A stretch of DNA of 64,000 bases from a virus (lineage: Duplodnaviria; Caudoviricetes). Below are positions 1 through 64,000 of the stretch, piece after piece (positions within the stretch are counted from its first letter, which is position 1; each line of letters begins with the position of its first letter). The notes below the pieces were generated by a model. The model was not told the origin of the DNA and did no database searches. It saw only the letters and a list, made by a program, of their open reading frames with translations. The position numbers and the translations under genes are program-made. The stretch covers positions 1-64,000 of IMG/VR virus record IMGVR_UViG_3300032038_000053. The stretch is one strand, 5' to 3'.

Positions 1-259
1 AAATATAAGCCGGAGGCTTATATTTCTATATACTATGTATACATTGTATACATAGAGTAATAATAATTAAATATACAAGTACTATATAGAATTATGTTAA
101 TAAAAAAGCGCGATGGAAAACCCTATATGTTTGATGAAATGGCCCATTATGGGCCATGTTGTTATTTCATTTTTTGTTTCAATGACATATGTACTATTTA
201 ATTGACCGGGTACAAGTATTACAAGTAAATACAATATAGGTCAAGAAAGGAAGATTAGT

Positions 260-1435
260 ATGAATGAAGAAAACAACAAATTCGTTTATACCTACTCTAC
301 TGAGGAATTGGATGAGATTATCGCCAAGATGCAGAAGGGTATTCAGGTATTGATGAATGACGATCTCAAGGAAGATGTTCAGCTTCGTATCATGGAATTG
401 GAGCAGGAGATCATCGATGATGATGAGGTTGATGAAGCTATCAACCATCGTAATGAATTGATGAAGAAGAAGTTGGAACAGAAGAAGCGTCAGGCAACCA
501 AGGAAGACATCATTGTGATTGAGTTGAGTGATGAACAAAAGAGGGTATTGGAAGAGGAAATGAGTGTGTCAATTGTTCGTCGTGACCCGGATCTCTCCTA
601 TCATAAACGTGATGATGAATTGTTTGATTCTGCGGAGAAACGTGAGATCTATCAGAAGTTGTCAACTGTCCAGAAGTGCTACTACAACCAAACGGATTAT
701 GTCAATGCAATGAATATCATCATGACGGCAATTAAGTATTCATTAGCACATGACTATCCATGGATGACGTATGAGGAAGCTGTGAAAGAATTTAATGCTG
801 GTCATATCAAGTTTGAGTATTGTCAGATTCCCAAGTTGTATGTGAATTGGACAACTACGATTGATGATCCCGCAATGTTAAAGGGTATTCTGAATGGTAC
901 AATTACGATGGTTCAGAAAGACGATTCCAAGAAACCCAAAGTCAAACTTCCCAAGATTCCCGCAATGTACGAAGTGGATATTACCGGTGAGAATGAATGG
1001 AATCAGTTATATGCAATGCACCAGCGTGGTTATAATACTCCGATCTCTCCCATTATCAACGCAACAATTGGATCGTTCTCACGTTTCTCATTACCGGATA
1101 CAAACTGGTTTTACAAGACTAAAGAGCAAGCCCAGCGTGCACCCGTGGAGTTCGATTGGATGCAAGATGGTGCAGGAGCTGCTTACTACGACCTGGTACA
1201 CGGTATAACATATGACACTGGTGATTTGATGGATGATTTGATGGATGCAAATAACAATAATCTCAACCAGTCATTGCAAGGTAAGATTGAACAATTCATG
1301 GCAGCATTAAAGAGACCGGTAACACAGCAAGATCAGTTGTATCAATCCACGATGGTACAAAGCAAAGATGCGGCAACAATTGCCATGGAACAGTCCATTC
1401 TTCAGAGTATGAGAAATGCCAATCCGAACAAGTAA
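260..1435 (+). CDS. Hypothetical protein, 391 aa, coiled-coil-rich N-terminus
   Basis: Long ORF with RBS AAAGGAAG; no recognisable motif. Confidence 0.8.
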   Translation: MNEENNKFVYTYSTEELDEIIAKMQKGIQVLMNDDLKEDVQLRIMELEQEIIDDDEVDEAINHRNELMKKKLEQKKRQATKEDIIVIELSDEQKRVLEEEMSVSIVRRDPDLSYHKRDDELFDSAEKREIYQKLSTVQKCYYNQTDYVNAMNIIMTAIKYSLAHDYPWMTYEEAVKEFNAGHIKFEYCQIPKLYVNWTTTIDDPAMLKGILNGTITMVQKDDSKKPKVKLPKIPAMYEVDITGENEWNQLYAMHQRGYNTPISPIINATIGSFSRFSLPDTNWFYKTKEQAQRAPVEFDWMQDGAGAAYYDLVHGITYDTGDLMDDLMDANNNNLNQSLQGKIEQFMAALKRPVTQQDQLYQSTMVQSKDAATIAMEQSILQSMRNANPNK

Positions 1436-1442
1436 TTAATAT

Positions 1443-1511
1443 CACATCATGTGGTATTCGGGTTGGTTTGTACACAATTCACAGGGGGATTGTGTGCGAT
1501 GACTTGAACAT
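1443..1511 (-). CDS. Putative 22-aa peptide MFKSSHTIPCELCTNQPEYHMM
   Basis: Read by hand; GGAGG RBS 7 nt upstream of ATG; not in the ORF track. Confidence 0.35.
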
Positions 1512-1648
1512 TTGTAAACCTCCAAAGTAATGTGCATGAAAGCTTCGCCCCAATAGGGGCGGAGTGAAATGCATTTGTATTTATTTTTTATATCAATGCA
1601 CTAAGATGTAGTCAAATGGAAAATGATGAGATTTCGTTTGGCGTGGGT

Positions 1649-1747
1649 TTATGATTCATAGATGCATGTTTCAATCAATATGTACATAACTTCTTCGAAT
1701 ATGGCAAGGGTTCGAAATACATGAAGGGATACTGCGATTGGATGCAT
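1649..1747 (-). CDS. Putative 32-aa peptide MHPIAVSLHVFRTLAIFEEVMYILIETCIYES
   Basis: Read by hand; AAAGGAGA RBS upstream. Confidence 0.35.
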   Translation of the reverse strand: MHPIAVSLHVFRTLAIFEEVMYILIETCIYES

Positions 1748-1776
1748 GGTGATTCTCCTTTCTTTATTTTGTGATG

Positions 1777-1799
1777 CGGTGGGGCCATTGGCCCCACCG
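1777..1799. terminator. GC-rich hairpin, probable intrinsic terminator for the 2595-aa gene
   Basis: CGGTGGGGCC-ATT-GGCCCCACCG inverted repeat just past the stop codon. Confidence 0.65.
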
Positions 1800-1823
1800 A
1801 CAAGTATCACATTTTACTTTTTG

Positions 1824-4800
1824 TTATTTGATCTCCTTTTGGATGCATGTAACCACAGTTGCATGTACCCATAATCCTTTAACGGATTTTGGTAATTCAA
1901 TTCTTGTTCCTGTACGGATAATTGGAATAATCATTTTCGCATGATCCATTTCTTCCCATTGATGTTCTGTCAAATAGATTGTGAAATATCGTGAATATGT
2001 TCCCGTGGTATAAATCACATACTTATTGAAATCTTCTTTGACATGTATCAACAAATATTGTTGTTCAATAATCATGGAATCGTCACGATGTGTTGTTGGG
2101 AATAATGGATTGGTGATTCTTTCATATTTCCAAGCATCATCCAATGCATCTAAAATCTTTGTATTCTCAATCTCATGTAATCCAATATCATCTGTGAATA
2201 AATGATATAATGGAACACCATTGATCAATGGGATATTGTAATAATCATTGTAATTATTAGATGGATGCCTTTCTTCATACTTCGGGAAGAAGTCCATGAT
2301 ATCTTGTTCAATATTGTTATTGTTTGGATTTGTAATATATCCCATCGTAGAATTCTGTAATGGTGTATGATTTGGTGGTCCATTATAACGGAATCGGAGA
2401 TGCTGTTCCAAGAAAGTATGACCGGAACGAATTGCTTCATCATAACTCGTGTACACATTTCCATACAAATCAATGTATACATTTCCTTTGGTAAACAATG
2501 GATGATTTGTATTTAAACCAAACCATTGATTGGAACCGACACTATTATCGTACAACACATCTTTATCATCAACTAATTCAATTAATTCAAAATTCTTTAA
2601 TGATGTTAAATTAATTAACTGGAATGATGTTGGAGATAAGATAATGAGATGATCATCCCCTTTCAGTTGTCTACCATTTACCCACCACTCATAACGATCT
2701 CTAGATAATGGAGTTGGTACAAAACCAGTTACATCGATTAATCCATTTTTGGGGATATTAGCCAATGAATAACGACACACGGAGATGTAGTTAGAACGAA
2801 CAACACGTGTTCTATTTTTGTAATTATTACGATTTTCTGTCTCATCATCAGAATGTCCTTCAGGGAATGTCAATCGTTCATTGAAACGATTATGCCGAGT
2901 GGATGAAATGGGAAAACGGATATTCATGTCCCAGTTCCAGTAGTAACGGAATGGATCTAATGTATCGGAATTATTTTTAGAAATACGAAAATCACGATCT
3001 CCATCAATTTTTTTGTATGCTACATCTAATGTGATATGATATTGCCCCGCACCATACCAATCCGTTGCATTTGCTGGACCAATCCAGAATTCTGGTGGAA
3101 TCTCGATATACTTTGCTTCCGCTCCATATAAACCAATCCATTGTTTCTTTTCATCAATCATACTGCGAAGATTTCTCGTAATCGTTACACTAATCAAACC
3201 ACCGATTGGGTGATAATCAGAATCATGTGCAATATAACATTTGTAAATACCATGCTGAAATTGAATATCGTATGTTGTATTTCTGATTTGTACTCCTTGA
3301 CTACCATCTTCGTTTGCAACAAGAACACCTTCGAACATCATATTGGAAATATTCCCATCATACTTTGTAACTATCACATCGCCAGATGTATCATCAAATG
3401 TTGTATACTGGAAACAAATCAACTTAACAACTTCACCATTTTTGAAATTATCAATTGATTCAATTACATTTACTTCATATTTTGGAATATTTAAATATGC
3501 GATTGGTCTTGTATGGGATGGATCAATTGGAATCATTGCATCAAATGGTGCTTTAATATAAATTAAACAATCATCAATTTTGACACCATCTGGATTGGTT
3601 GTTGTAATTTTACTTAAATCCAAATGACAAAATCTTGGAGTTGGTGTATACGGTGATCTGCCAGATTTCAATAATGGACGACGGTCGATGTATATCGCAT
3701 TACCACTTCCCAAGCCATAAGCTCCTTCGGATGTAAACCCACCAAAATCTTCTCGAGTTGTATATGATTTATCACCATAATCTTCATATAAATCCAAATG
3801 TTTACGAATTGTCAAATCCTTGTAAACATCCTTTTTGACTTCATTAGGATTATCATATAATGAATCATTAGTACTGAGAATTGGTTTAAATTTCACCAAA
3901 CATTTACGACGTTCATCGGTAATCACAATTCGATTGTAGATATTGGATTTTTCATATGCCATGTAAATTAATAAATGATTTGATATTGGGAATTCATCGA
4001 CATGTAATTCATCGACACGTAACTCAATATTCTTCAATGCCTTTTCCACGACATAATCATCATATACATCAAGATTTTCGTTTGCTACAACACCATATCG
4101 AATTTGATAAATGTTTGGATCCAACCATTCTTGGTGATCCATATCATATACAAAGAATTTCAATTGATGATTATTGTCTGGGGCATCTTGTTCAAGTAAA
4201 TTGGATGTATTCACCATAATATCTCGGATATCCGGTTTGAATGTATCTGGTAATTTTGTACGTGTATTGGATATGTATGTCTTTGCTGCATCATATGATA
4301 ACACATTATACCACGTTGTCTTATGTTCTTGCTCATCCAAATATTCTTTCACACGATCACGATACTTTTCCAGTTTTGTAATTTTTGCCATACGATTTGC
4401 CAATTGACGTTGGATTTTATGTCGTTCGCTTTCGGATAAATTATCATCAAATAACATATTGTGCAATTCTTCAATATCGTAATTCTGCAATTCTAATTCT
4501 GTATTGTCTATTTCATTTTGGTATACGTGACGTTCTAATGCATACACATCATGATCATTTGGTTCATCGCGTAATACGGGATACAATTCTGGTTCTGATA
4601 ATTCACAACGATTTCGATTCCATGTGATCACTCGAATCTTGGTGGTTGTCTGGTTAACACCTAATTGGATTTTTTCACGGATTGCTCCTTCACCCAAGTA
4701 AATAAAACGCCAACGTTTGTATTCTTCACCTGGATAACGATTGTTCCATGTTTCTGGTAAGAATCCATTCACTCGAGTATATGTGTAATTTAATTTGTTC

Positions 4801-7800
4801 ACTGTTGATTTGATTGGATCACCGGGAAAACTTCTCATATTTTGATAATCAATATCACTTTCGATGACATCTGGATCGAATGTTGGATTTGCATATGTTT
4901 CATAATTGGGATTGGTATATTCATCCAATAAGTTGGAGATATTATCTTTCAACACAATACATTCCACATTGTCTGTTAAATAATGACTCATTAATTCTTG
5001 ATCGGTGATCTCCAACCATTTTGCATGACGATTATCCACCTTTGCTTCCACAAAGCCATGTTCAACAGAATGATCGATTGCGGTAATTTCTGCAGGAAAT
5101 ACATAATGTAATTGATCATTTGTCATGAGATAAATCTTTTGCCCTTCAAAATATTTACCACCAACTGATTGAATATGCTTATCGTCATCCAAGGGCAAAT
5201 GTAAAATCTGTGATGGTTTGAAAAACATTTGTGCAGAAACATGATCACCCAATTCAGACAACATCATCTCATTCAATACATGATTGGGAATTCGCACAAT
5301 ATCAACTGGTCCTGGTAAATATGTTTTGGGTTGTAATTGAAATTCGTATGTGTGTAATAATTGTGTATAACGATTCCCAATGTACATTTCATAATTGGTG
5401 GATGTAACTTTTCGATTAATGGTACATCCTGTTGAATCATCCACTGTAATATTCTCATGAACATTTTGCAAACTAACAACTGTGGAATTTCCATTCAATA
5501 AGATCTCCATATCAGGAACAAGATCTGCGGTAGAACCAACTTTACGGAATAAGAATTCACAACTATGTCCATTCATTGCATCATGAGCATTTCCATTTTC
5601 ATCATAATATGTGAATGCAACATTGAGAGAACTGTATGATTGTAAATCATAATACTTCGGATCGTTTGATCCAAACAATGCATCATTACCGAAGAATACG
5701 TATTGACAATGCTGTATGAATCGATTAGTAGTTGGGACATATAACTGGTTGATTTTATTACCATTTGTTTCATTTGTGGAAATCAATTTGCCAGAATTCA
5801 CATTGAAGTATAATGTGATGGTTGAGCCAATGGGTAATGTTTCACCGGGTGGACAAAAATGTTTCATATTGATTTCATCAATTGTGATTACTGCTTTTGC
5901 ATATTTAATATCATCACGACCAGTTCCTTCTATTTCGTATGGATGATATGTGTGGTCACCCATGTATGGATCATTAATTCGTTCAATGATATACAGATCC
6001 GTCACATAATGCTTCATGACATAATCGACATATTCTTCAATTGGTTTCAAATAAGATTCTTTGTATTCATCAATCAATGCGTTAAGTTCTTGCAACTGTG
6101 GAAACTCTGTTGTTGCCATAATATTAAATTCATTAATGATGGTATATGGAGCAAATAATCCACCTATTGCACCATTCTCATCATATGGATCCATACGAAC
6201 TCCTGTATCGGAATTCTTTTGTTCAATATCAGAATGACTTACACCATGATTAATCATACTAAGAAAGTCTTGATCAAATTGATGGATATTTACCAATTGC
6301 TTAAATTGATAAACATTCTGTGTTTTTGCTAATTCCTTGAAATGTAAATACAGATTACGAGCACGACGGATTACTGGAGCACGAAATCCATATTCATAAT
6401 ATACCATTTTCAATCCATATAGCATATTATATATCCCAGCATATGCTCGTAACAATTTCTTTTTGGCTTGATATGAACCGTCTTCATTCATTTCATAATA
6501 TGTCATTTGTGGTTTGCTATTCACCAATCTCTTTTGATATGGCCTAACAAGAACTCCTGCTCTCAGAATACGATCAATCTTATTTGTGTATCTAACATAA
6601 AAGGAATCCATTAAATTAGAGAAAGGATCACCATTCAACACATGTGTTTTGATAAATGATTCTTCAATGTGATTTGGTTTCTCCTTGTATGTCGTGTCAT
6701 AAAACTCTTGTATCATTTCACGAATTTTACGAATAGATTTGTAGCCCGTTTCTACCGCGATTGATTGGTTCCACGCATGTTTGTAATCCGTTTGGAAATA
6801 TCCAATAAAGTCACGAATAGCGGTCAAGAATTTTGTTAACAATTTCGCAAATTGGATATCGTAATAATAACAGAATGGTTCAATTGGTTCATCGAATTGA
6901 ATATAATGGGAATCATCCGCATGTCCTCGTTTGTATAATGGGAACTTTGGCATAGATCCATCTTCCAATTGATTATGTTTGACAAATGTGTATGGATACA
7001 CATCCGTATCATATACAGTTCCATTCTTAATTGGTCCTGGAATACCATAATAGAAGTTAATTTTATTATCAGTAATTGGAACAGATGGTGAACTTAATAA
7101 CATATTATTGGTAACTTCTAACTTGGTGAATGTACCAAAATTCATTAATATCTTTTGCTGTTTACTTGTTGCTTCTGATACATTATATTCCAAATAACGT
7201 GGATTGAATTTTTCATCTGTTAATGTTTGATAGAAGAATGTTAACAATGCATCTTCGTTATCTTTTAATAACGCTAAAATGTAGAATAAGTAATTGACGG
7301 CGAATGGTGCACGGAAAGAATCTTCATCATAATCTTGATAATTGTCAGTCGTATAATTCAGATCCAAGTACGTAAAGTTGGATCCATACTTTACCAGAAT
7401 ATCCGTCGGATCAACATTATGCTTTAAGATGTCTGATAATACATGAACAACTGACTCATCATCATATTTGTTATATAGAATCTTTGACATTCGCATGAGT
7501 TTGTTTTCCAAATTCCAATAACGAATGAATCCCAAATAGTTTTCAACTTCTGTGATGAACTTATCATAATCCAATACAGTTTCAATGGCAAATGTGTCAT
7601 CAATCTCCTTTGCGGATGGATAAAATGTATCCGTGTATAAAAAGAAGAATTTAAATACTTCATCACCTTTTAGACCAGTATTCACATAAAAGGAATTCTC
7701 AATTCCATGGAAATGTTTGATTTCTGGATATGCAAAAATCCAACATTGGAATTCACGTGAATATTTCATTGGAATAAAACATTGCTCGGAGATGGGACGA

Positions 7801-9611
7801 TTGAATCGATGGGATGATTCTTTTTCAAAGAAGTCCAAATTGATTTTTGCCAACTCTTGAAATACGGATAATTGTTTGGATGCTAAATATGGAGATACCA
7901 ATTCTAAAACCATATCTTCGTAACCATCAACATAGAATCCATCATTCAGAAATTCTCCAAATTGATTCAACATTTTATTGGCATATTCAATTTGTTCATT
8001 CAAATAATCTTCATCATATTCAATATCAGTACCAGCATCAATTTGTTCTAATACATTAAGTGCAGCACCGATTCTTTGTAATGTATGCATATCTTGATAG
8101 AAACGTGTGAATTTCTTTACAAGTTTTTCATCCACGACATTTGTCAACATTGCACCATTTACATATGCCATATAATATTGGAATGTGCCGGAATTTAATT
8201 CTGTCAAGTAAACCACAATTTCACCCAATAAAATATTCTTTAATTCAGAAATGGATTTCTTTTGTGCATCTGTTGCGGTTGTGTAATCGGTTGGTGTTTC
8301 TATTTTGAATTTGCTTGTTCTAAATGAATTATCCAATACATTGAAGAAATGTTGAATACCTGCTTCAACTCTACTAACAACGGATTTGTATTCCATCATT
8401 TCTTCATACAAGTTAATGCATTTGAGTATAATGTCGAAATGTAAATCACATTCACGATCAATACAAATGGGTGGTGTGCAAATTTGTATATTTTGAATCT
8501 TATCCTTCTTGATTGGAGTTGCTAAGATTTCCAAGTTATCAATATCAACAACTTTGTTTTCCAAGTCTGTATAGATCGGAGTTAACTTTGTCAGATGCAT
8601 GTAATTTAATGCGGGATATACGCCATTTAATTCATGAAAGAATTTTGGATGATAAATAATCACATTTACTTCAATCGGTTTGTATCGATTAAACATTTCC
8701 AGTGTTGGTTTTTGCAATGATTCAATTACCAATTGTCCATCATCATCAATCCATCCAAAGTTTGGTGCAACCTGCATGGATTTCTGAAAACGTCTGTCGT
8801 AGATATCAACAATACATTTATGACCTTGACCCTTGGATAGGTTTAATGGCAATTTGTATTTTCCATCTGGAGCTTTCTTTAATGCAGTTCGAACAAATGT
8901 ATGTTGTGTAATTGCAGTATCATCCAATTTAAATATCAGAATATCGGCATCTGCAACACCACCATATCCAAATCGAAAACGAAATCCATGATCATCAAAT
9001 CCAGCATAGAATTCATTACAAATCATACCATTGATGGTCATCATGAATGTACATCCAAGAATCTTCATGAATGGAGAGTTTGTGAATTCAGATACATGAA
9101 TGAATCGTTCATTGACAGAATCATGCATTTTATGTAATTTCTGACGAATGAATTCATCACGTTCACCAAAATGCAATTGGTCATATGGGATATCTACATT
9201 GAAATATGATGTTAATGTTTCATTGTGGATATGTTTATCATTGATATTGGTTGCATGGAAAATGACGGCATGTGTGTTTACCATCATCTTTCCCATGGCT
9301 CTACGTAATGATTGATCATATGTCTTTTTCAATGCATCATCGATATCCTCGAAGCTGTAACTTGATTGACTTAATAAACTTAATAATTGTGCAAATCCAG
9401 TTGTATTACCCAACATCCCATATGGTTGTTTTGTAAATAAACTATTCTCTGGATCATTCTCATGTTGTTTCATTTCAATCAATTGACGATATCGATCACC
9501 AATATCTGCAACTGATGTATCATTATATCCAATAATTCCATCACGATTTCCCGTAAGATAATTGTGAAATGCGTAAAACCAAGCGTTGTAATTCATTTTC
9601 ATTTTTATCAC
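1824..9611 (-). CDS. Giant virion structural protein (2595 aa), probably tail/baseplate-associated
   Basis: Very long ORF, aromatic/beta-rich composition, on the late strand next to the virion RNAP gene; function inferred from jumbo-phage context. Confidence 0.6.
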   Translation of the reverse strand: MIKMKMNYNAWFYAFHNYLTGNRDGIIGYNDTSVADIGDRYRQLIEMKQHENDPENSLFTKQPYGMLGNTTGFAQLLSLLSQSSYSFEDIDDALKKTYDQSLRRAMGKMMVNTHAVIFHATNINDKHIHNETLTSYFNVDIPYDQLHFGERDEFIRQKLHKMHDSVNERFIHVSEFTNSPFMKILGCTFMMTINGMICNEFYAGFDDHGFRFRFGYGGVADADILIFKLDDTAITQHTFVRTALKKAPDGKYKLPLNLSKGQGHKCIVDIYDRRFQKSMQVAPNFGWIDDDGQLVIESLQKPTLEMFNRYKPIEVNVIIYHPKFFHELNGVYPALNYMHLTKLTPIYTDLENKVVDIDNLEILATPIKKDKIQNIQICTPPICIDRECDLHFDIILKCINLYEEMMEYKSVVSRVEAGIQHFFNVLDNSFRTSKFKIETPTDYTTATDAQKKSISELKNILLGEIVVYLTELNSGTFQYYMAYVNGAMLTNVVDEKLVKKFTRFYQDMHTLQRIGAALNVLEQIDAGTDIEYDEDYLNEQIEYANKMLNQFGEFLNDGFYVDGYEDMVLELVSPYLASKQLSVFQELAKINLDFFEKESSHRFNRPISEQCFIPMKYSREFQCWIFAYPEIKHFHGIENSFYVNTGLKGDEVFKFFFLYTDTFYPSAKEIDDTFAIETVLDYDKFITEVENYLGFIRYWNLENKLMRMSKILYNKYDDESVVHVLSDILKHNVDPTDILVKYGSNFTYLDLNYTTDNYQDYDEDSFRAPFAVNYLFYILALLKDNEDALLTFFYQTLTDEKFNPRYLEYNVSEATSKQQKILMNFGTFTKLEVTNNMLLSSPSVPITDNKINFYYGIPGPIKNGTVYDTDVYPYTFVKHNQLEDGSMPKFPLYKRGHADDSHYIQFDEPIEPFCYYYDIQFAKLLTKFLTAIRDFIGYFQTDYKHAWNQSIAVETGYKSIRKIREMIQEFYDTTYKEKPNHIEESFIKTHVLNGDPFSNLMDSFYVRYTNKIDRILRAGVLVRPYQKRLVNSKPQMTYYEMNEDGSYQAKKKLLRAYAGIYNMLYGLKMVYYEYGFRAPVIRRARNLYLHFKELAKTQNVYQFKQLVNIHQFDQDFLSMINHGVSHSDIEQKNSDTGVRMDPYDENGAIGGLFAPYTIINEFNIMATTEFPQLQELNALIDEYKESYLKPIEEYVDYVMKHYVTDLYIIERINDPYMGDHTYHPYEIEGTGRDDIKYAKAVITIDEINMKHFCPPGETLPIGSTITLYFNVNSGKLISTNETNGNKINQLYVPTTNRFIQHCQYVFFGNDALFGSNDPKYYDLQSYSSLNVAFTYYDENGNAHDAMNGHSCEFLFRKVGSTADLVPDMEILLNGNSTVVSLQNVHENITVDDSTGCTINRKVTSTNYEMYIGNRYTQLLHTYEFQLQPKTYLPGPVDIVRIPNHVLNEMMLSELGDHVSAQMFFKPSQILHLPLDDDKHIQSVGGKYFEGQKIYLMTNDQLHYVFPAEITAIDHSVEHGFVEAKVDNRHAKWLEITDQELMSHYLTDNVECIVLKDNISNLLDEYTNPNYETYANPTFDPDVIESDIDYQNMRSFPGDPIKSTVNKLNYTYTRVNGFLPETWNNRYPGEEYKRWRFIYLGEGAIREKIQLGVNQTTTKIRVITWNRNRCELSEPELYPVLRDEPNDHDVYALERHVYQNEIDNTELELQNYDIEELHNMLFDDNLSESERHKIQRQLANRMAKITKLEKYRDRVKEYLDEQEHKTTWYNVLSYDAAKTYISNTRTKLPDTFKPDIRDIMVNTSNLLEQDAPDNNHQLKFFVYDMDHQEWLDPNIYQIRYGVVANENLDVYDDYVVEKALKNIELRVDELHVDEFPISNHLLIYMAYEKSNIYNRIVITDERRKCLVKFKPILSTNDSLYDNPNEVKKDVYKDLTIRKHLDLYEDYGDKSYTTREDFGGFTSEGAYGLGSGNAIYIDRRPLLKSGRSPYTPTPRFCHLDLSKITTTNPDGVKIDDCLIYIKAPFDAMIPIDPSHTRPIAYLNIPKYEVNVIESIDNFKNGEVVKLICFQYTTFDDTSGDVIVTKYDGNISNMMFEGVLVANEDGSQGVQIRNTTYDIQFQHGIYKCYIAHDSDYHPIGGLISVTITRNLRSMIDEKKQWIGLYGAEAKYIEIPPEFWIGPANATDWYGAGQYHITLDVAYKKIDGDRDFRISKNNSDTLDPFRYYWNWDMNIRFPISSTRHNRFNERLTFPEGHSDDETENRNNYKNRTRVVRSNYISVCRYSLANIPKNGLIDVTGFVPTPLSRDRYEWWVNGRQLKGDDHLIILSPTSFQLINLTSLKNFELIELVDDKDVLYDNSVGSNQWFGLNTNHPLFTKGNVYIDLYGNVYTSYDEAIRSGHTFLEQHLRFRYNGPPNHTPLQNSTMGYITNPNNNNIEQDIMDFFPKYEERHPSNNYNDYYNIPLINGVPLYHLFTDDIGLHEIENTKILDALDDAWKYERITNPLFPTTHRDDSMIIEQQYLLIHVKEDFNKYVIYTTGTYSRYFTIYLTEHQWEEMDHAKMIIPIIRTGTRIELPKSVKGLWVHATVVTCIQKEIK

Positions 9612-9647
9612 TCACTTTCGGAATTACATTTAAATTGCTTACAGATT

Positions 9648-9677
9648 CGTGAATGGGGGCGTTGGCCCCCATTCACG
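9648..9677. terminator. GC-rich hairpin between divergent units
   Basis: CGTGAATGGGGGC-GTTG-GCCCCCATTCACG perfect 13-bp stem. Confidence 0.5.
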
Positions 9678-9694
9678 ATATTTCAAATTTCTGT

Positions 9695-9710
9695 ATATAT
9701 AATTAATATG
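9695..9710 (+). promoter_or_regulatory. Putative early (virion-RNAP) promoter
   Basis: ATATATAATTAATATG matches the ATRTAY-N4-WATA motif seen upstream of ~10 early units in this window. Confidence 0.5.
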
Positions 9711-9839
9711 ATAACAATAAAGAATTCTATGTTATCGATCTACTACAGCAGTGCTAATCGCGTTTATGATTGAAGCACATCTGAACTAAGGCAAGCAGTC
9801 ACTCGTCAGCTGTAGAGATCTCACAAAGGAAGTGATTTT

Positions 9840-10064
9840 ATGTTCAGAGAATTTAGAGAAGTACACGAGGCACAAGAGGTGCGTCTTGAGGACAGCCCAT
9901 TGCTGCAGACACTCATGCGTCAGAATGAAATGGCCCGTCGTGAAACTGACGAGGCTATGATGCAGATGCAGTTCGAAACTGAGCGTGCTATTACACGTCA
10001 GGATCGTGAATTACTTGACGCAGTTAAGAAGTCCGCAAAACTCTTGAAGCGTAATAACTTCTGA
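9840..10064 (+). CDS. Small helical hypothetical protein (74 aa)
   Basis: RBS AAGGAAGTGA; own promoter motif upstream and long hairpin at 10076-10124 downstream. Confidence 0.75.
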   Translation: MFREFREVHEAQEVRLEDSPLLQTLMRQNEMARRETDEAMMQMQFETERAITRQDRELLDAVKKSAKLLKRNNF

Positions 10065-10135
10065 ATTTCAAAATGTACAGAGTGCTGAGAGCTGGTGGGT
10101 TAATCCAGCTTTGAGCTCTCTGTATATTTTTTTCT

Positions 10136-13100
10136 TTATTCACCTTCCCAAACCTGTTTACAGAATCTCTTTAATTCCAATAAACATTTATTGCCAGCAG
10201 CATTGACAACCAATGAAGGAACCATACGTTTTAAAATAGAAGATGGAGCTTGGAAGATATCAACATCTTCATCAGGACGAAATTCGGAATATGGTTCTTG
10301 GCCATCTGGAATAACTTCAGAGATGATTTGTTTACATGCACCATAGTCAGCAATCTTATCACCAACAGATACTTCATCATCATGTCCAATGTAAATCTCA
10401 ATCAACACATCGGTGTTAATACCTTTGATGGATGGAGTCTTCAATGGCTCTGTCGGATTGGAATAGAATGTTCCAAGTTTATAAACGGATGATGTATTGT
10501 CATACTTGTCCAAAATCTTTCTTTTTTGTCGATTGGCTTTGAAATAATCTGTGATAATTTTAAACAAGGATGGTGATAATTTATCCAAGCTTTTGTTTGT
10601 ATAAATCTTTACATCAACAATCTTACCCGCATGATCTGCTGAGATGGAACGTTTGAAAGAATCATCATCTGTAGTAGAACCAAATGCTTTTAAGAAAGCA
10701 TCGACAGATTTATCACCAGTGTCACCCAATCCAAATATGACAAGTGGATCACCGATTTCTACTTCATCTCCAACTTTGACAATCTTATCGATATCATCAG
10801 TTGCATCCAATTTGACTTGCTGTTGCATAATAATATGAGATGACATTTTCTTAGACATCTTTGCAGTAATTGCACCACTATCTTCATATGTGAAATAGTT
10901 ACCAGCAAATGCAACCTTTGCTAATGGACCGATGTTCATACGTACTTGACCAACAGAATCTTTGGAGAAGAACTTTTCGTGATATGCTAAAATGTCATCC
11001 TTCTTAAACACATCACCAGCTTTGAAGTTGGGAATTAATTTATTATTAACATAGAAACCTGAACCAGCATTAAATCCGAGCTTATCATCAACATTAATTG
11101 CTTGCTTCTCACCATTCTTATATTGAACGATCATGTATCCATCTGTGATTTCTAATACTTTACCATCGTCTTGTGCCATGGCTGAGAATTCTTCTGTTAG
11201 GTAAGATGGAACAATTTCATCCACACCATTTGCAATCAATACTGGTTGTGAGAAATCTGTGGATACAATATGGCCTGTTTGAGAACAACCAATGGCAACA
11301 CGAATTGCATCATCACGAGATACGGTTCCTGGAGTTAACAATTCCGTGAACGATGCCAATTGTAGATCACTAAAGTCCGCATCTTTAAACGATGTTGGTG
11401 AAGTATATCCACGAACAGATTCTGTTTTTGGATCGGCTGCCAATTGTCTACTAATGCCACAAGTTCCACTATTAGGTGTTGACATCGCCATTTTGCCAAT
11501 CATACTATCATTATATGCACGACGTGCTTTGGAATATGCCTGAGTATTATTCACACCACGGAATCCTTTGGTGGAGATTGTTTCACGGGAGTGTAATTCA
11601 ATCATGGGATTCAAACCGCTCATTTGTTTTACGGATTCCAAATTGATTAATTCTTGAATAATGCAATTGGGTGTAAATTGGAATTTTGCTTTTCTTGATT
11701 TTGATCCTGTTCTATTGTTGTACTTAGACATTTCTACAGCCAAGTGATAATGAATCATTGCTGGAATAATCTCGGATGAACGTACACGATACAACGAAGC
11801 ATCAAATTCATTCTTATATGTATTATCACATAATAGATTGATTGCATACAGTAGGATTGTTGGTAATGTGTTTGGGATATTATAATGATTACATACATCC
11901 GCAGTAATCGCATCCATAAAGAAATTGTAATAAGTAATGAATGTTGTTAACTGTGAATGCTGGGAAAAGAAGAATTGATTGAAGATGTCGACATAAATTG
12001 AATTTGCTTCCATAATTGGCATATCAAAATCAGCAAAATTATATCCCCTTGTGTTAATACGATAGAATCCATTAAAGACCAATTGTGAAAAGATACTATT
12101 TCGAATGGCTAATGTCTTATCTTTAAAATGATGAATTAAGTAATTGGAATCCTTGAAACGAGGTTCTACGAATTTGAATTCCACACCACTTGTTTTTAGT
12201 AATGATGAGATTCCTTCCCATGCAGCTAAACCAACACCAACTGGTACTAAGTTGCCAATCTTCATAGTAGCATACATAGATGTCTTACCTGGTTTCATCT
12301 TGAAGAATTCATCTTGTAATAACTGTGGTAATGCTGACACAATTGTTTGTGTTAATGTTAATCCTTGTTTTGTTAATCCTGTATCTGTATCGATGATGAT
12401 TGGAACTTGTTTGAACATACCACAACAGAATTCATGATCACTCACAGTTGCAAACTTCCAACGTTTCAAACATTCTGTACGGTTGAAACAAACATCGAAA
12501 TCTGATTCGGGAATCGTAACGGAGAACCACATTTTTGCGAATTCGTCATATTCAACTGTGGAGATGTAATGGTTATTTGCATTGACATTTGATCCTGGTT
12601 TAATGTATTTTAATGAGCCATCTGGGTTGGCTTGCTTTTCCATAACCTTTCGTAATGCGGTAACATCAACCAATGAACGAGTATCATATCTTTCAACAGT
12701 AATCTTATTGTAATTACTTGTGATGATAATTGTCTTGTGATTGATTTTTAATACTGGCAATGGAAAGTCTTGTTTGTCAATGTTATACCATGTTCCATTG
12801 ACATAGAATCTACCATTAAACATTTTTGGAACATAAATGTTGATGACATTCTGTAAGTTACTAACCTTACTCTTTAATGTAATTTTCCAGTTATTCATCA
12901 ACGATGTAACATTTGAAATATCGGAGATTTCAACATTCGTCACATAGAAACCATCGGATGGTTTGGATAACCCCATCAGTGTTGCAACGATATCTCGATC
13001 CATTAATTTATCTTCATATTCTTTTGAGATATTGGCAAATGATGTACCTTGTTTTGCGGAAATAGATGTTGATGTTGTCTTTAATGGTTTGAATGCCGCA

Positions 13101-14452
13101 GGTTTGGGTACATCCGAAACGGATGTCAACTTATCAAATGTGACATTGTTCAATTTCAATTGTCCCATTTGCATACGTAACTTTTCTTCACGTGGAGATG
13201 ATGTGGATTGCAATACACTCGCATCATCAGCTGGTTGCGTTTCATTTGCAATCTTCTTTGCAGCTTGTCCAACCAATTGTTGTTCTACTGGATTATCAAT
13301 TTTTGACATTAAATCATCCGATAACTTTTGTACTTTTGCTTGATCAACTTGTTGTGATGGATTAATTTGTGATAGCAAATCAGCATTTACACCAAATGCT
13401 TTTGCGGTATACATTTGCTGTTGATTGCGTTTTGTTGGATCTAACTGTGGTTGTTGCTCCAAACGATCTCCACCCAATTGGTCCATTAATGTATCAATTG
13501 TTGCTTTAATTGACTTTGTAACAGATTGATGTGTTGCTTGTAACTGCATCAAATCCTCATCCATCTGTGCAATTGCTGTACCATCATCCTTTGGTTTTTC
13601 TGGTTTTTCTTCCAATGAGTTGTCCAACGAATCTTCCAATTTGCTTGTCTTTTCTGCTTCTTCAGCATCAGCTTCAATCTCATCTAATGATTCAATTTCA
13701 TTTGCAACATTCGCATTCGGAGATGGTGTGGATGTGGAAGTATGATTGATACCAAATTGGGATAACATTTGACGGAATCTTGTTCGATCACGTTCTTCGA
13801 ATGTTTTTAAATCAAACTTGTAATCCCCATCACCAGTTTGAAATATAATGGTCAAATCCATTCGTTTCAATTTGTTAGGAGGATTCAATGCATATGTTGC
13901 CATTAATGCATTAATCAAATCCGTTCGAAATGTTTCCATGGATGGATTTTTGTATATGGGATAACGACGAGTATTGATCCATAATACTTTCTTTTTTGAG
14001 AAATTGTGTTTTGCTGTAATGATACTCATGATGCGATAAATCGTATCTTGAATGATTTGTGGGGATGCATACTTTAAATTCTGATTAATCTTCTTCAACA
14101 ATTCTGTGAATGGAATATAAATGTTATCCGAAATCTTTGCTGGATATGGACTCTGTACTGGTATGATAGGTGGTTGTATCTTTTGCGCATTTAGATAACT
14201 AATTTTCTTATTATAATCATTTTGTGACAAGATATATCGAATTGGTTTTCCACATAATGTGTCGACAAATCGATATGGGATTAATATCTTCTTATAATTG
14301 ATCTTTGGTTGTGGAAAGTTTTTAATCATTTCCAAATCATATTCGAACGAATCGCTCACCAAAAAAATACTTACATCATGACTTTCGGATGGTAAACGAA
14401 AACGTTCTTTCGTTGCCAAATAACTTGGGCGGGCATTAAAATCAACTGCCAT
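10136..14452 (-). CDS. Virion RNA polymerase beta subunit, large fragment (phiKZ gp178-like)
   Basis: Beta motifs: STPNSGTCGISRQL, QTGHIV, GDKIADYGACKQII (GDK..HGNKG equivalent), APSSILKRM (NP.gvPSRM). Has a long N-terminal extension and ends before the beta C-terminal region, as in split phiKZ-type vRNAP. Confidence 0.85.
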   Translation of the reverse strand: MAVDFNARPSYLATKERFRLPSESHDVSIFLVSDSFEYDLEMIKNFPQPKINYKKILIPYRFVDTLCGKPIRYILSQNDYNKKISYLNAQKIQPPIIPVQSPYPAKISDNIYIPFTELLKKINQNLKYASPQIIQDTIYRIMSIITAKHNFSKKKVLWINTRRYPIYKNPSMETFRTDLINALMATYALNPPNKLKRMDLTIIFQTGDGDYKFDLKTFEERDRTRFRQMLSQFGINHTSTSTPSPNANVANEIESLDEIEADAEEAEKTSKLEDSLDNSLEEKPEKPKDDGTAIAQMDEDLMQLQATHQSVTKSIKATIDTLMDQLGGDRLEQQPQLDPTKRNQQQMYTAKAFGVNADLLSQINPSQQVDQAKVQKLSDDLMSKIDNPVEQQLVGQAAKKIANETQPADDASVLQSTSSPREEKLRMQMGQLKLNNVTFDKLTSVSDVPKPAAFKPLKTTSTSISAKQGTSFANISKEYEDKLMDRDIVATLMGLSKPSDGFYVTNVEISDISNVTSLMNNWKITLKSKVSNLQNVINIYVPKMFNGRFYVNGTWYNIDKQDFPLPVLKINHKTIIITSNYNKITVERYDTRSLVDVTALRKVMEKQANPDGSLKYIKPGSNVNANNHYISTVEYDEFAKMWFSVTIPESDFDVCFNRTECLKRWKFATVSDHEFCCGMFKQVPIIIDTDTGLTKQGLTLTQTIVSALPQLLQDEFFKMKPGKTSMYATMKIGNLVPVGVGLAAWEGISSLLKTSGVEFKFVEPRFKDSNYLIHHFKDKTLAIRNSIFSQLVFNGFYRINTRGYNFADFDMPIMEANSIYVDIFNQFFFSQHSQLTTFITYYNFFMDAITADVCNHYNIPNTLPTILLYAINLLCDNTYKNEFDASLYRVRSSEIIPAMIHYHLAVEMSKYNNRTGSKSRKAKFQFTPNCIIQELINLESVKQMSGLNPMIELHSRETISTKGFRGVNNTQAYSKARRAYNDSMIGKMAMSTPNSGTCGISRQLAADPKTESVRGYTSPTSFKDADFSDLQLASFTELLTPGTVSRDDAIRVAIGCSQTGHIVSTDFSQPVLIANGVDEIVPSYLTEEFSAMAQDDGKVLEITDGYMIVQYKNGEKQAINVDDKLGFNAGSGFYVNNKLIPNFKAGDVFKKDDILAYHEKFFSKDSVGQVRMNIGPLAKVAFAGNYFTYEDSGAITAKMSKKMSSHIIMQQQVKLDATDDIDKIVKVGDEVEIGDPLVIFGLGDTGDKSVDAFLKAFGSTTDDDSFKRSISADHAGKIVDVKIYTNKSLDKLSPSLFKIITDYFKANRQKRKILDKYDNTSSVYKLGTFYSNPTEPLKTPSIKGINTDVLIEIYIGHDDEVSVGDKIADYGACKQIISEVIPDGQEPYSEFRPDEDVDIFQAPSSILKRMVPSLVVNAAGNKCLLELKRFCKQVWEGE

Positions 14453-14509
14453 AATTTATCACTCCAAACTTAATAAACTAAATGTAACGAATGAAAGGGA
14501 GGTGTTGTT

Positions 14510-14686
14510 ATGAAAACAACATATTATGATACGTGTCCAAAGTGTGGTTGCACATTAGATCCTGGCGAGAGATGTGAAGACTGCTTTCCTAAAGAAAAGG
14601 TTGTACTGAAAAACACACTGGATTACAAAACTGTCATGGAACGAATTGCAAGAAAGGAAGCTAAGTCACATGCTAAAACAAATTAA
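14510..14686 (+). CDS. Small Cys-rich (Zn-ribbon-like) protein, 58 aa
   Basis: Read by hand: MKTTYYDTCPKCGCTLDPGERCEDC...; RBS GGGAGGTG; CPxCGxxLDPGERC motif seen in clostridial phage proteins. Confidence 0.75.
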   Translation: MKTTYYDTCPKCGCTLDPGERCEDCFPKEKVVLKNTLDYKTVMERIARKEAKSHAKTN

Positions 14687-14954
14687 TGAATCGATAAAAC
14701 CGATCTCGTATGAACCAGCAATGAGATTTGTCACAATGGAAGATATATTGGGTGATCAACTGGAGCACAATCATGTTGTGTATAATCCCATGTTGCCGAA
14801 AGAACGTCGTGAACATGTTCTCAAAATTGCCACAGAATTTCATTTCAAACACAAAACATTGACCGACGAAGACACAGATTTGTTGACCACTTTTGATGTT
14901 ACCGAATTATCAGAATTCATCAAAATGTACAAAAAAATTTTAAACATTGCGTGA
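14670..14954 (+). CDS. Hypothetical protein
   Basis: ORF track 14646-14954; ATG at 14670 follows AGGAAG and overlaps the previous gene. Confidence 0.65.
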   Translation: MLKQINESIKPISYEPAMRFVTMEDILGDQLEHNHVVYNPMLPKERREHVLKIATEFHFKHKTLTDEDTDLLTTFDVTELSEFIKMYKKILNIA

Positions 14955-14990
14955 GTGGAATATGCCGGGCTTAGCCCGGCATTCCATACG

Positions 14991-15584
14991 TTACACTTCT
15001 TCGATAAATTCCACACGCAGAATGTGATTTTCCATATTGACCAATCTTGCAATGGTTGTGATAGACACGACGAGTTCTTCTTTATGTTTCGACATGTCAT
15101 ACTTCACAAGGAACTGTCCGATATTATTCGCAATTGTCGGCTTTAACAGTTTCGACAGCTTTTCACGGACCATCTGGGGGGTAATACCGAAATAACTCAC
15201 AACAAACTCAAACATTTCATTGAAGTGACAACTGTCGGAAGTATCAAATCTCCATGTGTTGATGACGTTCGTCATATCGCCCGTTGTGAGTTTCATGACA
15301 CAGATGATGTTGGGCTGGTACTTTCTCACCTGGTCGAGGATCTCTCCCAGCTTTGACTGAGAGATGGTGTTGGTTGACGAGTTCAACATCTTAATCAGCG
15401 TAGAGGACAAGGAGCTGACTTTGATGAGTTCGTCGTTGATTGACTTGCAAAGTGCGACCATAATGGCGTCACCGTTCACTTTCTTAGACATGTCGATTTT
15501 CTCTTGGGTTGAGATTACATGCTTCAGATTGTCGATGGCGTCGGGACACATCAATGCTTTTGCTTCTTCGATGCTTTTATTCAT
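14991..15584 (-). CDS. Hypothetical protein (197 aa), early-type
   Basis: RBS AAAGGAGG; promoter-like ATATAT at ~15601-15616; convergent hairpin terminator at ~14960-14983. Confidence 0.75.
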   Translation of the reverse strand: MNKSIEEAKALMCPDAIDNLKHVISTQEKIDMSKKVNGDAIMVALCKSINDELIKVSSLSSTLIKMLNSSTNTISQSKLGEILDQVRKYQPNIICVMKLTTGDMTNVINTWRFDTSDSCHFNEMFEFVVSYFGITPQMVREKLSKLLKPTIANNIGQFLVKYDMSKHKEELVVSITTIARLVNMENHILRVEFIEEV

Positions 15585-15675
15585 GATTGCATCCTCCTTT
15601 CGTGTTAAATATATATGTTTTTACAAAATAAAAAATATGAACCCGGGCTTTCGCCCGGGTATCACATCATTCATT

Positions 15676-16548
15676 TTACCATTTTAAATATCGATCAAAG
15701 CCATCTTGTTTTGCATATTGATTGAAAACTCGATCCATCTTCACGAGACAGTATTCAATAATTGCACGATTCAATCCTTCTTCAGTTGTCATTTTTCTAT
15801 GTTCCTTGACATATGCTTCGGTAACAATATTACCACACATATTCAGAATAACGGATTCGTTTGTCATATCCTGTGATGGTGTTTCGGAAGATTGATTCTG
15901 CTGATTGTCAGTTGTTGTGGGAGTTGTTTCATTGTCTTTCTTCTCCTCTTCTTCAGCCTTCTTCTTTTCTGCCTTTTCTTTTGATTTCTTATTTAATGAT
16001 TCATCAAGATCATCAAATACTGGAGCTTCATTACCATTAACAATGACATTCGTAACATCGTTTACAATATCCTTGGAGACTTTATTCATGAGATTCTGAC
16101 GAAACTCATCATAGTTCTCACAATTCTTCAATAATTCTTTTGTCTTTAATTCCGCTTCTTCAATCACATTTGGATTTTTTGTTAAACATACTTCTTGTTC
16201 AACCTTGTCACATTGATCATTAATTTCCATAATGATATCACCAATTAACGGGGATTGCAATTTTTGACAACTAGACTTGAGATAATCATAACAACTACCA
16301 CCGTAGTTTGTGTTAATATGTCTCATAATGGATTGATCAATCATGTTATCTAAATCCTTTGTGTCGTCATGCATCATTGCAGAAATCAAATCTTTTAACA
16401 CATACATACTCAGCTTCTCACGGAAGCTTACTTTATCAAACTTTTCAGGACCTGGATCATCAGGCATATCGTGTTTGTCAGCAAATGACTTATCAGTATT
16501 CTTAATAATACTATCTAACAGATCTTTGATATCTGGCATATGTATCAC
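15676..16548 (-). CDS. Putative virion/head protein (290 aa)
   Basis: Co-oriented with the 718-aa gene; carries TNE/S and VTE/A processing-like motifs. Confidence 0.55.
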   Translation of the reverse strand: MIHMPDIKDLLDSIIKNTDKSFADKHDMPDDPGPEKFDKVSFREKLSMYVLKDLISAMMHDDTKDLDNMIDQSIMRHINTNYGGSCYDYLKSSCQKLQSPLIGDIIMEINDQCDKVEQEVCLTKNPNVIEEAELKTKELLKNCENYDEFRQNLMNKVSKDIVNDVTNVIVNGNEAPVFDDLDESLNKKSKEKAEKKKAEEEEKKDNETTPTTTDNQQNQSSETPSQDMTNESVILNMCGNIVTEAYVKEHRKMTTEEGLNRAIIEYCLVKMDRVFNQYAKQDGFDRYLKW

Positions 16549-16553
16549 CTCTA

Positions 16554-18710
16554 TTAATCATTTACAGCATTACCTGATTTCTTGATCACTGGCAATGCGG
16601 CTTTTGTTGCAGATGTGAAAGCACGAATGGATGATTTTGCATTATCAATATCTTCCTTTACTCCAGAATTCTTGAAATTCAGAATCAGATTATTAGTTGC
16701 ATGAATCATCGATGTTAATACTTTCTTACCCTTATCGTCGAATTCGTTTGTCTTGATTGCTCTAGCTAATGTCTTACTGAGCTTCTTTCCATCTTCATTT
16801 ACAGATTCAACAATTTGCTTTAATGATTTCTTTTCATCGTTCAAATCACCTAATACTTTACGAAGATCAATTTCTACTTGGGAAGCAACGGATGTTGCTG
16901 CTTCTAGTGATAGATCATCCCCACCAGTAGGTGTTGTACCAACAGCTCCAGCACCATCATTCAAGAATTCTTTTAGCTGACCAATTGGCATGGTCTTAAC
17001 CTTTTCAGTAGCTTGTGCAATCAGATCATCCATTGACATATTATCAATATCGAGATCGCCCATTTCGCCAGTCTTAGAAGATGTGTCACCCATATCATCG
17101 GTTGGTGTTGTGTCAGGAATATCTGTGGAGATATCATCAAGAGATGCTGCTGGATTACCCATATCTAATTCTGATGGATTATCCATACCACCACCAAGAT
17201 CATCACCACTAGGTGTATCCATATCAGGTGTTGATAAGTCACCACCCATATCACTACCAGGTGTGTTCATATCGGGAGTTGACATATCTGTACCATCCAT
17301 AGCAGAATCAAGATTACTAAATGTATCATCAACATTGTTGTCAAATGTTGGAGTTGTACTCATCAAATCTGGATTTGCTGTATTTGCTTCAGTTGCACTT
17401 GCAACATTATCAGCAATTTGTTGTGAAACATCATTCGTTGTTGCAGTTGACATATCTTCTGGTGCTGGTGCATTTGCATCTGGAGCAGGAGCAGCCGTTG
17501 GATCTGGTGCGGGAGGTGCTGCTGTAGTATCACCACCAGGAGCTGGAGCAGCATTAGGATCAGGAGCAGGAGCTGCTGTTGGATCTGCACCAGTATTGAA
17601 ATCAATTGCTTCTTGATAGTAATTTAATGATCTACCACGAATCGGAACAAATGCTTCTTGTATCTTCTTTTCTTCCGATTTCTTGAAATCCTTTTTGCAA
17701 ACAAGATTCATCTTATCGAAATCTTTCTTTTCGACCTTGATGTTCTTGTATTGATGCTCTCCCTTACTATCGGATTCTTCTTTCGACATCTTCTTCTTCA
17801 ATTCATCAATGTTTTCAATCTTGCCATTCTTTCCTTGACGAACAAGTCTTGTTTGGATTGACCATACAACGTGGTATGGTTTATTCATTCCATCCACATC
17901 AAACTCAACAGCAACCACATACTTATCCATGACTGTTGGAACAATCACACGAACAGGAGTTGCAAGATCCCATACATCATTATTATACAATTCACGACGA
18001 TAACCATCTCTAATCAGTAGACCACGAAGGGCTTCACCAAGATTTTCAAAAGCATTCAAATTGTTTGCAACATTTAATGCGTGAATCTGATTTAAACTTA
18101 ATTCATTTCGATTATTTAATTCAAAGAATACAGGAAGTTTTGCAATGTAATGTTTTGATTCTGGTTTATCCAAATGAAGTGGACCAAGGTCACACATGAT
18201 TGTTGCAGGAACACGTTCATCTGTAATATGCATCATATCATTGCCAAACAATCCTTCTTGTACGATATAAGCATGATAATCTTCATAACGACGGGTTGCA
18301 TATTCGAATACACGTGCATCGTATGACTGATTGCTTTCACGATGAAACCGTTTAACTTTCTGCATTCCTTCTTGATAAAAATCTTCAAATGTTTTTTCTT
18401 TTGAATACGCTTCTGTTGCAATTGCTTGAACGTCCATGGGGATATCTACAATTCTTCCAGAAGTAACGTCCATCTCTACAAGATCCAATTCAATATCATC
18501 TTCAATTGGGATATTGATGACTGGTCGTTCACGGTGTATGTTTTCACCCTCATTAGTTAATTCGTCCATTTCAGCAAATAGATGTGCGTATTCCAAAATC
18601 GCATTATCCAGCTCTTGCTCTTCTGTACTGCCCAATTCTTGTTCTTGAACATGAAACGCTTTTACTTCTTTTTCTTTTTTCGCAATTTCTTGCCTTAAGA
18701 AATTTAGCAT
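16554..18710 (-). CDS. Putative head/inner-body or scaffold protein (718 aa) with Pro/Ala/Asp/Thr-rich linker
   Basis: Multiple QE/[AG] motifs (FYQEG, IVQEG, IQEAF, YYQEA); PDPxAAPAP and DxSTPDM low-complexity repeats. Confidence 0.6.
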   Translation of the reverse strand: MLNFLRQEIAKKEKEVKAFHVQEQELGSTEEQELDNAILEYAHLFAEMDELTNEGENIHRERPVINIPIEDDIELDLVEMDVTSGRIVDIPMDVQAIATEAYSKEKTFEDFYQEGMQKVKRFHRESNQSYDARVFEYATRRYEDYHAYIVQEGLFGNDMMHITDERVPATIMCDLGPLHLDKPESKHYIAKLPVFFELNNRNELSLNQIHALNVANNLNAFENLGEALRGLLIRDGYRRELYNNDVWDLATPVRVIVPTVMDKYVVAVEFDVDGMNKPYHVVWSIQTRLVRQGKNGKIENIDELKKKMSKEESDSKGEHQYKNIKVEKKDFDKMNLVCKKDFKKSEEKKIQEAFVPIRGRSLNYYQEAIDFNTGADPTAAPAPDPNAAPAPGGDTTAAPPAPDPTAAPAPDANAPAPEDMSTATTNDVSQQIADNVASATEANTANPDLMSTTPTFDNNVDDTFSNLDSAMDGTDMSTPDMNTPGSDMGGDLSTPDMDTPSGDDLGGGMDNPSELDMGNPAASLDDISTDIPDTTPTDDMGDTSSKTGEMGDLDIDNMSMDDLIAQATEKVKTMPIGQLKEFLNDGAGAVGTTPTGGDDLSLEAATSVASQVEIDLRKVLGDLNDEKKSLKQIVESVNEDGKKLSKTLARAIKTNEFDDKGKKVLTSMIHATNNLILNFKNSGVKEDIDNAKSSIRAFTSATKAALPVIKKSGNAVND

Positions 18711-18791
18711 GTTAAATCACTCCTTATATTTGTTTTTAAAATATAGATATCGTTTATTTGAGACATCGAAGTAGTATGGTTTCATGTCTCA

Positions 18792-18938
18792 TTATAAAAC
18801 AAAGCCGAAGGTTTCCATATACAATTCAGCAACCATTTCGGGTGTTAACTCTACAATACCAATGTCTTCCAATTCCATATCACCCTCAACTGTGACACCG
18901 TTGATTGTAGGAAGATCTTCCAATTGGTTATAATCCAT
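18792..18938 (-). CDS. Small acidic protein, 48 aa (MDYNQLEDLPTINGVTVEGD...)
   Basis: Read by hand; RBS GAGGTGA; not in the ORF track. Confidence 0.6.
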   Translation of the reverse strand: MDYNQLEDLPTINGVTVEGDMELEDIGIVELTPEMVAELYMETFGFVL

Positions 18939-18970
18939 ACGATCACCTCATTATGAAAGGAGAATGCTTG

Positions 18971-20896
18971 ATGATTGTCATCGAAAAATATGAGAAGCAG
19001 GTATTTGATGTTTACATGACATCGCACCCCAATGCCGATCCTAATAAGGTTCGTGCATTAATTTCTCAGATGACACAAAAGAATTTTGTCGACATCCCGT
19101 GTGTGATGGACAATAACATTCGTCATGAAACTGAACACACAACTGTCGCAAATGTATTTGATTGGCTTGAACAACGTAAACCAATCATATCCAGTAACGG
19201 TACCTTCTTCAAACAACATGCTGAATACCTGTCACCAACTGTTTTGTTCTTGGAGACATTAGGTAATGAACGTAGCAGTGAGAAGAAATTGATGTATCAA
19301 TTCCCAAAGGGATCTGCTCCATACGTTATGCATTATACTGGACAAGGTAACATTAAAGTCATTATGAACTCGGATTATGGTGGGTCTGGAACCCCACTCT
19401 CACCCTTCTATTCTATGTATATTCCACCGGCTACAACTGGCAGTGCCAAGAACATGACGACTACCTTAATTTGTTGTCTGGAGCTCTTATCTGGCAATGA
19501 AGATCCATGGGCAAAGTTGAATGGAATCAATGAATTGTATGATCTGATTTATAAGGTTTTAACCACAGATGTGTCCGATCGAAAGTTAATGGTTCATGAT
19601 CGATTCTCAACAAAGCAAGTTGTGGAATATCTCATTAAGAAAGTAAACAACCCAACCATCACAGATATTAGATATCTCACACAGTTTGTAGACGGTTTGA
19701 GTGATGACTTAAAATGCAGATTGATGTTGGCGTATAATCTCAGATTTGTGTTAACACAATATCTTTCCGGATATGTTGGAAACATTATGAGATATCTTAA
19801 AGCACATCGGTTAGATACTAATAACATCACAAAAGAGACCATTCAGTCAAGTGGTTATGGTGTGGAACCTCCGGAAGAAATTAAAGAAGATTTGGACTTT
19901 GTGAAACAGTTCATTCTTGATAATTGTTTGTATCATTATTTGGTAAATGATGCAGAAGTACGTGCAACACAAATGGAAAGATTGTGTGTATGTGTCACAG
20001 ATACTGATTCATTAATGGTTCATTTCGCATCGTTCTTGGACGAATTTCAAGCACGTGTTCCATCGTATCGTGATTCCTGTTTGATTGCATCTGCATTTGG
20101 GTTCCGCCTGTTTATTGAAGCAATCATTCCTAAGATGGTAGAAGATATTGCCAATTATCGTGGAATCCAAGATAAGTACTATCGTGACAAGTTCATATTC
20201 AAGAATGAGTTCGCATTCTTAGCAATGTCATTGTTTGCGAAGAAAATGTATTCCGCATCATGTTTTGTTCAAGAAGGAAATCCACGTAACATTCATGAGA
20301 TCCAAGTAACTGGTTTGTCATTTAAGAAACGTGCATCTGCAGAATTCTTAGAACCAATTATGGTAGATTTGTATGACAGGTATGTGTTAACTCCTGATAA
20401 AATTCAGGTGGGAAAATTGTTGGATGAGTATTATGCATTAAGAGAACGATTGATGGAAGTGGTTGATAAAGATGCGTCATATCATCAGGTCATGGGCATC
20501 AAGGCAATCGAATCATATACAAAATCCAAGACACTTCCGAAACAGATGCGTGGAATGATCATATGGAATGCCATGTTCCCTGATGAAGAAATATTACCAA
20601 TGGATCGTGTCACAGTTATTCCAGTATCATTCGAATTGATGGAGAAACATCGTAACATTCCATTATTAGCAAAGGTATTGGAATTATGTTTAGTAGATAA
20701 TCCGAAGAAGAAGGATTCGTATATTAGTCTTCCTGAGACGTATAAGGAAATTCCTGATTGGTTACGTCCTGGCATTGATAAAGACTATTGTGTTGACAAG
20801 TTACTTTCACCATTCAAGCAGTTGCTTGGTTTGTTTGATGTGATGATGACAGATCGAGCTGGTGGAATGTATCCGAGTCGCATGATATTCTTATAA
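18971..20896 (+). CDS. Family-B DNA polymerase, C-terminal (motif B/C) subunit of a split phiKZ-type polymerase
   Basis: Motif B KVIMNSDYG, motif C VTDTDS, KKMYSA, VTGLSFKK. No exonuclease or motif A seen. Start placed after RBS AAAGGAGA. Confidence 0.85.
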   Translation: MIVIEKYEKQVFDVYMTSHPNADPNKVRALISQMTQKNFVDIPCVMDNNIRHETEHTTVANVFDWLEQRKPIISSNGTFFKQHAEYLSPTVLFLETLGNERSSEKKLMYQFPKGSAPYVMHYTGQGNIKVIMNSDYGGSGTPLSPFYSMYIPPATTGSAKNMTTTLICCLELLSGNEDPWAKLNGINELYDLIYKVLTTDVSDRKLMVHDRFSTKQVVEYLIKKVNNPTITDIRYLTQFVDGLSDDLKCRLMLAYNLRFVLTQYLSGYVGNIMRYLKAHRLDTNNITKETIQSSGYGVEPPEEIKEDLDFVKQFILDNCLYHYLVNDAEVRATQMERLCVCVTDTDSLMVHFASFLDEFQARVPSYRDSCLIASAFGFRLFIEAIIPKMVEDIANYRGIQDKYYRDKFIFKNEFAFLAMSLFAKKMYSASCFVQEGNPRNIHEIQVTGLSFKKRASAEFLEPIMVDLYDRYVLTPDKIQVGKLLDEYYALRERLMEVVDKDASYHQVMGIKAIESYTKSKTLPKQMRGMIIWNAMFPDEEILPMDRVTVIPVSFELMEKHRNIPLLAKVLELCLVDNPKKKDSYISLPETYKEIPDWLRPGIDKDYCVDKLLSPFKQLLGLFDVMMTDRAGGMYPSRMIFL

Positions 20897-20925
20897 TGAT
20901 AATTGTATGAAAGGAGGTGATGTGT

Positions 20926-21468
20926 ATGACCTGGGAAGAGTTGTATATTTGGATTGAATCGTATGCTGGTGTTAGTTATGATGTGTCTGATTTGATTCTC
21001 GCATTAAGTGGTGATGCGATCTTCTTGAATCCTGTAACATGGAGAAACATGTTGTCAATCTTGTTGGATCGGTTGAATTCCATGATTGATATCATTAATG
21101 AGAATTATCATAATTTACCAGAGGATGCTCCACCGAAAGACACGTTAAAGACAGATATCACATCAATGGTGTTGACCAATATCGTCGAGATTGTAAACGA
21201 CATTAAACAGAAGCTTGGTATTGAACCATCCGAGATTCGTCGTTTCGTTGTATTGGAAAAACATGTTGACGCATTGACTGATTTGATTCGTGCTTTATCC
21301 GAAAATTCATTAGAGAAATTGATGAAAGAAGATTGGTTTGACGAATATGAGAATGACAATAATGAATTCTTAACGATGACATTCAATATCTCGAAGAATG
21401 ATTTACCGAGCATGCAGTTTTCAATCAATGACATTAGACAGATGCATGAAGATGAGGAATCCGAATAA
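20926..21468 (+). CDS. Hypothetical protein
   Basis: RBS AAAGGAGGTG; downstream of polB. Confidence 0.75.
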   Translation: MTWEELYIWIESYAGVSYDVSDLILALSGDAIFLNPVTWRNMLSILLDRLNSMIDIINENYHNLPEDAPPKDTLKTDITSMVLTNIVEIVNDIKQKLGIEPSEIRRFVVLEKHVDALTDLIRALSENSLEKLMKEDWFDEYENDNNEFLTMTFNISKNDLPSMQFSINDIRQMHEDEESE

Positions 21469-21529
21469 TATATAAGGTTCCTGATGAAACGATTAAATAC
21501 TATTTTATATGCCGAAAGGAGAAATTATT

Positions 21530-22114
21530 ATGGCACTTATGAATGGAAATGGTTTTAACAACCAGAACAACAACAACAATGGTGAACCGAAGAAGAAGAG
21601 CAATTTCCGTGTTGGTAGACTCTATGGTGATGACGGTATTCTTGATGTTTCCACATGGAATTCTGACAAGGGTGGTACGTATACTGTGCTGAGTATTAAG
21701 GCAGCGATTGGTAAGGATCCTTCCACTGGTGCAAATGCTTATGAACAGAAGATGGCTTCCGAACTCCCGAGTGTATTCCTGAATGTTGAAAACGTTTGTG
21801 CATTGATCGAAGCAATGAATCTGTCCAAACCCGAAACTGCGAATCTGTCACTTGATTGTGGCCGTTCCAAGATTACCATTGTTGGACAGAATGACAGTGT
21901 TAAGATGACAATTGAAAACCAGAAGAATGGTACTCGCAATGTCACATTCAAGGCAATTTCTGTTGGTTCTTTGAAAGTATATTCCTTCTGGAAAGTACTG
22001 AAAGATTATCTGACAATCTGCTACAAGAAGGCTTCTCGTGTGAGACTGAACATGGAAGAATTTGGTTCTGCATTAGCAGGTGAAGATCAGTCTGATGACG
22101 AAATCCCGTTCTAA
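21530..22114 (+). CDS. Putative single-stranded DNA-binding protein
   Basis: Beta-rich core, acidic C-terminal tail QSDDEIPF (like bacterial SSB DDDIPF), replication context. Confidence 0.55.
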   Translation: MALMNGNGFNNQNNNNNGEPKKKSNFRVGRLYGDDGILDVSTWNSDKGGTYTVLSIKAAIGKDPSTGANAYEQKMASELPSVFLNVENVCALIEAMNLSKPETANLSLDCGRSKITIVGQNDSVKMTIENQKNGTRNVTFKAISVGSLKVYSFWKVLKDYLTICYKKASRVRLNMEEFGSALAGEDQSDDEIPF

Positions 22115-22749
22115 TGATTGATCTGGAAACAATCGGTAAGGCAGGCCTGATTATACAGTACGAAGATGTGATCTCGTTAATGGGATACAATATTGCTGAA
22201 TACTTTAAGCAAAACAAATTGAATGAAAAGTTTGAAAGGATGTCCTACGGGGACATCCTTTTGAGCTATATTAATCGTGAGCATTATGATATCGATGAAT
22301 GGTTTAAAACGGTATTCGATTATCAAATCAATATCAGCAAATTGTTGTCATCTAAAATCATGATGAAACCAAATCTTGTATATGCTTATAAGGTATTTCA
22401 TGAAGCTGCCAAACAAGGAAATTCGAATTTAATGATTTATTCCAATCATTATTCCGATGCGATTGAATCGCTCTTGCCATCTTTCGAAGTTCCTGCATTA
22501 ACATATCAACATGATAATCTCGTGGAGTTATTGAACAACCATCGCAACTGCACCTTTATCACAAATAATCCAGATTCTATTGAATTATGCAAATCTGTAA
22601 AAGCACCATTTGTGTTAACAATCCCGGATGATTTTCAATACATCACAGATATATCATTAGCTGGAATAGATGAGTTACGTAAACAATACAAACTTGTCTT
22701 TTTCACAAGTGTGATCTCTGGTGGTATATCCAATGTGATCCACGATTAA
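22114..22749 (+). CDS. Hypothetical protein, possibly degenerate HAD-like fold
   Basis: Overlaps the previous stop codon; canonical DxD motif absent. Confidence 0.6.
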   Translation: MIDLETIGKAGLIIQYEDVISLMGYNIAEYFKQNKLNEKFERMSYGDILLSYINREHYDIDEWFKTVFDYQINISKLLSSKIMMKPNLVYAYKVFHEAAKQGNSNLMIYSNHYSDAIESLLPSFEVPALTYQHDNLVELLNNHRNCTFITNNPDSIELCKSVKAPFVLTIPDDFQYITDISLAGIDELRKQYKLVFFTSVISGGISNVIHD

Positions 22750-22774
22750 AATATCGAGAGGAGTGCATATTCAA

Positions 22775-24415
22775 ATGAAGAGTAAACCCGAAGTAGTCAA
22801 TAAGTCCCTGTTCTATCTGTATGATCCTGAAGAGACGTACACGTATAATGTGCATCATGGTACGGAGTATCCGTATCATGGTTTTCCCAAAGGTGCAGAT
22901 GGACAGGTGTACAAGAAAACAAGATTCATCGAATGGGAACCGATTCCAGAAGATGTGATTATGCGTTATCTTGGACCGCAAATCATTGTCAATTTTGAAG
23001 CATTATTCCCTGGAGATGTAATTGATCCCGCAATTCAAATCTTCCAATTGCGTAGTAAGAGACCCGAGATTCAGAATCTCATCTGTGAACAGATTAACTT
23101 CTTCACAGCGTTGTATGATGATGATAATGATTTGTTGACATCGATGTTGGTTGCGAAGTACAAGACAGATTCTCAGACGTATACCATTGCCACATTTGAT
23201 GAATTCTATAAGGATATTTATGACACATTATTCCCTCCAAGAACTTTGGAAAAGATTGAAAAGATGGTGTCTGAGAATAATGTCGGCGATAATGTTGTTG
23301 GTTTGTTTCCTGTGGACTTTACTCACGATATGTACAAGGTATCATTTATGATTAAGATCATGCACATCTATGTGGAACACTTCATCCTTTCAACAGGTAA
23401 TGTTCCCAAGGATCTGTATGAGTTGTTTGCACGTGCATTCACACACATCATGAACAATATCAATCCCAACATGTATATCTTACTCTATAACTATGCAAAC
23501 ACAAGAGTCTTACAGACTATTGCATCTAATCAGGCAATCTATGAAATGAGAGCGATTGATGGTGTAACAGCACCGACTACCACACAGCATCTGATGAGAA
23601 AGACATTAATTTGTGATGGTTTGATTAAGCTCACATTTGCATCCGAATGGGATCCCATCCAGAAACGTCCAACGTATTCTTGTGTGGGATTGATTAAGTC
23701 TATTGTCAATCGGTATACCAATAACACTCGTAAAATGCAATTGAGATATTCGTTGATCAATGTTGATGGTGATATCTCACAATTGTTGGCTGATAATGTT
23801 GGTAGTAATGCGCCAATCTCCGTATTGCGCTCTTTCAATCCTGGTGAATACAGTTGCATGTTTAAGGATCTGAATATCATCATTGGTCAAATCATTTTGG
23901 AAATTGATATTGAACCTGTTGATTGGTATTTGGAAAATCTTGTACAAATGAATGATCTTTCAAGAATCTTGGTTGACACCGTGTTGTATAATAAGTTTCA
24001 TTCTTCATTATCGACAAACACATTGACCATGAAGCAGAAGTATATCATTCTGCTGTATGTCCGTCATATGATTATGGATATCTATACTTTATCTGAAGAA
24101 GATACCATTTCACATCCATTGATTAATATCATCATGGGCAAAGTAACCAATACGTCTACAAAGACATTAACTCCCAAGGATTTAAATGGCGTTAAGAAAT
24201 ATGTCAAGTTGAATAATCTGAGAGAGTATCTGTTGTCTGAAAAGAATGTCAATGTGTATGTGGAAAAGATCATTCAGTGTGTGTTATCAAACTATACCAT
24301 TGTCAATCATAATGATCCGTCATTACTGAATACTCCCCTGCTTTATGATTCAGGAAATATGACGGTTGCATTATTGGATATGATTGTATCACTCTTTGAA
24401 GTGATGAGAACGTAA
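22775..24415 (+). CDS. Non-virion RNAP promoter-specificity (sigma-like) subunit, AR9 gp226/phiKZ gp68-like
   Basis: Colinear similarity by eye to recalled AR9 gp226 (IIVNFEALF, EFYKDIYDTLF, RILVDTVLYNKF, ALLDMIVSL); directly upstream of nvRNAP beta'. Confidence 0.6.
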   Translation: MKSKPEVVNKSLFYLYDPEETYTYNVHHGTEYPYHGFPKGADGQVYKKTRFIEWEPIPEDVIMRYLGPQIIVNFEALFPGDVIDPAIQIFQLRSKRPEIQNLICEQINFFTALYDDDNDLLTSMLVAKYKTDSQTYTIATFDEFYKDIYDTLFPPRTLEKIEKMVSENNVGDNVVGLFPVDFTHDMYKVSFMIKIMHIYVEHFILSTGNVPKDLYELFARAFTHIMNNINPNMYILLYNYANTRVLQTIASNQAIYEMRAIDGVTAPTTTQHLMRKTLICDGLIKLTFASEWDPIQKRPTYSCVGLIKSIVNRYTNNTRKMQLRYSLINVDGDISQLLADNVGSNAPISVLRSFNPGEYSCMFKDLNIIIGQIILEIDIEPVDWYLENLVQMNDLSRILVDTVLYNKFHSSLSTNTLTMKQKYIILLYVRHMIMDIYTLSEEDTISHPLINIIMGKVTNTSTKTLTPKDLNGVKKYVKLNNLREYLLSEKNVNVYVEKIIQCVLSNYTIVNHNDPSLLNTPLLYDSGNMTVALLDMIVSLFEVMRT

Positions 24416-24428
24416 TGGAGGTATTCAA

Positions 24429-25820
24429 ATGATTCTGAAACGTATGAATTTGGAAGAAGAATATCTGTTGGACATGTGTACACATAATGGATTTCGTATT
24501 GAGAATGAAGATGTGTATTCTCCCACAGATCCGTCATTGTTGGTGAACTCTTCGAAGTTCACCGACTGTGAGTTCCGTTGTGATTGTGGTGCATTTATCG
24601 GCCAAGATATTCTGGGACAGAAGTGTCCGATGTGTGGAACGGAAATCACTTTGCATTCGCTCAATTTCAAGTATACTGGATGGGTAGATATCTATCCCCA
24701 TCGTGTCATTGCTCCTGCATATTATGCATTGTTGAAACGTGCGATTGGACAGAATATGATTAACTTCATTCTTGGAAATTATAAAGCGGATCACGATGTG
24801 AAGTATAATGACAACGATGAAGAGTTCGAGAAGAAACAGAAGACAAAGAAGCGTGGCCGTGTTGCATCAAATGACATCTCTGCAATTATCAAGAAGATTC
24901 CCAAGAATAAACACATCTACCAGGGAATTGGTCATGATGGGTTTTATGAAAGATTCGAAGAAATCATCACAGCTTGTTATTCCAAACCTCATGCAAAAGA
25001 TATCCAGATGTTATTAGATAATAAAATGGATGTTTTCACATCAAAGATTCCGATTTATTCTACAGCATTCCGTCCCACTAATACAACATCGGAGAGTAAG
25101 TTCTATCCGACAATCAATCGTTACTTGTCCAAGATTGTATCTGTCAATTGTCAACTTCCATTTATGACAATGCAGTTGGAAATCATGCATGCGTTAAATT
25201 GTATTCAGAATAACTGGTTAGAAGCAACGGATTATTTAATTGATTCCGAAATGGATAAAAAGACAGGATTCATTCGTTCTGAGATTGTTGGTGGACCATT
25301 CCAATTCTCTTCCAGAGCTGTTATCACATTGGATCCTTCACTGAATATTGATGAAATCGATCTTCCGTATTCTATGTTAATCATCGTATATCAGTTTAAG
25401 ATTGCTCATATGATTGCCACACGTTATAACATGACATTGGAACAGTCTTGTGAATTCATTAAGAGATACACAGATGATCCAAAGGTTGTTGCTTGTATGG
25501 ATGAAATCATTGCAGCTGGAGCGTGGGCAATTATCTTAAGAGAACCAACAAACAATCTTGCATCCATTTGCTTGTGTAAGATTCGCCGTTACAAATTGGA
25601 TGAGAATGACGATACCATGAGCATTACCATCGAATCATTAGCTGGATTGAATGCAGACTTTGATGGTGATCAGTTGGACATCTTTATCATCCCTGATAAG
25701 CAGTTGTTAGAATGGTTTATGCCGTTTCATTATAGCTGTATGACTAACTATGTTACTGGTGAATTCGATGTATCCTTGCGTGAATGGTTTGCTATCTCAA
25801 TCGGTAGAATGAGTGAATAA
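24429..25820 (+). CDS. Non-virion RNA polymerase beta' subunit, N-terminal part
   Basis: Zn finger CRCGAF...CPMC, FSSRAVI, REP, catalytic NADFDGDQL near the C-terminus. Confidence 0.92.
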   Translation: MILKRMNLEEEYLLDMCTHNGFRIENEDVYSPTDPSLLVNSSKFTDCEFRCDCGAFIGQDILGQKCPMCGTEITLHSLNFKYTGWVDIYPHRVIAPAYYALLKRAIGQNMINFILGNYKADHDVKYNDNDEEFEKKQKTKKRGRVASNDISAIIKKIPKNKHIYQGIGHDGFYERFEEIITACYSKPHAKDIQMLLDNKMDVFTSKIPIYSTAFRPTNTTSESKFYPTINRYLSKIVSVNCQLPFMTMQLEIMHALNCIQNNWLEATDYLIDSEMDKKTGFIRSEIVGGPFQFSSRAVITLDPSLNIDEIDLPYSMLIIVYQFKIAHMIATRYNMTLEQSCEFIKRYTDDPKVVACMDEIIAAGAWAIILREPTNNLASICLCKIRRYKLDENDDTMSITIESLAGLNADFDGDQLDIFIIPDKQLLEWFMPFHYSCMTNYVTGEFDVSLREWFAISIGRMSE

Positions 25821-25824
25821 TGAA

Positions 25825-25846
25825 TTCCCCGGCTTAGCCGGGGATT
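25825..25846 (+). terminator. Intrinsic terminator
   Basis: TCCCCGGC-TTA-GCCGGGGA followed by TTTTT. Confidence 0.7.
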
Positions 25847-25897
25847 TTTCATATTTGTATATTGATATATTTATTGTGTAAGGAGGTGGTGATATAC

Positions 25898-25960
25898 ATG
25901 GATGTATATTATGTAATTACCAAAACTAATGAAAAACAATTAAAGGAGGAGATCGTATGA
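25898..25960 (+). CDS. 20-aa leader peptide MDVYYVITKTNEKQLKEEIV overlapping the ligase start (ATGA)
   Basis: Strong RBS AGGAGGTGG; stop overlaps the ligase ATG. Confidence 0.5.
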   Translation: MDVYYVITKTNEKQLKEEIV

Positions 25961-27912
25961 TCACAAGAGAAGAACTGGATATGTACACGAAGGCATATAC
26001 AGCAGGAACGCCTATTATTACAGATGAGGAATTTGACAAACTGCTGGAAGAGTATGTATCCAAGAATGGCGAAGAAGCAAGACCGTTTACACGTAACAAG
26101 CAGAGTGCAGCAATCAATGATGTTGTAGGAACATTACCCAAAGTTCACGGTGTCAAAGAACCCATGAGACCCGGACAGAAGACTTATGCAGACTGGGTAG
26201 ATAGTTTATTGAATCATGGCGTATGTGACGATGTTACGGTAATTGTACAGGTCAAGTATGACGGATGCAGCATTGCCTTGGATGTCAAGACTGGTAGATA
26301 TTTCACCCGTGGAGATTATGACAATGGCGAAAGCATGGATGTCACGGAGTTGTTTGGCCGTCGTGTATCCATGCATGGAGATGCAAATGATTTTGCTGGA
26401 TTGATGTCCGTTAAGTTTGAAGCAATTATGTCCGAAGAAGCATTCCATGAATTAGGACTTGATCAGAAATATGTGAATGCAAGAGCAGCCACATCTGCCA
26501 TCATCATGTCTCGTGATAAGAAATTGGCTCAGTATATCTCCTTACAACCGTTACGTTGTTACTATGCTGATGGTGGCATGACAATCCCAGAGGAACTGGG
26601 ACGACTCAGTGTGATCTGTTCCTTGGATGCATTTGATATCATCCAGAATTTCATCGATGAAAAATTAGCAGATGGCGCAAAGGTATTGGTTTGTAAAGAA
26701 GGGCCATATGCAATTACCAATGCGCATTATGCAATTGATGGTGTTGTCGTATCTGTATTGGAAAACGATCATAGTTGTGAATTGATGAAACCTCACATGG
26801 AGATTGCCATTAAGATTCTCAACAATATTAAAGAGACAAAGATTATTGATATTGAATGGCAAATGGGAAAGACTGGTAAGATTACACCTGTTGGTATTCT
26901 GGAACCTGTAACATTCGATAATGGGGTCACAGTGGATCATGTTAGTTTATCTACATTTGATCGTGTTTATAACTTGGGATTGCATTATGGAGATACCGTC
27001 AGAGTGATGCATAACATTGTGCCATATCTCTTGGACAGTAAACATGATGGGTGTATGATTATTCCATTACCAACTAGCTGTCCGATTTGTGGTTCTCCAC
27101 TCGATACGTCAAATCTCAAAACAGTTCGTTGCACCAATCCCAATTGTAAGAATAATAAACTTGGCGATATCATTCGTTATTGTGAGAACATGAAGATGAT
27201 GGGAATCTCCAAGGGTATCTTGTCGAAGTTATATGATTTGGGTTATGTCAGAACGATTGCTGATCTGTATACGATCAATTATGAAGAATTAGCATTAGAA
27301 CGTGGGTTTGCAACAACATCTGTTCGTGCATTACAAGATTCAATTAGAAAAGCATCCGTTAATGTTCCATTGGAAAGATTCCTGTCTGCGTTGCCATGCA
27401 CCAATGTATCAAAGAAGACATGGAGAATGATTTTGGATTCCCGTGTCAATCAGACATTCATGGAGACAGGAGATGGTGAAACAGAACAGCATATTTGTGA
27501 TGCATTAGTCGAAGAATCACCTAACAACTTCTTGAAACTCATTACCGGATTCACATATGGTGTTGGCGATACGACATGGAAAGCAATTCACTTTGGGATC
27601 CGCACCTATTGGGGTGACATTTCCCGTGCCGCATATAATGTTGCTTTTCAAGTTAATTATCTGACCGATGATGATAGAAATAGTAATGGACTCGTGTGCT
27701 TCACTGGACATCGTGATCGTGACTTGGCAGCTTTGCTTGCACAGAATGGTTATGACGTAACTGATGATTTGACAAACAGCTGTGTTGCCCTGGTAATTCC
27801 GGATGAAGGATATTTCTCATCTAAGGTGAAGAGAGCAATCAAGAAAGGTATCCCGATTTTGACAATTGATTCTGCAACATCCAATTTGAATAGTATGCAT
27901 AAGATTGTGTAA
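25957..27912 (+). CDS. ligA: NAD-dependent DNA ligase
   Basis: KYDG adenylation motif, RGD, IDGVVV, MGKTGKITPV, Zn finger CPICG...CTNPNC, HhH region, C-terminal BRCT. Confidence 0.93.
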   Translation: MITREELDMYTKAYTAGTPIITDEEFDKLLEEYVSKNGEEARPFTRNKQSAAINDVVGTLPKVHGVKEPMRPGQKTYADWVDSLLNHGVCDDVTVIVQVKYDGCSIALDVKTGRYFTRGDYDNGESMDVTELFGRRVSMHGDANDFAGLMSVKFEAIMSEEAFHELGLDQKYVNARAATSAIIMSRDKKLAQYISLQPLRCYYADGGMTIPEELGRLSVICSLDAFDIIQNFIDEKLADGAKVLVCKEGPYAITNAHYAIDGVVVSVLENDHSCELMKPHMEIAIKILNNIKETKIIDIEWQMGKTGKITPVGILEPVTFDNGVTVDHVSLSTFDRVYNLGLHYGDTVRVMHNIVPYLLDSKHDGCMIIPLPTSCPICGSPLDTSNLKTVRCTNPNCKNNKLGDIIRYCENMKMMGISKGILSKLYDLGYVRTIADLYTINYEELALERGFATTSVRALQDSIRKASVNVPLERFLSALPCTNVSKKTWRMILDSRVNQTFMETGDGETEQHICDALVEESPNNFLKLITGFTYGVGDTTWKAIHFGIRTYWGDISRAAYNVAFQVNYLTDDDRNSNGLVCFTGHRDRDLAALLAQNGYDVTDDLTNSCVALVIPDEGYFSSKVKRAIKKGIPILTIDSATSNLNSMHKIV

Positions 27913-28000
27913 TGAATAACCCCCGCATTTCGCGGGGGTTTCTTTTTTATACCAACTATTATAACACAATCCAATACCAAAATTTGAAAGGATGATGCAT

Positions 28001-28726
28001 ATGGATCAACGTAAAAAAGAAGACAACATGGTGGAACGTTTAAAGCACCCGGATGAACAAGGTAGTTCCAACAAAGCCATTTGCCAGATGATCAATCACG
28101 CATATCAGAGTAAACATGAAGTGTGGCTTGCAACAGATTGGCATTTGTGGAAACGCAGATCAAAGAACAGACCTTCTTGTGTAAAACGTTCTGATTTTAA
28201 ACAGATCATCAATAATATCTTGAACACGGTTAAACATGATGACTTGTTGATCTACATGGGTGATTTGGTAGATGGAGAATTCTTAATCAAAAAAGAATTA
28301 AAAGATGTATTATTGGAAATTAGTTGTCCCAAGATTCTCGTACGTGGTAACAATGATTTGTTTCCAGATTCATTCTACAAAGAATGTGGATTTTCGCATG
28401 TTGTTGATTCTTTTGTTTGGAATGATATTCTGTTTACACATATGCCTGTGAAGAATGATCACAAATTGAATATTCATGGACATCTTCATGGATGTCGTAA
28501 TTATTGGATACCGTACGTCAATCAGATTGATGTTGGTGCTTATGGCGGGAGAAAAAACCCAATCAAATTAGATGAGTTAATGGTGGAGCAACAGGAATAT
28601 GCAAAGACAATCAAAGAATCTCCTGAACATTTCAATGAGATGGAATTGATGGAATATGATATGTCATTGTATATGCGTGTGATGGAAGAAGGATCTGATT
28701 TTGTTCATGATCCATGGTATGATTGA
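28001..28726 (+). CDS. Calcineurin-like metallophosphoesterase
   Basis: TDWH, GDLVD, RGNND, FTHMP, HGHLH motifs. Confidence 0.85.
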   Translation: MDQRKKEDNMVERLKHPDEQGSSNKAICQMINHAYQSKHEVWLATDWHLWKRRSKNRPSCVKRSDFKQIINNILNTVKHDDLLIYMGDLVDGEFLIKKELKDVLLEISCPKILVRGNNDLFPDSFYKECGFSHVVDSFVWNDILFTHMPVKNDHKLNIHGHLHGCRNYWIPYVNQIDVGAYGGRKNPIKLDELMVEQQEYAKTIKESPEHFNEMELMEYDMSLYMRVMEEGSDFVHDPWYD

Positions 28727-28741
28727 TTAGGAGGAATTCAT

Positions 28742-29332
28742 ATGAAGCTCATTGATTATTTTATCAAAGAAAAGACGTATGATCATTTCAACAAGGATAA
28801 CAAAGTACTGCATGTCGGTGATCAGTATAAAGTCAAATTGATTACAAAAAATGGTGTGGTGTATGAACGCATCTATGTGCTGACAGCCGTTTACGATACA
28901 GAACTTCGTTTTGAGAATCCGTTTTTCAGAACTGAGAAACTGTTAATGTATCTTGAAGATGTGAATAAAGTTGTTCTTTCGAAAATGAATGGTGAAGAGA
29001 TCCCATGGGATAATGTGGCATTGATTAAGAATGATGTGAAATATTCAATTGACACATCAAAACTCCGTGAAGGTGGTGTATATCGTTTATCCGTCAAGGA
29101 CGATGAACGATTAAAAAATGCAATCATTTGGATTGAAGATATCGATCGCAATAGTTGCTTTCATTTCTTATATCAACGCAAATTTGCCAATCCTCTTGGA
29201 GACTTTGACACATTCAGTTATCGTGATGGATTATATATCGATGAGATTGTCAAGAATCCTGATAATTATGAATTAGAACCTTTGTTTGAATATACAAATG
29301 AAGAGATAGTTAATAAGGAGGAATTATTATGA
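28742..29332 (+). CDS. Hypothetical protein with two copies of a small beta-domain
   Basis: LHVGDQYKV and LREGGVYRL repeats shared with neighbouring genes. Confidence 0.7.
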   Translation: MKLIDYFIKEKTYDHFNKDNKVLHVGDQYKVKLITKNGVVYERIYVLTAVYDTELRFENPFFRTEKLLMYLEDVNKVVLSKMNGEEIPWDNVALIKNDVKYSIDTSKLREGGVYRLSVKDDERLKNAIIWIEDIDRNSCFHFLYQRKFANPLGDFDTFSYRDGLYIDEIVKNPDNYELEPLFEYTNEEIVNKEELL

Positions 29333-29598
29333 ATTTTATGTATCCCGTAAAGGAATATGAGTTTGATGTTAATGAACTGGTAATTGGTAACGCATACCAG
29401 ATCAAAGAGATGAACGGGTCTAATCTTATGATTAAGAATGGCGTCCTCGTACGTAAATCTCCAAAGCAACTTGTGTTTGCATCTACACGTATGATTCAGG
29501 GTAATTATGAAATTTATAAATTGGAAATTGAACCAAAAGAAGGTACAATAATTGATGAGCTGAAGACATTACCAGAATTCATGTCAATTAAAAAATAA
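29329..29598 (+). CDS. Small paralogous beta-domain protein
   Basis: LVIGNAYQI motif; overlapping start. Confidence 0.7.
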   Translation: MNFMYPVKEYEFDVNELVIGNAYQIKEMNGSNLMIKNGVLVRKSPKQLVFASTRMIQGNYEIYKLEIEPKEGTIIDELKTLPEFMSIKK

Positions 29599-29606
29599 AA
29601 AAGGAG

Positions 29607-29882
29607 ATGATAATCATGAATGAATTCACAAAGCAAGTTATGGTGACAAAATTTAATATTGATGCATTGCATATTGGACATGCGTATTATGTCGAAGCAA
29701 AGGTAGAAAATTGGCCATCTGCAGAGGATCGTCGTTTATATGGAATATTGCTTAAACGAACCGAAGATTCCATTCTTTTTGCCACAAATAAAGTATGTTA
29801 TGATTCAGACGACGGTAGACTTGAAAGTTTCAAACCAAATGAGATCATAAGATTGGTAGAATTGAAGGTTGATGAAGAATGA
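29607..29882 (+). CDS. Small paralogous beta-domain protein
   Basis: LHIGHAYYV motif; RBS AAGGAG. Confidence 0.7.
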   Translation: MIIMNEFTKQVMVTKFNIDALHIGHAYYVEAKVENWPSAEDRRLYGILLKRTEDSILFATNKVCYDSDDGRLESFKPNEIIRLVELKVDEE

Positions 29883-30931
29883 TATTCTTTTTAGCAGATA
29901 TCCATTTGGGAGTGAAACTTCCACAAGAAGACTTTATGAATTCATTGGATCAAATGTTTACCATCATTCGTAATAGTAAAGAACCATGCGATTTGATCAT
30001 TGTTGCTGGTGATTTGTTTGATCATAATTTGAACATTGATGAGTCTATTTTCGCCGTACAATTCTTAGTGAAGTTGGTATTGAATGATTGTGGAAAAGGG
30101 GATATGAAACATATCCCCGTTCACTTCATTGAAGGGACATTTTCTCATGATCGTAAACAAATGAAAATCTTTATGCCATTACTGGAGAATCTGCCATGCT
30201 CCGTGTTCTACACGGATACATGGTGTAAAGTGGAATTACCAAATGGGATGAAGGCATTGTATCTCCCACAAGAATATGGTAATGTGGACTACTCTGATGC
30301 ATTCAATGAACATTATGATTTGATTGTGGGGCATGGACCTATCTCATCTCAGAACAAACAAGTAGTCACATCTCATGGTACAGAAATCATGCATTCGGTG
30401 GAAATGTTGGGTGAGCATTCTGACTTGTGTGTATTTGGTCACTATCATGAATACACTGATTTTGGGAATGGTGTATATTATGCAGGATCCATGTTGCGGT
30501 TTCGATATCATGAAGATACTCTAAAAGTATTCTTTATGTGCGATAAAGACTTTAAAGTCACAACTGCCAAGAATCCATTTGCAAAAGAATTTAAAACCAT
30601 TGAGATTCACAATCCTGAAGAATTACGTGATGAATTATCCAAGCAAATCGATTCTCCACATCGATTTGTCATCAGCACCACAAATGATCAAGAGTTGGAA
30701 GCATATCATGCGATTATGAACACCACAAAACAAAATCAGTTTGTGAAGTTTAAGATTGAACGAACGGAAGAAGTTGTGGAAGAAGATAAGTTGGATGTTA
30801 TCCAGCATTCTAATGTGGTTGAACCAATCGAGGGTTTGTTACAATTTATCAACGAGAAATACAATGTGGATGTGACGAAAGAGGTGAGAGAATATGAAGA
30901 CAAAATCAAACAAGAAACCACCAAAAAATGA
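29879..30931 (+). CDS. sbcD: SbcD/Mre11-like DNA repair nuclease
   Basis: ADIHLG, AGDLFD, EGTFSHD, GHG, GHYH phosphoesterase motifs plus C-terminal capping domain. Confidence 0.8.
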   Translation: MIFFLADIHLGVKLPQEDFMNSLDQMFTIIRNSKEPCDLIIVAGDLFDHNLNIDESIFAVQFLVKLVLNDCGKGDMKHIPVHFIEGTFSHDRKQMKIFMPLLENLPCSVFYTDTWCKVELPNGMKALYLPQEYGNVDYSDAFNEHYDLIVGHGPISSQNKQVVTSHGTEIMHSVEMLGEHSDLCVFGHYHEYTDFGNGVYYAGSMLRFRYHEDTLKVFFMCDKDFKVTTAKNPFAKEFKTIEIHNPEELRDELSKQIDSPHRFVISTTNDQELEAYHAIMNTTKQNQFVKFKIERTEEVVEEDKLDVIQHSNVVEPIEGLLQFINEKYNVDVTKEVREYEDKIKQETTKK

Positions 30932-31085
30932 TTGGAATTGGAATAATTTCATCATCATTCTCATTTACCTTATTTTGACAATCTATTTTGGTAGCAAGTT
31001 ATTTAATCATGGGACAATCGTTGTTGGTTGTCCCGCACCGTCCGATAGTACTCGAGAAATTTATGTAAGGGAGATATCACAATGA
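30894..31085 (+). CDS. Small membrane protein (63 aa)
   Basis: RBS GAGGTG; one hydrophobic segment. Confidence 0.6.
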   Translation: MKTKSNKKPPKNDWNWNNFIIILIYLILTIYFGSKLFNHGTIVVGCPAPSDSTREIYVREISQ

Positions 31086-31306
31086 AAGATCAACCAATTC
31101 AATTTGTCATCGGATATTTCAATATTGGAGATACATATTCCGTGACAAGTAATTATGAAAGCAAATTCGTTGGAAAAGTAATCGATCTGGATGATAACAT
31201 TTCACCAAAGATCGTGACATTTGAAACCGTTTATGGTGCATTAAAGATCACCGCAGAAATGGCTGTAACACAGAATTATCGTTTTGAAAAACTGAAAGGA
31301 GAATGA
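31082..31306 (+). CDS. Small paralogous beta-domain protein
   Basis: FNIGDTYSV motif. Confidence 0.65.
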   Translation: MKDQPIQFVIGYFNIGDTYSVTSNYESKFVGKVIDLDDNISPKIVTFETVYGALKITAEMAVTQNYRFEKLKGE

Positions 31307-31309
31307 ACA

Positions 31310-31597
31310 ATGAAGAATGAACCGATTGTGCTTAGAACAGAGCAATGGAATCACAAGAAGCTTGTTGTCGGGAAAGCATACTTGCTGTATGATAAGGACA
31401 ACATGGTTGGTCAACATGTGATGTTGCGCAAGATTCACAATGGGCCACATCCTTCATTAGAATTCATTTACCCCGTATGGGATGATAAAGTAAAAGTGAA
31501 ATCCATTTTCATTGGTTCTAGTGAGGATCAGCTGAACATGTTTTTGATTTCCCCACTTGAAGAAAATATTGATGAGGAATCTATTTATAATGCTTAA
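31310..31597 (+). CDS. Small paralogous beta-domain protein
   Basis: LVVGKAYLL motif; RBS AAAGGAG. Confidence 0.65.
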   Translation: MKNEPIVLRTEQWNHKKLVVGKAYLLYDKDNMVGQHVMLRKIHNGPHPSLEFIYPVWDDKVKVKSIFIGSSEDQLNMFLISPLEENIDEESIYNA

Positions 31598-31613
31598 TCA
31601 GGAGAGATGATTT

Positions 31614-31736
31614 ATGAAGAAGATTACATTAAGAAAAGTTGTATTAGTATTGGCACTTGCATTGACTGGTTTGTCCATTTCTACAGATGTCTATCGTGTC
31701 AACAAAATGGTGGAGGAGTTGTTTGAAGATGAATGA
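31614..31736 (+). CDS. 40-aa membrane-anchored peptide (MKKITLRKVVLVLALALTGL...)
   Basis: Read by hand; RBS GGAG; basic N-terminus then hydrophobic stretch. Confidence 0.55.
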   Translation: MKKITLRKVVLVLALALTGLSISTDVYRVNKMVEELFEDE

Positions 31737-31902
31737 GATTAAAATGAATCCGTTGTGTTGTGACAATCTTCGTCCTGTGTGGCTGAAGTATGCTGCTGAT
31801 TTGATCAACGGTATGTACGATAATGAATTAGATGAAATGTTTGAAGAAGGAGCAACCAATGAGGAAGAGATCGGAAGTAAGGAAGAACCACCCGTTGCCT
31901 GA
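31729..31902 (+). CDS. Small acidic hypothetical protein
   Basis: ATG after GGAGGAG inside ORF 31687-31902. Confidence 0.55.
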   Translation: MNEIKMNPLCCDNLRPVWLKYAADLINGMYDNELDEMFEEGATNEEEIGSKEEPPVA

Positions 31903-32197
31903 TACATATCAGAAACATGAAACATTGATTATGATTTGTTCGATTACAGTATTATTAGTGACAACATTTTGTGTCTTATCAACAGAATTATTGTTTAATA
32001 AAATGATGAAGATTCAAGAAGACCCATTGAAAATTCAAACTGTTGATATGTCGAGTGGTCATGCAGTTGTTGTCACATATTATACGAATCATGTCGAATT
32101 GTATGATGGTCAGATTTCATTTGTTGATCGTGATGGGAAGGAGATCACACTTCCCACCGCAATCATCACAGTGAATCAAATCAATGGAGGGAAGTAA
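31859..32197 (+). CDS. Membrane-anchored hypothetical protein
   Basis: One transmembrane segment; ATG after AAGGAG. Confidence 0.6.
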   Translation: MRKRSEVRKNHPLPDTYQKHETLIMICSITVLLVTTFCVLSTELLFNKMMKIQEDPLKIQTVDMSSGHAVVVTYYTNHVELYDGQISFVDRDGKEITLPTAIITVNQINGGK

Positions 32198-32198
32198 G

Positions 32199-33536
32199 AT
32201 GGCAGTAAAGAAAGCAAGTGTGTTAATGGAAGAAAACAAGGACAAATCCATGATGGAGATTCTGTCGATGGGTGGTTCTTCCGAAGTATTTAAGAAGAAT
32301 GATTTGATTGATTATTCGTATCCAACCGGTATCTCGGTGATTGATTATTCTTTGGGATATGAGGTGAATGTCAAAGATGAAACTGGTAAATTGATTAGAA
32401 AGCGTCAGTGTATTGGTTTACAAGCCGGGTCATTTAATGTCATTACAGGTGCAACTCAATCGTTCAAGACAACAATCGGAATGCAGATGTGTGCGAATAT
32501 TGCATATGCGAATGATGGGAACGTGGTACATTTGGATGCTGAAAACAGATTGGTTGTACAGCGTTTAAAGAATCTCACCAAGTTACCGGATTCGTGGTTT
32601 GATGGTGAACATCCTCGTTATGCACTGCGAGGTGGTGCAATTGGTTATGATACGTTACAATCATTTGTCACAGAGATCTATGAGAACAAGATCAAGTTCA
32701 AACAATTGTTACTTCGTGATACTGGTGAAGTGGATGATCATAACAGACCTATTTGGTTGATGCCTCCGACTGTGATCTTCTTAGATTCCTTGTCTGATGT
32801 AATTGGAAAAGAATACGATATCCAAAACTCCAAGGAATGGGAGAAACAAAAAGAGATGCGTAATAATGCAGATGGTATGCGTAATGCGAAAACCTTAAAA
32901 GGTGTTATTTGTGATATCTTACCAATGTTAAAAGAAGCAAACATCATTTTCATCACAATTGCTCATGAGAATGCGAATGTATCTGGGACAATCGCTCCAC
33001 CAAAGAAGCAGTTTCAGTATGGCGATCATGCAACAAAGATAAGTGGCGGTAGAACTGTGGAATATAATGCATCATCCGTTATGGGTTTCACAGGTGAATC
33101 TTCTGCAGACTCTCGTTATGAAGAATCGACAGACGGATTTGTTGGTAATACGATTCTTTATGAGCCAATTAAGTTGTCAACGAATCAGAGTGGTAACAAA
33201 CGTAGTGGATTGGGATTCCGTATTGTTGTTGATAAGACACAGAATGGCTGTGACAATCTCCGTACACTTGTATTGTTCTTGAATGATCGTGGGCGTTTGA
33301 AGGGTAACAAAGCAGGATTCAAGGTATTGGATGAGCAGGGTCAAGAAGTGAGTGGTAAGTTCACATGGAAACATATCTATGAAGACTTCCAGCAAGACCC
33401 AGCAACATACAAAATCTTCTTACTCACAGCAAAAAAAGAACTCGATAAATTGGTTTCTCCTGCATTGGATGTTGCTGGTAAAATCAAACCGTTTAATATG
33501 AATGGAATCTTAGCTGAATTAGATGCATTAAATTAA
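32199..33536 (+). CDS. RecA/UvsX-like recombinase (phiKZ-type)
   Basis: Walker A GATQSFKTT, HLDAE, Walker B IFLDSL, SGG(R) motif. Confidence 0.82.
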   Translation: MAVKKASVLMEENKDKSMMEILSMGGSSEVFKKNDLIDYSYPTGISVIDYSLGYEVNVKDETGKLIRKRQCIGLQAGSFNVITGATQSFKTTIGMQMCANIAYANDGNVVHLDAENRLVVQRLKNLTKLPDSWFDGEHPRYALRGGAIGYDTLQSFVTEIYENKIKFKQLLLRDTGEVDDHNRPIWLMPPTVIFLDSLSDVIGKEYDIQNSKEWEKQKEMRNNADGMRNAKTLKGVICDILPMLKEANIIFITIAHENANVSGTIAPPKKQFQYGDHATKISGGRTVEYNASSVMGFTGESSADSRYEESTDGFVGNTILYEPIKLSTNQSGNKRSGLGFRIVVDKTQNGCDNLRTLVLFLNDRGRLKGNKAGFKVLDEQGQEVSGKFTWKHIYEDFQQDPATYKIFLLTAKKELDKLVSPALDVAGKIKPFNMNGILAELDALN

Positions 33537-33546
33537 CAAAAAAGAA

Positions 33547-33567
33547 TCCCCGGCTAAGCCGGGGATA
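33547..33567. terminator. Bidirectional terminator between convergent genes
   Basis: ATCCCCGGC-TAA-GCCGGGGAT. Confidence 0.65.
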
Positions 33568-33576
33568 TCATATAAA

Positions 33577-34530
33577 TTACTTGTACAGATATTCCTTGAG
33601 GAATGCGTCCAGTGCTTTTTTGGCTTTCTTTTTCTGTAATGGATAAAGTGTTTGTTCATAATTTGTTTTAGGACGAATGTCATTCGTAACCCAGATATAC
33701 ACATCACCGATCGTCTGCATTTCTGCATGATAATACAATACCTGATATAACTTTTTCTCGAGATTAAGATGGTCAGTGCGCCATTCCATCACAAGTGGTT
33801 CATCCGGGATATCCACCATCAGCTCTACCTCATGATGGAATTTCTCAGGCATTTCAGCATATTCAGTATGATAATACGAGCAATTTACAATATAACAGAT
33901 AGCTTCACGCATTGCCTTTTCACGACTTGTAAATTTTGTGAATTCCCAATTTGCACTAAACAGTGTTCTGTGAATCGAAAGAATGCTAGATACCTTTGCA
34001 AGCCGGGTAGTATCGAATACAACTTCATCGTTCTTGAACATTTCATGGATTGATTCAATGTCAATGCCGGGGTCTGCCTGTTTCATAACATATAACATTT
34101 CATCAATATATGTCATAATATACGGATTCCCGTTTTCATGAAATCCATTGTGAATACCTAAAAATGCGGCGAGATTATACGGATAAGAGTATTCACACAT
34201 TCTAATCAACGGTTCAATGAGTTTCTTACAACCAGACTGACGAAGTTTACGAAATGCTTGTCGTTCAATCTGTTGTACTCGTGAACTACAAACGGTTTTA
34301 CGTCCATCCCAGTATTCGTCTTTTCTTTCAACGAAGTTCGAAATTTTTGTATAGGTCTTATGCTCTTTATAATGTTCAAGTAAAATTGTTGTTTCACGTT
34401 CTTCTAATGTTGGTAACATGCGATTCTCAATTACATCGATAAAGAACTGCGGAGGAATCTTTAAAACTTCATCATCCAATTCTCCAAGCATGCCCATCAT
34501 AAAATTATACGGGTAATCTTTTGTTGTCAT
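33577..34530 (-). CDS. Putative transcription modulator: sigma70 region-4-like HTH plus C-terminal RNAP alpha-CTD-like domain
   Basis: N-terminal TLEERETTILL...SSRVQQIERQAFRKLR; C-terminal TDHLNLEKKLYQVL...MQTIGDV resembles IEELELSVRSYNCL..INTVGEL. Confidence 0.6.
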   Translation of the reverse strand: MTTKDYPYNFMMGMLGELDDEVLKIPPQFFIDVIENRMLPTLEERETTILLEHYKEHKTYTKISNFVERKDEYWDGRKTVCSSRVQQIERQAFRKLRQSGCKKLIEPLIRMCEYSYPYNLAAFLGIHNGFHENGNPYIMTYIDEMLYVMKQADPGIDIESIHEMFKNDEVVFDTTRLAKVSSILSIHRTLFSANWEFTKFTSREKAMREAICYIVNCSYYHTEYAEMPEKFHHEVELMVDIPDEPLVMEWRTDHLNLEKKLYQVLYYHAEMQTIGDVYIWVTNDIRPKTNYEQTLYPLQKKKAKKALDAFLKEYLYK

Positions 34531-34544
34531 TTTACATTTCTCCT

Positions 34545-34748
34545 TTACATAATAATAGAGCGGTTCATAATTTCATCCCTCATTCTATCGTACTCGGGAT
34601 GCCGCTTATCCAAAATCCATCCATTACAGAATGGAATTTTGAATGGTTTCATTGGTTCGTCGAGCTCCGTGATAGTTCTGTCTTGACGAGGACCTTCACT
34701 GTCCGGAGCATCGGCGGGCCAACTAATCTTTGTTTCATAAGCCATCAT
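34545..34748 (-). CDS. Small hypothetical protein
   Basis: RBS AAGGAGGTG before ATG at 34748. Confidence 0.6.
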   Translation of the reverse strand: MMAYETKISWPADAPDSEGPRQDRTITELDEPMKPFKIPFCNGWILDKRHPEYDRMRDEIMNRSIIM

Positions 34749-34833
34749 TTTCACCTCCTTTATGATGGATTTAAATAAGTCAATCATAAACATCAATCCT
34801 TTCAATCCCGCCCCATTGGGGCGGGAAGATTGT

Positions 34834-35214
34834 TTAAACCATTGCTAATTTTTTATGTTCATCTACTGATACTGAGAGTAATTCCGGATTCGCAACCTGA
34901 TACTTGACAATGGCCCAGAAAGTTCTGTTTAAAGCTTCCTGATACTGGGAGCGACCATACTGTTCAGATACAGACTTCATATACTCATAGTCAACCAAGG
35001 CTTCGATATACAATCCACTAATATTGTTATTGGTGAGATTCATAGAAATGTCTGCGACATGCACATGTTTGCCGGAATCCTTCCAATACTTGTCTAACAA
35101 CACGCCACGATTTGCGACGTTAACATATTCAACGGTCTGAATCAAGCTCGGAAGCTCAACCATTTTTGTTTTGTCCTTGCGATAGAACACAAGATTCTTA
35201 ATTTGGATATTCAT
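34834..35214 (-). CDS. Hypothetical protein (126 aa)
   Basis: RBS AAAGGAG. Confidence 0.7.
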   Translation of the reverse strand: MNIQIKNLVFYRKDKTKMVELPSLIQTVEYVNVANRGVLLDKYWKDSGKHVHVADISMNLTNNNISGLYIEALVDYEYMKSVSEQYGRSQYQEALNRTFWAIVKYQVANPELLSVSVDEHKKLAMV

Positions 35215-35239
35215 ACTTTTTCTCCTTTATTACAAATTT

Positions 35240-35596
35240 TTACATTAATTTTTTTGCATGCAACGGAACACCCTGGTGAATTTCTGGCTTATTATTTAAC
35301 GAACGGGTTTCAATCAAAATAACCATATCCCAGAACAATTCATCCAATACACCCAACAATGAAATTGCATCACCACTCGTCAGGTCATTCAGTGCTTCTT
35401 CATTAGCCATTGCTCTGATATCTGCAGTTTTACCGTTACGGAAACCGATTGTCAAATCCAACACAAATTTGTCATTATCATTCCCAAGAATCGATACATC
35501 AACAAAATTGAGTGGAACATCATGTAATCTACTTCGGAGAATGGTTTTGGTATTCTCTTCTGTAGACTCAACAGGAATAATGAAGTGATTTTTCAT
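35240..35596 (-). CDS. Hypothetical protein
   Basis: RBS AAAGGAG before MKNHFII. Confidence 0.65.
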   Translation of the reverse strand: MKNHFIIPVESTEENTKTILRSRLHDVPLNFVDVSILGNDNDKFVLDLTIGFRNGKTADIRAMANEEALNDLTSGDAISLLGVLDELFWDMVILIETRSLNNKPEIHQGVPLHAKKLM

Positions 35597-35645
35597 ACGT
35601 AAACTCCTTTCAAGGAGGGGGTGCAATTGCACCCCCCTTATTTCC

Positions 35646-36797
35646 TTACACTTCAATCGGTTCAGTATCGGCAGCACCAACTGTGACTTTCTTTGTACCA
35701 CCATTGTTAGCAACCTCTACATACAATTCACGCTCAACAATGTTGGCCAATTCTTCTTGTTTCATAACAAGCAAACGGTCGGGACCACGCCAATGACCAT
35801 TGACGAATTTGCCAGTAGAAGGACGAATATAACCAGGGCACCACCACAGAGTTTTGTGACGCTGATACTTTCCACCGATTGTACGGTAAACGTTCTTGCG
35901 AATCGTCTTGTAAGTTTCAGCATCGACGTAACGACGACGGATGTTGTCCTTCTTCTTGTTGGGTCTGCATGTATGATTGTGAACTTCACGCTCAACAGGC
36001 TCCCATCCCTCGACAAAGATTGTCTTGGTAATCGGGTGCAGCATAGCTAATTCGCATCCATACCACATTGCTAAGTACTGTGTGAGAATCATTTCCAATC
36101 CACTGGGAGACATGAGTCTACCGCCCTTCAACACACCACGGACAGCAATTACCTGATTGAATGAAACATATTTCAGATTCTCAATTCTTTTCTCAGTTTC
36201 ATTTTCCTGGCAAGCATCGAGTGTCAATTCAATGACTACCTCGAAATCCATTCCCTCAAAACGGATTTTAGCTGTACCGATGACAACATGCCCTTCATAA
36301 CCGGAATTACGGAAGTTCTCAATCAGTTCTACATAATTCGGACGAATGTGTACCGTGCAGTCTTTTGTGAGAATTCCATCCTTGGTCATAATCTGAGAAC
36401 CAAGACGCATGTCCATAATCGGGATGGTTTTAGCCCAGATGATGTCTGTTGGAATTGAAATATTTGGGGATTCTGTCAACGCCTCATAGCCCCACATTCT
36501 ACCAAGTTCATCGATACCCTTCTTGTCTAGGTATATGATATCGGTAGGGCGAGCAGATGCTTCGTCGAAGAGTCGCTTTGTTGTCTTGCGGTTATGAATG
36601 TGAATCTTCTCCACATCATCACCATAAAGAAACTGTTTGAGTCCGCCGGTCTCCTCTAAATGCTGAAAGTGTGCAGCAATCATTGTCAGCTCATCATCGC
36701 CAACTTCGCTACCACCAGCAGTTGTTGTGTACTTGCGCAGTTCTTCCTTAATTTGCTGCACACGTAATGCTTTTCGGATGTCATTGACATTTGCCAT
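35646..36797 (-). CDS. Hypothetical phage protein (383 aa) with basic C-terminal GHWRGP motif
   Basis: RBS AAGGAGG; RHKTLWWCPG...NGHWRGP resembles a widespread phage domain of unknown function. Confidence 0.75.
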   Translation of the reverse strand: MANVNDIRKALRVQQIKEELRKYTTTAGGSEVGDDELTMIAAHFQHLEETGGLKQFLYGDDVEKIHIHNRKTTKRLFDEASARPTDIIYLDKKGIDELGRMWGYEALTESPNISIPTDIIWAKTIPIMDMRLGSQIMTKDGILTKDCTVHIRPNYVELIENFRNSGYEGHVVIGTAKIRFEGMDFEVVIELTLDACQENETEKRIENLKYVSFNQVIAVRGVLKGGRLMSPSGLEMILTQYLAMWYGCELAMLHPITKTIFVEGWEPVEREVHNHTCRPNKKKDNIRRRYVDAETYKTIRKNVYRTIGGKYQRHKTLWWCPGYIRPSTGKFVNGHWRGPDRLLVMKQEELANIVERELYVEVANNGGTKKVTVGAADTEPIEV

Positions 36798-36862
36798 ATT
36801 TGTTTACCTCCTTAAAGTAAAAGGGTAGTTTTATGTCGTGCCCAGGACATTTGTCGTATGAT

Positions 36863-38641
36863 TTACTTATTTGAAGAGCTCAGCTTCAGTGGTACATCAA
36901 CAGTTGACACTGTGATGTTAGTAGCTGTTCTCTTGTCAGTATTGGGAATCGGTGCATCAACGATATGACGAAGTACGCCATTATCACCCTTCTCCGTATG
37001 CATGTGAACAGAGTAGTCCACAATATGACGGAATCCAAGAGCTTTTGACGATTCATCCTCATGAGAGATTACCAGCATTGTGCATCCACGGGTCTCTCTG
37101 TCGATGACATCAATAACCTTTTCCTCGGTACAATACTCATCATCACGCAACCAACGGGTACGCTTGTCCAGTGCACTTGTTACCTCATCCAGCATGATAA
37201 TATCAGATGTGTTACGAACAGGATTCACAACACCTTTCTGGTAATTGCGGATATGGATAAAGAGTCTCATCAGACTGATACGAGATGCTTCGCCACCAGA
37301 TGGATGAACACCTTCACCTAAGATGATAGTATCCAATCCATCAGGAAGAGCACGCAACCAGTCACCCATGCCGATGTCATCAAGCAATTGTTCAATCACC
37401 GTATCCGGCACGTATTTATTACCCAACGTAATGTTGTTACGAAGGGTATCATACAAAAGTTCTGTCTTCTGGTGGATATAAAACACTCTAACATCCGGGG
37501 GTGTAGAGCCTTCCATTTCTCCAGCAAAGAACTTGAACAATGTTGATTTACCAACCCCTGAAGCAGCTTCGATTCTGTATCTCTTACCACGTTTGATTTC
37601 CAATTCAGGAATCAGATAAGGATTCTTAATCTCCGTATCAGAAGCATAATGGAATCCAATATTCTTGAGAACCAATCTCTCAGGCATAACTGGCTTTTCT
37701 TGGTATTCGACATCGTCACCTTTCAGCTTGTTGATGACTTCGTTACAACCATCAATTTCAGACTGATTAGCAACATAGTCAGTGATGAGTCCAACCATGT
37801 TGTTGATTGTCCATTCATTGAATGCGATGAAGAGTGCTAACGATGTATCATTATTAGCAAATGCGACATACAATGCCAACACACAAGGCACATTGATGAG
37901 GAAGTTGAAGAATCCCTCATACAAATTCTGTGCCGGATTGTTGCATGCAGGTGCGCATTCATATTGAACCTCTTCCTGAGTGGACATCGCATAATCGTCA
38001 GCACCCATATATTTAAGCATTTTTACTGCTTCAAAATTGGATACTGTCACCTGATGCATATGACCTTTGAGCTCAGCCTTCACGGTGTCGCATTTCAGAA
38101 GCTTATTGCCATTCAGATAGCCAACAATGCAAAATACCATGATGACAACCATTGCAATTGCCGTTGCCGGAGAGAGTTTGAAGATTTCCCAGACAACAAT
38201 AGCAAACGGAATCAGCGCCTGAAGTGTTGCCAAGATAGTTGCTGCCTGTCCGGACTTGAGGCCAGCAATTTCAGAAGTTGTATTCATAATACTTCCAACA
38301 CCAACTTCGGTAATGTCGGAGATTTTGGACTTGAGCGCCTTCTGGAAAATCTTCAGGTACCAGCTGTCGCATACATTAAGCTTGAAAGCTTTCAGAATGT
38401 AACGATAAAGAATGGATACAGCAGGAATGGCGATATTTAACAGGATAATCGAACGCATGATATTGTCGTTCATTCCATCACCAATTTCCTTGTACACAGA
38501 ACTCTGATGCTTCGTGAGAATACCTAGGACAACCGCCAATCCAATATTCATCAATGCCAGTACCACCTGTGGAATCTTATGCATGATGATATGGGAAATT
38601 TTCCACTGTGCAGATTCCGTAAACTTGTTTTTCTTTTTCAT
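36863..38641 (-). CDS. ABC exporter half-transporter (fused membrane domain + ATPase)
   Basis: Several transmembrane helices, Walker A AASGVGKST, signature PSGGE, Walker B IMLDEVTSALD, H-loop ISHE. Confidence 0.88.
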   Translation of the reverse strand: MKKKNKFTESAQWKISHIIMHKIPQVVLALMNIGLAVVLGILTKHQSSVYKEIGDGMNDNIMRSIILLNIAIPAVSILYRYILKAFKLNVCDSWYLKIFQKALKSKISDITEVGVGSIMNTTSEIAGLKSGQAATILATLQALIPFAIVVWEIFKLSPATAIAMVVIMVFCIVGYLNGNKLLKCDTVKAELKGHMHQVTVSNFEAVKMLKYMGADDYAMSTQEEVQYECAPACNNPAQNLYEGFFNFLINVPCVLALYVAFANNDTSLALFIAFNEWTINNMVGLITDYVANQSEIDGCNEVINKLKGDDVEYQEKPVMPERLVLKNIGFHYASDTEIKNPYLIPELEIKRGKRYRIEAASGVGKSTLFKFFAGEMEGSTPPDVRVFYIHQKTELLYDTLRNNITLGNKYVPDTVIEQLLDDIGMGDWLRALPDGLDTIILGEGVHPSGGEASRISLMRLFIHIRNYQKGVVNPVRNTSDIIMLDEVTSALDKRTRWLRDDEYCTEEKVIDVIDRETRGCTMLVISHEDESSKALGFRHIVDYSVHMHTEKGDNGVLRHIVDAPIPNTDKRTATNITVSTVDVPLKLSSSNK

Positions 38642-38713
38642 CGTATTTCCTCCTTTGATTCGATGAAAGTGCGGGCCCTTGTGACAGAAGGGCCCTGGGT
38701 TGATATTCATACA

Positions 38714-39004
38714 TTAACCGCATACTGCGTATACGGTCTTACCGTCGAGCTCCCACTCAACGACGATTGTCAGAATTCCGAAGCTGTCCGAATCACCTAC
38801 ACGTACTGAGAAACCGTGCTCATGGAGATATTTGACATTTTCGAATTCCAGGAATAAGCCATCTGATGACAACAGATTTGCGGCATCATCAGCTACTTCG
38901 TGCACCTGCGGAAGTCCACAGTAATCACCCTCTTCATCAGGTTTTGTGTGAAAATCAGCAATTGTGAACTCTTGCAGTTTCTGAACAAATTCTTCGATTG
39001 TCAT
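38714..39004 (-). CDS. Hypothetical protein
   Basis: RBS AAAGGAGGTG before MTIEEF. Confidence 0.65.
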   Translation of the reverse strand: MTIEEFVQKLQEFTIADFHTKPDEEGDYCGLPQVHEVADDAANLLSSDGLFLEFENVKYLHEHGFSVRVGDSDSFGILTIVVEWELDGKTVYAVCG

Positions 39005-39072
39005 AGCATTCACCTCCTTTCGATGACAAGCGCGATGCTTCCGGGGGCCGAAGCCCCCGTTCGCATCTTTGT

Positions 39073-39405
39073 TCAAATCATGTCTTTCACCATTGTACCA
39101 TTCTTGCGAATCGCCTGTTCTAACAGATTCATCGCCTCATGATGATGGTAAACATCATGCCAATTGCGGAAGAACGACAAATCGAACTCCCCGTGGCAGA
39201 ACCATTGGCCAGTGGCATTCTTATCCTCTTTGAGAATGAAGTCACCCTCATATGTAGGAGTAGTCAACCACTGGTACTTCCCATCTTTTCTGATAACAAC
39301 TGCATTCTCATCATCAGCACTTGTCAATGCCATGTTGACATCAACAGCACTTCCGATAAGCGGCATGCTCAAATCAGAAGACAGGTCTGTGATTTTGATC
39401 TTCAT
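39073..39405 (-). CDS. Hypothetical protein (110 aa), first gene of an early operon
   Basis: RBS AAAGGAGGTG; promoter motif upstream. Confidence 0.7.
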   Translation of the reverse strand: MKIKITDLSSDLSMPLIGSAVDVNMALTSADDENAVVIRKDGKYQWLTTPTYEGDFILKEDKNATGQWFCHGEFDLSFFRNWHDVYHHHEAMNLLEQAIRKNGTMVKDMI

Positions 39406-39454
39406 AAAATCACCTCCTTTATTTGAAGATCACAAATAGACTTTCATCTATTGT

Positions 39455-39470
39455 CATATTAATAGTACAT
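39455..39470 (-). promoter_or_regulatory. Putative early promoter
   Basis: ATGTACTATTAATATG, identical to the copy at 41904-41919. Confidence 0.55.
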
Positions 39471-39562
39471 ATATCAAAGTTAAAAATAATAGAAATGACA
39501 AAGGAGGCCCAGAGGCCTCCAAAGTCAAGTGTAAAAAAAGAATTGGAAGTAAAGATGACCGA

Positions 39563-39635
39563 TTGTGGAGAAGAGATTCGAACTCTTGCATGCATGCTCC
39601 AAGGGCATGTGTCTTCACCGCTTGACTACTCCACA
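39563..39635 (-). tRNA. tRNA-Gln(TTG), atypical (C33, no CCA)
   Basis: Cloverleaf: TGTGGAG/CTCCACA acceptor, CATGC-CCTTGGA-GCATG anticodon arm, AAGAG-TTCGAAT-CTCTT T arm. Confidence 0.75.
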
Positions 39636-39646
39636 TTTTATATTGA

Positions 39647-39716
39647 TGGGCCTACAGAATCGAACTCTGATAACTCGGTTATGAGCCGAGGGGTCTAACC
39701 ATTGATCTATAGGCCC
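39647..39716 (-). tRNA. tRNA(CAT), Ile2-like or Met, with an apparent 2-nt deletion in the T arm
   Basis: GGGCCTA/TAGGCCC acceptor, CTCGG-CTCATAA-CCGAG anticodon arm, T arm CAGAG-TTCGA-TTCTG. Confidence 0.7.
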
Positions 39717-39771
39717 ATGGGCTAACATAGAAAAATTACAACGAAGGTGATACTCTATTGTTCATAGAGTA

Positions 39772-40007
39772 TCGACCGTCGAGGGATGCTTCGTCCTCCG
39801 CAAACCGTCTGTCATTTCACGTCCGGCTGATCAAGCTACACGTTCAACGTGAATACACAGTGCATCTGACCTATCCTAATTCGTAGACTATTCAACTTCT
39901 ACCGGATACACGACACTTGGAGCTACCGCGTGTTGGAATTCAGCCTCCTCATTGCTCGAGCTCACATGCCTATTCATGTGGTATTTTTATGATTCAGCTT
40001 CGGTCGA
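39772..40007 (-). ncRNA. Candidate ~236-nt structured ncRNA of unknown class
   Basis: GC-richer than flanks; terminal helix UCGACCG/CGGUCGA; several internal helices; lies between tRNAs; no ORF. Confidence 0.55.
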
Positions 40008-40037
40008 AAAAAATATCTTACCACCAATTCAGGTGGT

Positions 40038-40123
40038 TGGTGCCGGATACAAGATTTGAACTTGCATGCTACAATAGCGCTCCGTCTTAAGCGGAGTGTG
40101 TCTGCCAATTTCACCAATCCGGC
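40038..40123 (-). tRNA. tRNA-Leu(TAA)
   Basis: GCCGGAT acceptor, CTCCG-CTTAAGA-CGGAG, long variable arm, encoded CCA. Confidence 0.93.
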
Positions 40124-40193
40124 ATATGTGGAGATTGGGGGTCTCCACATCGCGAAAAGGATTAACGCCCGAAAGCATGTTGTTAATCCCGAG

Positions 40194-40278
40194 CGCTGAG
40201 GGTGGGATTCGGACCCACGGGCCGTTAGGCACAGAAGATTTCAAGTCTACGCTCTTATGACCACTTGAGCACCTCAGC
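40194..40278 (-). tRNA. tRNA-Ser(TGA), slightly atypical
   Basis: GCTGAGG/CCTCAGC acceptor, G73, long variable arm, TGA anticodon; T-loop TCCGAAT, T:T mismatch in anticodon stem, no CCA. Confidence 0.8.
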
Positions 40279-40320
40279 AAATGTATCTATTAGTATATAA
40301 AATAAATTAAGAAAATAAAA

Positions 40321-40350
40321 AAATAACCGGAGATTTCTCTCCGGTTATTT
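40321..40350 (-). terminator. Terminator closing the RAMP gene + repeat array transcript
   Basis: AAATAACCGGAGA-TTTC-TCTCCGGTTATTT perfect 13-bp stem; T-run follows on the minus strand. Confidence 0.7.
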
Positions 40351-40357
40351 CGGTTAA

Positions 40358-41151
40358 ATACGTGACGTAACTGAACTTAACCATGCTATACCAATGCATC
40401 ACTGTACATACCATGCTATGCCATAACTGTACCTCACGAAGCTCAGCTATACCTTCACATTACAGTATCAGGCTTTGCTAAACTCAGCTGTACCAGTACC
40501 ATACATCACCCATCATAACTCAACCAAGCTTAACCATTGCTCAACCATACTTGACTGCGCATCACCATGACACCACTCAACCAAACTCAGCTTTACCTTT
40601 GCCAAACACAGCATGACTAAACTCAATAATGCAGTACATTACCAATACAATACACACTTCACATTACGTTACCATATACTACTTTACTAAGCCATTGCTT
40701 TACGATACTTCGATTTCCGATGCTATACCATTACTGAACTAAGCCTGACTTCACGGTGCATCATCTCACATCGCCATGCCATTACCCTACGTTACTAAAC
40801 TACACCAAGCATTACTATGCCATTGCGATACACTACCCAGCTTTACCTTTGCTAAACACAGCATGACTAAACTACATAATGCAGTACCGTTACCAATACC
40901 ATACCATGCTTCACACTACTTTACCAAACCATTGCTTTACCACATACTACTTTACTAAGCCATTGCGGCACCAAACATAGCATTACTATACCATTGCAAT
41001 ACATGACTAAACCAAACTAGACCTTTCACCACGTTACCTTGCCTTGACATAACTCAACCTAACTTTACCTTGACTTAGCCTTGCTTCACTTTGCATTACA
41101 CTACAAAACCAATACTATGCCAAACTACACTAGCAGAGCTACGCCATACCA
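40358..41151 (-). repeat. Non-coding array with 5-nt periodicity (NGY-NN pentamers), segmented into ~20 units by GY-AWWG-GY junctions; putative guide-RNA array
   Basis: Plus strand shows RC every 5 nt; about 21 junctions RC-CWWT-RC with spacings mostly 26/31/36/41/46/51 nt; begins at the stop codon of the RAMP gene. Confidence 0.85.
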
Positions 41152-41796
41152 TCACTTGATGTGCTTGGAATAGTTACCACCAATCACAGCATCGTCATTT
41201 TCTTCGTCGAGGAGTTCCCAAACGAATTTTCCTTTACCGGAGTTTCTCCATTGACCTGTGCCATGATAGTAACCATAATCCAACCATTCTTCAATGAGTT
41301 TCTCGTCGGAATCAACCATCAGATGAATAGTGAATGTTGAATTGCTCATAGCAGGAATTGTTTCAGAGCAAGCAAGCGAGACACGCTCTCCCTGAGGTGT
41401 CTGCGCACGGAGTGGTCTCTGGCAGAGTGTAATCTCGCCACTCGGTTCAATAACACACTGACGTTCATTGATGAAGATGAGTCCATCAATCTGCTTCTTG
41501 AATGCCTTGACCTTGGAAGTAGCAGTGCCAGGAATCTTACGCATAAACGAAGCAGTTTCCTTGAAATAACCCTTCCACTGATAGTCGTAGAGGAACGGCT
41601 TTCCATCTTCAGTGCGAGGGAATACCGTTGTGCCCTTTTCGAGGGTTTCGTCAATACCAACAGCAGCGATTTCATCTTCGATTGTTGCTGCGTCTTCGGA
41701 CTTTGATGCGATGAAATCCTTATAGATTTCCTTGGAGTTAGGAGCAGTACCGAGGAGCTCCTCAATAAATGTTACACGGATTTTCATGTCTTTCAT
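41152..41796 (-). CDS. Solo Cas7/Csf2-like RAMP protein (214 aa)
   Basis: N-terminal strand with LLGTAP, YDYQWKGYFKE helix, CQRPLRA...SETIP, Gly-rich loop GTGQWRNSGKGKF. Confidence 0.78.
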   Translation of the reverse strand: MKDMKIRVTFIEELLGTAPNSKEIYKDFIASKSEDAATIEDEIAAVGIDETLEKGTTVFPRTEDGKPFLYDYQWKGYFKETASFMRKIPGTATSKVKAFKKQIDGLIFINERQCVIEPSGEITLCQRPLRAQTPQGERVSLACSETIPAMSNSTFTIHLMVDSDEKLIEEWLDYGYYHGTGQWRNSGKGKFVWELLDEENDDAVIGGNYSKHIK

Positions 41797-41903
41797 AATT
41801 AATCTTTCCTTTCTTAATTGGGCTATGATTCGGATATTCGGACTATATTAAACAGGGATAGTGAATTGTATTTCCCTGGAACTAAATATGATATTTGTGA
41901 TAT

Positions 41904-41919
41904 CATATTAATAGTACAT
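41904..41919 (-). promoter_or_regulatory. Putative early promoter for the RAMP gene/array
   Basis: ATGTACTATTAATATG, identical to 39455-39470. Confidence 0.55.
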
Positions 41920-41963
41920 ATATGAAAAATATAAAAATACAAATTTTGTATGGTAACCGGAAA

Positions 41964-42614
41964 TTACAGTTTGAAACGATCTTCCAAAGATTCACGTTGA
42001 CAGTACTCAATCACATATGGTATTAAATCAACATGTGTTTCACAATAATGATCAATAAAATAATCGATATACGAAACAGGTATCTGCTTGATACAATCGA
42101 ATTTGTTTTGTTCTACAGATTCTTTGATTAACGGGATAATTACCTTTTCAATATAAAGAGTTGTACGTGAACTCTCCGGATCAAAATGTTCAAACCAATC
42201 TAATGTACACTCTGGAATCTCACCACGTTCCACAAACCATTTGATCAAATGCTCCCGCATGGGATCTTCCAGTCTTCCATATTGCAAAAACACTTGTGTG
42301 GTCACGACAATATCATACAATTCACGTGGTGTAATAAAATCCGATGTTTCAATTCCATGAAACTCAAATTCAAATCTCTTTTTCCATTTCGGGAGATGCA
42401 TTAATTGATCTTCTAAATCAATCATCATGTGAATCAGTGAGAAATAAATATCACCACTAGGAGTATGTTGATATGTCCCATCATTACTAATACAGGTTTT
42501 CATTGAAACATGATTGATCATTTGTTCATACATTTGTACTTTGTGATTGATCAATCCCATTCCATCGGGTATACATTTACTGGTTTCCGGACTCAAGAAG
42601 TCGTACATAATCAT
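41964..42614 (-). CDS. Hypothetical protein (216 aa)
   Basis: RBS GAAAGGAAG; no recognisable motif. Confidence 0.7.
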   Translation of the reverse strand: MIMYDFLSPETSKCIPDGMGLINHKVQMYEQMINHVSMKTCISNDGTYQHTPSGDIYFSLIHMMIDLEDQLMHLPKWKKRFEFEFHGIETSDFITPRELYDIVVTTQVFLQYGRLEDPMREHLIKWFVERGEIPECTLDWFEHFDPESSRTTLYIEKVIIPLIKESVEQNKFDCIKQIPVSYIDYFIDHYCETHVDLIPYVIEYCQRESLEDRFKL

Positions 42615-42741
42615 TTCTTCCTTTCGTTTAAAAGTAATTTAACGTGATGAAACAATAAAGAATTAAATTTGATTGGGGCCAATGGCCCCAATCACAATTC
42701 AGTATAGGAAGTAATGTACCATATGAGCAGTTAGGTACAAT

Positions 42742-42826
42742 TGGTGCTGCTTGTGAGACTTGAACTCACACGTCTTTCGACACAAGATCCTAAATCTTGC
42801 ACGTCTGCCTATTCCGTCAAAGCAGC
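42742..42826 (-). tRNA. tRNA-Leu(TAG)
   Basis: GCTGCTT acceptor, CAAGA-TTTAGGA-TCTTG, long variable arm, CCA. Confidence 0.93.
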
Positions 42827-42903
42827 TTCATCCCGGATGGTAGTCAAGCATCCGGGTTATTACGAAAGGAAGGCTCATCTACAATGGCAGGTCATCGTAG
42901 ATA

Positions 42904-42979
42904 TGGCGCCCACTGATGGACTTGAACCATCGACGCATCGGTTAACAGCCGATTGCTCTACCGTCTGAGCTAAGCGGGC
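42904..42979 (-). tRNA. tRNA-Asn(GTT)
   Basis: Canonical cloverleaf, ATCGG-CTGTTAA-CCGAT, CCA. Confidence 0.95.
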
Positions 42980-43091
42980 AAAAAGACGGTGGTATGTTTT
43001 CATACCACCGGACAGAACAAACTAATTTTACTTTAAAGGAGTCTAAAAGCTAAGAAAAATTTAAAAAGGAAATCTTATTATGAATAAAGCT

Positions 43092-43229
43092 TTTCTGAGA
43101 ATATTGGCAACTGGAATACCAATTTAATGATTTTAGATGCCAAACTGGTAAAAGCATCATGCATCAGACGTTGAATGGAGCGATGCTATGTATGTGAAAA
43201 AGAAGTAGCCAGTTGCTCTGCATCAGAAA
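43092..43229 (-). ncRNA. Y-RNA-like element 5
   Basis: UUUCUGA-UGCAG-AGCAACUGG-CUACUUC ... CCAGUUGC-CAAUAUUC-UCAGAAA. Confidence 0.65.
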
Positions 43230-43287
43230 TTATAAAAACATATTCTAGTTCGAGAGGGTTTGAATATGCGTTTATCGTATTTAATAG

Positions 43288-43881
43288 TTACCAAGTAAAT
43301 GCGTAACCAAGACCGTTCTTGAGATCAGAACGAAGGGGATCTGCAAATGTTGCCTTGTTTTCCAGACCGTTTACAGTAACAATTGCAAACTTCTGTGTTG
43401 GTTCAGCTGTTACAGGTGTTACTTTTGCAGCAAAGATGTAATTAGTACCCTTCACTACCTGAGTACCTAACAGAGCAAACGGCTCAACCTTAGAACCAAC
43501 AAAGCCTTCGAAAGTCTTATCGAATACAGTCTTTGCATCTTCGGAGATTTCAGTCTTGACATCAACAACTGTTCCACCAAGACCAGTACCACCTTCAACA
43601 ACTCTTTCGATATTGACAATTGCAAAGTCGTTGCCCTTTTCATTGAGAATTACCAGAACAACATTCTTGGTATCTCTACCAGTGATAACAACTTGTTCTG
43701 CGAGAATGGCATGATTTGTACCATTCACAACCTGAGAACCAAGATAAGCAATTGGTGTATACTGAGCACCAAGCAGCTCACCAAGCTTTTCAGTAAATGC
43801 GGAAGAAACTGTAGCAACCTTCTGTGGCATTGAGCCTGTTGTCATATCGACAATCTCGACATTCCATGTACCTACTGACAT
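43288..43881 (-). CDS. Tandem cystatin-like domain protein
   Basis: Two internal repeats with PxAxLGxQVVxGTN[HY] (cystatin QxVxG); no signal peptide. Confidence 0.65.
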   Translation of the reverse strand: MSVGTWNVEIVDMTTGSMPQKVATVSSAFTEKLGELLGAQYTPIAYLGSQVVNGTNHAILAEQVVITGRDTKNVVLVILNEKGNDFAIVNIERVVEGGTGLGGTVVDVKTEISEDAKTVFDKTFEGFVGSKVEPFALLGTQVVKGTNYIFAAKVTPVTAEPTQKFAIVTVNGLENKATFADPLRSDLKNGLGYAFTW

Positions 43882-43916
43882 ATGAATCATCTCCTAAAAT
43901 AAATAAATTTAATAAA

Positions 43917-43996
43917 GTCTGAGAATAATACAATTGGCGTTAGATGTAACCGAATAAATGTTTCTGTTAGAAGTATCCAATTGTGCTGCATCAGAC
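43917..43996 (-). ncRNA. Y-RNA-like element 4
   Basis: GUCUGA-UGCAG-CACAAUUGG-AUACUUC ... CCAAUUGU-AUUAUUC-UCAGAC. Confidence 0.65.
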
Positions 43997-44005
43997 ATCT
44001 ATTTT

Positions 44006-44096
44006 GAATTCGAGCATTTTGATATCGGTTTGGCTATAGATAGTGTTGGCAACATATAAATCTTTTGAAGTAACCGATAATCCTGCTTCGAAATTC
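44006..44096 (-). ncRNA. Y-RNA-like element 3
   Basis: GAAUUUCGA-AGCAG-GAUUAUCGGUU-ACUUC ... AACCGAUAUC-AAAAUGC-UCGAAUUC. Confidence 0.65.
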
Positions 44097-44106
44097 ATTT
44101 TAAATT

Positions 44107-44196
44107 AACTGAGATGGCCGTATCTCATTCTAGGAGGTCAACCTGATGGACTATGATTATGCGTGTAAGAATATAAATCATCCAACCATCTCAGTT
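44107..44196 (-). ncRNA. Candidate 90-nt structured RNA
   Basis: ~13-bp closing stem AACUGAGAUGGUUG/CGGCCAUCUCAGUU enclosing hairpins. Confidence 0.4.
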
Positions 44197-44199
44197 TGT

Positions 44200-44332
44200 G
44201 GTAGCTGTTTTTTCCTGTCTTTAACGCCCTCTTCGATAAACAGCCAAAACGTCATGCGCCCGTCTTTTCAACTTGCTGGCCACCAAGCGATAGGCCGAAC
44301 CCACATCCTATCCCGTACCCCTCGCAGCTTCC
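44200..44332 (-). ncRNA. Candidate ~133-nt multibranched RNA directly downstream of the TROVE gene
   Basis: GC-rich; closing GGAAGCUG/CAGCUACC plus four internal hairpins. Confidence 0.45.
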
Positions 44333-44358
44333 TTCTAATGATACTTTCTCGCATCACA

Positions 44359-46032
44359 TTATTGTGATGCTTCTATATTATCCCATTGCTTAATGTATTC
44401 GTTTGCAAATGAGATTTCTTTGCCAGTCCAACCAGTCATGATTGCACAACGATAAGCCATGATTGGCATTACAGTATTGTCATAACCAGCTGTCTGAATA
44501 CAAAATACATTCAGCTTTGGATTAATCTTTTTACGATATGTTTGGATTAACTTGTATACATCGATGTGCTGTCTACCGGTAAAACGTGGTCCACATCCAT
44601 ATCCCATCTTTGAATATGCAGCAATATCGGAATGTTCACCATACAATCCACCAGTACCAGCTTGCATATCGGAATAAATAAAGAGATTGTCAATGTGTTC
44701 TTTGTTCTTAATAGCACGCCATAAGTATTTCCAAATACCACCTTCGGTTGCTCCGCCAACATCATCACATTGACCCTTATCAATCTTATGAGCCTGACTC
44801 AGAACACCCTTTCTCTTTGAGATTGGATATGCAATATACCGATCACCAAACTTAACAGCATCCCCTTCATCAGAACAAGCGCATGCCAATACAGCTGACA
44901 GATTGTCAATATTGGCAACACGAACAATTCCATATTCCGATACAAATCTACCCCAAGCAGATCCACTATTATCAGACAGAGCAACTGTTCTACCACTCAG
45001 ATGTGGAAAGTTATCAACGGCAATATCAATGCATTCTTCCAAAGCATCTAAAATCATTTGTTTGTGATTGATCACATCTGTACATTCATCAATCGCTGTA
45101 TAAGCGGATGAATAACGGAACGGGAATTGTTTACCATCTGGAACTCCATCTTTCAGTTTCTGTAAGATACGTTTACAAGTATCCATATCACTGATTTCTT
45201 TGAAGATGTTACGGAGGTTTCTCAATAATGCCATATGACCAATATCAATTGTGTGAAGAATATCAGCCCATGTTGCACCATCGGATCTCAACTGTTCCCA
45301 TGTCTTTTGTTCATTAACCACGTTAACAGTACCAGTCTTCATCAGCTCGTTAATGACTGTTGAATTGGCATGGCATAAACGAACAGTATTGATCATGCCG
45401 ATTTCGAAGTTTTTATATTTGTTAATCTGAACAGGTGATAATGCCTCCAAACGATCTGCCATAGAACGTTTCAAAATAGAAGGCATTTGATTCTTCTTAC
45501 CATCATTCAGCCATAAATAATAAGCAGCTTGCATTGCTGGTTCATCAGGTCTTTTCATTACCTTATATTCTAACTGTCTGAACAAACCAGGATGTGTTTT
45601 GTTGAATTCAGCACGTTTTGGATGAAGTGCTGCACGAACCATGATGACCTGAGGATTCAATCTCATGTAATAAGTATTGCGTAAATGAACTGCCAAACGA
45701 ATTGTCGCTTCATAATCATAATCCAGCGCTTTGTCAATCACATCGGTGAAGAATTCAGTTGCTGTCTTTTTATTGTATTCCGGGAATAATGCATCAGTAA
45801 TCAGATCATCAATCAAATATACGGAATCATGTGAATAATGAAATCCACCACTACTACAATAGAATCCGCCACTACGATAATACTGTGCTTCTCCAAAGAT
45901 GGAAGAAGCTGCAACAAGCTGTAATGTCTGAATGGGATTTAATTTGTAACTAATTCCATTCATAAAGTTTGTTGTAGCACCAAGGGATTCTTCTTTTTTC
46001 TGATTAGAGACTGCTCTTGAAATCTTACTCAT
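44359..46032 (-). CDS. Ro60/Rsr-like TROVE-domain RNA-binding protein with C-terminal vWA domain
   Basis: LAVHLRNTYYMRLNP, KRPDEP, MALLRNLRNI, KQFPFRY, MIDAS-like DNSGS, IYSDMQ. Confidence 0.9.
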   Translation of the reverse strand: MSKISRAVSNQKKEESLGATTNFMNGISYKLNPIQTLQLVAASSIFGEAQYYRSGGFYCSSGGFHYSHDSVYLIDDLITDALFPEYNKKTATEFFTDVIDKALDYDYEATIRLAVHLRNTYYMRLNPQVIMVRAALHPKRAEFNKTHPGLFRQLEYKVMKRPDEPAMQAAYYLWLNDGKKNQMPSILKRSMADRLEALSPVQINKYKNFEIGMINTVRLCHANSTVINELMKTGTVNVVNEQKTWEQLRSDGATWADILHTIDIGHMALLRNLRNIFKEISDMDTCKRILQKLKDGVPDGKQFPFRYSSAYTAIDECTDVINHKQMILDALEECIDIAVDNFPHLSGRTVALSDNSGSAWGRFVSEYGIVRVANIDNLSAVLACACSDEGDAVKFGDRYIAYPISKRKGVLSQAHKIDKGQCDDVGGATEGGIWKYLWRAIKNKEHIDNLFIYSDMQAGTGGLYGEHSDIAAYSKMGYGCGPRFTGRQHIDVYKLIQTYRKKINPKLNVFCIQTAGYDNTVMPIMAYRCAIMTGWTGKEISFANEYIKQWDNIEASQ

Positions 46033-46067
46033 ATGGATATTCCTCCTACATAAATAAATTTATAAAA

Positions 46068-46229
46068 AATTCCGAGAATATTAGAAAGAGTTTTTATGGG
46101 CACTAGAGGCCATCTAGTTTTCGTGGCTAAGTTTTACATGTATATGCCACGTTTACATGGAGCTTTCGGCTCAGAGAAGAGTAAATCCTATTATCTTCTG
46201 AAGTAACTCTTTTCTCTGCTTCGGAATTA
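46068..46229 (-). ncRNA. Y-RNA-like element 2, immediately 5' of the TROVE gene
   Basis: AAUUCCGA-AGCAG-AGAAAAAGAGUU-ACUUC ... AACUCUUUCU-AAUAUUC-UCGGAAUU. Confidence 0.7.
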
Positions 46230-46237
46230 CTGGATAT

Positions 46238-46345
46238 GTGTGAGAATGTTGGACCTGTTTCTTGTAGGACTCGAACCCACATAGTTACCTAAACACAGTA
46301 ATGATTAACCATAAATCGAAGTAACAGAGTCCTCTGCTTCACACA
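46238..46345 (-). ncRNA. Y-RNA-like element 1 with tRNA-like D and T arms
   Basis: UGUGUGA-AGCAG-AGGAC ... GUCC-AACAUUC-UCACACA enclosing GAUU-UAUGGUU-AAUC and GUGGG-UUCGAGU-CCUAC. Confidence 0.75.
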
Positions 46346-46346
46346 T

Positions 46347-46383
46347 TGGTCGAAGTGACAGGGCTTGAACCTGCGGCCTCTCG
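46347..46383 (-). pseudogene. 3' half of a split tRNA-Pro
   Basis: CGAG-AGGCC-GCAGG-TTCAAGC-CCTGT-CACTTCG-A-CCA, with no 5' half adjacent. Confidence 0.8.
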
Positions 46384-46404
46384 TTTTGAATATTGTTAAA
46401 TTTA

Positions 46405-46479
46405 TCGGGATAACCCGGATCGAACGGGCACGATGTCCAAATCCCAAATTTGGCGGCCTACCAGTTGGCCCATATCCCG
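46405..46479 (-). tRNA. tRNA-Pro(TGG), intact, no encoded CCA
   Basis: CGGGATA/TATCCCG acceptor, CCAAA-TTTGGGA-TTTGG, GCCCG-TTCGATC-CGGGT; begins 1 nt after the HNH stop codon. Confidence 0.88.
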
Positions 46480-46480
46480 T

Positions 46481-47293
46481 TCAATTTTCTTCATAAAACT
46501 TCCAGTGAAATCCACCAGATGTTTCACATCTATTGTGACAACATTCACCGATATTTGTTCTATCGGCTCCTGTAAATTCAGCTGCTTGTTTTATTAAATT
46601 ATAGATAACACCTGTCTCAACACAAATTACAGGTTTTCTGGTTTTAGCAGTTCGCATTCCAAAACTGTTATTGTCTAATAAAGAAATCCATTCCAAATTC
46701 TTAAGATGATTATGCTCCTTTATCTCATCAATATGATTGATTCCCAGAATTTTCATATCATCTATTGGATTAAATGTTTCCATAACAACTCTGTGTATGC
46801 TAACATTCTTCTCGAACCCAAAATCACATAGTTGAACACGAGAATACCCTTTCTTACTCAAAGCGGGTTTTAATATTATATTATTCCTTAGAGATCTAAT
46901 ACGACCATGATCTGATACCTGATAATTTTCGAAATCTTTTATAGGTCTCCATTCTTCAATATCTTCAACCCATCTCAAATTATCATAATTAGAGTTTCTG
47001 GTGTCACCATCAATATGTTCAATTTTAGCAAAATGATCAACTAATTCTTCAGGTGGAGTAACAAATGCTCTACCAACTAATTCATCTATTGGAAAATATC
47101 TTATATTGAATTCTGGAAATATTGAGTTTCTGGAACGTAATAAAAGTGCTATGAAATCATATCCGTTTGATGAATGATACGATGCACAAACAGGTTCATC
47201 GTCAATATTAGATTCTGTTCGAATTCTACCGTAATTTGATATAAGAAATCCATCAGCAATTTCTGGATGCTGTAATTTTCTCCAAACTTCCAT
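46481..47293 (-). CDS. NUMOD4-HNH homing endonuclease (duplicated module) with C-terminal NUMOD1-like DNA-binding domain
   Basis: Two WR/K..ISNYGRIR / WR..VSDHGRIR modules; second has HR...NHIDEIKEHNHLKNLEW; tail KPVICVETG...AA...NIGECC...GGFHWKF. Confidence 0.9.
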   Translation of the reverse strand: MEVWRKLQHPEIADGFLISNYGRIRTESNIDDEPVCASYHSSNGYDFIALLLRSRNSIFPEFNIRYFPIDELVGRAFVTPPEELVDHFAKIEHIDGDTRNSNYDNLRWVEDIEEWRPIKDFENYQVSDHGRIRSLRNNIILKPALSKKGYSRVQLCDFGFEKNVSIHRVVMETFNPIDDMKILGINHIDEIKEHNHLKNLEWISLLDNNSFGMRTAKTRKPVICVETGVIYNLIKQAAEFTGADRTNIGECCHNRCETSGGFHWKFYEEN

Positions 47294-47338
47294 TTATATT
47301 CACCACCTTTTTGAGATGATATATTATTATTTAAACAA

Positions 47339-47377
47339 GATCCAAATCAAGCACTCTCCCAGCTGAGCTACACCTCG
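47339..47377 (-). pseudogene. 5' half of a split tRNA-Pro(TGG)
   Basis: CGAGGTG-TA-GCTC-AGCTGGGA-GAGT-G-CTTGA-TTTGGA-TC, then breaks off. Confidence 0.8.
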
Positions 47378-47409
47378 AAACAAAACATGCTTCATCACAT
47401 TGCTTTGTA

Positions 47410-47425
47410 ATTATTAGTAATATAT
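47410..47425 (-). promoter_or_regulatory. Putative early promoter upstream of the tRNA-Pro/Y-RNA/TROVE unit
   Basis: ATATATTACTAATAAT contains TATATTAC, recalled as the phiKZ early-promoter motif. Confidence 0.5.
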
Positions 47426-47469
47426 GATGTAAAAATAAAAAATAGATGGGGGCAATTGCCCCCACCAAA

Positions 47470-47736
47470 TTACTTATTACCCCATGAGTTCGGATGCTGG
47501 AAGCCAAACGAAGAATTTGCATAAAACTGTGCATTCGGATCATTACCAATTTTCAACAGATGTTCATCACACTTCCATATTGTCGGATAAATGTAATGGG
47601 TGTTGAACGGAACTGCACCACGTAACATGTCTTCCAGAATTGTCGATAAGTCGTTAGTAGATTCATAAAAGTGAGCCGGGGTAGCTTTCTCACCATAAAT
47701 GCTATCAACGCTGTCGGTGTCAGAATAAAGATACAT
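47470..47736 (-). CDS. 88-aa protein beginning with PolB motif-C-like YSDTDS
   Basis: RBS AAAGGAAGTG, own promoter motif at 47788-47803, terminator hairpin at ~47447-47466. Confidence 0.6.
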   Translation of the reverse strand: MYLYSDTDSVDSIYGEKATPAHFYESTNDLSTILEDMLRGAVPFNTHYIYPTIWKCDEHLLKIGNDPNAQFYANSSFGFQHPNSWGNK

Positions 47737-47812
47737 AAAATCACTTCCTTTGTAATGTTGATTTGAATCACGGTTGATTCTTCATTACGTATAAATGATA
47801 TATGTATCAAGA

Positions 47813-49675
47813 TTAATTATTTAATGCCTTTTCCAATAACTTATTAACTGTCGCAAAATCATCCGCACAAATCTTAGATAATTTTTGGAATCCCTTTACT
47901 GCAGCTTGCATATATTGTGTTGCAGTCTCATATACCTTTGGATTCGTTCTCCATACAGATCTATCATCTGCTTCCAAACCAGCCAATTCATCAGCAACAT
48001 ATCTAGTGACTTGTAATGCTGGAGTAAGTGTTTTTGCAATTTTATCAAGAATATATAGGTAATTTGTTAAAGGCGGTTTTACTTGAACACCATCTGCAGG
48101 GAAACCATCAAAATCATTAGAATGAAAATCATTATTCAAATACTGCTGGTCCTCTTGATAACTTGTAAAAAAGACTTTCATAATACCAGCTTGGTTTTGA
48201 TCAGTAATTGCAACTTTCGTTTTGATCGGATCTAATGATGTTGCATATTTATATGCCGTAACAGCTGGTGGTTTACCGGAATACTTTGGTGTATTCACTT
48301 GGAATAATCTTTTAATTTGCATTACTTGCGATGCATAATTTGCACGAAGTTTAGATAAACCAACCGCTTCTTGAATTAATGCCCAACAGCAATTTGCATA
48401 ATATAATAATGGATCAACATCCATATTATTTGTACGATCATCCCACATATACAACATGACACCATCAGCAAATAAATCACGTAACTTATGGCGTCTTAAC
48501 CATTCCAATGCTTTTACAAATCGATGGTTTCCTTTTTCGATGAATGTTTTAATTCCGTTAATAATTTTTCCAAACAATTTAAAGATTCCACCAATTAGAG
48601 TAACCAAAATTTTGAATGGAGACATTTGCTTGTTGTATTGCTGGTTAACGGTTACTGAGATATCTTCTTGATAGAACGATGGTTCTTCCAACATCAAGAT
48701 CTGATTAGACAAACGGTAATCATTTGTATACTTTGCTTGTTCCATGACAAGTCTTAATGTTTCCGCATGAATAAATGCACGTTCCATTTCTTGATATGCC
48801 TCTTGTACATCTTCAACAGCATTTTCAATTGCTGCATCATTTGCTTCCTTCGATGCAGAATGCAAATTAAATTTATCAACAGCCGTTGTCATTGCAGAAC
48901 CTTCATCCATTCCATAAGAAATCAGTTCTTCATATTCTTTACGAATATCAGGATCACGGGGAACATATTTTTCACCAGTGATCTCTGCTTTTGCAAACAG
49001 CAATTGTTCTAGATGATATCTTTCTTCATCACCAATATCAGAATACAATCTCTGAAGAATGTCAATCTTAGAAGTCTTAGCAGCTTCCATATAATCAGAC
49101 AATGCCTTTGCTTCATCTGCAACAAACTCCATGATTCTTGTAATTTCTTTTGGATCATATTGATTGTTTGGTAAATCATCACCACCATGTTGACCAAATG
49201 TTTTAATTGGATCATCATCTGGTGTATCATCTGTATTATCAATCTCCAGAAGTTCTACATCATAACCGTCATCTGATTCATCATCTAACGTGGGAAGATC
49301 TTCATCCGTATCATTAGATGGCTCTTCTTGTAATTGTGGTTCTTCCGTATCAACCAACATTGTATCATCATCTTCATCGTCAAGTGTCGGTAAATCATCA
49401 TCATCAATTTCTTCTTGTGGTTGTGAATCATCCATCCCATCAGTCATATCATCTTCATCATCTAATGTTGGAAGGTCTTCATCATCCATATCTTCTTCCA
49501 TTTCTTCAGCTTCCTGATAATAATCCTGTGATGAATAAAAGAAGTTGTCCAATCCACGACCACCTGCCATTCTCAATTGATGGTCACGTTGTCTTTTGAT
49601 CTCACGTTCACGTTTACGTTCAATCTCCACACGTCTGTTAAAATCTTCAATTGATCTCATTTGTATCATCTCCAT
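47813..49675 (-). CDS. Putative internal head protein (620 aa) with acidic repeated N-terminal region
   Basis: DxDLPTLDDE x3; YYQE/A and FYQE/D motifs followed by an amphipathic helix (FKILVTLIGGIFKLFGKII). Confidence 0.6.
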   Translation of the reverse strand: MEMIQMRSIEDFNRRVEIERKREREIKRQRDHQLRMAGGRGLDNFFYSSQDYYQEAEEMEEDMDDEDLPTLDDEDDMTDGMDDSQPQEEIDDDDLPTLDDEDDDTMLVDTEEPQLQEEPSNDTDEDLPTLDDESDDGYDVELLEIDNTDDTPDDDPIKTFGQHGGDDLPNNQYDPKEITRIMEFVADEAKALSDYMEAAKTSKIDILQRLYSDIGDEERYHLEQLLFAKAEITGEKYVPRDPDIRKEYEELISYGMDEGSAMTTAVDKFNLHSASKEANDAAIENAVEDVQEAYQEMERAFIHAETLRLVMEQAKYTNDYRLSNQILMLEEPSFYQEDISVTVNQQYNKQMSPFKILVTLIGGIFKLFGKIINGIKTFIEKGNHRFVKALEWLRRHKLRDLFADGVMLYMWDDRTNNMDVDPLLYYANCCWALIQEAVGLSKLRANYASQVMQIKRLFQVNTPKYSGKPPAVTAYKYATSLDPIKTKVAITDQNQAGIMKVFFTSYQEDQQYLNNDFHSNDFDGFPADGVQVKPPLTNYLYILDKIAKTLTPALQVTRYVADELAGLEADDRSVWRTNPKVYETATQYMQAAVKGFQKLSKICADDFATVNKLLEKALNN

Positions 49676-52600
49676 TGTTTAATTTCATAAAGTACATTTT
49701 ATCAGTTGCCTCAGAAACAACCCATCCATGCTTTAGATACATCTGTAAAGCACGATCATTGTCTCTGTTGACAGTTAAATGATCTGCATGGAATTCGTCC
49801 ACAGCAATCTGTAATAAGTCAGTACCAAATCCCTTGGTTTGATATTCTGTAGAAACTTCCAATGCAGTAATCCATCTTTCACCATTTGCTTTCTTCTCAA
49901 TCGCAACATATCCAACAACAACATCTGAATTGTCAATATAAATAGCACCATGTGTATCCTTTGTAACTCTCACATGTTGTAATCCAACTTTGAATGAACC
50001 TTGCGGTGCATATTGTTTCACAGATTTTGGTGTTAATGGAATATACTTATAATCCGCTTTTAGTTTATTATGGTGATTTTCCATATATGATTCCTGAACA
50101 AAGCCATTCAATTTTGATTCCATTTCTTTGGGTGTTAAATCAAAGAATGTTTCTGGTTCTAATAAACCACTTTCATCAATGAATGAGATACCTTGCTCGT
50201 TGAACAAATGATCCTTAAATGACATTAATGCATAGATTTCGAATGGTGTATCCGGATCAAAGTTATCCAATTGAGCATACAGCTTTTCACCATCTTCATT
50301 CAAATATTGTTTTTCGTGCATGAAATTGAAAAACGTAATCATCATTTCATTACGATGTCCAATACGGATTTCATCCTTAATTGCTTTCCCATTCTTGTAA
50401 ATATTATCAATCATTCCAAGATATGTATCTCCATCCACAGGTTCCATGTTTGTTACATCAATCAAATCTTGATTCATGGATTCTTTTTGTTCATCTGTCA
50501 ATGTAATATTGAAACTGTTGATGAGATGTTGAACTGCATCTTCCATATCTCTAACTAAGAATACACCATTCTTGTCGGGGGTTAATGATGTTTCAATCAA
50601 TACAACAGAATCTGCATCATTTGGAACAATGGTGAATTGATGCCAAAATGTAATGGGGATCTCCGGTGTTTCTTCATTCTGAATATTCACATTCAAGAAG
50701 AATACTTGATATGGCAAATCCTTTTGTTTCAATAAGTTACCAACATAGAATGCATGTTCAAAGCAACAACCAAGTTTGGATTCTTCAATAGATTGGATTG
50801 ATTGAGAATGATAATCCACAATCATCTTCCAAGAATCTTTAAATGGTGAAGCAGTGATTCGTTCTCCATCTTCATTCAAACATCCATATTTGATTTGTAA
50901 TGCTTGTTGATAAACTTCTCCGGTCATTTGTTTTAATTCATTAACAGATACTGCTGATTCTTGGTATGATCTGTTCTGATACTTTTGATCACGAGCCATT
51001 CCATCACAGAAGTATTGACCATGCTGACTCATCCAATCCATGCATTCTTCTTTTGTTGCACCATATTTTGGATGTCCTTTATATTGAAATACGGAATACT
51101 TGAATTGATGATAATGTTTCTTAACCGTTTTTAGACGGAACATTGTTCTGGTCAAACGATCAAACTCCATTTCCAATGCACGTTTCAATGTTAATTTTGA
51201 TTCGGTTTCTGAACCATCGACATCTTTTTTGATAACTGTCAATTCAGCAGCTAATAACTCGGAAGTATTATCACCAAATGCATCAAATCCAAAATGGATT
51301 AAAGCATATTGATCCAGATCAGGTAAAGGAACAATTGTCAATGTATGAGTGATCGTTGGTTTTGTTTCAGTAATAATGTAGAATTGCTTGAAATCAATGC
51401 TGCGTTGTTCACAATAGTCACGGACATATTCGTTATAATCTAATGACAAACCACCCTTATACTTTTCAAACTCTTGTGGAGATAAGAAGTGATAATGTTT
51501 TTCAATCTTCTTTTCAGATTGCTCTTTCACTTTTCCATGGCTATTTGGAATACCAACCTTGTAGTTATGAATTTTATCATATAACGTTTGTAATTGTTTC
51601 CATGTTGGATGATCAAATAATTCATTATGTTTATCATGTGGGATGTCTTCTTTAAACTTGATATCGGTAAATGCTTCTTGTGTAATATCATCATCGTCAT
51701 CCAATGATTCATAATGATCTAATTCAATGATGTCTTTCGGATTGAAAATAACCGTTGCAGTTTTCGCAAATACGATATCCATTGGATCAAATAATCCATC
51801 ATATCCTTGTTTATTTAATTCTGAAACAATACGGCTATCTGGTTTAAGAAAACTAAAATGCTTAATATCATCGAATTCAAATTCTGATTTATGATATACC
51901 TTTTCAAGAATATCAAGAACTGCATCAGCGCCTGCAATCTTTAACTCTTTTTTTAGTTTATATACAGCAATCTTTGCAGATGATTTGTTATCGACAATTC
52001 CGTGTTTTGGATCTGTATATTTCAAAGCATCTGCTCTTGTTAATGTAACATACTTTCGTTTTGTACCAATTGATTCTTTTCGATTCGTAATTCGATACAA
52101 CAACGAACCAGCTTTTACTGTTTTATCTTTTACTTCTGGATATTCTTTTATAATCATATCCCAATCTTTAGAATCTACTGTTAGTGTTTTATCTGGACCA
52201 GCTGGAATGTCAATTTCACGATCATCAGAGCATTGAATCATTGTCGCTTCCTGTACAGATTCATCCAAGTATGGTTTTAAAACATCCCATTGTTCCCACG
52301 CCATATTCAATTCTTTTGCACGTTTAACAATATTCCTAGCCAATTCTTCTTTGTATTCTTCTGGAGCTTTACTAAAGAAACGAACTGCTTGTAACACGTG
52401 TGTCTCATCTGTTAATGGATATTTACGTAATGATGGAATTCCATATTGTTTATCCTTTAATTGTTTACGTTGTTCAGTGGATAACTTTCCTTCCATAAAC
52501 AATTCATCATCAATAACTTCGACAGAAGAATCCATCATCATTTTGAATAACTTGTTACGAACTTTATCAACACCAGTTGAACGAATACGATCACCAAAAT

Positions 52601-54047
52601 GTTTTGTGGAATCTAATTCTTGTGCTTCATATTCATACACAACTAACATCTTATCAACAATTCTACGAACTCCATCACGGCTCCAACCACGACCTGCAAC
52701 TTCGATAATGTTGTGACGTATTTCCAGAATCAAAGAATCAATTCTGTCACGATGTTTGGATTGATGTTCTTGTTTTCTTGCAAATCCCAGACGAGATGTC
52801 TTTCGTGCTTGTTCAGGTTCTGTGTAATCTTCTTCAATTACATCATAAATCTCCGCTAAGATATTGAATGATCTGATCAATTTATTGACACACTCACTCT
52901 TTGTCATATGCCTTGTTTCTCTCTTTAGATAAAACAAGTTTTCATATAATGATTGAAGTTTCTTGAATGTTGCTTTATCATCGAACGTTGTGTCATGTGG
53001 AGAATAACGATATCCACTTCCTGATGAAGTTGGACGAATAAATCCACCTTCTTGGACAATATTGTCAAAATCATTATTGAAATAAAATGAATCTGTTGTT
53101 ACTTCTGGTGGAGGAGCCTGTGATTGTTGTTGTTGAGTCTGTTGTGGTTGTTGTTGTGGATTTTGATTATTCTGATTATTTCCATTATTCGCCGATACAC
53201 CAGAAAGGATATCCTTAAATGCATTAATAATGATAGATGTCGTCATATTGAGACTCTTCAATCCCTCAGTGATTGCTGCAACATACCATTTGAATTCCTG
53301 AGAGCCCTTATCTTCATCAGATAATGATGACTTCTGTTGATTAATAAAATTATTCGTTCCCTGCAGTTTCTCTAATAATTTTGTCTGATATTTCATAATT
53401 GTACTAATCATATTTTTGACTTCATTTGTTGGATGCTCTTTACGAGGAGAAGTCTTAATCGCATTTTCTATATCATTTTTTGTGTCAGAATTATTATAAT
53501 CTTTTTCTAATTCTTTAAAATCGGAGTATATTACTTGATATTCCTTTACCTTTGTTTTATCAAATTTTTGATAAATATTCACATCACTCTTCAGCAATTG
53601 CTCAAATGTATTAAATACCGCAGTTTGAGCGTGTCGTTCTTTTGATGTAAAATTATCATAAGCCTCTTCTAAAACATCCCACCAATAATCTTTCATTGAT
53701 ACAGCTGGTGTATTGATATTTTCTATTTGCTTATATAAGTCTTGAATTTTTCCATTTTGTATTTTTGCTTGAATTTGTCTCATGAGTCTGGAAAAGAATT
53801 GAACAACTCGATCAAACATTTTAACACCATTATTATTGTCTTTAGCATTCACGTCGGTTGTTTGTGATGAAGTATCAGAATTAGCCTCATTGTTATTTGC
53901 ATCACCAATATCATTTTTTGCACCAGATGCATCTGACATTTCAGATTGTTGTAATGATTCATTTTCCATATAGAAGTAAAATAGATCATCGTCCAATTCT
54001 TGAAACATTTCTGCAATTAGCTCGTCATGTTCTTCTAATGATAGCAT
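49647..54047 (-). CDS. Polyvalent virion protein (1466 aa): head-targeting region, small helical domain, ART-like domain, two transglutaminase/papain-like domains, C-terminal GNAT acetyltransferase
   Basis: GNAT: ITALEVSTEYQTKGFGTDLL...NDRALQMYLKHGW; GCCFEHA...WHQF...LIETS triad; LLYR...YVT...QGYDG...VIFNP. Confidence 0.7.
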   Translation of the reverse strand: MLSLEEHDELIAEMFQELDDDLFYFYMENESLQQSEMSDASGAKNDIGDANNNEANSDTSSQTTDVNAKDNNNGVKMFDRVVQFFSRLMRQIQAKIQNGKIQDLYKQIENINTPAVSMKDYWWDVLEEAYDNFTSKERHAQTAVFNTFEQLLKSDVNIYQKFDKTKVKEYQVIYSDFKELEKDYNNSDTKNDIENAIKTSPRKEHPTNEVKNMISTIMKYQTKLLEKLQGTNNFINQQKSSLSDEDKGSQEFKWYVAAITEGLKSLNMTTSIIINAFKDILSGVSANNGNNQNNQNPQQQPQQTQQQQSQAPPPEVTTDSFYFNNDFDNIVQEGGFIRPTSSGSGYRYSPHDTTFDDKATFKKLQSLYENLFYLKRETRHMTKSECVNKLIRSFNILAEIYDVIEEDYTEPEQARKTSRLGFARKQEHQSKHRDRIDSLILEIRHNIIEVAGRGWSRDGVRRIVDKMLVVYEYEAQELDSTKHFGDRIRSTGVDKVRNKLFKMMMDSSVEVIDDELFMEGKLSTEQRKQLKDKQYGIPSLRKYPLTDETHVLQAVRFFSKAPEEYKEELARNIVKRAKELNMAWEQWDVLKPYLDESVQEATMIQCSDDREIDIPAGPDKTLTVDSKDWDMIIKEYPEVKDKTVKAGSLLYRITNRKESIGTKRKYVTLTRADALKYTDPKHGIVDNKSSAKIAVYKLKKELKIAGADAVLDILEKVYHKSEFEFDDIKHFSFLKPDSRIVSELNKQGYDGLFDPMDIVFAKTATVIFNPKDIIELDHYESLDDDDDITQEAFTDIKFKEDIPHDKHNELFDHPTWKQLQTLYDKIHNYKVGIPNSHGKVKEQSEKKIEKHYHFLSPQEFEKYKGGLSLDYNEYVRDYCEQRSIDFKQFYIITETKPTITHTLTIVPLPDLDQYALIHFGFDAFGDNTSELLAAELTVIKKDVDGSETESKLTLKRALEMEFDRLTRTMFRLKTVKKHYHQFKYSVFQYKGHPKYGATKEECMDWMSQHGQYFCDGMARDQKYQNRSYQESAVSVNELKQMTGEVYQQALQIKYGCLNEDGERITASPFKDSWKMIVDYHSQSIQSIEESKLGCCFEHAFYVGNLLKQKDLPYQVFFLNVNIQNEETPEIPITFWHQFTIVPNDADSVVLIETSLTPDKNGVFLVRDMEDAVQHLINSFNITLTDEQKESMNQDLIDVTNMEPVDGDTYLGMIDNIYKNGKAIKDEIRIGHRNEMMITFFNFMHEKQYLNEDGEKLYAQLDNFDPDTPFEIYALMSFKDHLFNEQGISFIDESGLLEPETFFDLTPKEMESKLNGFVQESYMENHHNKLKADYKYIPLTPKSVKQYAPQGSFKVGLQHVRVTKDTHGAIYIDNSDVVVGYVAIEKKANGERWITALEVSTEYQTKGFGTDLLQIAVDEFHADHLTVNRDNDRALQMYLKHGWVVSEATDKMYFMKLNNGDDTNEIN

Positions 54048-54143
54048 GTTATCACCTCTGAATAGTTAAGTCATACATTTAGAAAATTAAATTAGGAAGT
54101 GCGGGGCCAATGCCCCGCATATTTCCCATATGTTTCGCATTAA

Positions 54144-54404
54144 TTAAAACCAACGACCAATCTTTGGTGTTGTAGCTTCCTTCTCCTGCTTGTAGCCCAG
54201 AGCAAGATCAGAGTCTTCGATGTCAATATCAAAAGTCTCAGTCTTCAGCTTACCGTTACCACCAGAAATGATGGATTCAGGATTGAAAGAATTAAACTTG
54301 GAATCGAACAGATCCTTGTAGGAAGAGGATGCAGCGTCATAGCTTTCTTGATAGGTTGCACCATTATCGATGTCGAAACCGTATGCAAAATCGTTTTCAA
54401 ACAT
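54144..54404 (-). CDS. Small putative virion protein (86 aa)
   Basis: ATYQE/S motif; strong codon bias; RBS AAAGGAG. Confidence 0.6.
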   Translation of the reverse strand: MFENDFAYGFDIDNGATYQESYDAASSSYKDLFDSKFNSFNPESIISGGNGKLKTETFDIDIEDSDLALGYKQEKEATTPKIGRWF

Positions 54405-54418
54405 ACTCGTATTCTCCT

Positions 54419-55810
54419 TTACTGTGTATTTGTACCAATCGCATCATCGCGTTTGTCGTACAGAACTTTTAGCATATCGTTAATGTATAACTGATTGATC
54501 GATATCAGCATTCGATATGTTGAGACATAACTAACTGTCGTAAACACAATCTTTCTATGTTGCCAATCGATATAATATCCATCATCAATCAAAGTATGAT
54601 TTTCTCGTAATTTGATAGAGATGAAGATACGTGGATCAATATTGTTCCTTAGATGATAATCCAATAACTGTTCCAAAGTAATCCCTAATACGGAATGGAA
54701 ATCAATCTCACGTTCATTCCAATCCAATTTGATAATTGGTTTAGAATGGATTTTCCATCCATATGGCAATGGAAAATCTTTTTCGTTAAAGGTATCCGAA
54801 AAGATCGGTATCGAGACTGAATAAGGCTTTGGTTCCATCCGTCGGAATGGGCCCGGATTTGGAACAGATAAATCGAACAATCCGATTGTGTTAAATTCAC
54901 ATCGTAATGTGAATGTAATTGGACAGTCATTTTCTACCATATTTGATTTTGTAACCTGGGTGTAGTTAAGATCAGAAATTCGACACAACAACGTTGTCAT
55001 GTAATAAGCATAGAAAGCATCTTGATGTCTACCGGATGAAAATCGATAAGAGATTGGAAAATAAGAATTCATATTCAAATAATCCAAAAATCGAGCCACA
55101 CTTTCGTGTTCATCTTTCACAGACAATCCAGCATACCGTGCAGTTTCTTCTAAGAAGCCATCTGGTATCGCTAACTCTAAAGCAGTTTCAATATCAAAGT
55201 AATGATTGCCATCTGTTGGTATCTTGTTGATTAGATAAGATGCCCATCTCAATTGCTCCATAGAACTTTGAAAGCTCAACACGAAATCAAAGTTGACAAC
55301 AACACGATTGATCTTACCACGCCATTCAATTCCTTTCTGATTGTCGAAAAACATTCTCTCCATCTCAGACCGATTCCGGAATCTATTAGACGTAGATTGC
55401 CAATTGGTTAAGCCAAATGATCCAGCTGCTAAACGTTCGTCAAGTCCAGATAATGAAATTCGTGGATTCACAATGCACATTGGATATGGCATTGAACGAA
55501 TTTGTTTTGGTGTATGTCGTAATTGTCGATGTGCAATCTTTGTCGAAGGCATCACCGTTGCAAACGTTTTATTTGGAAATTGATCTACCATGAATTGCAA
55601 AATAATACCAGTTACATTTCCAATCGTATGCACCATGTCTGTACCACTTTCACATGCTAATGAAATTTCACATTGATGTCCATTACGTTCTTTTGCATAA
55701 CCATTGTATTGGTAATGCATCCCAGGTCGATAAATCGTTTGATCTTGTTTACCCTCACTGAAATCGTTCCGATTTTGATCATTAAATCGGGTATCATGAT
55801 ATTCACTCAT
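54419..55810 (-). CDS. Putative virion structural protein (463 aa)
   Basis: In the structural operon next to the baseplate-like gene; beta-rich. Confidence 0.55.
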   Translation of the reverse strand: MSEYHDTRFNDQNRNDFSEGKQDQTIYRPGMHYQYNGYAKERNGHQCEISLACESGTDMVHTIGNVTGIILQFMVDQFPNKTFATVMPSTKIAHRQLRHTPKQIRSMPYPMCIVNPRISLSGLDERLAAGSFGLTNWQSTSNRFRNRSEMERMFFDNQKGIEWRGKINRVVVNFDFVLSFQSSMEQLRWASYLINKIPTDGNHYFDIETALELAIPDGFLEETARYAGLSVKDEHESVARFLDYLNMNSYFPISYRFSSGRHQDAFYAYYMTTLLCRISDLNYTQVTKSNMVENDCPITFTLRCEFNTIGLFDLSVPNPGPFRRMEPKPYSVSIPIFSDTFNEKDFPLPYGWKIHSKPIIKLDWNEREIDFHSVLGITLEQLLDYHLRNNIDPRIFISIKLRENHTLIDDGYYIDWQHRKIVFTTVSYVSTYRMLISINQLYINDMLKVLYDKRDDAIGTNTQ

Positions 55811-56258
55811 GTGTGTAAATACCAGCGTGTTCCATACGTGAAATCAGAATTGCCATTAGTTTTGAGAAATAATTAATATCGTAATATTTAATGTAATCAA
55901 ATTTGAATTCCATAATGGATGGACAACGATTGAGAATCATAATAGGTCTCCACATATTGGTGACACCATATTTGTCATATGCATACAATTTTGGATTACA
56001 TTGATATTTCTCAGAATCAAATTTTTCAATCTGATACATCTTTCCAGTATTATTGTAAGATTCAATCATATGAAAGAATTCTAATGGTACATAGTTTAGA
56101 ACCACTTCCCAGTTTGTTGGTGGAAGATAAGCTCCAAGATAAGCTTCTGTTTGCGGAACACGTAATGTTGTTGAATTTGAGATATTCCCTAACGTGTATA
56201 AATCGGCATTAATATATTCCAGCAGTGAGGATATGGACGTTTTTTCATCCGAAGTCAT
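55803..56258 (-). CDS. Baseplate wedge LysM-like protein (T4 gp53-like)
   Basis: NPKLYAYDKYGVTNMWRPIMILN matches the P..lA...YG....W..I...N pattern. Confidence 0.6.
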   Translation of the reverse strand: MTSDEKTSISSLLEYINADLYTLGNISNSTTLRVPQTEAYLGAYLPPTNWEVVLNYVPLEFFHMIESYNNTGKMYQIEKFDSEKYQCNPKLYAYDKYGVTNMWRPIMILNRCPSIMEFKFDYIKYYDINYFSKLMAILISRMEHAGIYTHE

Positions 56259-56275
56259 GGAAACACCTCCTCTAG

Positions 56276-56542
56276 TTATATTCGTACATACATATTGAAA
56301 ATGTCATTATCATCAGATACCAGTGTTGCGTCTAAACCACCTGCTGGAACAACACATTCACCTTTCAGCACAACATAAAATGACTCAGTCAAATTAAATT
56401 GTTTTGATGTAAAATCAATTGATGAAAAGATTGGTGATGTGATTGAAACAACATCACCATCATGAAATGTTCCAACAGAAATGATATGACATTTTGATGT
56501 ATGTGGAATTTCATATCGTACTGGACTGTGTTGCAGTAACAT
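56276..56542 (-). CDS. Small hypothetical protein in the structural operon
   Basis: Overlaps the upstream stop codon. Confidence 0.6.
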   Translation of the reverse strand: MLLQHSPVRYEIPHTSKCHIISVGTFHDGDVVSITSPIFSSIDFTSKQFNLTESFYVVLKGECVVPAGGLDATLVSDDNDIFNMYVRI

Positions 56543-57519
56543 TATGCATACTGCTTCTTCTGAGGAAGCGGTGCAGAACCTCTATTGAGAGCTTCGCCAA
56601 TTGCATAACCAGAGTCATTAAGAGTCTTTGTTAGAGTATTGGTGGAACCAATGATTCTCTTAGCTGCACGACTCATTTCAGACATAGCCTGTCTAGAACG
56701 ATTACCATTACCAGCTGCCTGTGCTGCATAAACTGCACCAGTACTCTTTACAGAGTCGCTATTCAGGCCTTCGGTTACACTCTCACAGAATGTCTTGAGT
56801 GTATAAGCTGTCTTGATATAATCAGCGATATCGCTTTCGGTCACATAGTCGCTAGTTCTAATTGGTGTATCCATTGCTGCAGTTGCATATTCTAGTGCAA
56901 TGATAAACTTATTTAGATCACCACCAACATACTCTGATTCTGATGTTGAGACATATTCCTTTACGACGTAATCTACATTACCCTTTAGACCAAATGCAGG
57001 AAGACAATCCTGAATGGACTTCATAAAGATACCAGCCTTTGTTCTAAGAGATGTACCATCCTTAAAACCACGACCAATATACACACCATCATTGTCAGCC
57101 TTCTGTGCAATTCTGTGTGCTGTTGCAGATGCAAATTCATCTAGATCGCTATCGCGAAGATTTGTAGGAACACCAGTAATCTTAGCAGCACCACAAATTG
57201 CTTGCCAGCTCTTATCAGCAGCTGTACCAAGCTTAGATGTGGTCTGTTGAATTAGATTAAGGAATCCCTTGGAGGATCGATTAAATGCCTCCTGTACGCA
57301 TTCCAGACCTTCATTAACATCTGTAGGAAGACCTGCTTCAGTGGCTGCTTCTTGCACATAAGCCAGTTCATTAGCATCAAGATCCATGATCTCAACAGCT
57401 GCTTCATAAATTTTATTAGAAACTTCGATCTGACCAAGTGCTTCTTGAATGTAAGCATCTTGAATACATGCGTCGCCAGTAGCATAGTCTAACATCAAAT
57501 CTGTAAACTTCATAATCAT
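56542..57519 (-). CDS. Abundant putative internal head protein (325 aa)
   Basis: YIQE/A, YVQE/A, CVQE/A motifs in the N-terminus; strong codon bias. Confidence 0.6.
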   Translation of the reverse strand: MIMKFTDLMLDYATGDACIQDAYIQEALGQIEVSNKIYEAAVEIMDLDANELAYVQEAATEAGLPTDVNEGLECVQEAFNRSSKGFLNLIQQTTSKLGTAADKSWQAICGAAKITGVPTNLRDSDLDEFASATAHRIAQKADNDGVYIGRGFKDGTSLRTKAGIFMKSIQDCLPAFGLKGNVDYVVKEYVSTSESEYVGGDLNKFIIALEYATAAMDTPIRTSDYVTESDIADYIKTAYTLKTFCESVTEGLNSDSVKSTGAVYAAQAAGNGNRSRQAMSEMSRAAKRIIGSTNTLTKTLNDSGYAIGEALNRGSAPLPQKKQYA

Positions 57520-57621
57520 TAATTCCTTTCATGAATGGATTTTCACAGCAAGTTTATTTGAGGAAGAGCCCCCTGATCCTCAATAACCCGTGTAAATTAA
57601 CATTGAGTTGACACTAATATA

Positions 57622-59907
57622 TTATTCGCCAATATTGTCCTTTGATTCATATGATGAGTTATTAAATTGCTCCCAGCAATGTTCTAATTCTTGATAAATC
57701 TGTTTATGAGAATAATCTTTGCACTTGTTATAGAATTGCTTCATAAACTTATTTCCAAGATCTGTTAATTCATCAGAATTTAATACAGAATTTTCATCAA
57801 GCTCTTTCATCTCACGTTTTCCATCAGGTGTTAACAAACCATGTTTACTTAAGAATTTATAAACTTCTTTCATTCGTTTGATTGCTTCTTTTTCGGATTC
57901 ACCGTTATTAACATGCCATTCGATTGCATCATACTTTTCAAATTGCTGATCGGAGAAGTAATTCTTTCTTGCAAATGTAATGGTTTTGATGGTGTTATCG
58001 CTATTAACCTTGACAGAGACAGACATAATCTTGGATACTAATTCACCGTTTGTTTCAGTAATATCTAATGCTTTCTTACTAATGTTATCTACCTTACCAG
58101 GGAATACAATCGATCGATCTAACTCTACTTCAATATCTTTCACAATTGTAACAGATACACATTTACCATTTTCATATTGAACAGTAAATTTTCCATAATC
58201 ATCAACATCGGTTTTACCACGTTTAGGTGATCCATATTTATCTTCCAACTTTTTTTGAACTTTGGATTGTGTATCACCAAACTTGATATCTCCAACTTTT
58301 TCGCATGGCTTTACTTCAATTTTCAAATCCTGTTCACTAATATATCTTTTTTCTCTGGATTTTTCTCCATCACCTTGATTATATGATTCATCCATCTCTT
58401 GATAATATTCTTTCAATTCGCCAGTTGTTGGATCAATGTAATATTCTTCTTCATATCCAAAATGATCATGATCTTCAGCAACAACATCTGGTTCTACCTC
58501 AATTGGATCTAATGATGTGGAAATTGTTGACACTGATGATGATCCATGTTCATAACGATTAATCAATTCATTTGCACGTACTTTGTATGCATTAATCAAT
58601 TCAGTTTTCAATGAACGCTTTTGAACTCCCTGATCAACCAACAATCTATATTTTGGATCTCCTTCATCTTTTGCAATCATTAATGCAACAACTGCTGTTG
58701 CAATATTCATTACTGTATCATCCGTATATTTCATACCGTTAATTTGTACACCGTTCTTTTCTGCTAATTTTTGTAATTCTTGTTGTTTACGAAGCTTCAT
58801 CATGAGTTCTCCGACTTTTGCAAATATCTCATCATCCATAGATGGTTTTGATGCGGGTATCTCAGCTTTGATGATTGTAACATCTTCCATGATTGTTGTA
58901 TCACCATCATCAATATCTTCATTAAATGAATTAAAGAACCATAATTTTTTTGCAATATCACGAGCATGACGAATGACAACGTGTTGTGATCTTTCAGATT
59001 CACTAATCATGTCTTGTTGTAAACGATTCATCAACTTAACTGTTTTCTTGATCAAAAAACTATTCTTCTTTTTGGAATGCTTTAATTCTTTGATATTCTG
59101 CTCAATTTGAGTAATATCATCTTCAACGATTCTTTGCATTCCTTTGTAAGAACGATTTTCATGCGATGAATGCATCACCTCATCTTCATCTTGTTTTTCG
59201 AAAAAATCATGACGCATGTTTTTCAAATCACCAAAGATACTTTCTAATTCTTCAACGACTTGTTCTTTATCCATACGATGCATCAATTCTTTATATAGAT
59301 GCTCCAAATCTTTTGCAGAATCAGCAATAGCACTATAGTACTTATTCTCTGCATCAGACGTTTTCTTGTATTCTTCTAGTTTCTTACTTGCTTGAATACG
59401 AGTTGCTGATTCTCCGTATACAGTATCTTTGTGATTATTTACACCAGGAGGATCACCAACAGATTCACCTTCGAAATCTACATCGTCATCGTCATCATCA
59501 TCTTCTTCTTTTTCATCTTCTTTTTCATCTGATTCATCTTCATCGTCGTCATCCGATTCTTCATCATCAGAATCATCATCTTTATCCTTTTCCTTATCCT
59601 TGTCTTTTTTCTTTTTGGATTTCTTTTTCTTTTTATCATCATCTTCATCGTCATCATCTTTGTCGGATTCTTTATCCAACTCTTTCTCTTCGTCTTCATA
59701 ATCTTCATCATCCACATCTACATCAACGTCTTCTATCTCAGTATCAGGACGATCATCGTCATCATATTTATCATCATACTTTTCTTTTATTTCATCATCA
59801 TCTTTTGCTTCTTGATAAAATAAAGAACCATTATAACGATTTGGTCTCTTCTTTTTCTTGCTATTTTCTTTTTCTAGCAATTCCAAAGTATCTCCGAAAT
59901 CAATCAT
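57622..59907 (-). CDS. Putative virion protein with long D/E/K-rich tract
   Basis: FYQE/A, YGE/S, IME/D, YYQE/M motifs; acidic/basic low-complexity N-terminus. Confidence 0.6.
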   Translation of the reverse strand: MIDFGDTLELLEKENSKKKKRPNRYNGSLFYQEAKDDDEIKEKYDDKYDDDDRPDTEIEDVDVDVDDEDYEDEEKELDKESDKDDDDEDDDKKKKKSKKKKDKDKEKDKDDDSDDEESDDDDEDESDEKEDEKEEDDDDDDDVDFEGESVGDPPGVNNHKDTVYGESATRIQASKKLEEYKKTSDAENKYYSAIADSAKDLEHLYKELMHRMDKEQVVEELESIFGDLKNMRHDFFEKQDEDEVMHSSHENRSYKGMQRIVEDDITQIEQNIKELKHSKKKNSFLIKKTVKLMNRLQQDMISESERSQHVVIRHARDIAKKLWFFNSFNEDIDDGDTTIMEDVTIIKAEIPASKPSMDDEIFAKVGELMMKLRKQQELQKLAEKNGVQINGMKYTDDTVMNIATAVVALMIAKDEGDPKYRLLVDQGVQKRSLKTELINAYKVRANELINRYEHGSSSVSTISTSLDPIEVEPDVVAEDHDHFGYEEEYYIDPTTGELKEYYQEMDESYNQGDGEKSREKRYISEQDLKIEVKPCEKVGDIKFGDTQSKVQKKLEDKYGSPKRGKTDVDDYGKFTVQYENGKCVSVTIVKDIEVELDRSIVFPGKVDNISKKALDITETNGELVSKIMSVSVKVNSDNTIKTITFARKNYFSDQQFEKYDAIEWHVNNGESEKEAIKRMKEVYKFLSKHGLLTPDGKREMKELDENSVLNSDELTDLGNKFMKQFYNKCKDYSHKQIYQELEHCWEQFNNSSYESKDNIGE

Positions 59908-59928
59908 TACCGACACCTCCCTAAAAAA

Positions 59929-61968
59929 TTAAGCGGAAATTAAATCTCTAGCAGCAGTAGCAACATTATGAACTGCATTAGCTGTGTTTCTAATATCTGT
60001 AGCATTACCAGCAGTTTCACCAAGACCTCTATGTTGATTCTCTAGATTACTGATTGCTTGTTGTTCAGCTGCAGCATCATTTTGTGCTTTTGCTTGTTTA
60101 TATTGATCAACATCCCGCTGATATTGTTGTGCAACATCTTCTCGATTGGTTCCCCATAATGCAGCACGCTCATCAAATTCTGCCAATAATTTCTGTTGTA
60201 ATTCTGGAGAATGACGATATTCAAATTCTAACTCACGACGTTCCTGTTGCATTCTGGCTTCTGTTAAACCTGAAGCAAAAATATCAGCAATCTTTTTAAC
60301 CCCTCTTCCGAGTAATCTAGTTAACTTATCAATTGCTTGGACACCCGAAGAAATCAATCCACAAACCTTATTTGCTTTTGTAGTCATACCCAATAACAGT
60401 TTTACATACCCTTGTGAATTCTTTAATTGTTCAGAATATTGTGATCGTTGTGTTACTTGTTCACCTTGATCGCCATATGCTTCTTCAATTTTGGCATTCA
60501 TGGTTCTATTGATCCATTGCCCAAATGGTGAATTCTTATCATCAATCGTTTTTTGCAGTCTGAATACTTGCTTCTGTAATGTTGTTAATGAATTCTTGAT
60601 ACCAACTTTTTGAACAGCTGACTGGACAAATTGCGTCATTCCTTTACCACCGGATTTGTTTAATAATGTATCTAGAGCTGCCAATTGTTCATCAATTGCT
60701 TGTCCTTCTTTCATAGCATTCTGCAAATCACCAACTGCAACAACAATTTGAATTCCTTTATTGTTGATATTCATTTGATTCTTAACTGGATTTAATTTAT
60801 CGACGTATCTTTGAATATTCAATGCTGCAACATCAACGGCAGATTCAATGGATGATTTAATTGTCAATTTCATATCATAATACATCGTCTCAATAAATTC
60901 AACCAAGTTTTTTGCATTTCTAATCCATGAAATAATGCCAAAAGGAATTTTCAATGTTTGTGCAACTTTATCGAGCAATTGAGTAGCATCACCAGAAGCA
61001 GTTGCAATTGTTTGCAATACCTGCTGTATTGTTGAAGCATCAACATTCCCTGATTTACTGGCAATGCTTGCTAATTTATCGCCAGCCGCATTTGTAGATT
61101 GTGCAACATTATTCACAACATTTTGTGCATTAGTGAGCATGGTATTCGTATTGTATTGAGCAGATGTAGCTTTATTTTCACCTTGCTGCATTAATGATGA
61201 TACAGTTTTTCCCGCAAACTTATCTGCAGCCATTTTATCAATTGCCAATTGATCAACATCTTCTTGAATCAAAGCATATTCTGTAACTTGCGTATTTTCT
61301 GCAGGAGTCTGCGTTGCTTCTGCTGATGGAGTAGCAGTAGTTGCAGGAGTCTGTGTTGCCTCTTCTGGTGGAGTATTTGAGTTATTTTCGATTTCAGAAG
61401 CAGCTTGTAACATATTTGCAACTAATGATGCAGCTTGTTCATCAGTCATTCCATCTAATGCTTCTTTAACGCCGGGAGTTTCACGTAATGTTTTATGGAA
61501 AGATTCAACACGTTGTGCTTCTACATCACCCAATAATTTATTCATCATATTTGCAATAAATTGAGCAACGGCTCTAATTGCTCGAGGAAGTAATTCTAAT
61601 ATTTTTCGAATTGCGCTTTTACTTTCCTCCGCTGTTTTAGCTTGTGCTTGTGGATTATTTGCATTCGCAACTGGTGCTGGATTTTCTCCATTTGAAGAAG
61701 TTTGATTTGTAGGATTCGCATTAGGTACATTTGCGTTAGGTACATTTGCATTAGGTACAGCGGATTGTTGTTGCTCTACAGGCTTTGATGAATTTGGATC
61801 ATTTGAAACTTCTTGTTCGAAAACAATTTGTTGTCCATGAAGATTCATATAGTATTCCATGTCTAACCGTTTATCATATAATCCAAGTAATGAAAAAATG
61901 GAACTTAGTTCTTGTTCCAATACAATATCATCAATGTTATCAAGTTTTTCCAAGATATTTATTTTCAT
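59929..61968 (-). CDS. Putative internal head protein (679 aa), helical
   Basis: LEQE, FEQE, LIQE/D motifs; VPNAN x3 repeat; amphipathic helix AIRKILELLPRAIRAVAQF. Confidence 0.6.
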   Translation of the reverse strand: MKINILEKLDNIDDIVLEQELSSIFSLLGLYDKRLDMEYYMNLHGQQIVFEQEVSNDPNSSKPVEQQQSAVPNANVPNANVPNANPTNQTSSNGENPAPVANANNPQAQAKTAEESKSAIRKILELLPRAIRAVAQFIANMMNKLLGDVEAQRVESFHKTLRETPGVKEALDGMTDEQAASLVANMLQAASEIENNSNTPPEEATQTPATTATPSAEATQTPAENTQVTEYALIQEDVDQLAIDKMAADKFAGKTVSSLMQQGENKATSAQYNTNTMLTNAQNVVNNVAQSTNAAGDKLASIASKSGNVDASTIQQVLQTIATASGDATQLLDKVAQTLKIPFGIISWIRNAKNLVEFIETMYYDMKLTIKSSIESAVDVAALNIQRYVDKLNPVKNQMNINNKGIQIVVAVGDLQNAMKEGQAIDEQLAALDTLLNKSGGKGMTQFVQSAVQKVGIKNSLTTLQKQVFRLQKTIDDKNSPFGQWINRTMNAKIEEAYGDQGEQVTQRSQYSEQLKNSQGYVKLLLGMTTKANKVCGLISSGVQAIDKLTRLLGRGVKKIADIFASGLTEARMQQERRELEFEYRHSPELQQKLLAEFDERAALWGTNREDVAQQYQRDVDQYKQAKAQNDAAAEQQAISNLENQHRGLGETAGNATDIRNTANAVHNVATAARDLISA

Positions 61969-62036
61969 AAATATAACTCCTTTCTTATAAAAAATTTAAC
62001 ATTTCGTCTGCCCGGGATATCCCGGGCAGCAATACA

Positions 62037-62339
62037 TTAAAACGGTTCCATGAATGGGAAATTAGAGAACAAATCTTTTTGGAATTCTTGTAATGTCATT
62101 TGCGTATAATTCGGAATCACAATTGATGGATCATTAAACAGTTTATCGTATTCACGATTCACAATCTTTGTTCCAATATCCAACAAGATATCCAAATTGC
62201 GGTTTACATCTGAATCGTCAATTTTAATCAGTCGACGATATGTGTTGACAAACCCAACCAATTGATGTCCGAAATGTTGCAACTCCAATTCTTCAATTCC
62301 TTCGATCTCTTGATCTTCATTATTAGAATATAAAATCAT
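62037..62339 (-). CDS. Hypothetical protein (100 aa)
   Basis: RBS GAGGTG; hairpin CTGCCCGGG-ATAT-CCCGGGCAG downstream. Confidence 0.65.
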   Translation of the reverse strand: MILYSNNEDQEIEGIEELELQHFGHQLVGFVNTYRRLIKIDDSDVNRNLDILLDIGTKIVNREYDKLFNDPSIVIPNYTQMTLQEFQKDLFSNFPFMEPF

Positions 62340-62412
62340 GATAACACCTCACTTTCTTCGAAACAATTCGACAATGTCATATCAAATATATACATACGAA
62401 GGAGAGATTATT

Positions 62413-62865
62413 ATGTTTGACATTAATGAAAATATTGATAACATCATCAAAATGATTGATAACAGAGCTTCGAATTGCTATATTGTACCGCTGTATGTAA
62501 ATATCAATCGTCACAAATATGCGTTATGGGAATTGGAAGATATTAATGAATTCTCAAATCAATCATTCAAAGTCGGATTTGGTACATCAATTGGTGTGTT
62601 TGTTAAGAAACCATTTCCAACAGAAAAACTGTTTGATTTCGACATCATATCCACACCAAAAAGATTCAATGATGATTATGCAACAGATGTTCAGTATTAC
62701 ATCTTTGAAGCGGATCAATTGACATTAACCAATCATGATGAATTGGATCAACAAGTTACATATTATACAACAAAGCTTGCACAAATGATTTCCGCATCCG
62801 TCAACGCAAAGCGTGAAGAAATGCGTAAGCAGTTGGTTCAATCCATCATGAATGATGATGAATGA
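62413..62865 (+). CDS. Hypothetical protein
   Basis: ATG after GAAGGAGAG within ORF 62338-62865. Confidence 0.7.
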   Translation: MFDINENIDNIIKMIDNRASNCYIVPLYVNINRHKYALWELEDINEFSNQSFKVGFGTSIGVFVKKPFPTEKLFDFDIISTPKRFNDDYATDVQYYIFEADQLTLTNHDELDQQVTYYTTKLAQMISASVNAKREEMRKQLVQSIMNDDE

Positions 62866-62948
62866 AAAAAAGTTTTTTTGTACATGTATATCATAATATT
62901 GACGGGGTGAAGTTATACAAGTATAAACAATAAGGAGGTAATGAGCAT

Positions 62949-63899
62949 ATGAGTAATCAATTAATGGAGTTTAAAGAGTCTTTGATCAATAGTGGGTTAT
63001 TTAAAAGAACGCCGTCGAATCCCTCACAGTACAGATGCCAAACTTGCCCATTCTGTGGCGATACAAGAGGTAAGATGTATGTGAGTATTAATTTAAGCAA
63101 TGATGATCCCGTCTTATATCATTGCTTTATCTGTAATGCTTCTGGAGTGATGAATAAAGAATTCTTGGAGTATTTTGATTTAGGTGATTCGATTATGATC
63201 CCCAAACAGTCGTATCGTAAGAAATTGGATGTGTCACAAGTATCCACAATTGTCAACCAGGTTAGTTGTAATGAACAAGATGATTTGACAAATGTATCCA
63301 GTTACATTCAATCTCGTGTTGATGTAATCCCCACATTACAGGAGTTACAAACATTCCAATATGTCGGGAATCCATTCCAGTATACCAAAGAATATTTAGA
63401 ACCAGAAATCCAATCTGATTATTATTTGAAACGAAGAGCATGGTTTAAGTTGACAAACGGGAATATGATTGGTCGTACGTATAATGACTCAGACAAGATG
63501 AGATGGCTCCGGTATCATACAAAAAATTGCACCGGAAAGGGTTTGTACACAATGAAAGAACCATTGGATTTGTATCGACCAATCAACATTCTCATTGCTG
63601 AGGGAGTCATGGATGTAATCGGTTTGTATTATCACAATCCAATTCCAAATTCTTTCCACATCGCCGTGTTAGGCAAAGAATATCAACAAGGAATCCAACA
63701 TGTATTGAATATGGGAATCTTTGGTTCTTCCATTCACATCAAAATCTTTAAAGATGCAGATGTTGATTTGAATCGTATTCGTATTCATTCCAATTTGGTT
63801 AAGTTATTCAAATCCATTGAGATTTATCAGAATGCAATTGATCATGATTATGGTGTATCTTCCGATCATGTTGAGATTGTCAAATTAAGCAAGTTGTAA
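62949..63899 (+). CDS. DNA primase (Zn-binding + TOPRIM)
   Basis: CPFCGD...HCFIC Zn finger, LIAEGVMD, FKDAD; promoter-like motif at 62886-62901. Confidence 0.85.
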   Translation: MSNQLMEFKESLINSGLFKRTPSNPSQYRCQTCPFCGDTRGKMYVSINLSNDDPVLYHCFICNASGVMNKEFLEYFDLGDSIMIPKQSYRKKLDVSQVSTIVNQVSCNEQDDLTNVSSYIQSRVDVIPTLQELQTFQYVGNPFQYTKEYLEPEIQSDYYLKRRAWFKLTNGNMIGRTYNDSDKMRWLRYHTKNCTGKGLYTMKEPLDLYRPINILIAEGVMDVIGLYYHNPIPNSFHIAVLGKEYQQGIQHVLNMGIFGSSIHIKIFKDADVDLNRIRIHSNLVKLFKSIEIYQNAIDHDYGVSSDHVEIVKLSKL

Positions 63900-64000
63900 T
63901 TTGAGTAGAATCATGAACTAGTTTAGTTAGGATTATTGTGGGGGCATATGCCCCCACATCATCCCAGCTTAGTTCATTTGATACTACACATTGTATATGT

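What the first reader, a model, noticed from the sequence alone, without database searches (positions are those of the whole stretch)
40321..41919. Solo Cas7/RAMP-like gene coupled to a non-coding array with 5-nt periodicity: candidate RNA-guided system unlike CRISPR
Seen: one transcription unit consisting of an early promoter (41904-41919), a 214-aa RAMP protein with a Gly-rich loop (GTGQWRNSGKGKF), an ~800-nt array starting at the stop codon, and a strong terminator (40321-40350). On the sense strand a GY dinucleotide recurs every 5 nt (NGY-NN, mostly AGY/GGY) with variable bases between. About 21 GY-AWWG-GY junctions shift the phase by +1 and cut the array into units mostly 26, 31, 36, 41, 46 or 51 nt long (5n+1). 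No cas1/2/3/5/6/8/10 and no CRISPR repeats are in the window. Known: class 1 Cas7 polymerises on crRNA with a 6-nt step. Inference: this RAMP polymerises with a 5-nt step, the fixed GY bases are the protein-binding register, the variable dinucleotides form a discontinuous guide, and each unit is one processed guide, plausibly against competing phages or host loci. From memory this resembles the recently reported phage VIPR (RAMP + GGY/NN repeat RNA) architecture; I could not verify that here.
Basis: partly seen in the sequence, partly recalled or inferred. Interest (0 to 1): 0.96.

Follow-up and report, generated by a model that had tools for sequence, protein, structure and literature searches.

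The report
Phage VIPR guide-RNA system
A giant gut phage carries a VIPR system, a CRISPR-like pairing of one small Cas7-like protein with about 25 guide RNAs built from five-letter repeats; it is real and well formed, but this kind of system was already described in 2026 preprints.

Summary
A 214-aa RAMP-fold gene (41152-41796, minus strand) is followed 2 nt after its stop by a 793-nt array of G-Y-N-N-N pentamers (G 94%, Y 97%). One-base register slips cut the array into 25 units, 20 of them 5n+1 nt long, and a strong terminator closes it. The claimed promoter is no better than chance.

Two guides exactly match conserved genes of unrelated phages under the published one-base-skip code: an SbcD-like nuclease and a DNA invertase. 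By hit counts these matches are not statistically secure.

Verdict: a new member of a known kind. This scan has already noted VIPR-type loci on other DNA (179 notes, at least 150 genomes).

The parts
41152..41796 (-). vipr gene: a 214-aa Cas7-like RAMP protein. It has an RRM core, a two-helix bundle (about residues 22-46), a thumb hairpin (about 123-147) and a G-loop (175-190) carrying the invariant Q182-W183-R184.
40357..41149 (-). Staggered vrRNA array of about 155 G-Y-N-N-N pentamers in 25 units. Twenty units are 5n+1 nt long and are separated by one-base (+1) register slips. There are no tails, hairpins or ribozymes between units.
   Evidence: The same architecture occurs in relatives.
40320..40351 (-). 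Intrinsic terminator that closes the gene-plus-array transcription unit.
   Evidence: 14-bp stem, 4-nt loop and T-run.
41797..41963 (-). Upstream intergenic region holding the ribosome-binding site, a presumed but unverified promoter, and a perfect 10-bp inverted repeat (41909-41885).
   Evidence: Sequence read. The promoter scan is not above chance.
40729..40779 (-). Unit 13, with 10 pentamers. It is a candidate guide against the SbcD-like nuclease gene of unrelated large phages.
   Evidence: 20 of 20 guide bases match exactly under the 1-nt-skip rule at one homologous site in 3 IMG/VR contigs. The match is in frame, with the skipped base on the wobble position.
40597..40642 (-). Unit 17, with 9 pentamers. 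It is a candidate guide against the DNA invertase gene of an abundant lineage of ~80-kb gut phages.
   Evidence: 18 of 18 guide bases match at one site in 73 contigs, at codons ~19-27 of a resolvase-family gene. By count of independent sites this is not above chance.
40847..40887 (-). Unit 10, a diverged paralog of unit 17. Both belong to a ~250-nt internal duplication of the array.
   Evidence: Repeat family D3, 76% identity at 250-nt spacing. Its own hits are scattered and look like chance.

Best explanation
This is a VIPR system of a giant gut phage. It consists of one Vipr protein gene and, on the same transcript, a staggered array of about 25 vrRNA guides.

Inferred from the published SUSP1 mechanism: Vipr protomers bind one pentamer each and form a helical filament on the RNA. 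They hold the G and Y of each pentamer through the G-loop W183/R184 and a thumb arginine. The next two bases are exposed to pair with double-stranded DNA, with every third target base skipped, and binding blocks transcription of the bound gene.

Specific to this clade: the first G of the canonical GGY is not conserved. This fits Q182 standing where SUSP1 has the G1-reading D177. Guides are delimited by a one-base register slip after a biased G-Y-A-A-W pentamer, not by structured tails or ribozymes. The slip would stop a filament from continuing in register, so that each unit of 5-10 repeats acts alone.

The likely targets are genes of competing phages. The candidates found here are an SbcD-like nuclease of other large phages and the invertase of an abundant ~80-kb gut phage.

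Shown here: the anatomy, the fold, the conserved gene-array linkage and the exact gapped matches. Inferred: RNA processing, filament formation, DNA binding and silencing.
For: Periodicity and unit structure.

Kinship with genuine Vipr: BLASTP E=0.002 aligning the two G-loops. A co-linear hhalign from thumb to G-loop at E=0.013. The same order of secondary-structure elements. The SUSP1-type model finds the same top-4 BFVD neighbours as our model, including A0A8S5R426, which is 56% identical to our protein, at E=1.5e-8 and TM 0.58.

Conserved linkage: 64 of 80 viral loci have an array at the stop codon and 13 have one upstream, with 687 of 905 units 5n+1 long. 77 of 80 bacterial-genome loci have an adjacent array, with 948 of 1382 units 5n+1 long.

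Substitution rates by pentamer position in related arrays are 0.024 (G), 0.078 (Y), 0.082 and 0.083 (the two guide positions) and 0.123 (fifth position).

The context is a large phage without cas genes.

Published descriptions: staggered arrays with a 1-nt overlap and YNNNG/NNNNG repeats; WGT/NN repeats.

Targets: unit 13 matches 20/20 in frame with the skip on the wobble position, inside the longest conserved block of the gene. Unit 17 matches 18/18 in 73 contigs. Neither match extends past the unit ends. Recombinase targeting has a precedent.
Against: Sequence-level homology to SUSP1 Vipr is marginal: hhalign probability is 3.5%, and the A1 profile does not reach PDB 36pp at E<=10 while it does reach Csm4 and type VII Cas7 G-loops. 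Placement inside the published Vipr clade and the type assignment are therefore untested.

No expression or binding data exist for this clade, and the paper states that staggered arrays were not confirmed by small-RNA sequencing.

Target evidence is weak by counts. Reversed-order controls gave 0 hits at 20 specified bases and 3 at 18. Of three real 20-base guides only one hit. Unit 17 gave 4 independent sites against about 3 expected. No two units converge on one phage.

Units of 5-6 repeats specify only 10-12 bases, which is little for specific targeting.

The guide positions are strongly C-depleted (about 8%), which is unexplained.
Confidence: 0.85

Rival explanations
1. It is a Vipr-like RNP that follows a different code or has a different substrate from SUSP1. 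Examples are reading three variable bases per pentamer, using a different skip length, or binding RNA rather than double-stranded DNA.
For: Three positions per pentamer vary rather than two. In most relatives even the Y position is only about 67% pyrimidine. The closest sequence matches of the G-loop are to RNA-targeting type III and type VII RAMPs.
Against: The fifth position evolves faster (0.123) than the two canonical guide positions (0.082 and 0.083), as expected if it is not used for pairing. The only above-shuffle matches found on the candidate target phages came from the canonical positions with a 1-nt skip; alternative rules gave none. W183 and R184 correspond to the SUSP1 G2 and Y3 readers.
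Confidence: 0.08
2. The array is mainly a decoy or sponge rather than a set of offensive guides. Its RNAs would occupy or redirect the Vipr proteins of competing phages, as satellite-encoded solo vrRNAs do.
For: The third VIPR paper shows solo vrRNAs that redirect a rival's VIPR to decoy sites. Most units here are A/T-rich and of low complexity, and they have no identifiable target.
Against: The array is fused to its own vipr gene in one transcription unit, and this arrangement is conserved in 77 of 80 bacterial-genome loci and seen at the gene's stop in 64 of 80 viral loci. Decoys in the literature are orphan vrRNAs without vipr.
Confidence: 0.04
3. It is a degenerate CRISPR remnant, or a chance tandem repeat sitting next to an unrelated RAMP gene.
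For: The protein fold is that of Cas7, and a relative is annotated 'Cas system-associated RAMP superfamily protein'.
Against: There is no repeat-spacer array and no other cas gene. The lag-5 signal is about 11.7 sd above shuffles. The pairing with the gene and the 5n+1 rule recur in both sets of homologous loci from many taxa (64 of 80 viral loci with an array at the stop, 77 of 80 bacterial-genome loci).
Confidence: 0.01

Closest known systems
VIPR systems with staggered vrRNA arrays (bioRxiv 10.64898/2026.04.26.720920, Fig. S18 legend; YNNNG/NNNNG repeats in its Methods)
   Same: A solo RAMP gene in a phage. A continuous array of pentamer repeats in which successive guides sit at positions overlapping by 1 nt, so that the end of one marks the start of the next. 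The repeat is degenerate at the first G.
   Different: The figure and the locus lists are not held, so I could not check whether this clade is the one shown or which type it belongs to. New here are the G-Y-A-A-W bias at unit ends, the Q-for-D substitution at the G1-reading residue, and the candidate targets.
Type II VIPR of Escherichia phage SUSP1 (Vipr, PDB 36pp; vap1; four vrRNAs)
   Same: A ~20-kDa RAMP with an RRM core, helical bundle, thumb and a G-loop W-R pair. The RNA repeat has a 5-nt period. The system is phage-borne. The candidate targets are read on codon-determining positions, and one of them is a recombinase, as in SUSP1.
   Different: SUSP1 has discrete ~100-nt vrRNAs of 9-16 strict GGYNN repeats, each with a leader and a pseudoknotted 3' tail, plus an accessory gene. 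This locus has 25 tail-less units of 1-10 xGYNN repeats (20 of them in the 5n+1 form) in one 793-nt array and no conserved accessory gene. Sequence similarity is confined to the G-loop.
Non-canonical VIPR-like clusters with WGT/NN or TGH/NN repeats (bioRxiv 10.64898/2026.10.21.760802)
   Same: The same kind of repeat, with the first base of the fixed trinucleotide degenerate, next to a Vipr-like fold.
   Different: That paper describes motifs that repeat about 10 times. It does not describe long staggered arrays or any targets.
Class 1 CRISPR backbone subunits (Csm3/Cmr4, type VII Cas7)
   Different: The step is 5 nt rather than 6 nt. There is no repeat-spacer array, no Cas5, Cas6, Cas10 or Cas1-2, and no match to any curated Cas model. 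Pairing is gapped, two bases out of every five.

Membership tests
VIPR system | Kinship of the protein with an experimentally proven Vipr (SUSP1, PDB 36pp) | tested here: met
   Met at the structural level. The SUSP1-type model hits this family's BFVD member at E=1.5e-8 and TM 0.58 at rank 2, and shares the same top-4 neighbour set. The order of secondary-structure elements is the same. At the sequence level the link is only marginal: BLASTP E=0.002, hhalign E=0.013, and no profile hit to 36pp.
VIPR system | Adjacent tandem pentanucleotide repeats with a conserved GGY-type scaffold alternating with variable NN | tested here: met
   G 94% and Y 97% at fixed positions, with the first G degenerate. 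This variant is listed in the literature as YNNNG and as WGT/NN.
VIPR system | Gene-array association conserved among homologs | tested here: met
   64 of 80 viral loci have an array at the stop codon and 13 have one upstream. 77 of 80 bacterial-genome loci have an adjacent array.
VIPR system | No CRISPR array and no other cas genes; a viral genome context | tested here: met
   Phage replication genes and 7 tRNAs. No PADLOC or NCBIfam Cas hits. No CRISPR-like repeats.
VIPR system | Guides recognise natural targets by the 1-nt-skip (NNx) rule | tested here: inconclusive
   Two exact matches (20/20 and 18/18) in conserved genes of other phages, bounded by the unit ends. Hit counts do not exceed the reversed-order controls or the empirical chance rates.
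VIPR system | vrRNAs are expressed, processed and co-purify with Vipr; the RNP binds double-stranded DNA and represses transcription | not testable with these tools
   This needs small-RNA sequencing, pull-down and reporter assays.
VIPR type II (SUSP1 / P. fulva clade) | Discrete vrRNAs with a conserved structured 3' tail, and a vap1 accessory gene | tested here: not met
   There are no tails or hairpins between units. The flanking genes have no homolog next to vipr in any relative. The locus is therefore not type II. A vap-less locus fits type I by elimination, since the paper assigns vap1-6 to types II-VII, but the published tree could not be consulted.
CRISPR-Cas class 1 | A repeat-spacer array plus a multi-subunit cas operon | tested here: not met

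The most novel reading that the evidence does not exclude
In this very large gut clade, guide boundaries are written purely as a one-base register slip after a G-Y-A-A-W pentamer, with no RNA structure or ribozyme. Filament phasing itself would then punctuate the array. Loss of the G1 reader (D to Q) frees one more base per repeat. The array is a multi-enemy arsenal in which single guides are aimed at the most conserved codons of different rival phages, such as the SbcD nuclease of large phages and the invertase of an abundant ~80-kb gut phage.
Probability: 0.35. Interest if true: 0.6.

Novelty: new member of a known kind. Interest (0 to 1): 0.4.

Why it matters
VIPR is a months-old discovery, and its staggered-array form has not been confirmed experimentally. 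This locus is a clean, compact example, about 1.6 kb from promoter region to terminator, that could be cloned to test how a tail-less array is divided into guides. Its clade is very large: 2087 clusters at 50% identity, found in gut Clostridia, Bacteroidales and Coriobacteriia and their phages. RNA-guided silencing between phages may therefore be common in gut viromes. The two candidate targets give concrete protospacers to test. None of this changes the established picture of VIPR. It extends that picture.

Tried and rejected
1. Pfam, PHROGs, PADLOC and NCBIfam on the protein gave no hits. The genuine SUSP1 Vipr also gave none in PADLOC and NCBIfam.

2. blastn of the locus against phage records gave no match.

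3. A strict GY-phase scan of relatives missed most arrays, because in them the Y position is degenerate. A motif-free lag-5 scan found them.

4. Self-targeting, and targeting of the relatives' flanks, under 8 rules showed no signal above shuffles. The excess seen under period-5 rules was only unmasked array DNA.

5. All units were tested against five complete candidate-target phages. Only units 13 and 17 exceeded their shuffles. Pooling 686 units from relatives added nothing.

6. Unit 5 (20 specified bases) gave 0 IMG/VR hits.

7. Unit 10, the paralog of unit 17, gave 58 hits at 34 distinct sites in unrelated genes, none of them in an invertase.

8. A possible ortholog of unit 13 in the closest relative L002 gave 0 hits.

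9. Matches do not continue into neighbouring units at any junction gap from 0 to 7 nt.

10. Folding the whole array gave z = -1.6, which neither supports nor excludes selection for an unstructured RNA.

11. Rfam found no family and no hammerhead in the array.

13. A global pairwise alignment with SUSP1 Vipr is unreliable outside the G-loop, so I make no claim about the equivalent of H17.

Full report
**Observation**

On the minus strand, an ORF at 41152-41796 encodes a 214-aa protein with the motif GTGQWRNSGKGKF. Two bases after its stop codon a non-coding tract begins and runs to 40357. It is followed by a hairpin with a 14-bp stem and a T-run at 40351-40320.

Sequence identity at lag 5 in this tract is 0.462. 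Shuffles give 0.280 +/- 0.016 and the ORF gives 0.245. The 15 strongest lag-5 windows of the whole 64-kb window all fall within the tract.

A phase-tracking model gives the pentamer G (94%), Y (97%), N, N, N. The three variable positions are A/T-rich and hold only about 8% C. The model finds 25 segments, 20 of them 5n+1 nt long, and each junction is one extra G.

The last pentamer of a unit is biased to G-Y-A-A-W, whereas interior pentamers are much more variable. A ~250-nt internal duplication explains the paralogous units.

Sigma-70-like sites are no more frequent than in shuffles, and that stretch overlaps a perfect 10-bp inverted repeat.

**What it is**

VIPR (Viral Interference Programmable Repeat) systems were described in 2026. 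A small RAMP protein, Vipr, polymerises on vrRNAs made of GGY/NN pentamers. The NN bases pair with double-stranded DNA while every third target base is skipped, and binding represses transcription (bioRxiv 10.64898/2026.04.26.720920 and .720927).

The discovery paper reports seven types. It also reports alternative repeats (NNNGG, YNNNG, NNNNG) and 'staggered arrays', in which individual vrRNAs come from positions overlapping by 1 nt and the end of one marks the start of the next (Fig. S18 legend). That is the 5n+1 architecture seen here. The paper says this form was not among those confirmed by small-RNA sequencing.

A later preprint lists non-canonical VIPR repeats including WGT/NN (10.64898/2026.10.21.760802). 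That is essentially this array's motif.

**Protein**

No curated family matches the protein, and none in PADLOC or NCBIfam matches the genuine SUSP1 Vipr either.

An AlphaFold model built from 30 homologs (pLDDT 81, pTM 0.79) matches only CRISPR RAMPs:
- Foldseek gives 128 PDB hits at E<=1e-3, led by Csm3, type VII Cas7 and Cas7-11.
- A Foldseek-independent search of 48,161 chains returns RAMPs for the top 42 rows.

I fetched phage SUSP1 (KT454805.2) and identified its Vipr as the 195-aa product of L001:28474-29061. Its residues H17, K33, R138, D177, W178 and R179 match the numbering in the structural paper, and PDB 36pp carries this sequence.

Sequence similarity between the two proteins is marginal:
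- BLASTP gives E=0.002 and aligns the two G-loops.
- hhalign gives E=0.013 with a co-linear alignment from thumb to G-loop.
- The family profile does not reach 36pp.

Structure gives the link. A model of a SUSP1-type Vipr (pLDDT 94) has the same order of elements as ours. Searched against all predicted viral structures, it returns the same four top neighbours as our model. One of them, at rank 2 with E=1.5e-8 and TM 0.58, is A0A8S5R426, a protein 56% identical to ours.

In the aligned G-loop, W183 and R184 correspond to the SUSP1 residues that hold G2 and Y3. Q182 stands where D177 reads G1. This fits the loss of the first G in this array. It is an inference, not a test.

**Family**

The protein has thousands of relatives: 5863 within the word-index search and 2087 clusters at 50% identity.
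- Of 80 viral loci, 64 have a lag-5 array starting at the stop codon and 13 have one just upstream. 687 of 905 inner units are 5n+1 long.
- An independent set of 80 loci comes from bacterial genomes, mostly gut Oscillospiraceae, Ruminococcus and Lachnospiraceae, plus Bacteroidales and Coriobacteriia. In that set 77 have an adjacent array, and 948 of 1382 units are 5n+1 long.
- Among related arrays the substitution rate is 0.024 at the G, about 0.08 at the Y and at the two canonical guide positions, and 0.123 at the fifth position. The position equivalent to G1 is thus the least constrained.

**Context**

The window belongs to a large phage with DNA polymerase, an RNA polymerase subunit, NAD-ligase, SbcD, UvsX, a Ro60-like gene, an HNH endonuclease and seven tRNAs. 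There is no cas gene and no CRISPR-like repeat.

The flanking genes have no homolog next to vipr in any relative, so there is no conserved accessory gene. The locus lacks the tails and the vap1 gene of type II. By elimination it fits the vap-less type I, but I could not consult the published tree.

**Targets**

Local tests found no self-target, and no target in the relatives' flanks, under eight rules. The paper likewise reports no self-targeting.

Collection scans used the canonical rule, that is, the two bases after GY with one skipped base between dinucleotides.

Unit 13 (20 specified bases):
- It matches three IMG/VR contigs exactly, all at one homologous site.
- The site spells I-E-D-D-T-E-H-F-S-K in frame, with the skipped base on the wobble position.
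- The gene is an SbcD-like metallophosphoesterase of large phages unrelated to ours.
- The site lies inside the single 30-codon block where codon positions 1-2 are fully conserved between homologs that are 59% identical. Only 7.5% of 10-codon windows in that gene qualify.

Unit 17 (18 specified bases):
- It matches 76 contigs, 73 of them at one site covering codons ~19-27 of a resolvase-family DNA invertase in complete ~80-kb gut phages.
- The match is on the antisense strand, with the skipped base on codon position 1.

Both matches stop exactly at the unit ends. SUSP1 VIPR is known to silence a satellite's recombinase through codon-periodic pairing.

These targets are not statistically secure:
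- Reversed-order controls gave 0 hits at 20 bases and 3 singleton hits at 18 bases. Unit 17 therefore has 4 independent sites where about 3 are expected.
- Two other real 20-base guides gave nothing.
- Unit 10 gave 34 scattered distinct sites, as chance predicts for 16 bases.
- No second unit hits either target phage above its shuffles.

The qualitative features argue for real targets. These are the in-frame wobble skipping, the placement in the most conserved block, a lineage multiplicity of 73 against a maximum of 13 among about 40 chance-like hits, and the precise unit boundaries. They were noticed after the fact. I rate each target at roughly even odds.

**Mechanism**

The most likely mechanism (confidence 0.85) is as follows. 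The gene and the array are transcribed together up to the terminator. Vipr protomers coat each unit, one per pentamer. The one-base slip breaks the register between units, so each unit of 5-10 repeats forms its own filament and is probably cut out at the A/U-rich junction. Each RNP then binds a matching gene of a rival phage by gapped pairing and blocks its transcription. The anatomy, the fold and the conserved linkage are shown here. The remainder is inferred from the SUSP1 work.

**Novelty**

The kind of system, the staggered array and the repeat variant are all published. This scan has also already noted VIPR-type loci many times (179 notes in at least 150 genomes).

What is added here:
- a well-delimited example in a giant gut phage;
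- the boundary-pentamer bias;
- the Q-for-D correlation with the loss of G1;
- the per-position substitution profile;
- two testable candidate protospacers.

Noticed in passing
window 41885-41909 (minus strand): A perfect 10-bp inverted repeat (AATATGATAT, 5-nt spacer, ATATCATATT) lies about 90 nt upstream of the vipr start. It could be an operator or an RNA hairpin.
   Followed up: no
window 42670-42694 (minus strand): A second strong terminator-like hairpin (11-bp stem, 7 G-C pairs) lies upstream of the 216-aa ORF 41964-42614. That ORF has no match in any library, so it and vipr could share one transcription unit.
   Followed up: partly
L002:1801-3425 and L002:4601-5125: The closest relative of this phage, a 155.7-kb IMG/VR contig whose Vipr is 71% identical, has a ~1.6-kb pentamer array upstream of its vipr gene as well as a ~0.5-kb array downstream. 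That is about twice the guide load seen here.
   Followed up: partly
L003-L081 and L261-L340 arrays: In most relatives the second pentamer position is only about 65-75% pyrimidine and the consensus pentamer is G-C-A-A-N. Only the single G is then strongly fixed (the NNNNG type). How the Y3 pocket accommodates A in those proteins is unexplained.
   Followed up: partly
window 40357-41149 (minus strand): The three variable positions of the pentamers hold only about 8% C, although the phage is about 40% G+C. Either guides with C are selected against, perhaps to avoid pairing with the many Gs, or the targets are biased. The whole-array fold energy did not settle this (z = -1.6).
   Followed up: partly
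G004-G008 (IMG/VR ~80-90 kb contigs, e.g. L188:11129-11716): An abundant lineage of complete ~80-kb gut phages, one with direct terminal repeats, carries a 196-aa resolvase-type DNA invertase. Its 5' end is conserved at all 18 bases read by unit 17 in 73 contigs; this conservation is by ascertainment, since only exact matches were retrieved.
   Followed up: partly
window 43093-46346 and 39749-40007: A Ro60/TROVE gene (44359-46032) with neighbouring small RNAs, and an unassigned structured stretch inside the tRNA cluster, lie next to the VIPR locus. Earlier notes of this scan cover them.
   Followed up: no

Follow-up and report, generated by a model that had tools for sequence, protein, structure and literature searches.

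I-HmuI, the nicking HNH endonuclease of Bacillus phage SPO1, has one HNH module and is encoded in a self-splicing group I intron of the DNA polymerase gene. In phages T4 and T6, the free-standing GIY-YIG homing endonuclease SegB is encoded in the tRNA cluster; it cuts the tRNA genes of relatives without segB and is inherited preferentially together with the flanking tRNA genes (PMC2330249; PMC13096335). Intron-less homing and marker exclusion are also known for T4 SegE, SegF and SegG (reviewed in PMC2988022) and for MobE (PMC2790892). In homing of this T4 type, the nuclease gene lies beside a presumed-resistant variant of its target, and the break is repaired with co-conversion of the flanks (PMC2988022; PMC2790892). 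Group I introns occur in the anticodon loops of bacterial and phage tRNAs, some of them with homing endonuclease genes (PMC3984707). Literature searches for phage tRNA genes split in association with a homing endonuclease, and for huge-phage tRNA introns that contain a tRNA, returned no matching paper.

The window analysed here is a stretch of 64,000 nt from a 77.8-kb viral record, which represents about 29% of a giant gut phage genome of about 267 kb. On its minus strand, a tRNA-Pro(UGG) gene, referred to as type A, is separated into two halves by a 955-bp insert (47338-46384) composed of a leader, a nuclease gene, a tRNA-Pro and a tail (Table 1). With a probability of about 75%, we interpret the insert as a free-standing, intron-less homing-endonuclease cassette that inserted in the anticodon arm of a resident, host-like tRNA-Pro(UGG) and replaced that gene. 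A preliminary description of the locus had proposed an intron-free element that breaks its target tRNA and supplies a divergent one, and this reading is supported by an empty allele in the related phage L155, by the nuclease-free relatives L151 and L152 and by the lack of intron features.

Table 1. Coordinates of the features of the split tRNA-Pro locus in the 64,000-nt window
Feature	Position	Strand	Description
Terminator-like hairpin of the 88-aa gene	47466-47445	-	Just before the conserved upstream region
Conserved upstream (promoter-like) region of the slot	47378..47443	-	Conserved in L155, L151 and L152; putative promoter
Broken type A tRNA-Pro(UGG), 5' half	47339..47377	-	Acceptor 5' strand, D arm, anticodon stem 5' strand and loop remnant, through position 40
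Insert left end, leader	47294..47338	-	45 nt; purine-rich putative RBS box before ATG; homologous to the leader of the related locus L007
Nuclease gene	46481..47293	-	270 aa; NUMOD4 + HNH_3
Intact replacement tRNA-Pro(UGG), type B	46405..46479	-	75 nt, without encoded CCA; ARAGORN, Rfam
Insert right end, tail	46384..46404	-	21 nt; imperfect inverted repeat of 47346-47329 at the left junction
Broken type A tRNA-Pro, 3' half	46347..46383	-	Position 40/41 to encoded CCA; A-to-G at position 41
First Y-RNA-like element, tRNA-like core	46237..46346	-	Immediately follows the CCA that ends the 3' half; Rfam tRNA 30 bits at 46325-46256
Ro60-like (TROVE) RNA-binding protein gene	44359..46032	-	Pfam TROVE; PHROG 850 RNA-binding protein, 6e-41

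The 3' half comprises the 3' strand of the anticodon stem, the variable loop, the T arm, the acceptor strand, the discriminator A and the encoded CCA. When the halves are joined at a shared C, ARAGORN folds them into a cloverleaf with a 7-bp acceptor, a D arm, a 5-bp anticodon stem and a T arm, and with an anticodon loop of 6 nt. When 30 distinct tRNA-Pro genes from related phages were combined in a profile, each half gave its own match, and the two matches were complementary in register (model positions 1-37 with E = 3e-3; 39-74 with E = 1.7e-4). In the unedited window, ARAGORN and Rfam see one tRNA-Pro only, the inner copy at 46479-46405. The minus-strand halves had already been placed at these positions in the preliminary description, and the sequence, the ARAGORN cloverleaf and the tRNA-Pro profile bear this out. 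Its view of a near-perfect rejoined tRNA with paired stems and a loop 1 nt short needs one correction: relative to the intact allele, the 3' strand of the anticodon stem carries an A-to-G change that turns one pair into a G-U wobble. The split pair of halves is not a product of chance, as an uninterrupted copy is present in L155. The broken type A gene is incapable of yielding a normal tRNA.

L155, a metagenome contig of 63.7 kb, was the sole return when metagenome contigs were scanned for an exact match to 27 bases of the 5' half. Viral contigs scanned by exact pattern yielded no match to the rejoined allele, the 5' half or the inner tRNA. The uninterrupted tRNA-Pro in relatives, for which the preliminary description had proposed to look, is present there: L155:2648-2723 is a type A tRNA-Pro at the same locus, within a gene order common to L155 and the window (small ORF, terminator, conserved upstream region, tRNA-Pro, Y-like RNA and TROVE gene). 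The 5' half in the window is without one G of the G35-G37 run and is otherwise identical to L155:2648-2687, and the 3' half matches L155:2687-2723 except for one base (A-to-G). Only three differences are found between the two tRNAs: the 955-bp block after position 40, the lost loop G and the A-to-G at 41. The coding flanks of L155 and the window are 72-78% identical, while the segment 47443-47342 is about 98% identical, well above these flanks. The window and L155 therefore provide a true filled-versus-empty comparison, which shows that the nuclease gene and the inner tRNA arrived together in the insertion. Since a related phage keeps the gene unbroken at the same spot, the block is an insertion rather than an intron. 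Beyond L155, the 3' half is 97% identical to a tRNA-Pro of phage Phass-1, and among GenBank phages a 36-bp tRNA stretch of Phass-1 was the sole BLAST match.

Two closer relatives, L151 and L152, were located via the 88-aa neighbour protein. For about 4 kb to either side of the slot they share 96-97% identity with the window; the nuclease gene is absent, and the slot holds an intact tRNA-Pro(UGG) of a third sequence, identical to type A at 43 of 76 positions. The homology between the window and these relatives breaks off precisely at the two borders of the tRNA body (47377 and 46354), and no extra divergence of the kind left by a co-conversion tract was seen beside the slot in this comparison. 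That the nearest relatives hold a third allele and not the empty type A one weighs against the homing reading, since the slot must have undergone one or more further exchanges of alleles. Given that the homology breaks exactly at the tRNA body with no adjacent divergence, the slot, which lies between the conserved upstream region and a conserved Y-like RNA, swaps tRNA-Pro alleles much faster than the remaining genome changes.

Within the insert, the inner tRNA-Pro (type B) begins 1 nt past the nuclease stop codon. It scores 52.2 bits with the Rfam tRNA model, its minimum-energy fold is a cloverleaf, and it is the sole intact tRNA-Pro in the 77.8-kb record, that is, in about 29% of the genome. 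Type B and the broken type A are identical at 43 of 75 positions (57%), and the anticodon loop of the inner tRNA has the same 7 bases as the target allele. Pfam, ARAGORN and Rfam agree with the preliminary description that the 955-bp insert carries a NUMOD4-HNH gene and a tRNA-Pro 1 nt after its stop. The ribosome-binding site it had named is plausible as read from the sequence, where a purine-rich box precedes the ATG by 7 nt. Its promoter-like motif could not be supported and proved to be a single occurrence, not a recurrent one. A hairpin in the leader that would hide the box was not significant and was not conserved in the related loci L007, L004 and L148. A sigma-70-like hexamer pair across the left junction, with 9 of 12 matches, was rejected because the region has fewer such sites than shuffled sequences. 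The tail and the reverse complement of the left junction are identical at 15 of 18 positions with one indel, a match equalled by 1.1% of shuffles and by 0.09% of the windows in the 64 kb. In a co-fold, the ends of the insert pair and lengthen the anticodon stem by about 16 bp, although the energy test is weak. The tail may be the scar of a hop in which the right end was closed by template switching rather than by homologous pairing; alternatively, it may be a processing helix or have arisen by chance.

The nuclease ORF has its own start, ribosome-binding box and stop, and its product matches the Pfam domains NUMOD4 (1.4e-17) and HNH_3 (7e-8), both above the cut-offs. An N-terminal NUMOD4 and HNH-like module (residues 1-112) is followed by a full I-HmuI-like module with C-terminal DNA-binding helices (residues 113-270). 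A profile of nine homologues matched I-HmuI (1U3E) in the PDB with an E value of 1.8e-23 (hmmsearch; residues 114-271 against 2-170 of 174), and 1U3E was also the one significant PDB match of the AlphaFold model (pLDDT 87) in Foldseek (E 1e-11, probability 1.0). The sequence and fold matches run along the whole I-HmuI chain, which places the protein among the I-HmuI-like nucleases. Residues 1-112 are a diverged copy of the NUMOD4 and HNH part (BLASTP E 6e-4) and include a Pfam HNH_3 match at residues 91-109, and the strand-helix pattern of the duplicated modules repeats in the AlphaFold model. All 9 homologues retain the His and the Asn of each HNH motif. Among the four tRNA-linked nuclease lineages, dN/dS is 0.11-0.25, with dS > 1 and synonymous sites saturated. 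The nuclease is thus a full-length I-HmuI-like enzyme with an extra duplicated module, it is under purifying selection, and its clade is old. The two modules may mean double-strand cutting rather than nicking. Three features of a free-standing homing endonuclease are present: a homing-family nuclease with an intact catalytic motif, a presence/absence polymorphism with an empty site, and a location outside any intron or intein.

Identity of at least 62% to the nuclease is reached by only four database clusters, of which three are non-identical: L007 (80%), L148 (63%) and L004-L006 (62%). The layout in L007, L148 and L004 is a tRNA-Pro-like 5' half ending in the anticodon loop, followed by a leader, the nuclease gene, an intact tRNA-Pro(UGG) at or overlapping the nuclease stop codon, and a Y-like element. 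A 3' half after the cassette is absent from the available sequence of the three lineages, the contigs of L007 and L148 being only about 1 kb, so that nothing spliceable is found there. The 5' halves diverge among lineages more than the cassettes do: between the window and L007, identity is about 67% for the 5' half, 88% for the inner tRNA and 80% (amino acids) for the nuclease, and the anticodon stems are unrelated. Across lineages, the downstream tRNA-Pro is 69-88% identical to that of the window, and the one in L148 is different again; since this tRNA varies by lineage, the nuclease and the tRNA do not form a rigid mobile unit. The window is the sole case found in which both lie together inside one clean insertion, and the intact tRNA in L007, L148 and L004 could be a pre-existing neighbour rather than cargo. 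The 5' remnants of L004 and L007 are decayed, with a shortened D loop and a lost G19. In the L007 remnant, the bases after the loop fit the type A 3' stem and not the stem of L007 itself. Few as they are, these bases would imply that a recipient tRNA-Pro crossed over, within the anticodon loop, with a donor already bearing a type-A-like remnant, which is the outcome expected of break repair using the 5' half as a homology arm. Homologues at 51% identity or less are ordinary free-standing genes amid protein genes, and no tRNAs were found near them at 69 viral loci, so the link with tRNA is confined to the clade at 62% identity or more. No sequence difference was found that consistently separates the "target" halves from the "immune" inner tRNAs, which, like the variation of the downstream tRNA, counts against the homing reading.

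The locus sits in a dense RNA island. The junction between the tRNA and the Y-like RNA is the same in L155, L151 and L152, where the tRNA is intact. The TROVE gene served as the anchor for finding relatives: a single-protein search of viral contigs gave no matches, and a two-sequence profile gave 70 related viral loci. Exact matches to a 34-base stretch of type A that runs from the anticodon arm to the T stem were found in the chromosomal tRNA clusters of 15 bacterial genomes; with few exceptions, these are Clostridia or Lachnospiraceae of ruminant or other gut origin. Over the whole gene, 66-67 of 75 positions are identical between type A and the chromosomal tRNA-Pro(UGG) of Clostridia-type genomes. 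The host-like type A allele suggests that Clostridia are the host group. As a speculation, a nuclease reading the 34-base stretch would meet the same site in the host chromosome.

If the insert is a homing cassette, the nuclease would nick or cut the host-type tRNA-Pro(UGG) near the anticodon in co-infecting phages without the cassette, and the genome carrying the cassette would be the template for repair of the break. As homology arms, the retained 5' half would serve on the left and either the inner tRNA or the downstream Y-RNA region on the right. The inner tRNA, with its 57% identity to the target, would escape cutting and keep proline decoding. The nuclease gene would probably be transcribed from the old tRNA promoter, and RNase P/Z processing of the inner tRNA, which lies so close to the stop codon, may set the 3' end of the message.

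Other explanations of the locus have to be weighed against homing. An assembly artefact, in which a chimeric contig fused two tRNA-Pro alleles via shared tRNA sequence, can be practically dismissed. tRNA genes are short repeats prone to mis-joining in metagenome assemblies, and several alleles co-exist in the phage population; however, an independent ENA contig of 267 kb (L008) shows the identical arrangement, a further contig from a different sample encodes the identical nuclease, four other assemblies have analogous layouts, and the junctions fall outside the shared sequence. It is also very improbable that the insert is an intron whose flanking halves are spliced by a ribozyme or by proteins (an endonuclease and an RtcB-type ligase), with the nuclease and the inner tRNA as cargo. 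Introns of tRNA genes classically lie in the anticodon arm, the paired insert ends extend the anticodon stem, and the locus adjoins a Ro60/Y-RNA module. Bacterial Ro60/Y-RNA modules are often linked to RtcB, yet RtcB was not found in the 77.8-kb record (29% of the genome). The insert gave no Rfam intron family match at E<=1, and the bases that are neither ORF nor tRNA (45+1+21, a total of 67) leave no room for a ribozyme core. Its boundaries (C/T...A/C) were compared with the rules for group I (U before the 5' splice site and a terminal G) and group II (GUGYG...AY) introns, and the last exon base is C and not U and the last insert base is A and not G. The co-fold of the junctions is a long helix (7+5+4 bp) with 1-nt irregularities only, with no 3-nt bulges and no bulge-helix-bulge. 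Ligation would give a product with the 6-nt loop in which one G of 35-37 (the G37 position) is missing relative to the intact allele, and the 3' half that splicing would need does not follow the cassette in L007, L148 and L004. The preliminary description had likewise taken the insert to be intron-free, in agreement with the absent Rfam match, the few spare bases, the unfit boundary bases and the short loop.

A more substantial alternative, though still an unlikely one, is that the cassette is old and passively inherited: there would have been one ancestral nuclease insertion, homing would have been lost or the nuclease domesticated, and the differences at the slot would result from ordinary recombination via the conserved promoter and Y-RNA flanks. 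This would fit the saturated synonymous divergence between the four nuclease lineages and the decay of the 5' remnants in L004 and L007. It would also fit the similar divergence of the nuclease (62% amino acid identity between the window and L004) and the neighbouring TROVE protein (57%), which counts against homing and is also compatible with old vertical inheritance. Moreover, phages with 72-78% identity elsewhere still share conserved flanks around the slot, which would let general recombination move any allele. On the other hand, the halves in the window are near-identical to a living allele, which makes the insertion recent compared with the nuclease family. Purifying selection acts on the nuclease, both active-site motifs have been kept, the 5' halves vary more than the cassette, the L007 junction resembles an anticodon-loop crossover, and the nuclease shows presence/absence polymorphism among phages whose flanks are 96-97% identical. 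An improbable alternative sees the locus as a device for anti-defence or competition, with a divergent tRNA-Pro that evades a host tRNA-targeting nuclease and an HNH enzyme that promotes recombination or amplification of the tRNA region or cuts the host tRNA-Pro. SegB drives tRNA-gene amplification against tRNA-cleaving defences (PMC13096335), the broken allele is host-like over the 34 bases shared with the 15 Clostridia-type genomes while its replacement is only 57% identical to it, and the surroundings are a dense RNA island. However, there is no tandem amplification, with one copy each, and the replacement keeps the 7-base anticodon loop of the target, so that nucleases directed at the loop would not be evaded. 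This function would be compatible with homing and does not exclude it.

Going further, the cassette could be a cleave-and-rescue drive aimed at a tRNA, a proposal that we regard as tentative and clearly short of even odds. The nuclease would cut the host-type tRNA-Pro(UGG) in rival phages and possibly in the host chromosome, given that the target is identical from its anticodon arm to its T stem to Clostridia-type chromosomal genes, while its own bundled tRNA would be unrecognisable to it. In this proposal, the 5' half would serve as the left arm for hops into differing tRNA-Pro alleles, and the inverted-repeat tail would be the scar of a hop via template switching. The cassette would then be a compact natural analogue of engineered cleave-and-rescue drives, a selfish element that insures itself. 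With filled, empty and alternative alleles of one slot, the locus offers an unusually clean system for tests of cleavage and homing. Such a cassette would help to explain the fast turnover of phage tRNA genes and their divergence from host tRNAs, and similar scars may lie behind the tRNA halves or "tRNA genes with long introns" of large phages. If the nuclease reads the host-type tRNA gene, it would be a new site-specific enzyme with a target that is universal and conserved, and a possible tool.

Compared with the described systems, the cassette resembles SegB in being an intron-less nuclease gene among phage tRNA genes, but its nuclease is of the HNH and not the GIY-YIG type. Whereas segB lies between tRNA genes with no broken target halves flanking it, the cassette lies inside a split tRNA gene; and whereas SegB recognises a T-arm motif of many tRNAs, the breakpoints of the cassette are in the anticodon arm of one isoacceptor. 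The nuclease is like I-HmuI in that residues 113-270 match its NUMOD4 strands, HNH motif and C-terminal DNA-binding helices, and differs from it in lying outside an intron, in having the extra N-terminal NUMOD4 and HNH-like module and in its target, presumably a tRNA gene. As with T4 SegE, SegF, SegG and MobE, the nuclease gene adjoins a variant of the target gene. The genes of those enzymes, however, are intergenic and leave the donor target whole, while the cassette splits its target and carries a second, complete isoacceptor gene. Insertion in the anticodon arm is shared with the group I introns of tRNA genes, but there is no ribozyme and there are no splice-site features, and the tRNA is inactivated and functionally replaced. 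Relative to the known tRNA-targeting homing endonucleases, the distinctive elements of this locus are a nuclease gene inside the tRNA, the retention of both halves of that tRNA, and a complete replacement tRNA in the same insert.

The terminal 21 nt of the insert approximate an inverted copy of its left junction, although the match is imperfect (15/18, with one indel), and the junction stretch that is copied includes the remnant of the anticodon loop. In RNA, pairing of this tail with the left junction would add about 16 bp to the anticodon stem. Neither the inverted-copy tail nor the 3' half of the split gene is present in the related cassettes (the L007, L148 and L004 lineages). The tRNA-Pro carried within the insert has no encoded CCA and would need a CCA-adding enzyme to supply it; in the broken allele, as in those of the related phage contigs L151, L152 and L155, the CCA is encoded.

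In the related cassette L148, the last 24 nt of the nuclease ORF overlap the tRNA-Pro that follows, which places the stop codon within the D arm; 5' processing of this tRNA would therefore strip the stop codon from the nuclease message. Neighbouring tRNA genes were also found for more distant members of the nuclease family: a homologue with 43% identity begins 28 nt 3' of an intact tRNA-Met gene. A second, distant HNH paralogue (33% identity over 93 aa) lies beyond the window, with no tRNA nearby.

Coordinates of the features discussed
Feature	Location	Remarks
Insert tail	window 46384-46404	
Left junction	window 47329-47346	
Inner tRNA-Pro	window 46405-46479	
ORF-tRNA overlap	L148:874-897	
Nuclease homologue	L150:378-1273	
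Distant HNH paralogue	G000 contig 75101-75838 (L177)	245-aa ORF
Further insertion	L152:4300-4950; L153:1860-2489	~650 bp, small ORFs
Y-RNA-like element with tRNA-like core	window 46237-46346; L152:5134-5206; L155:2743-2814	directly 3' of tRNA slot

Two relatives with 97% identical flanks, L152 and L153, carry a further insertion, not the same one in each, bordered on one side by the 88-aa gene's terminator and on the other by the upstream region of the tRNA. This site constitutes a second variable slot, separated from the first by a few dozen bases.

The window's Y-RNA-like element scores 30 bits against the Rfam tRNA model, and in two relatives ARAGORN calls the element a tRNA-Asn(GTT). It is followed by the Ro60/TROVE gene. 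The TROVE gene is preceded by a tRNA-Pro(UGG) gene, at a distance of 98-820 nt, in many phages that are otherwise diverse (loci L010, L069, L012, L073, L059, L076, L051, L004, L151, L152 and L155), and thus tRNA-Pro and the Ro60/Y-RNA module seem to be linked.
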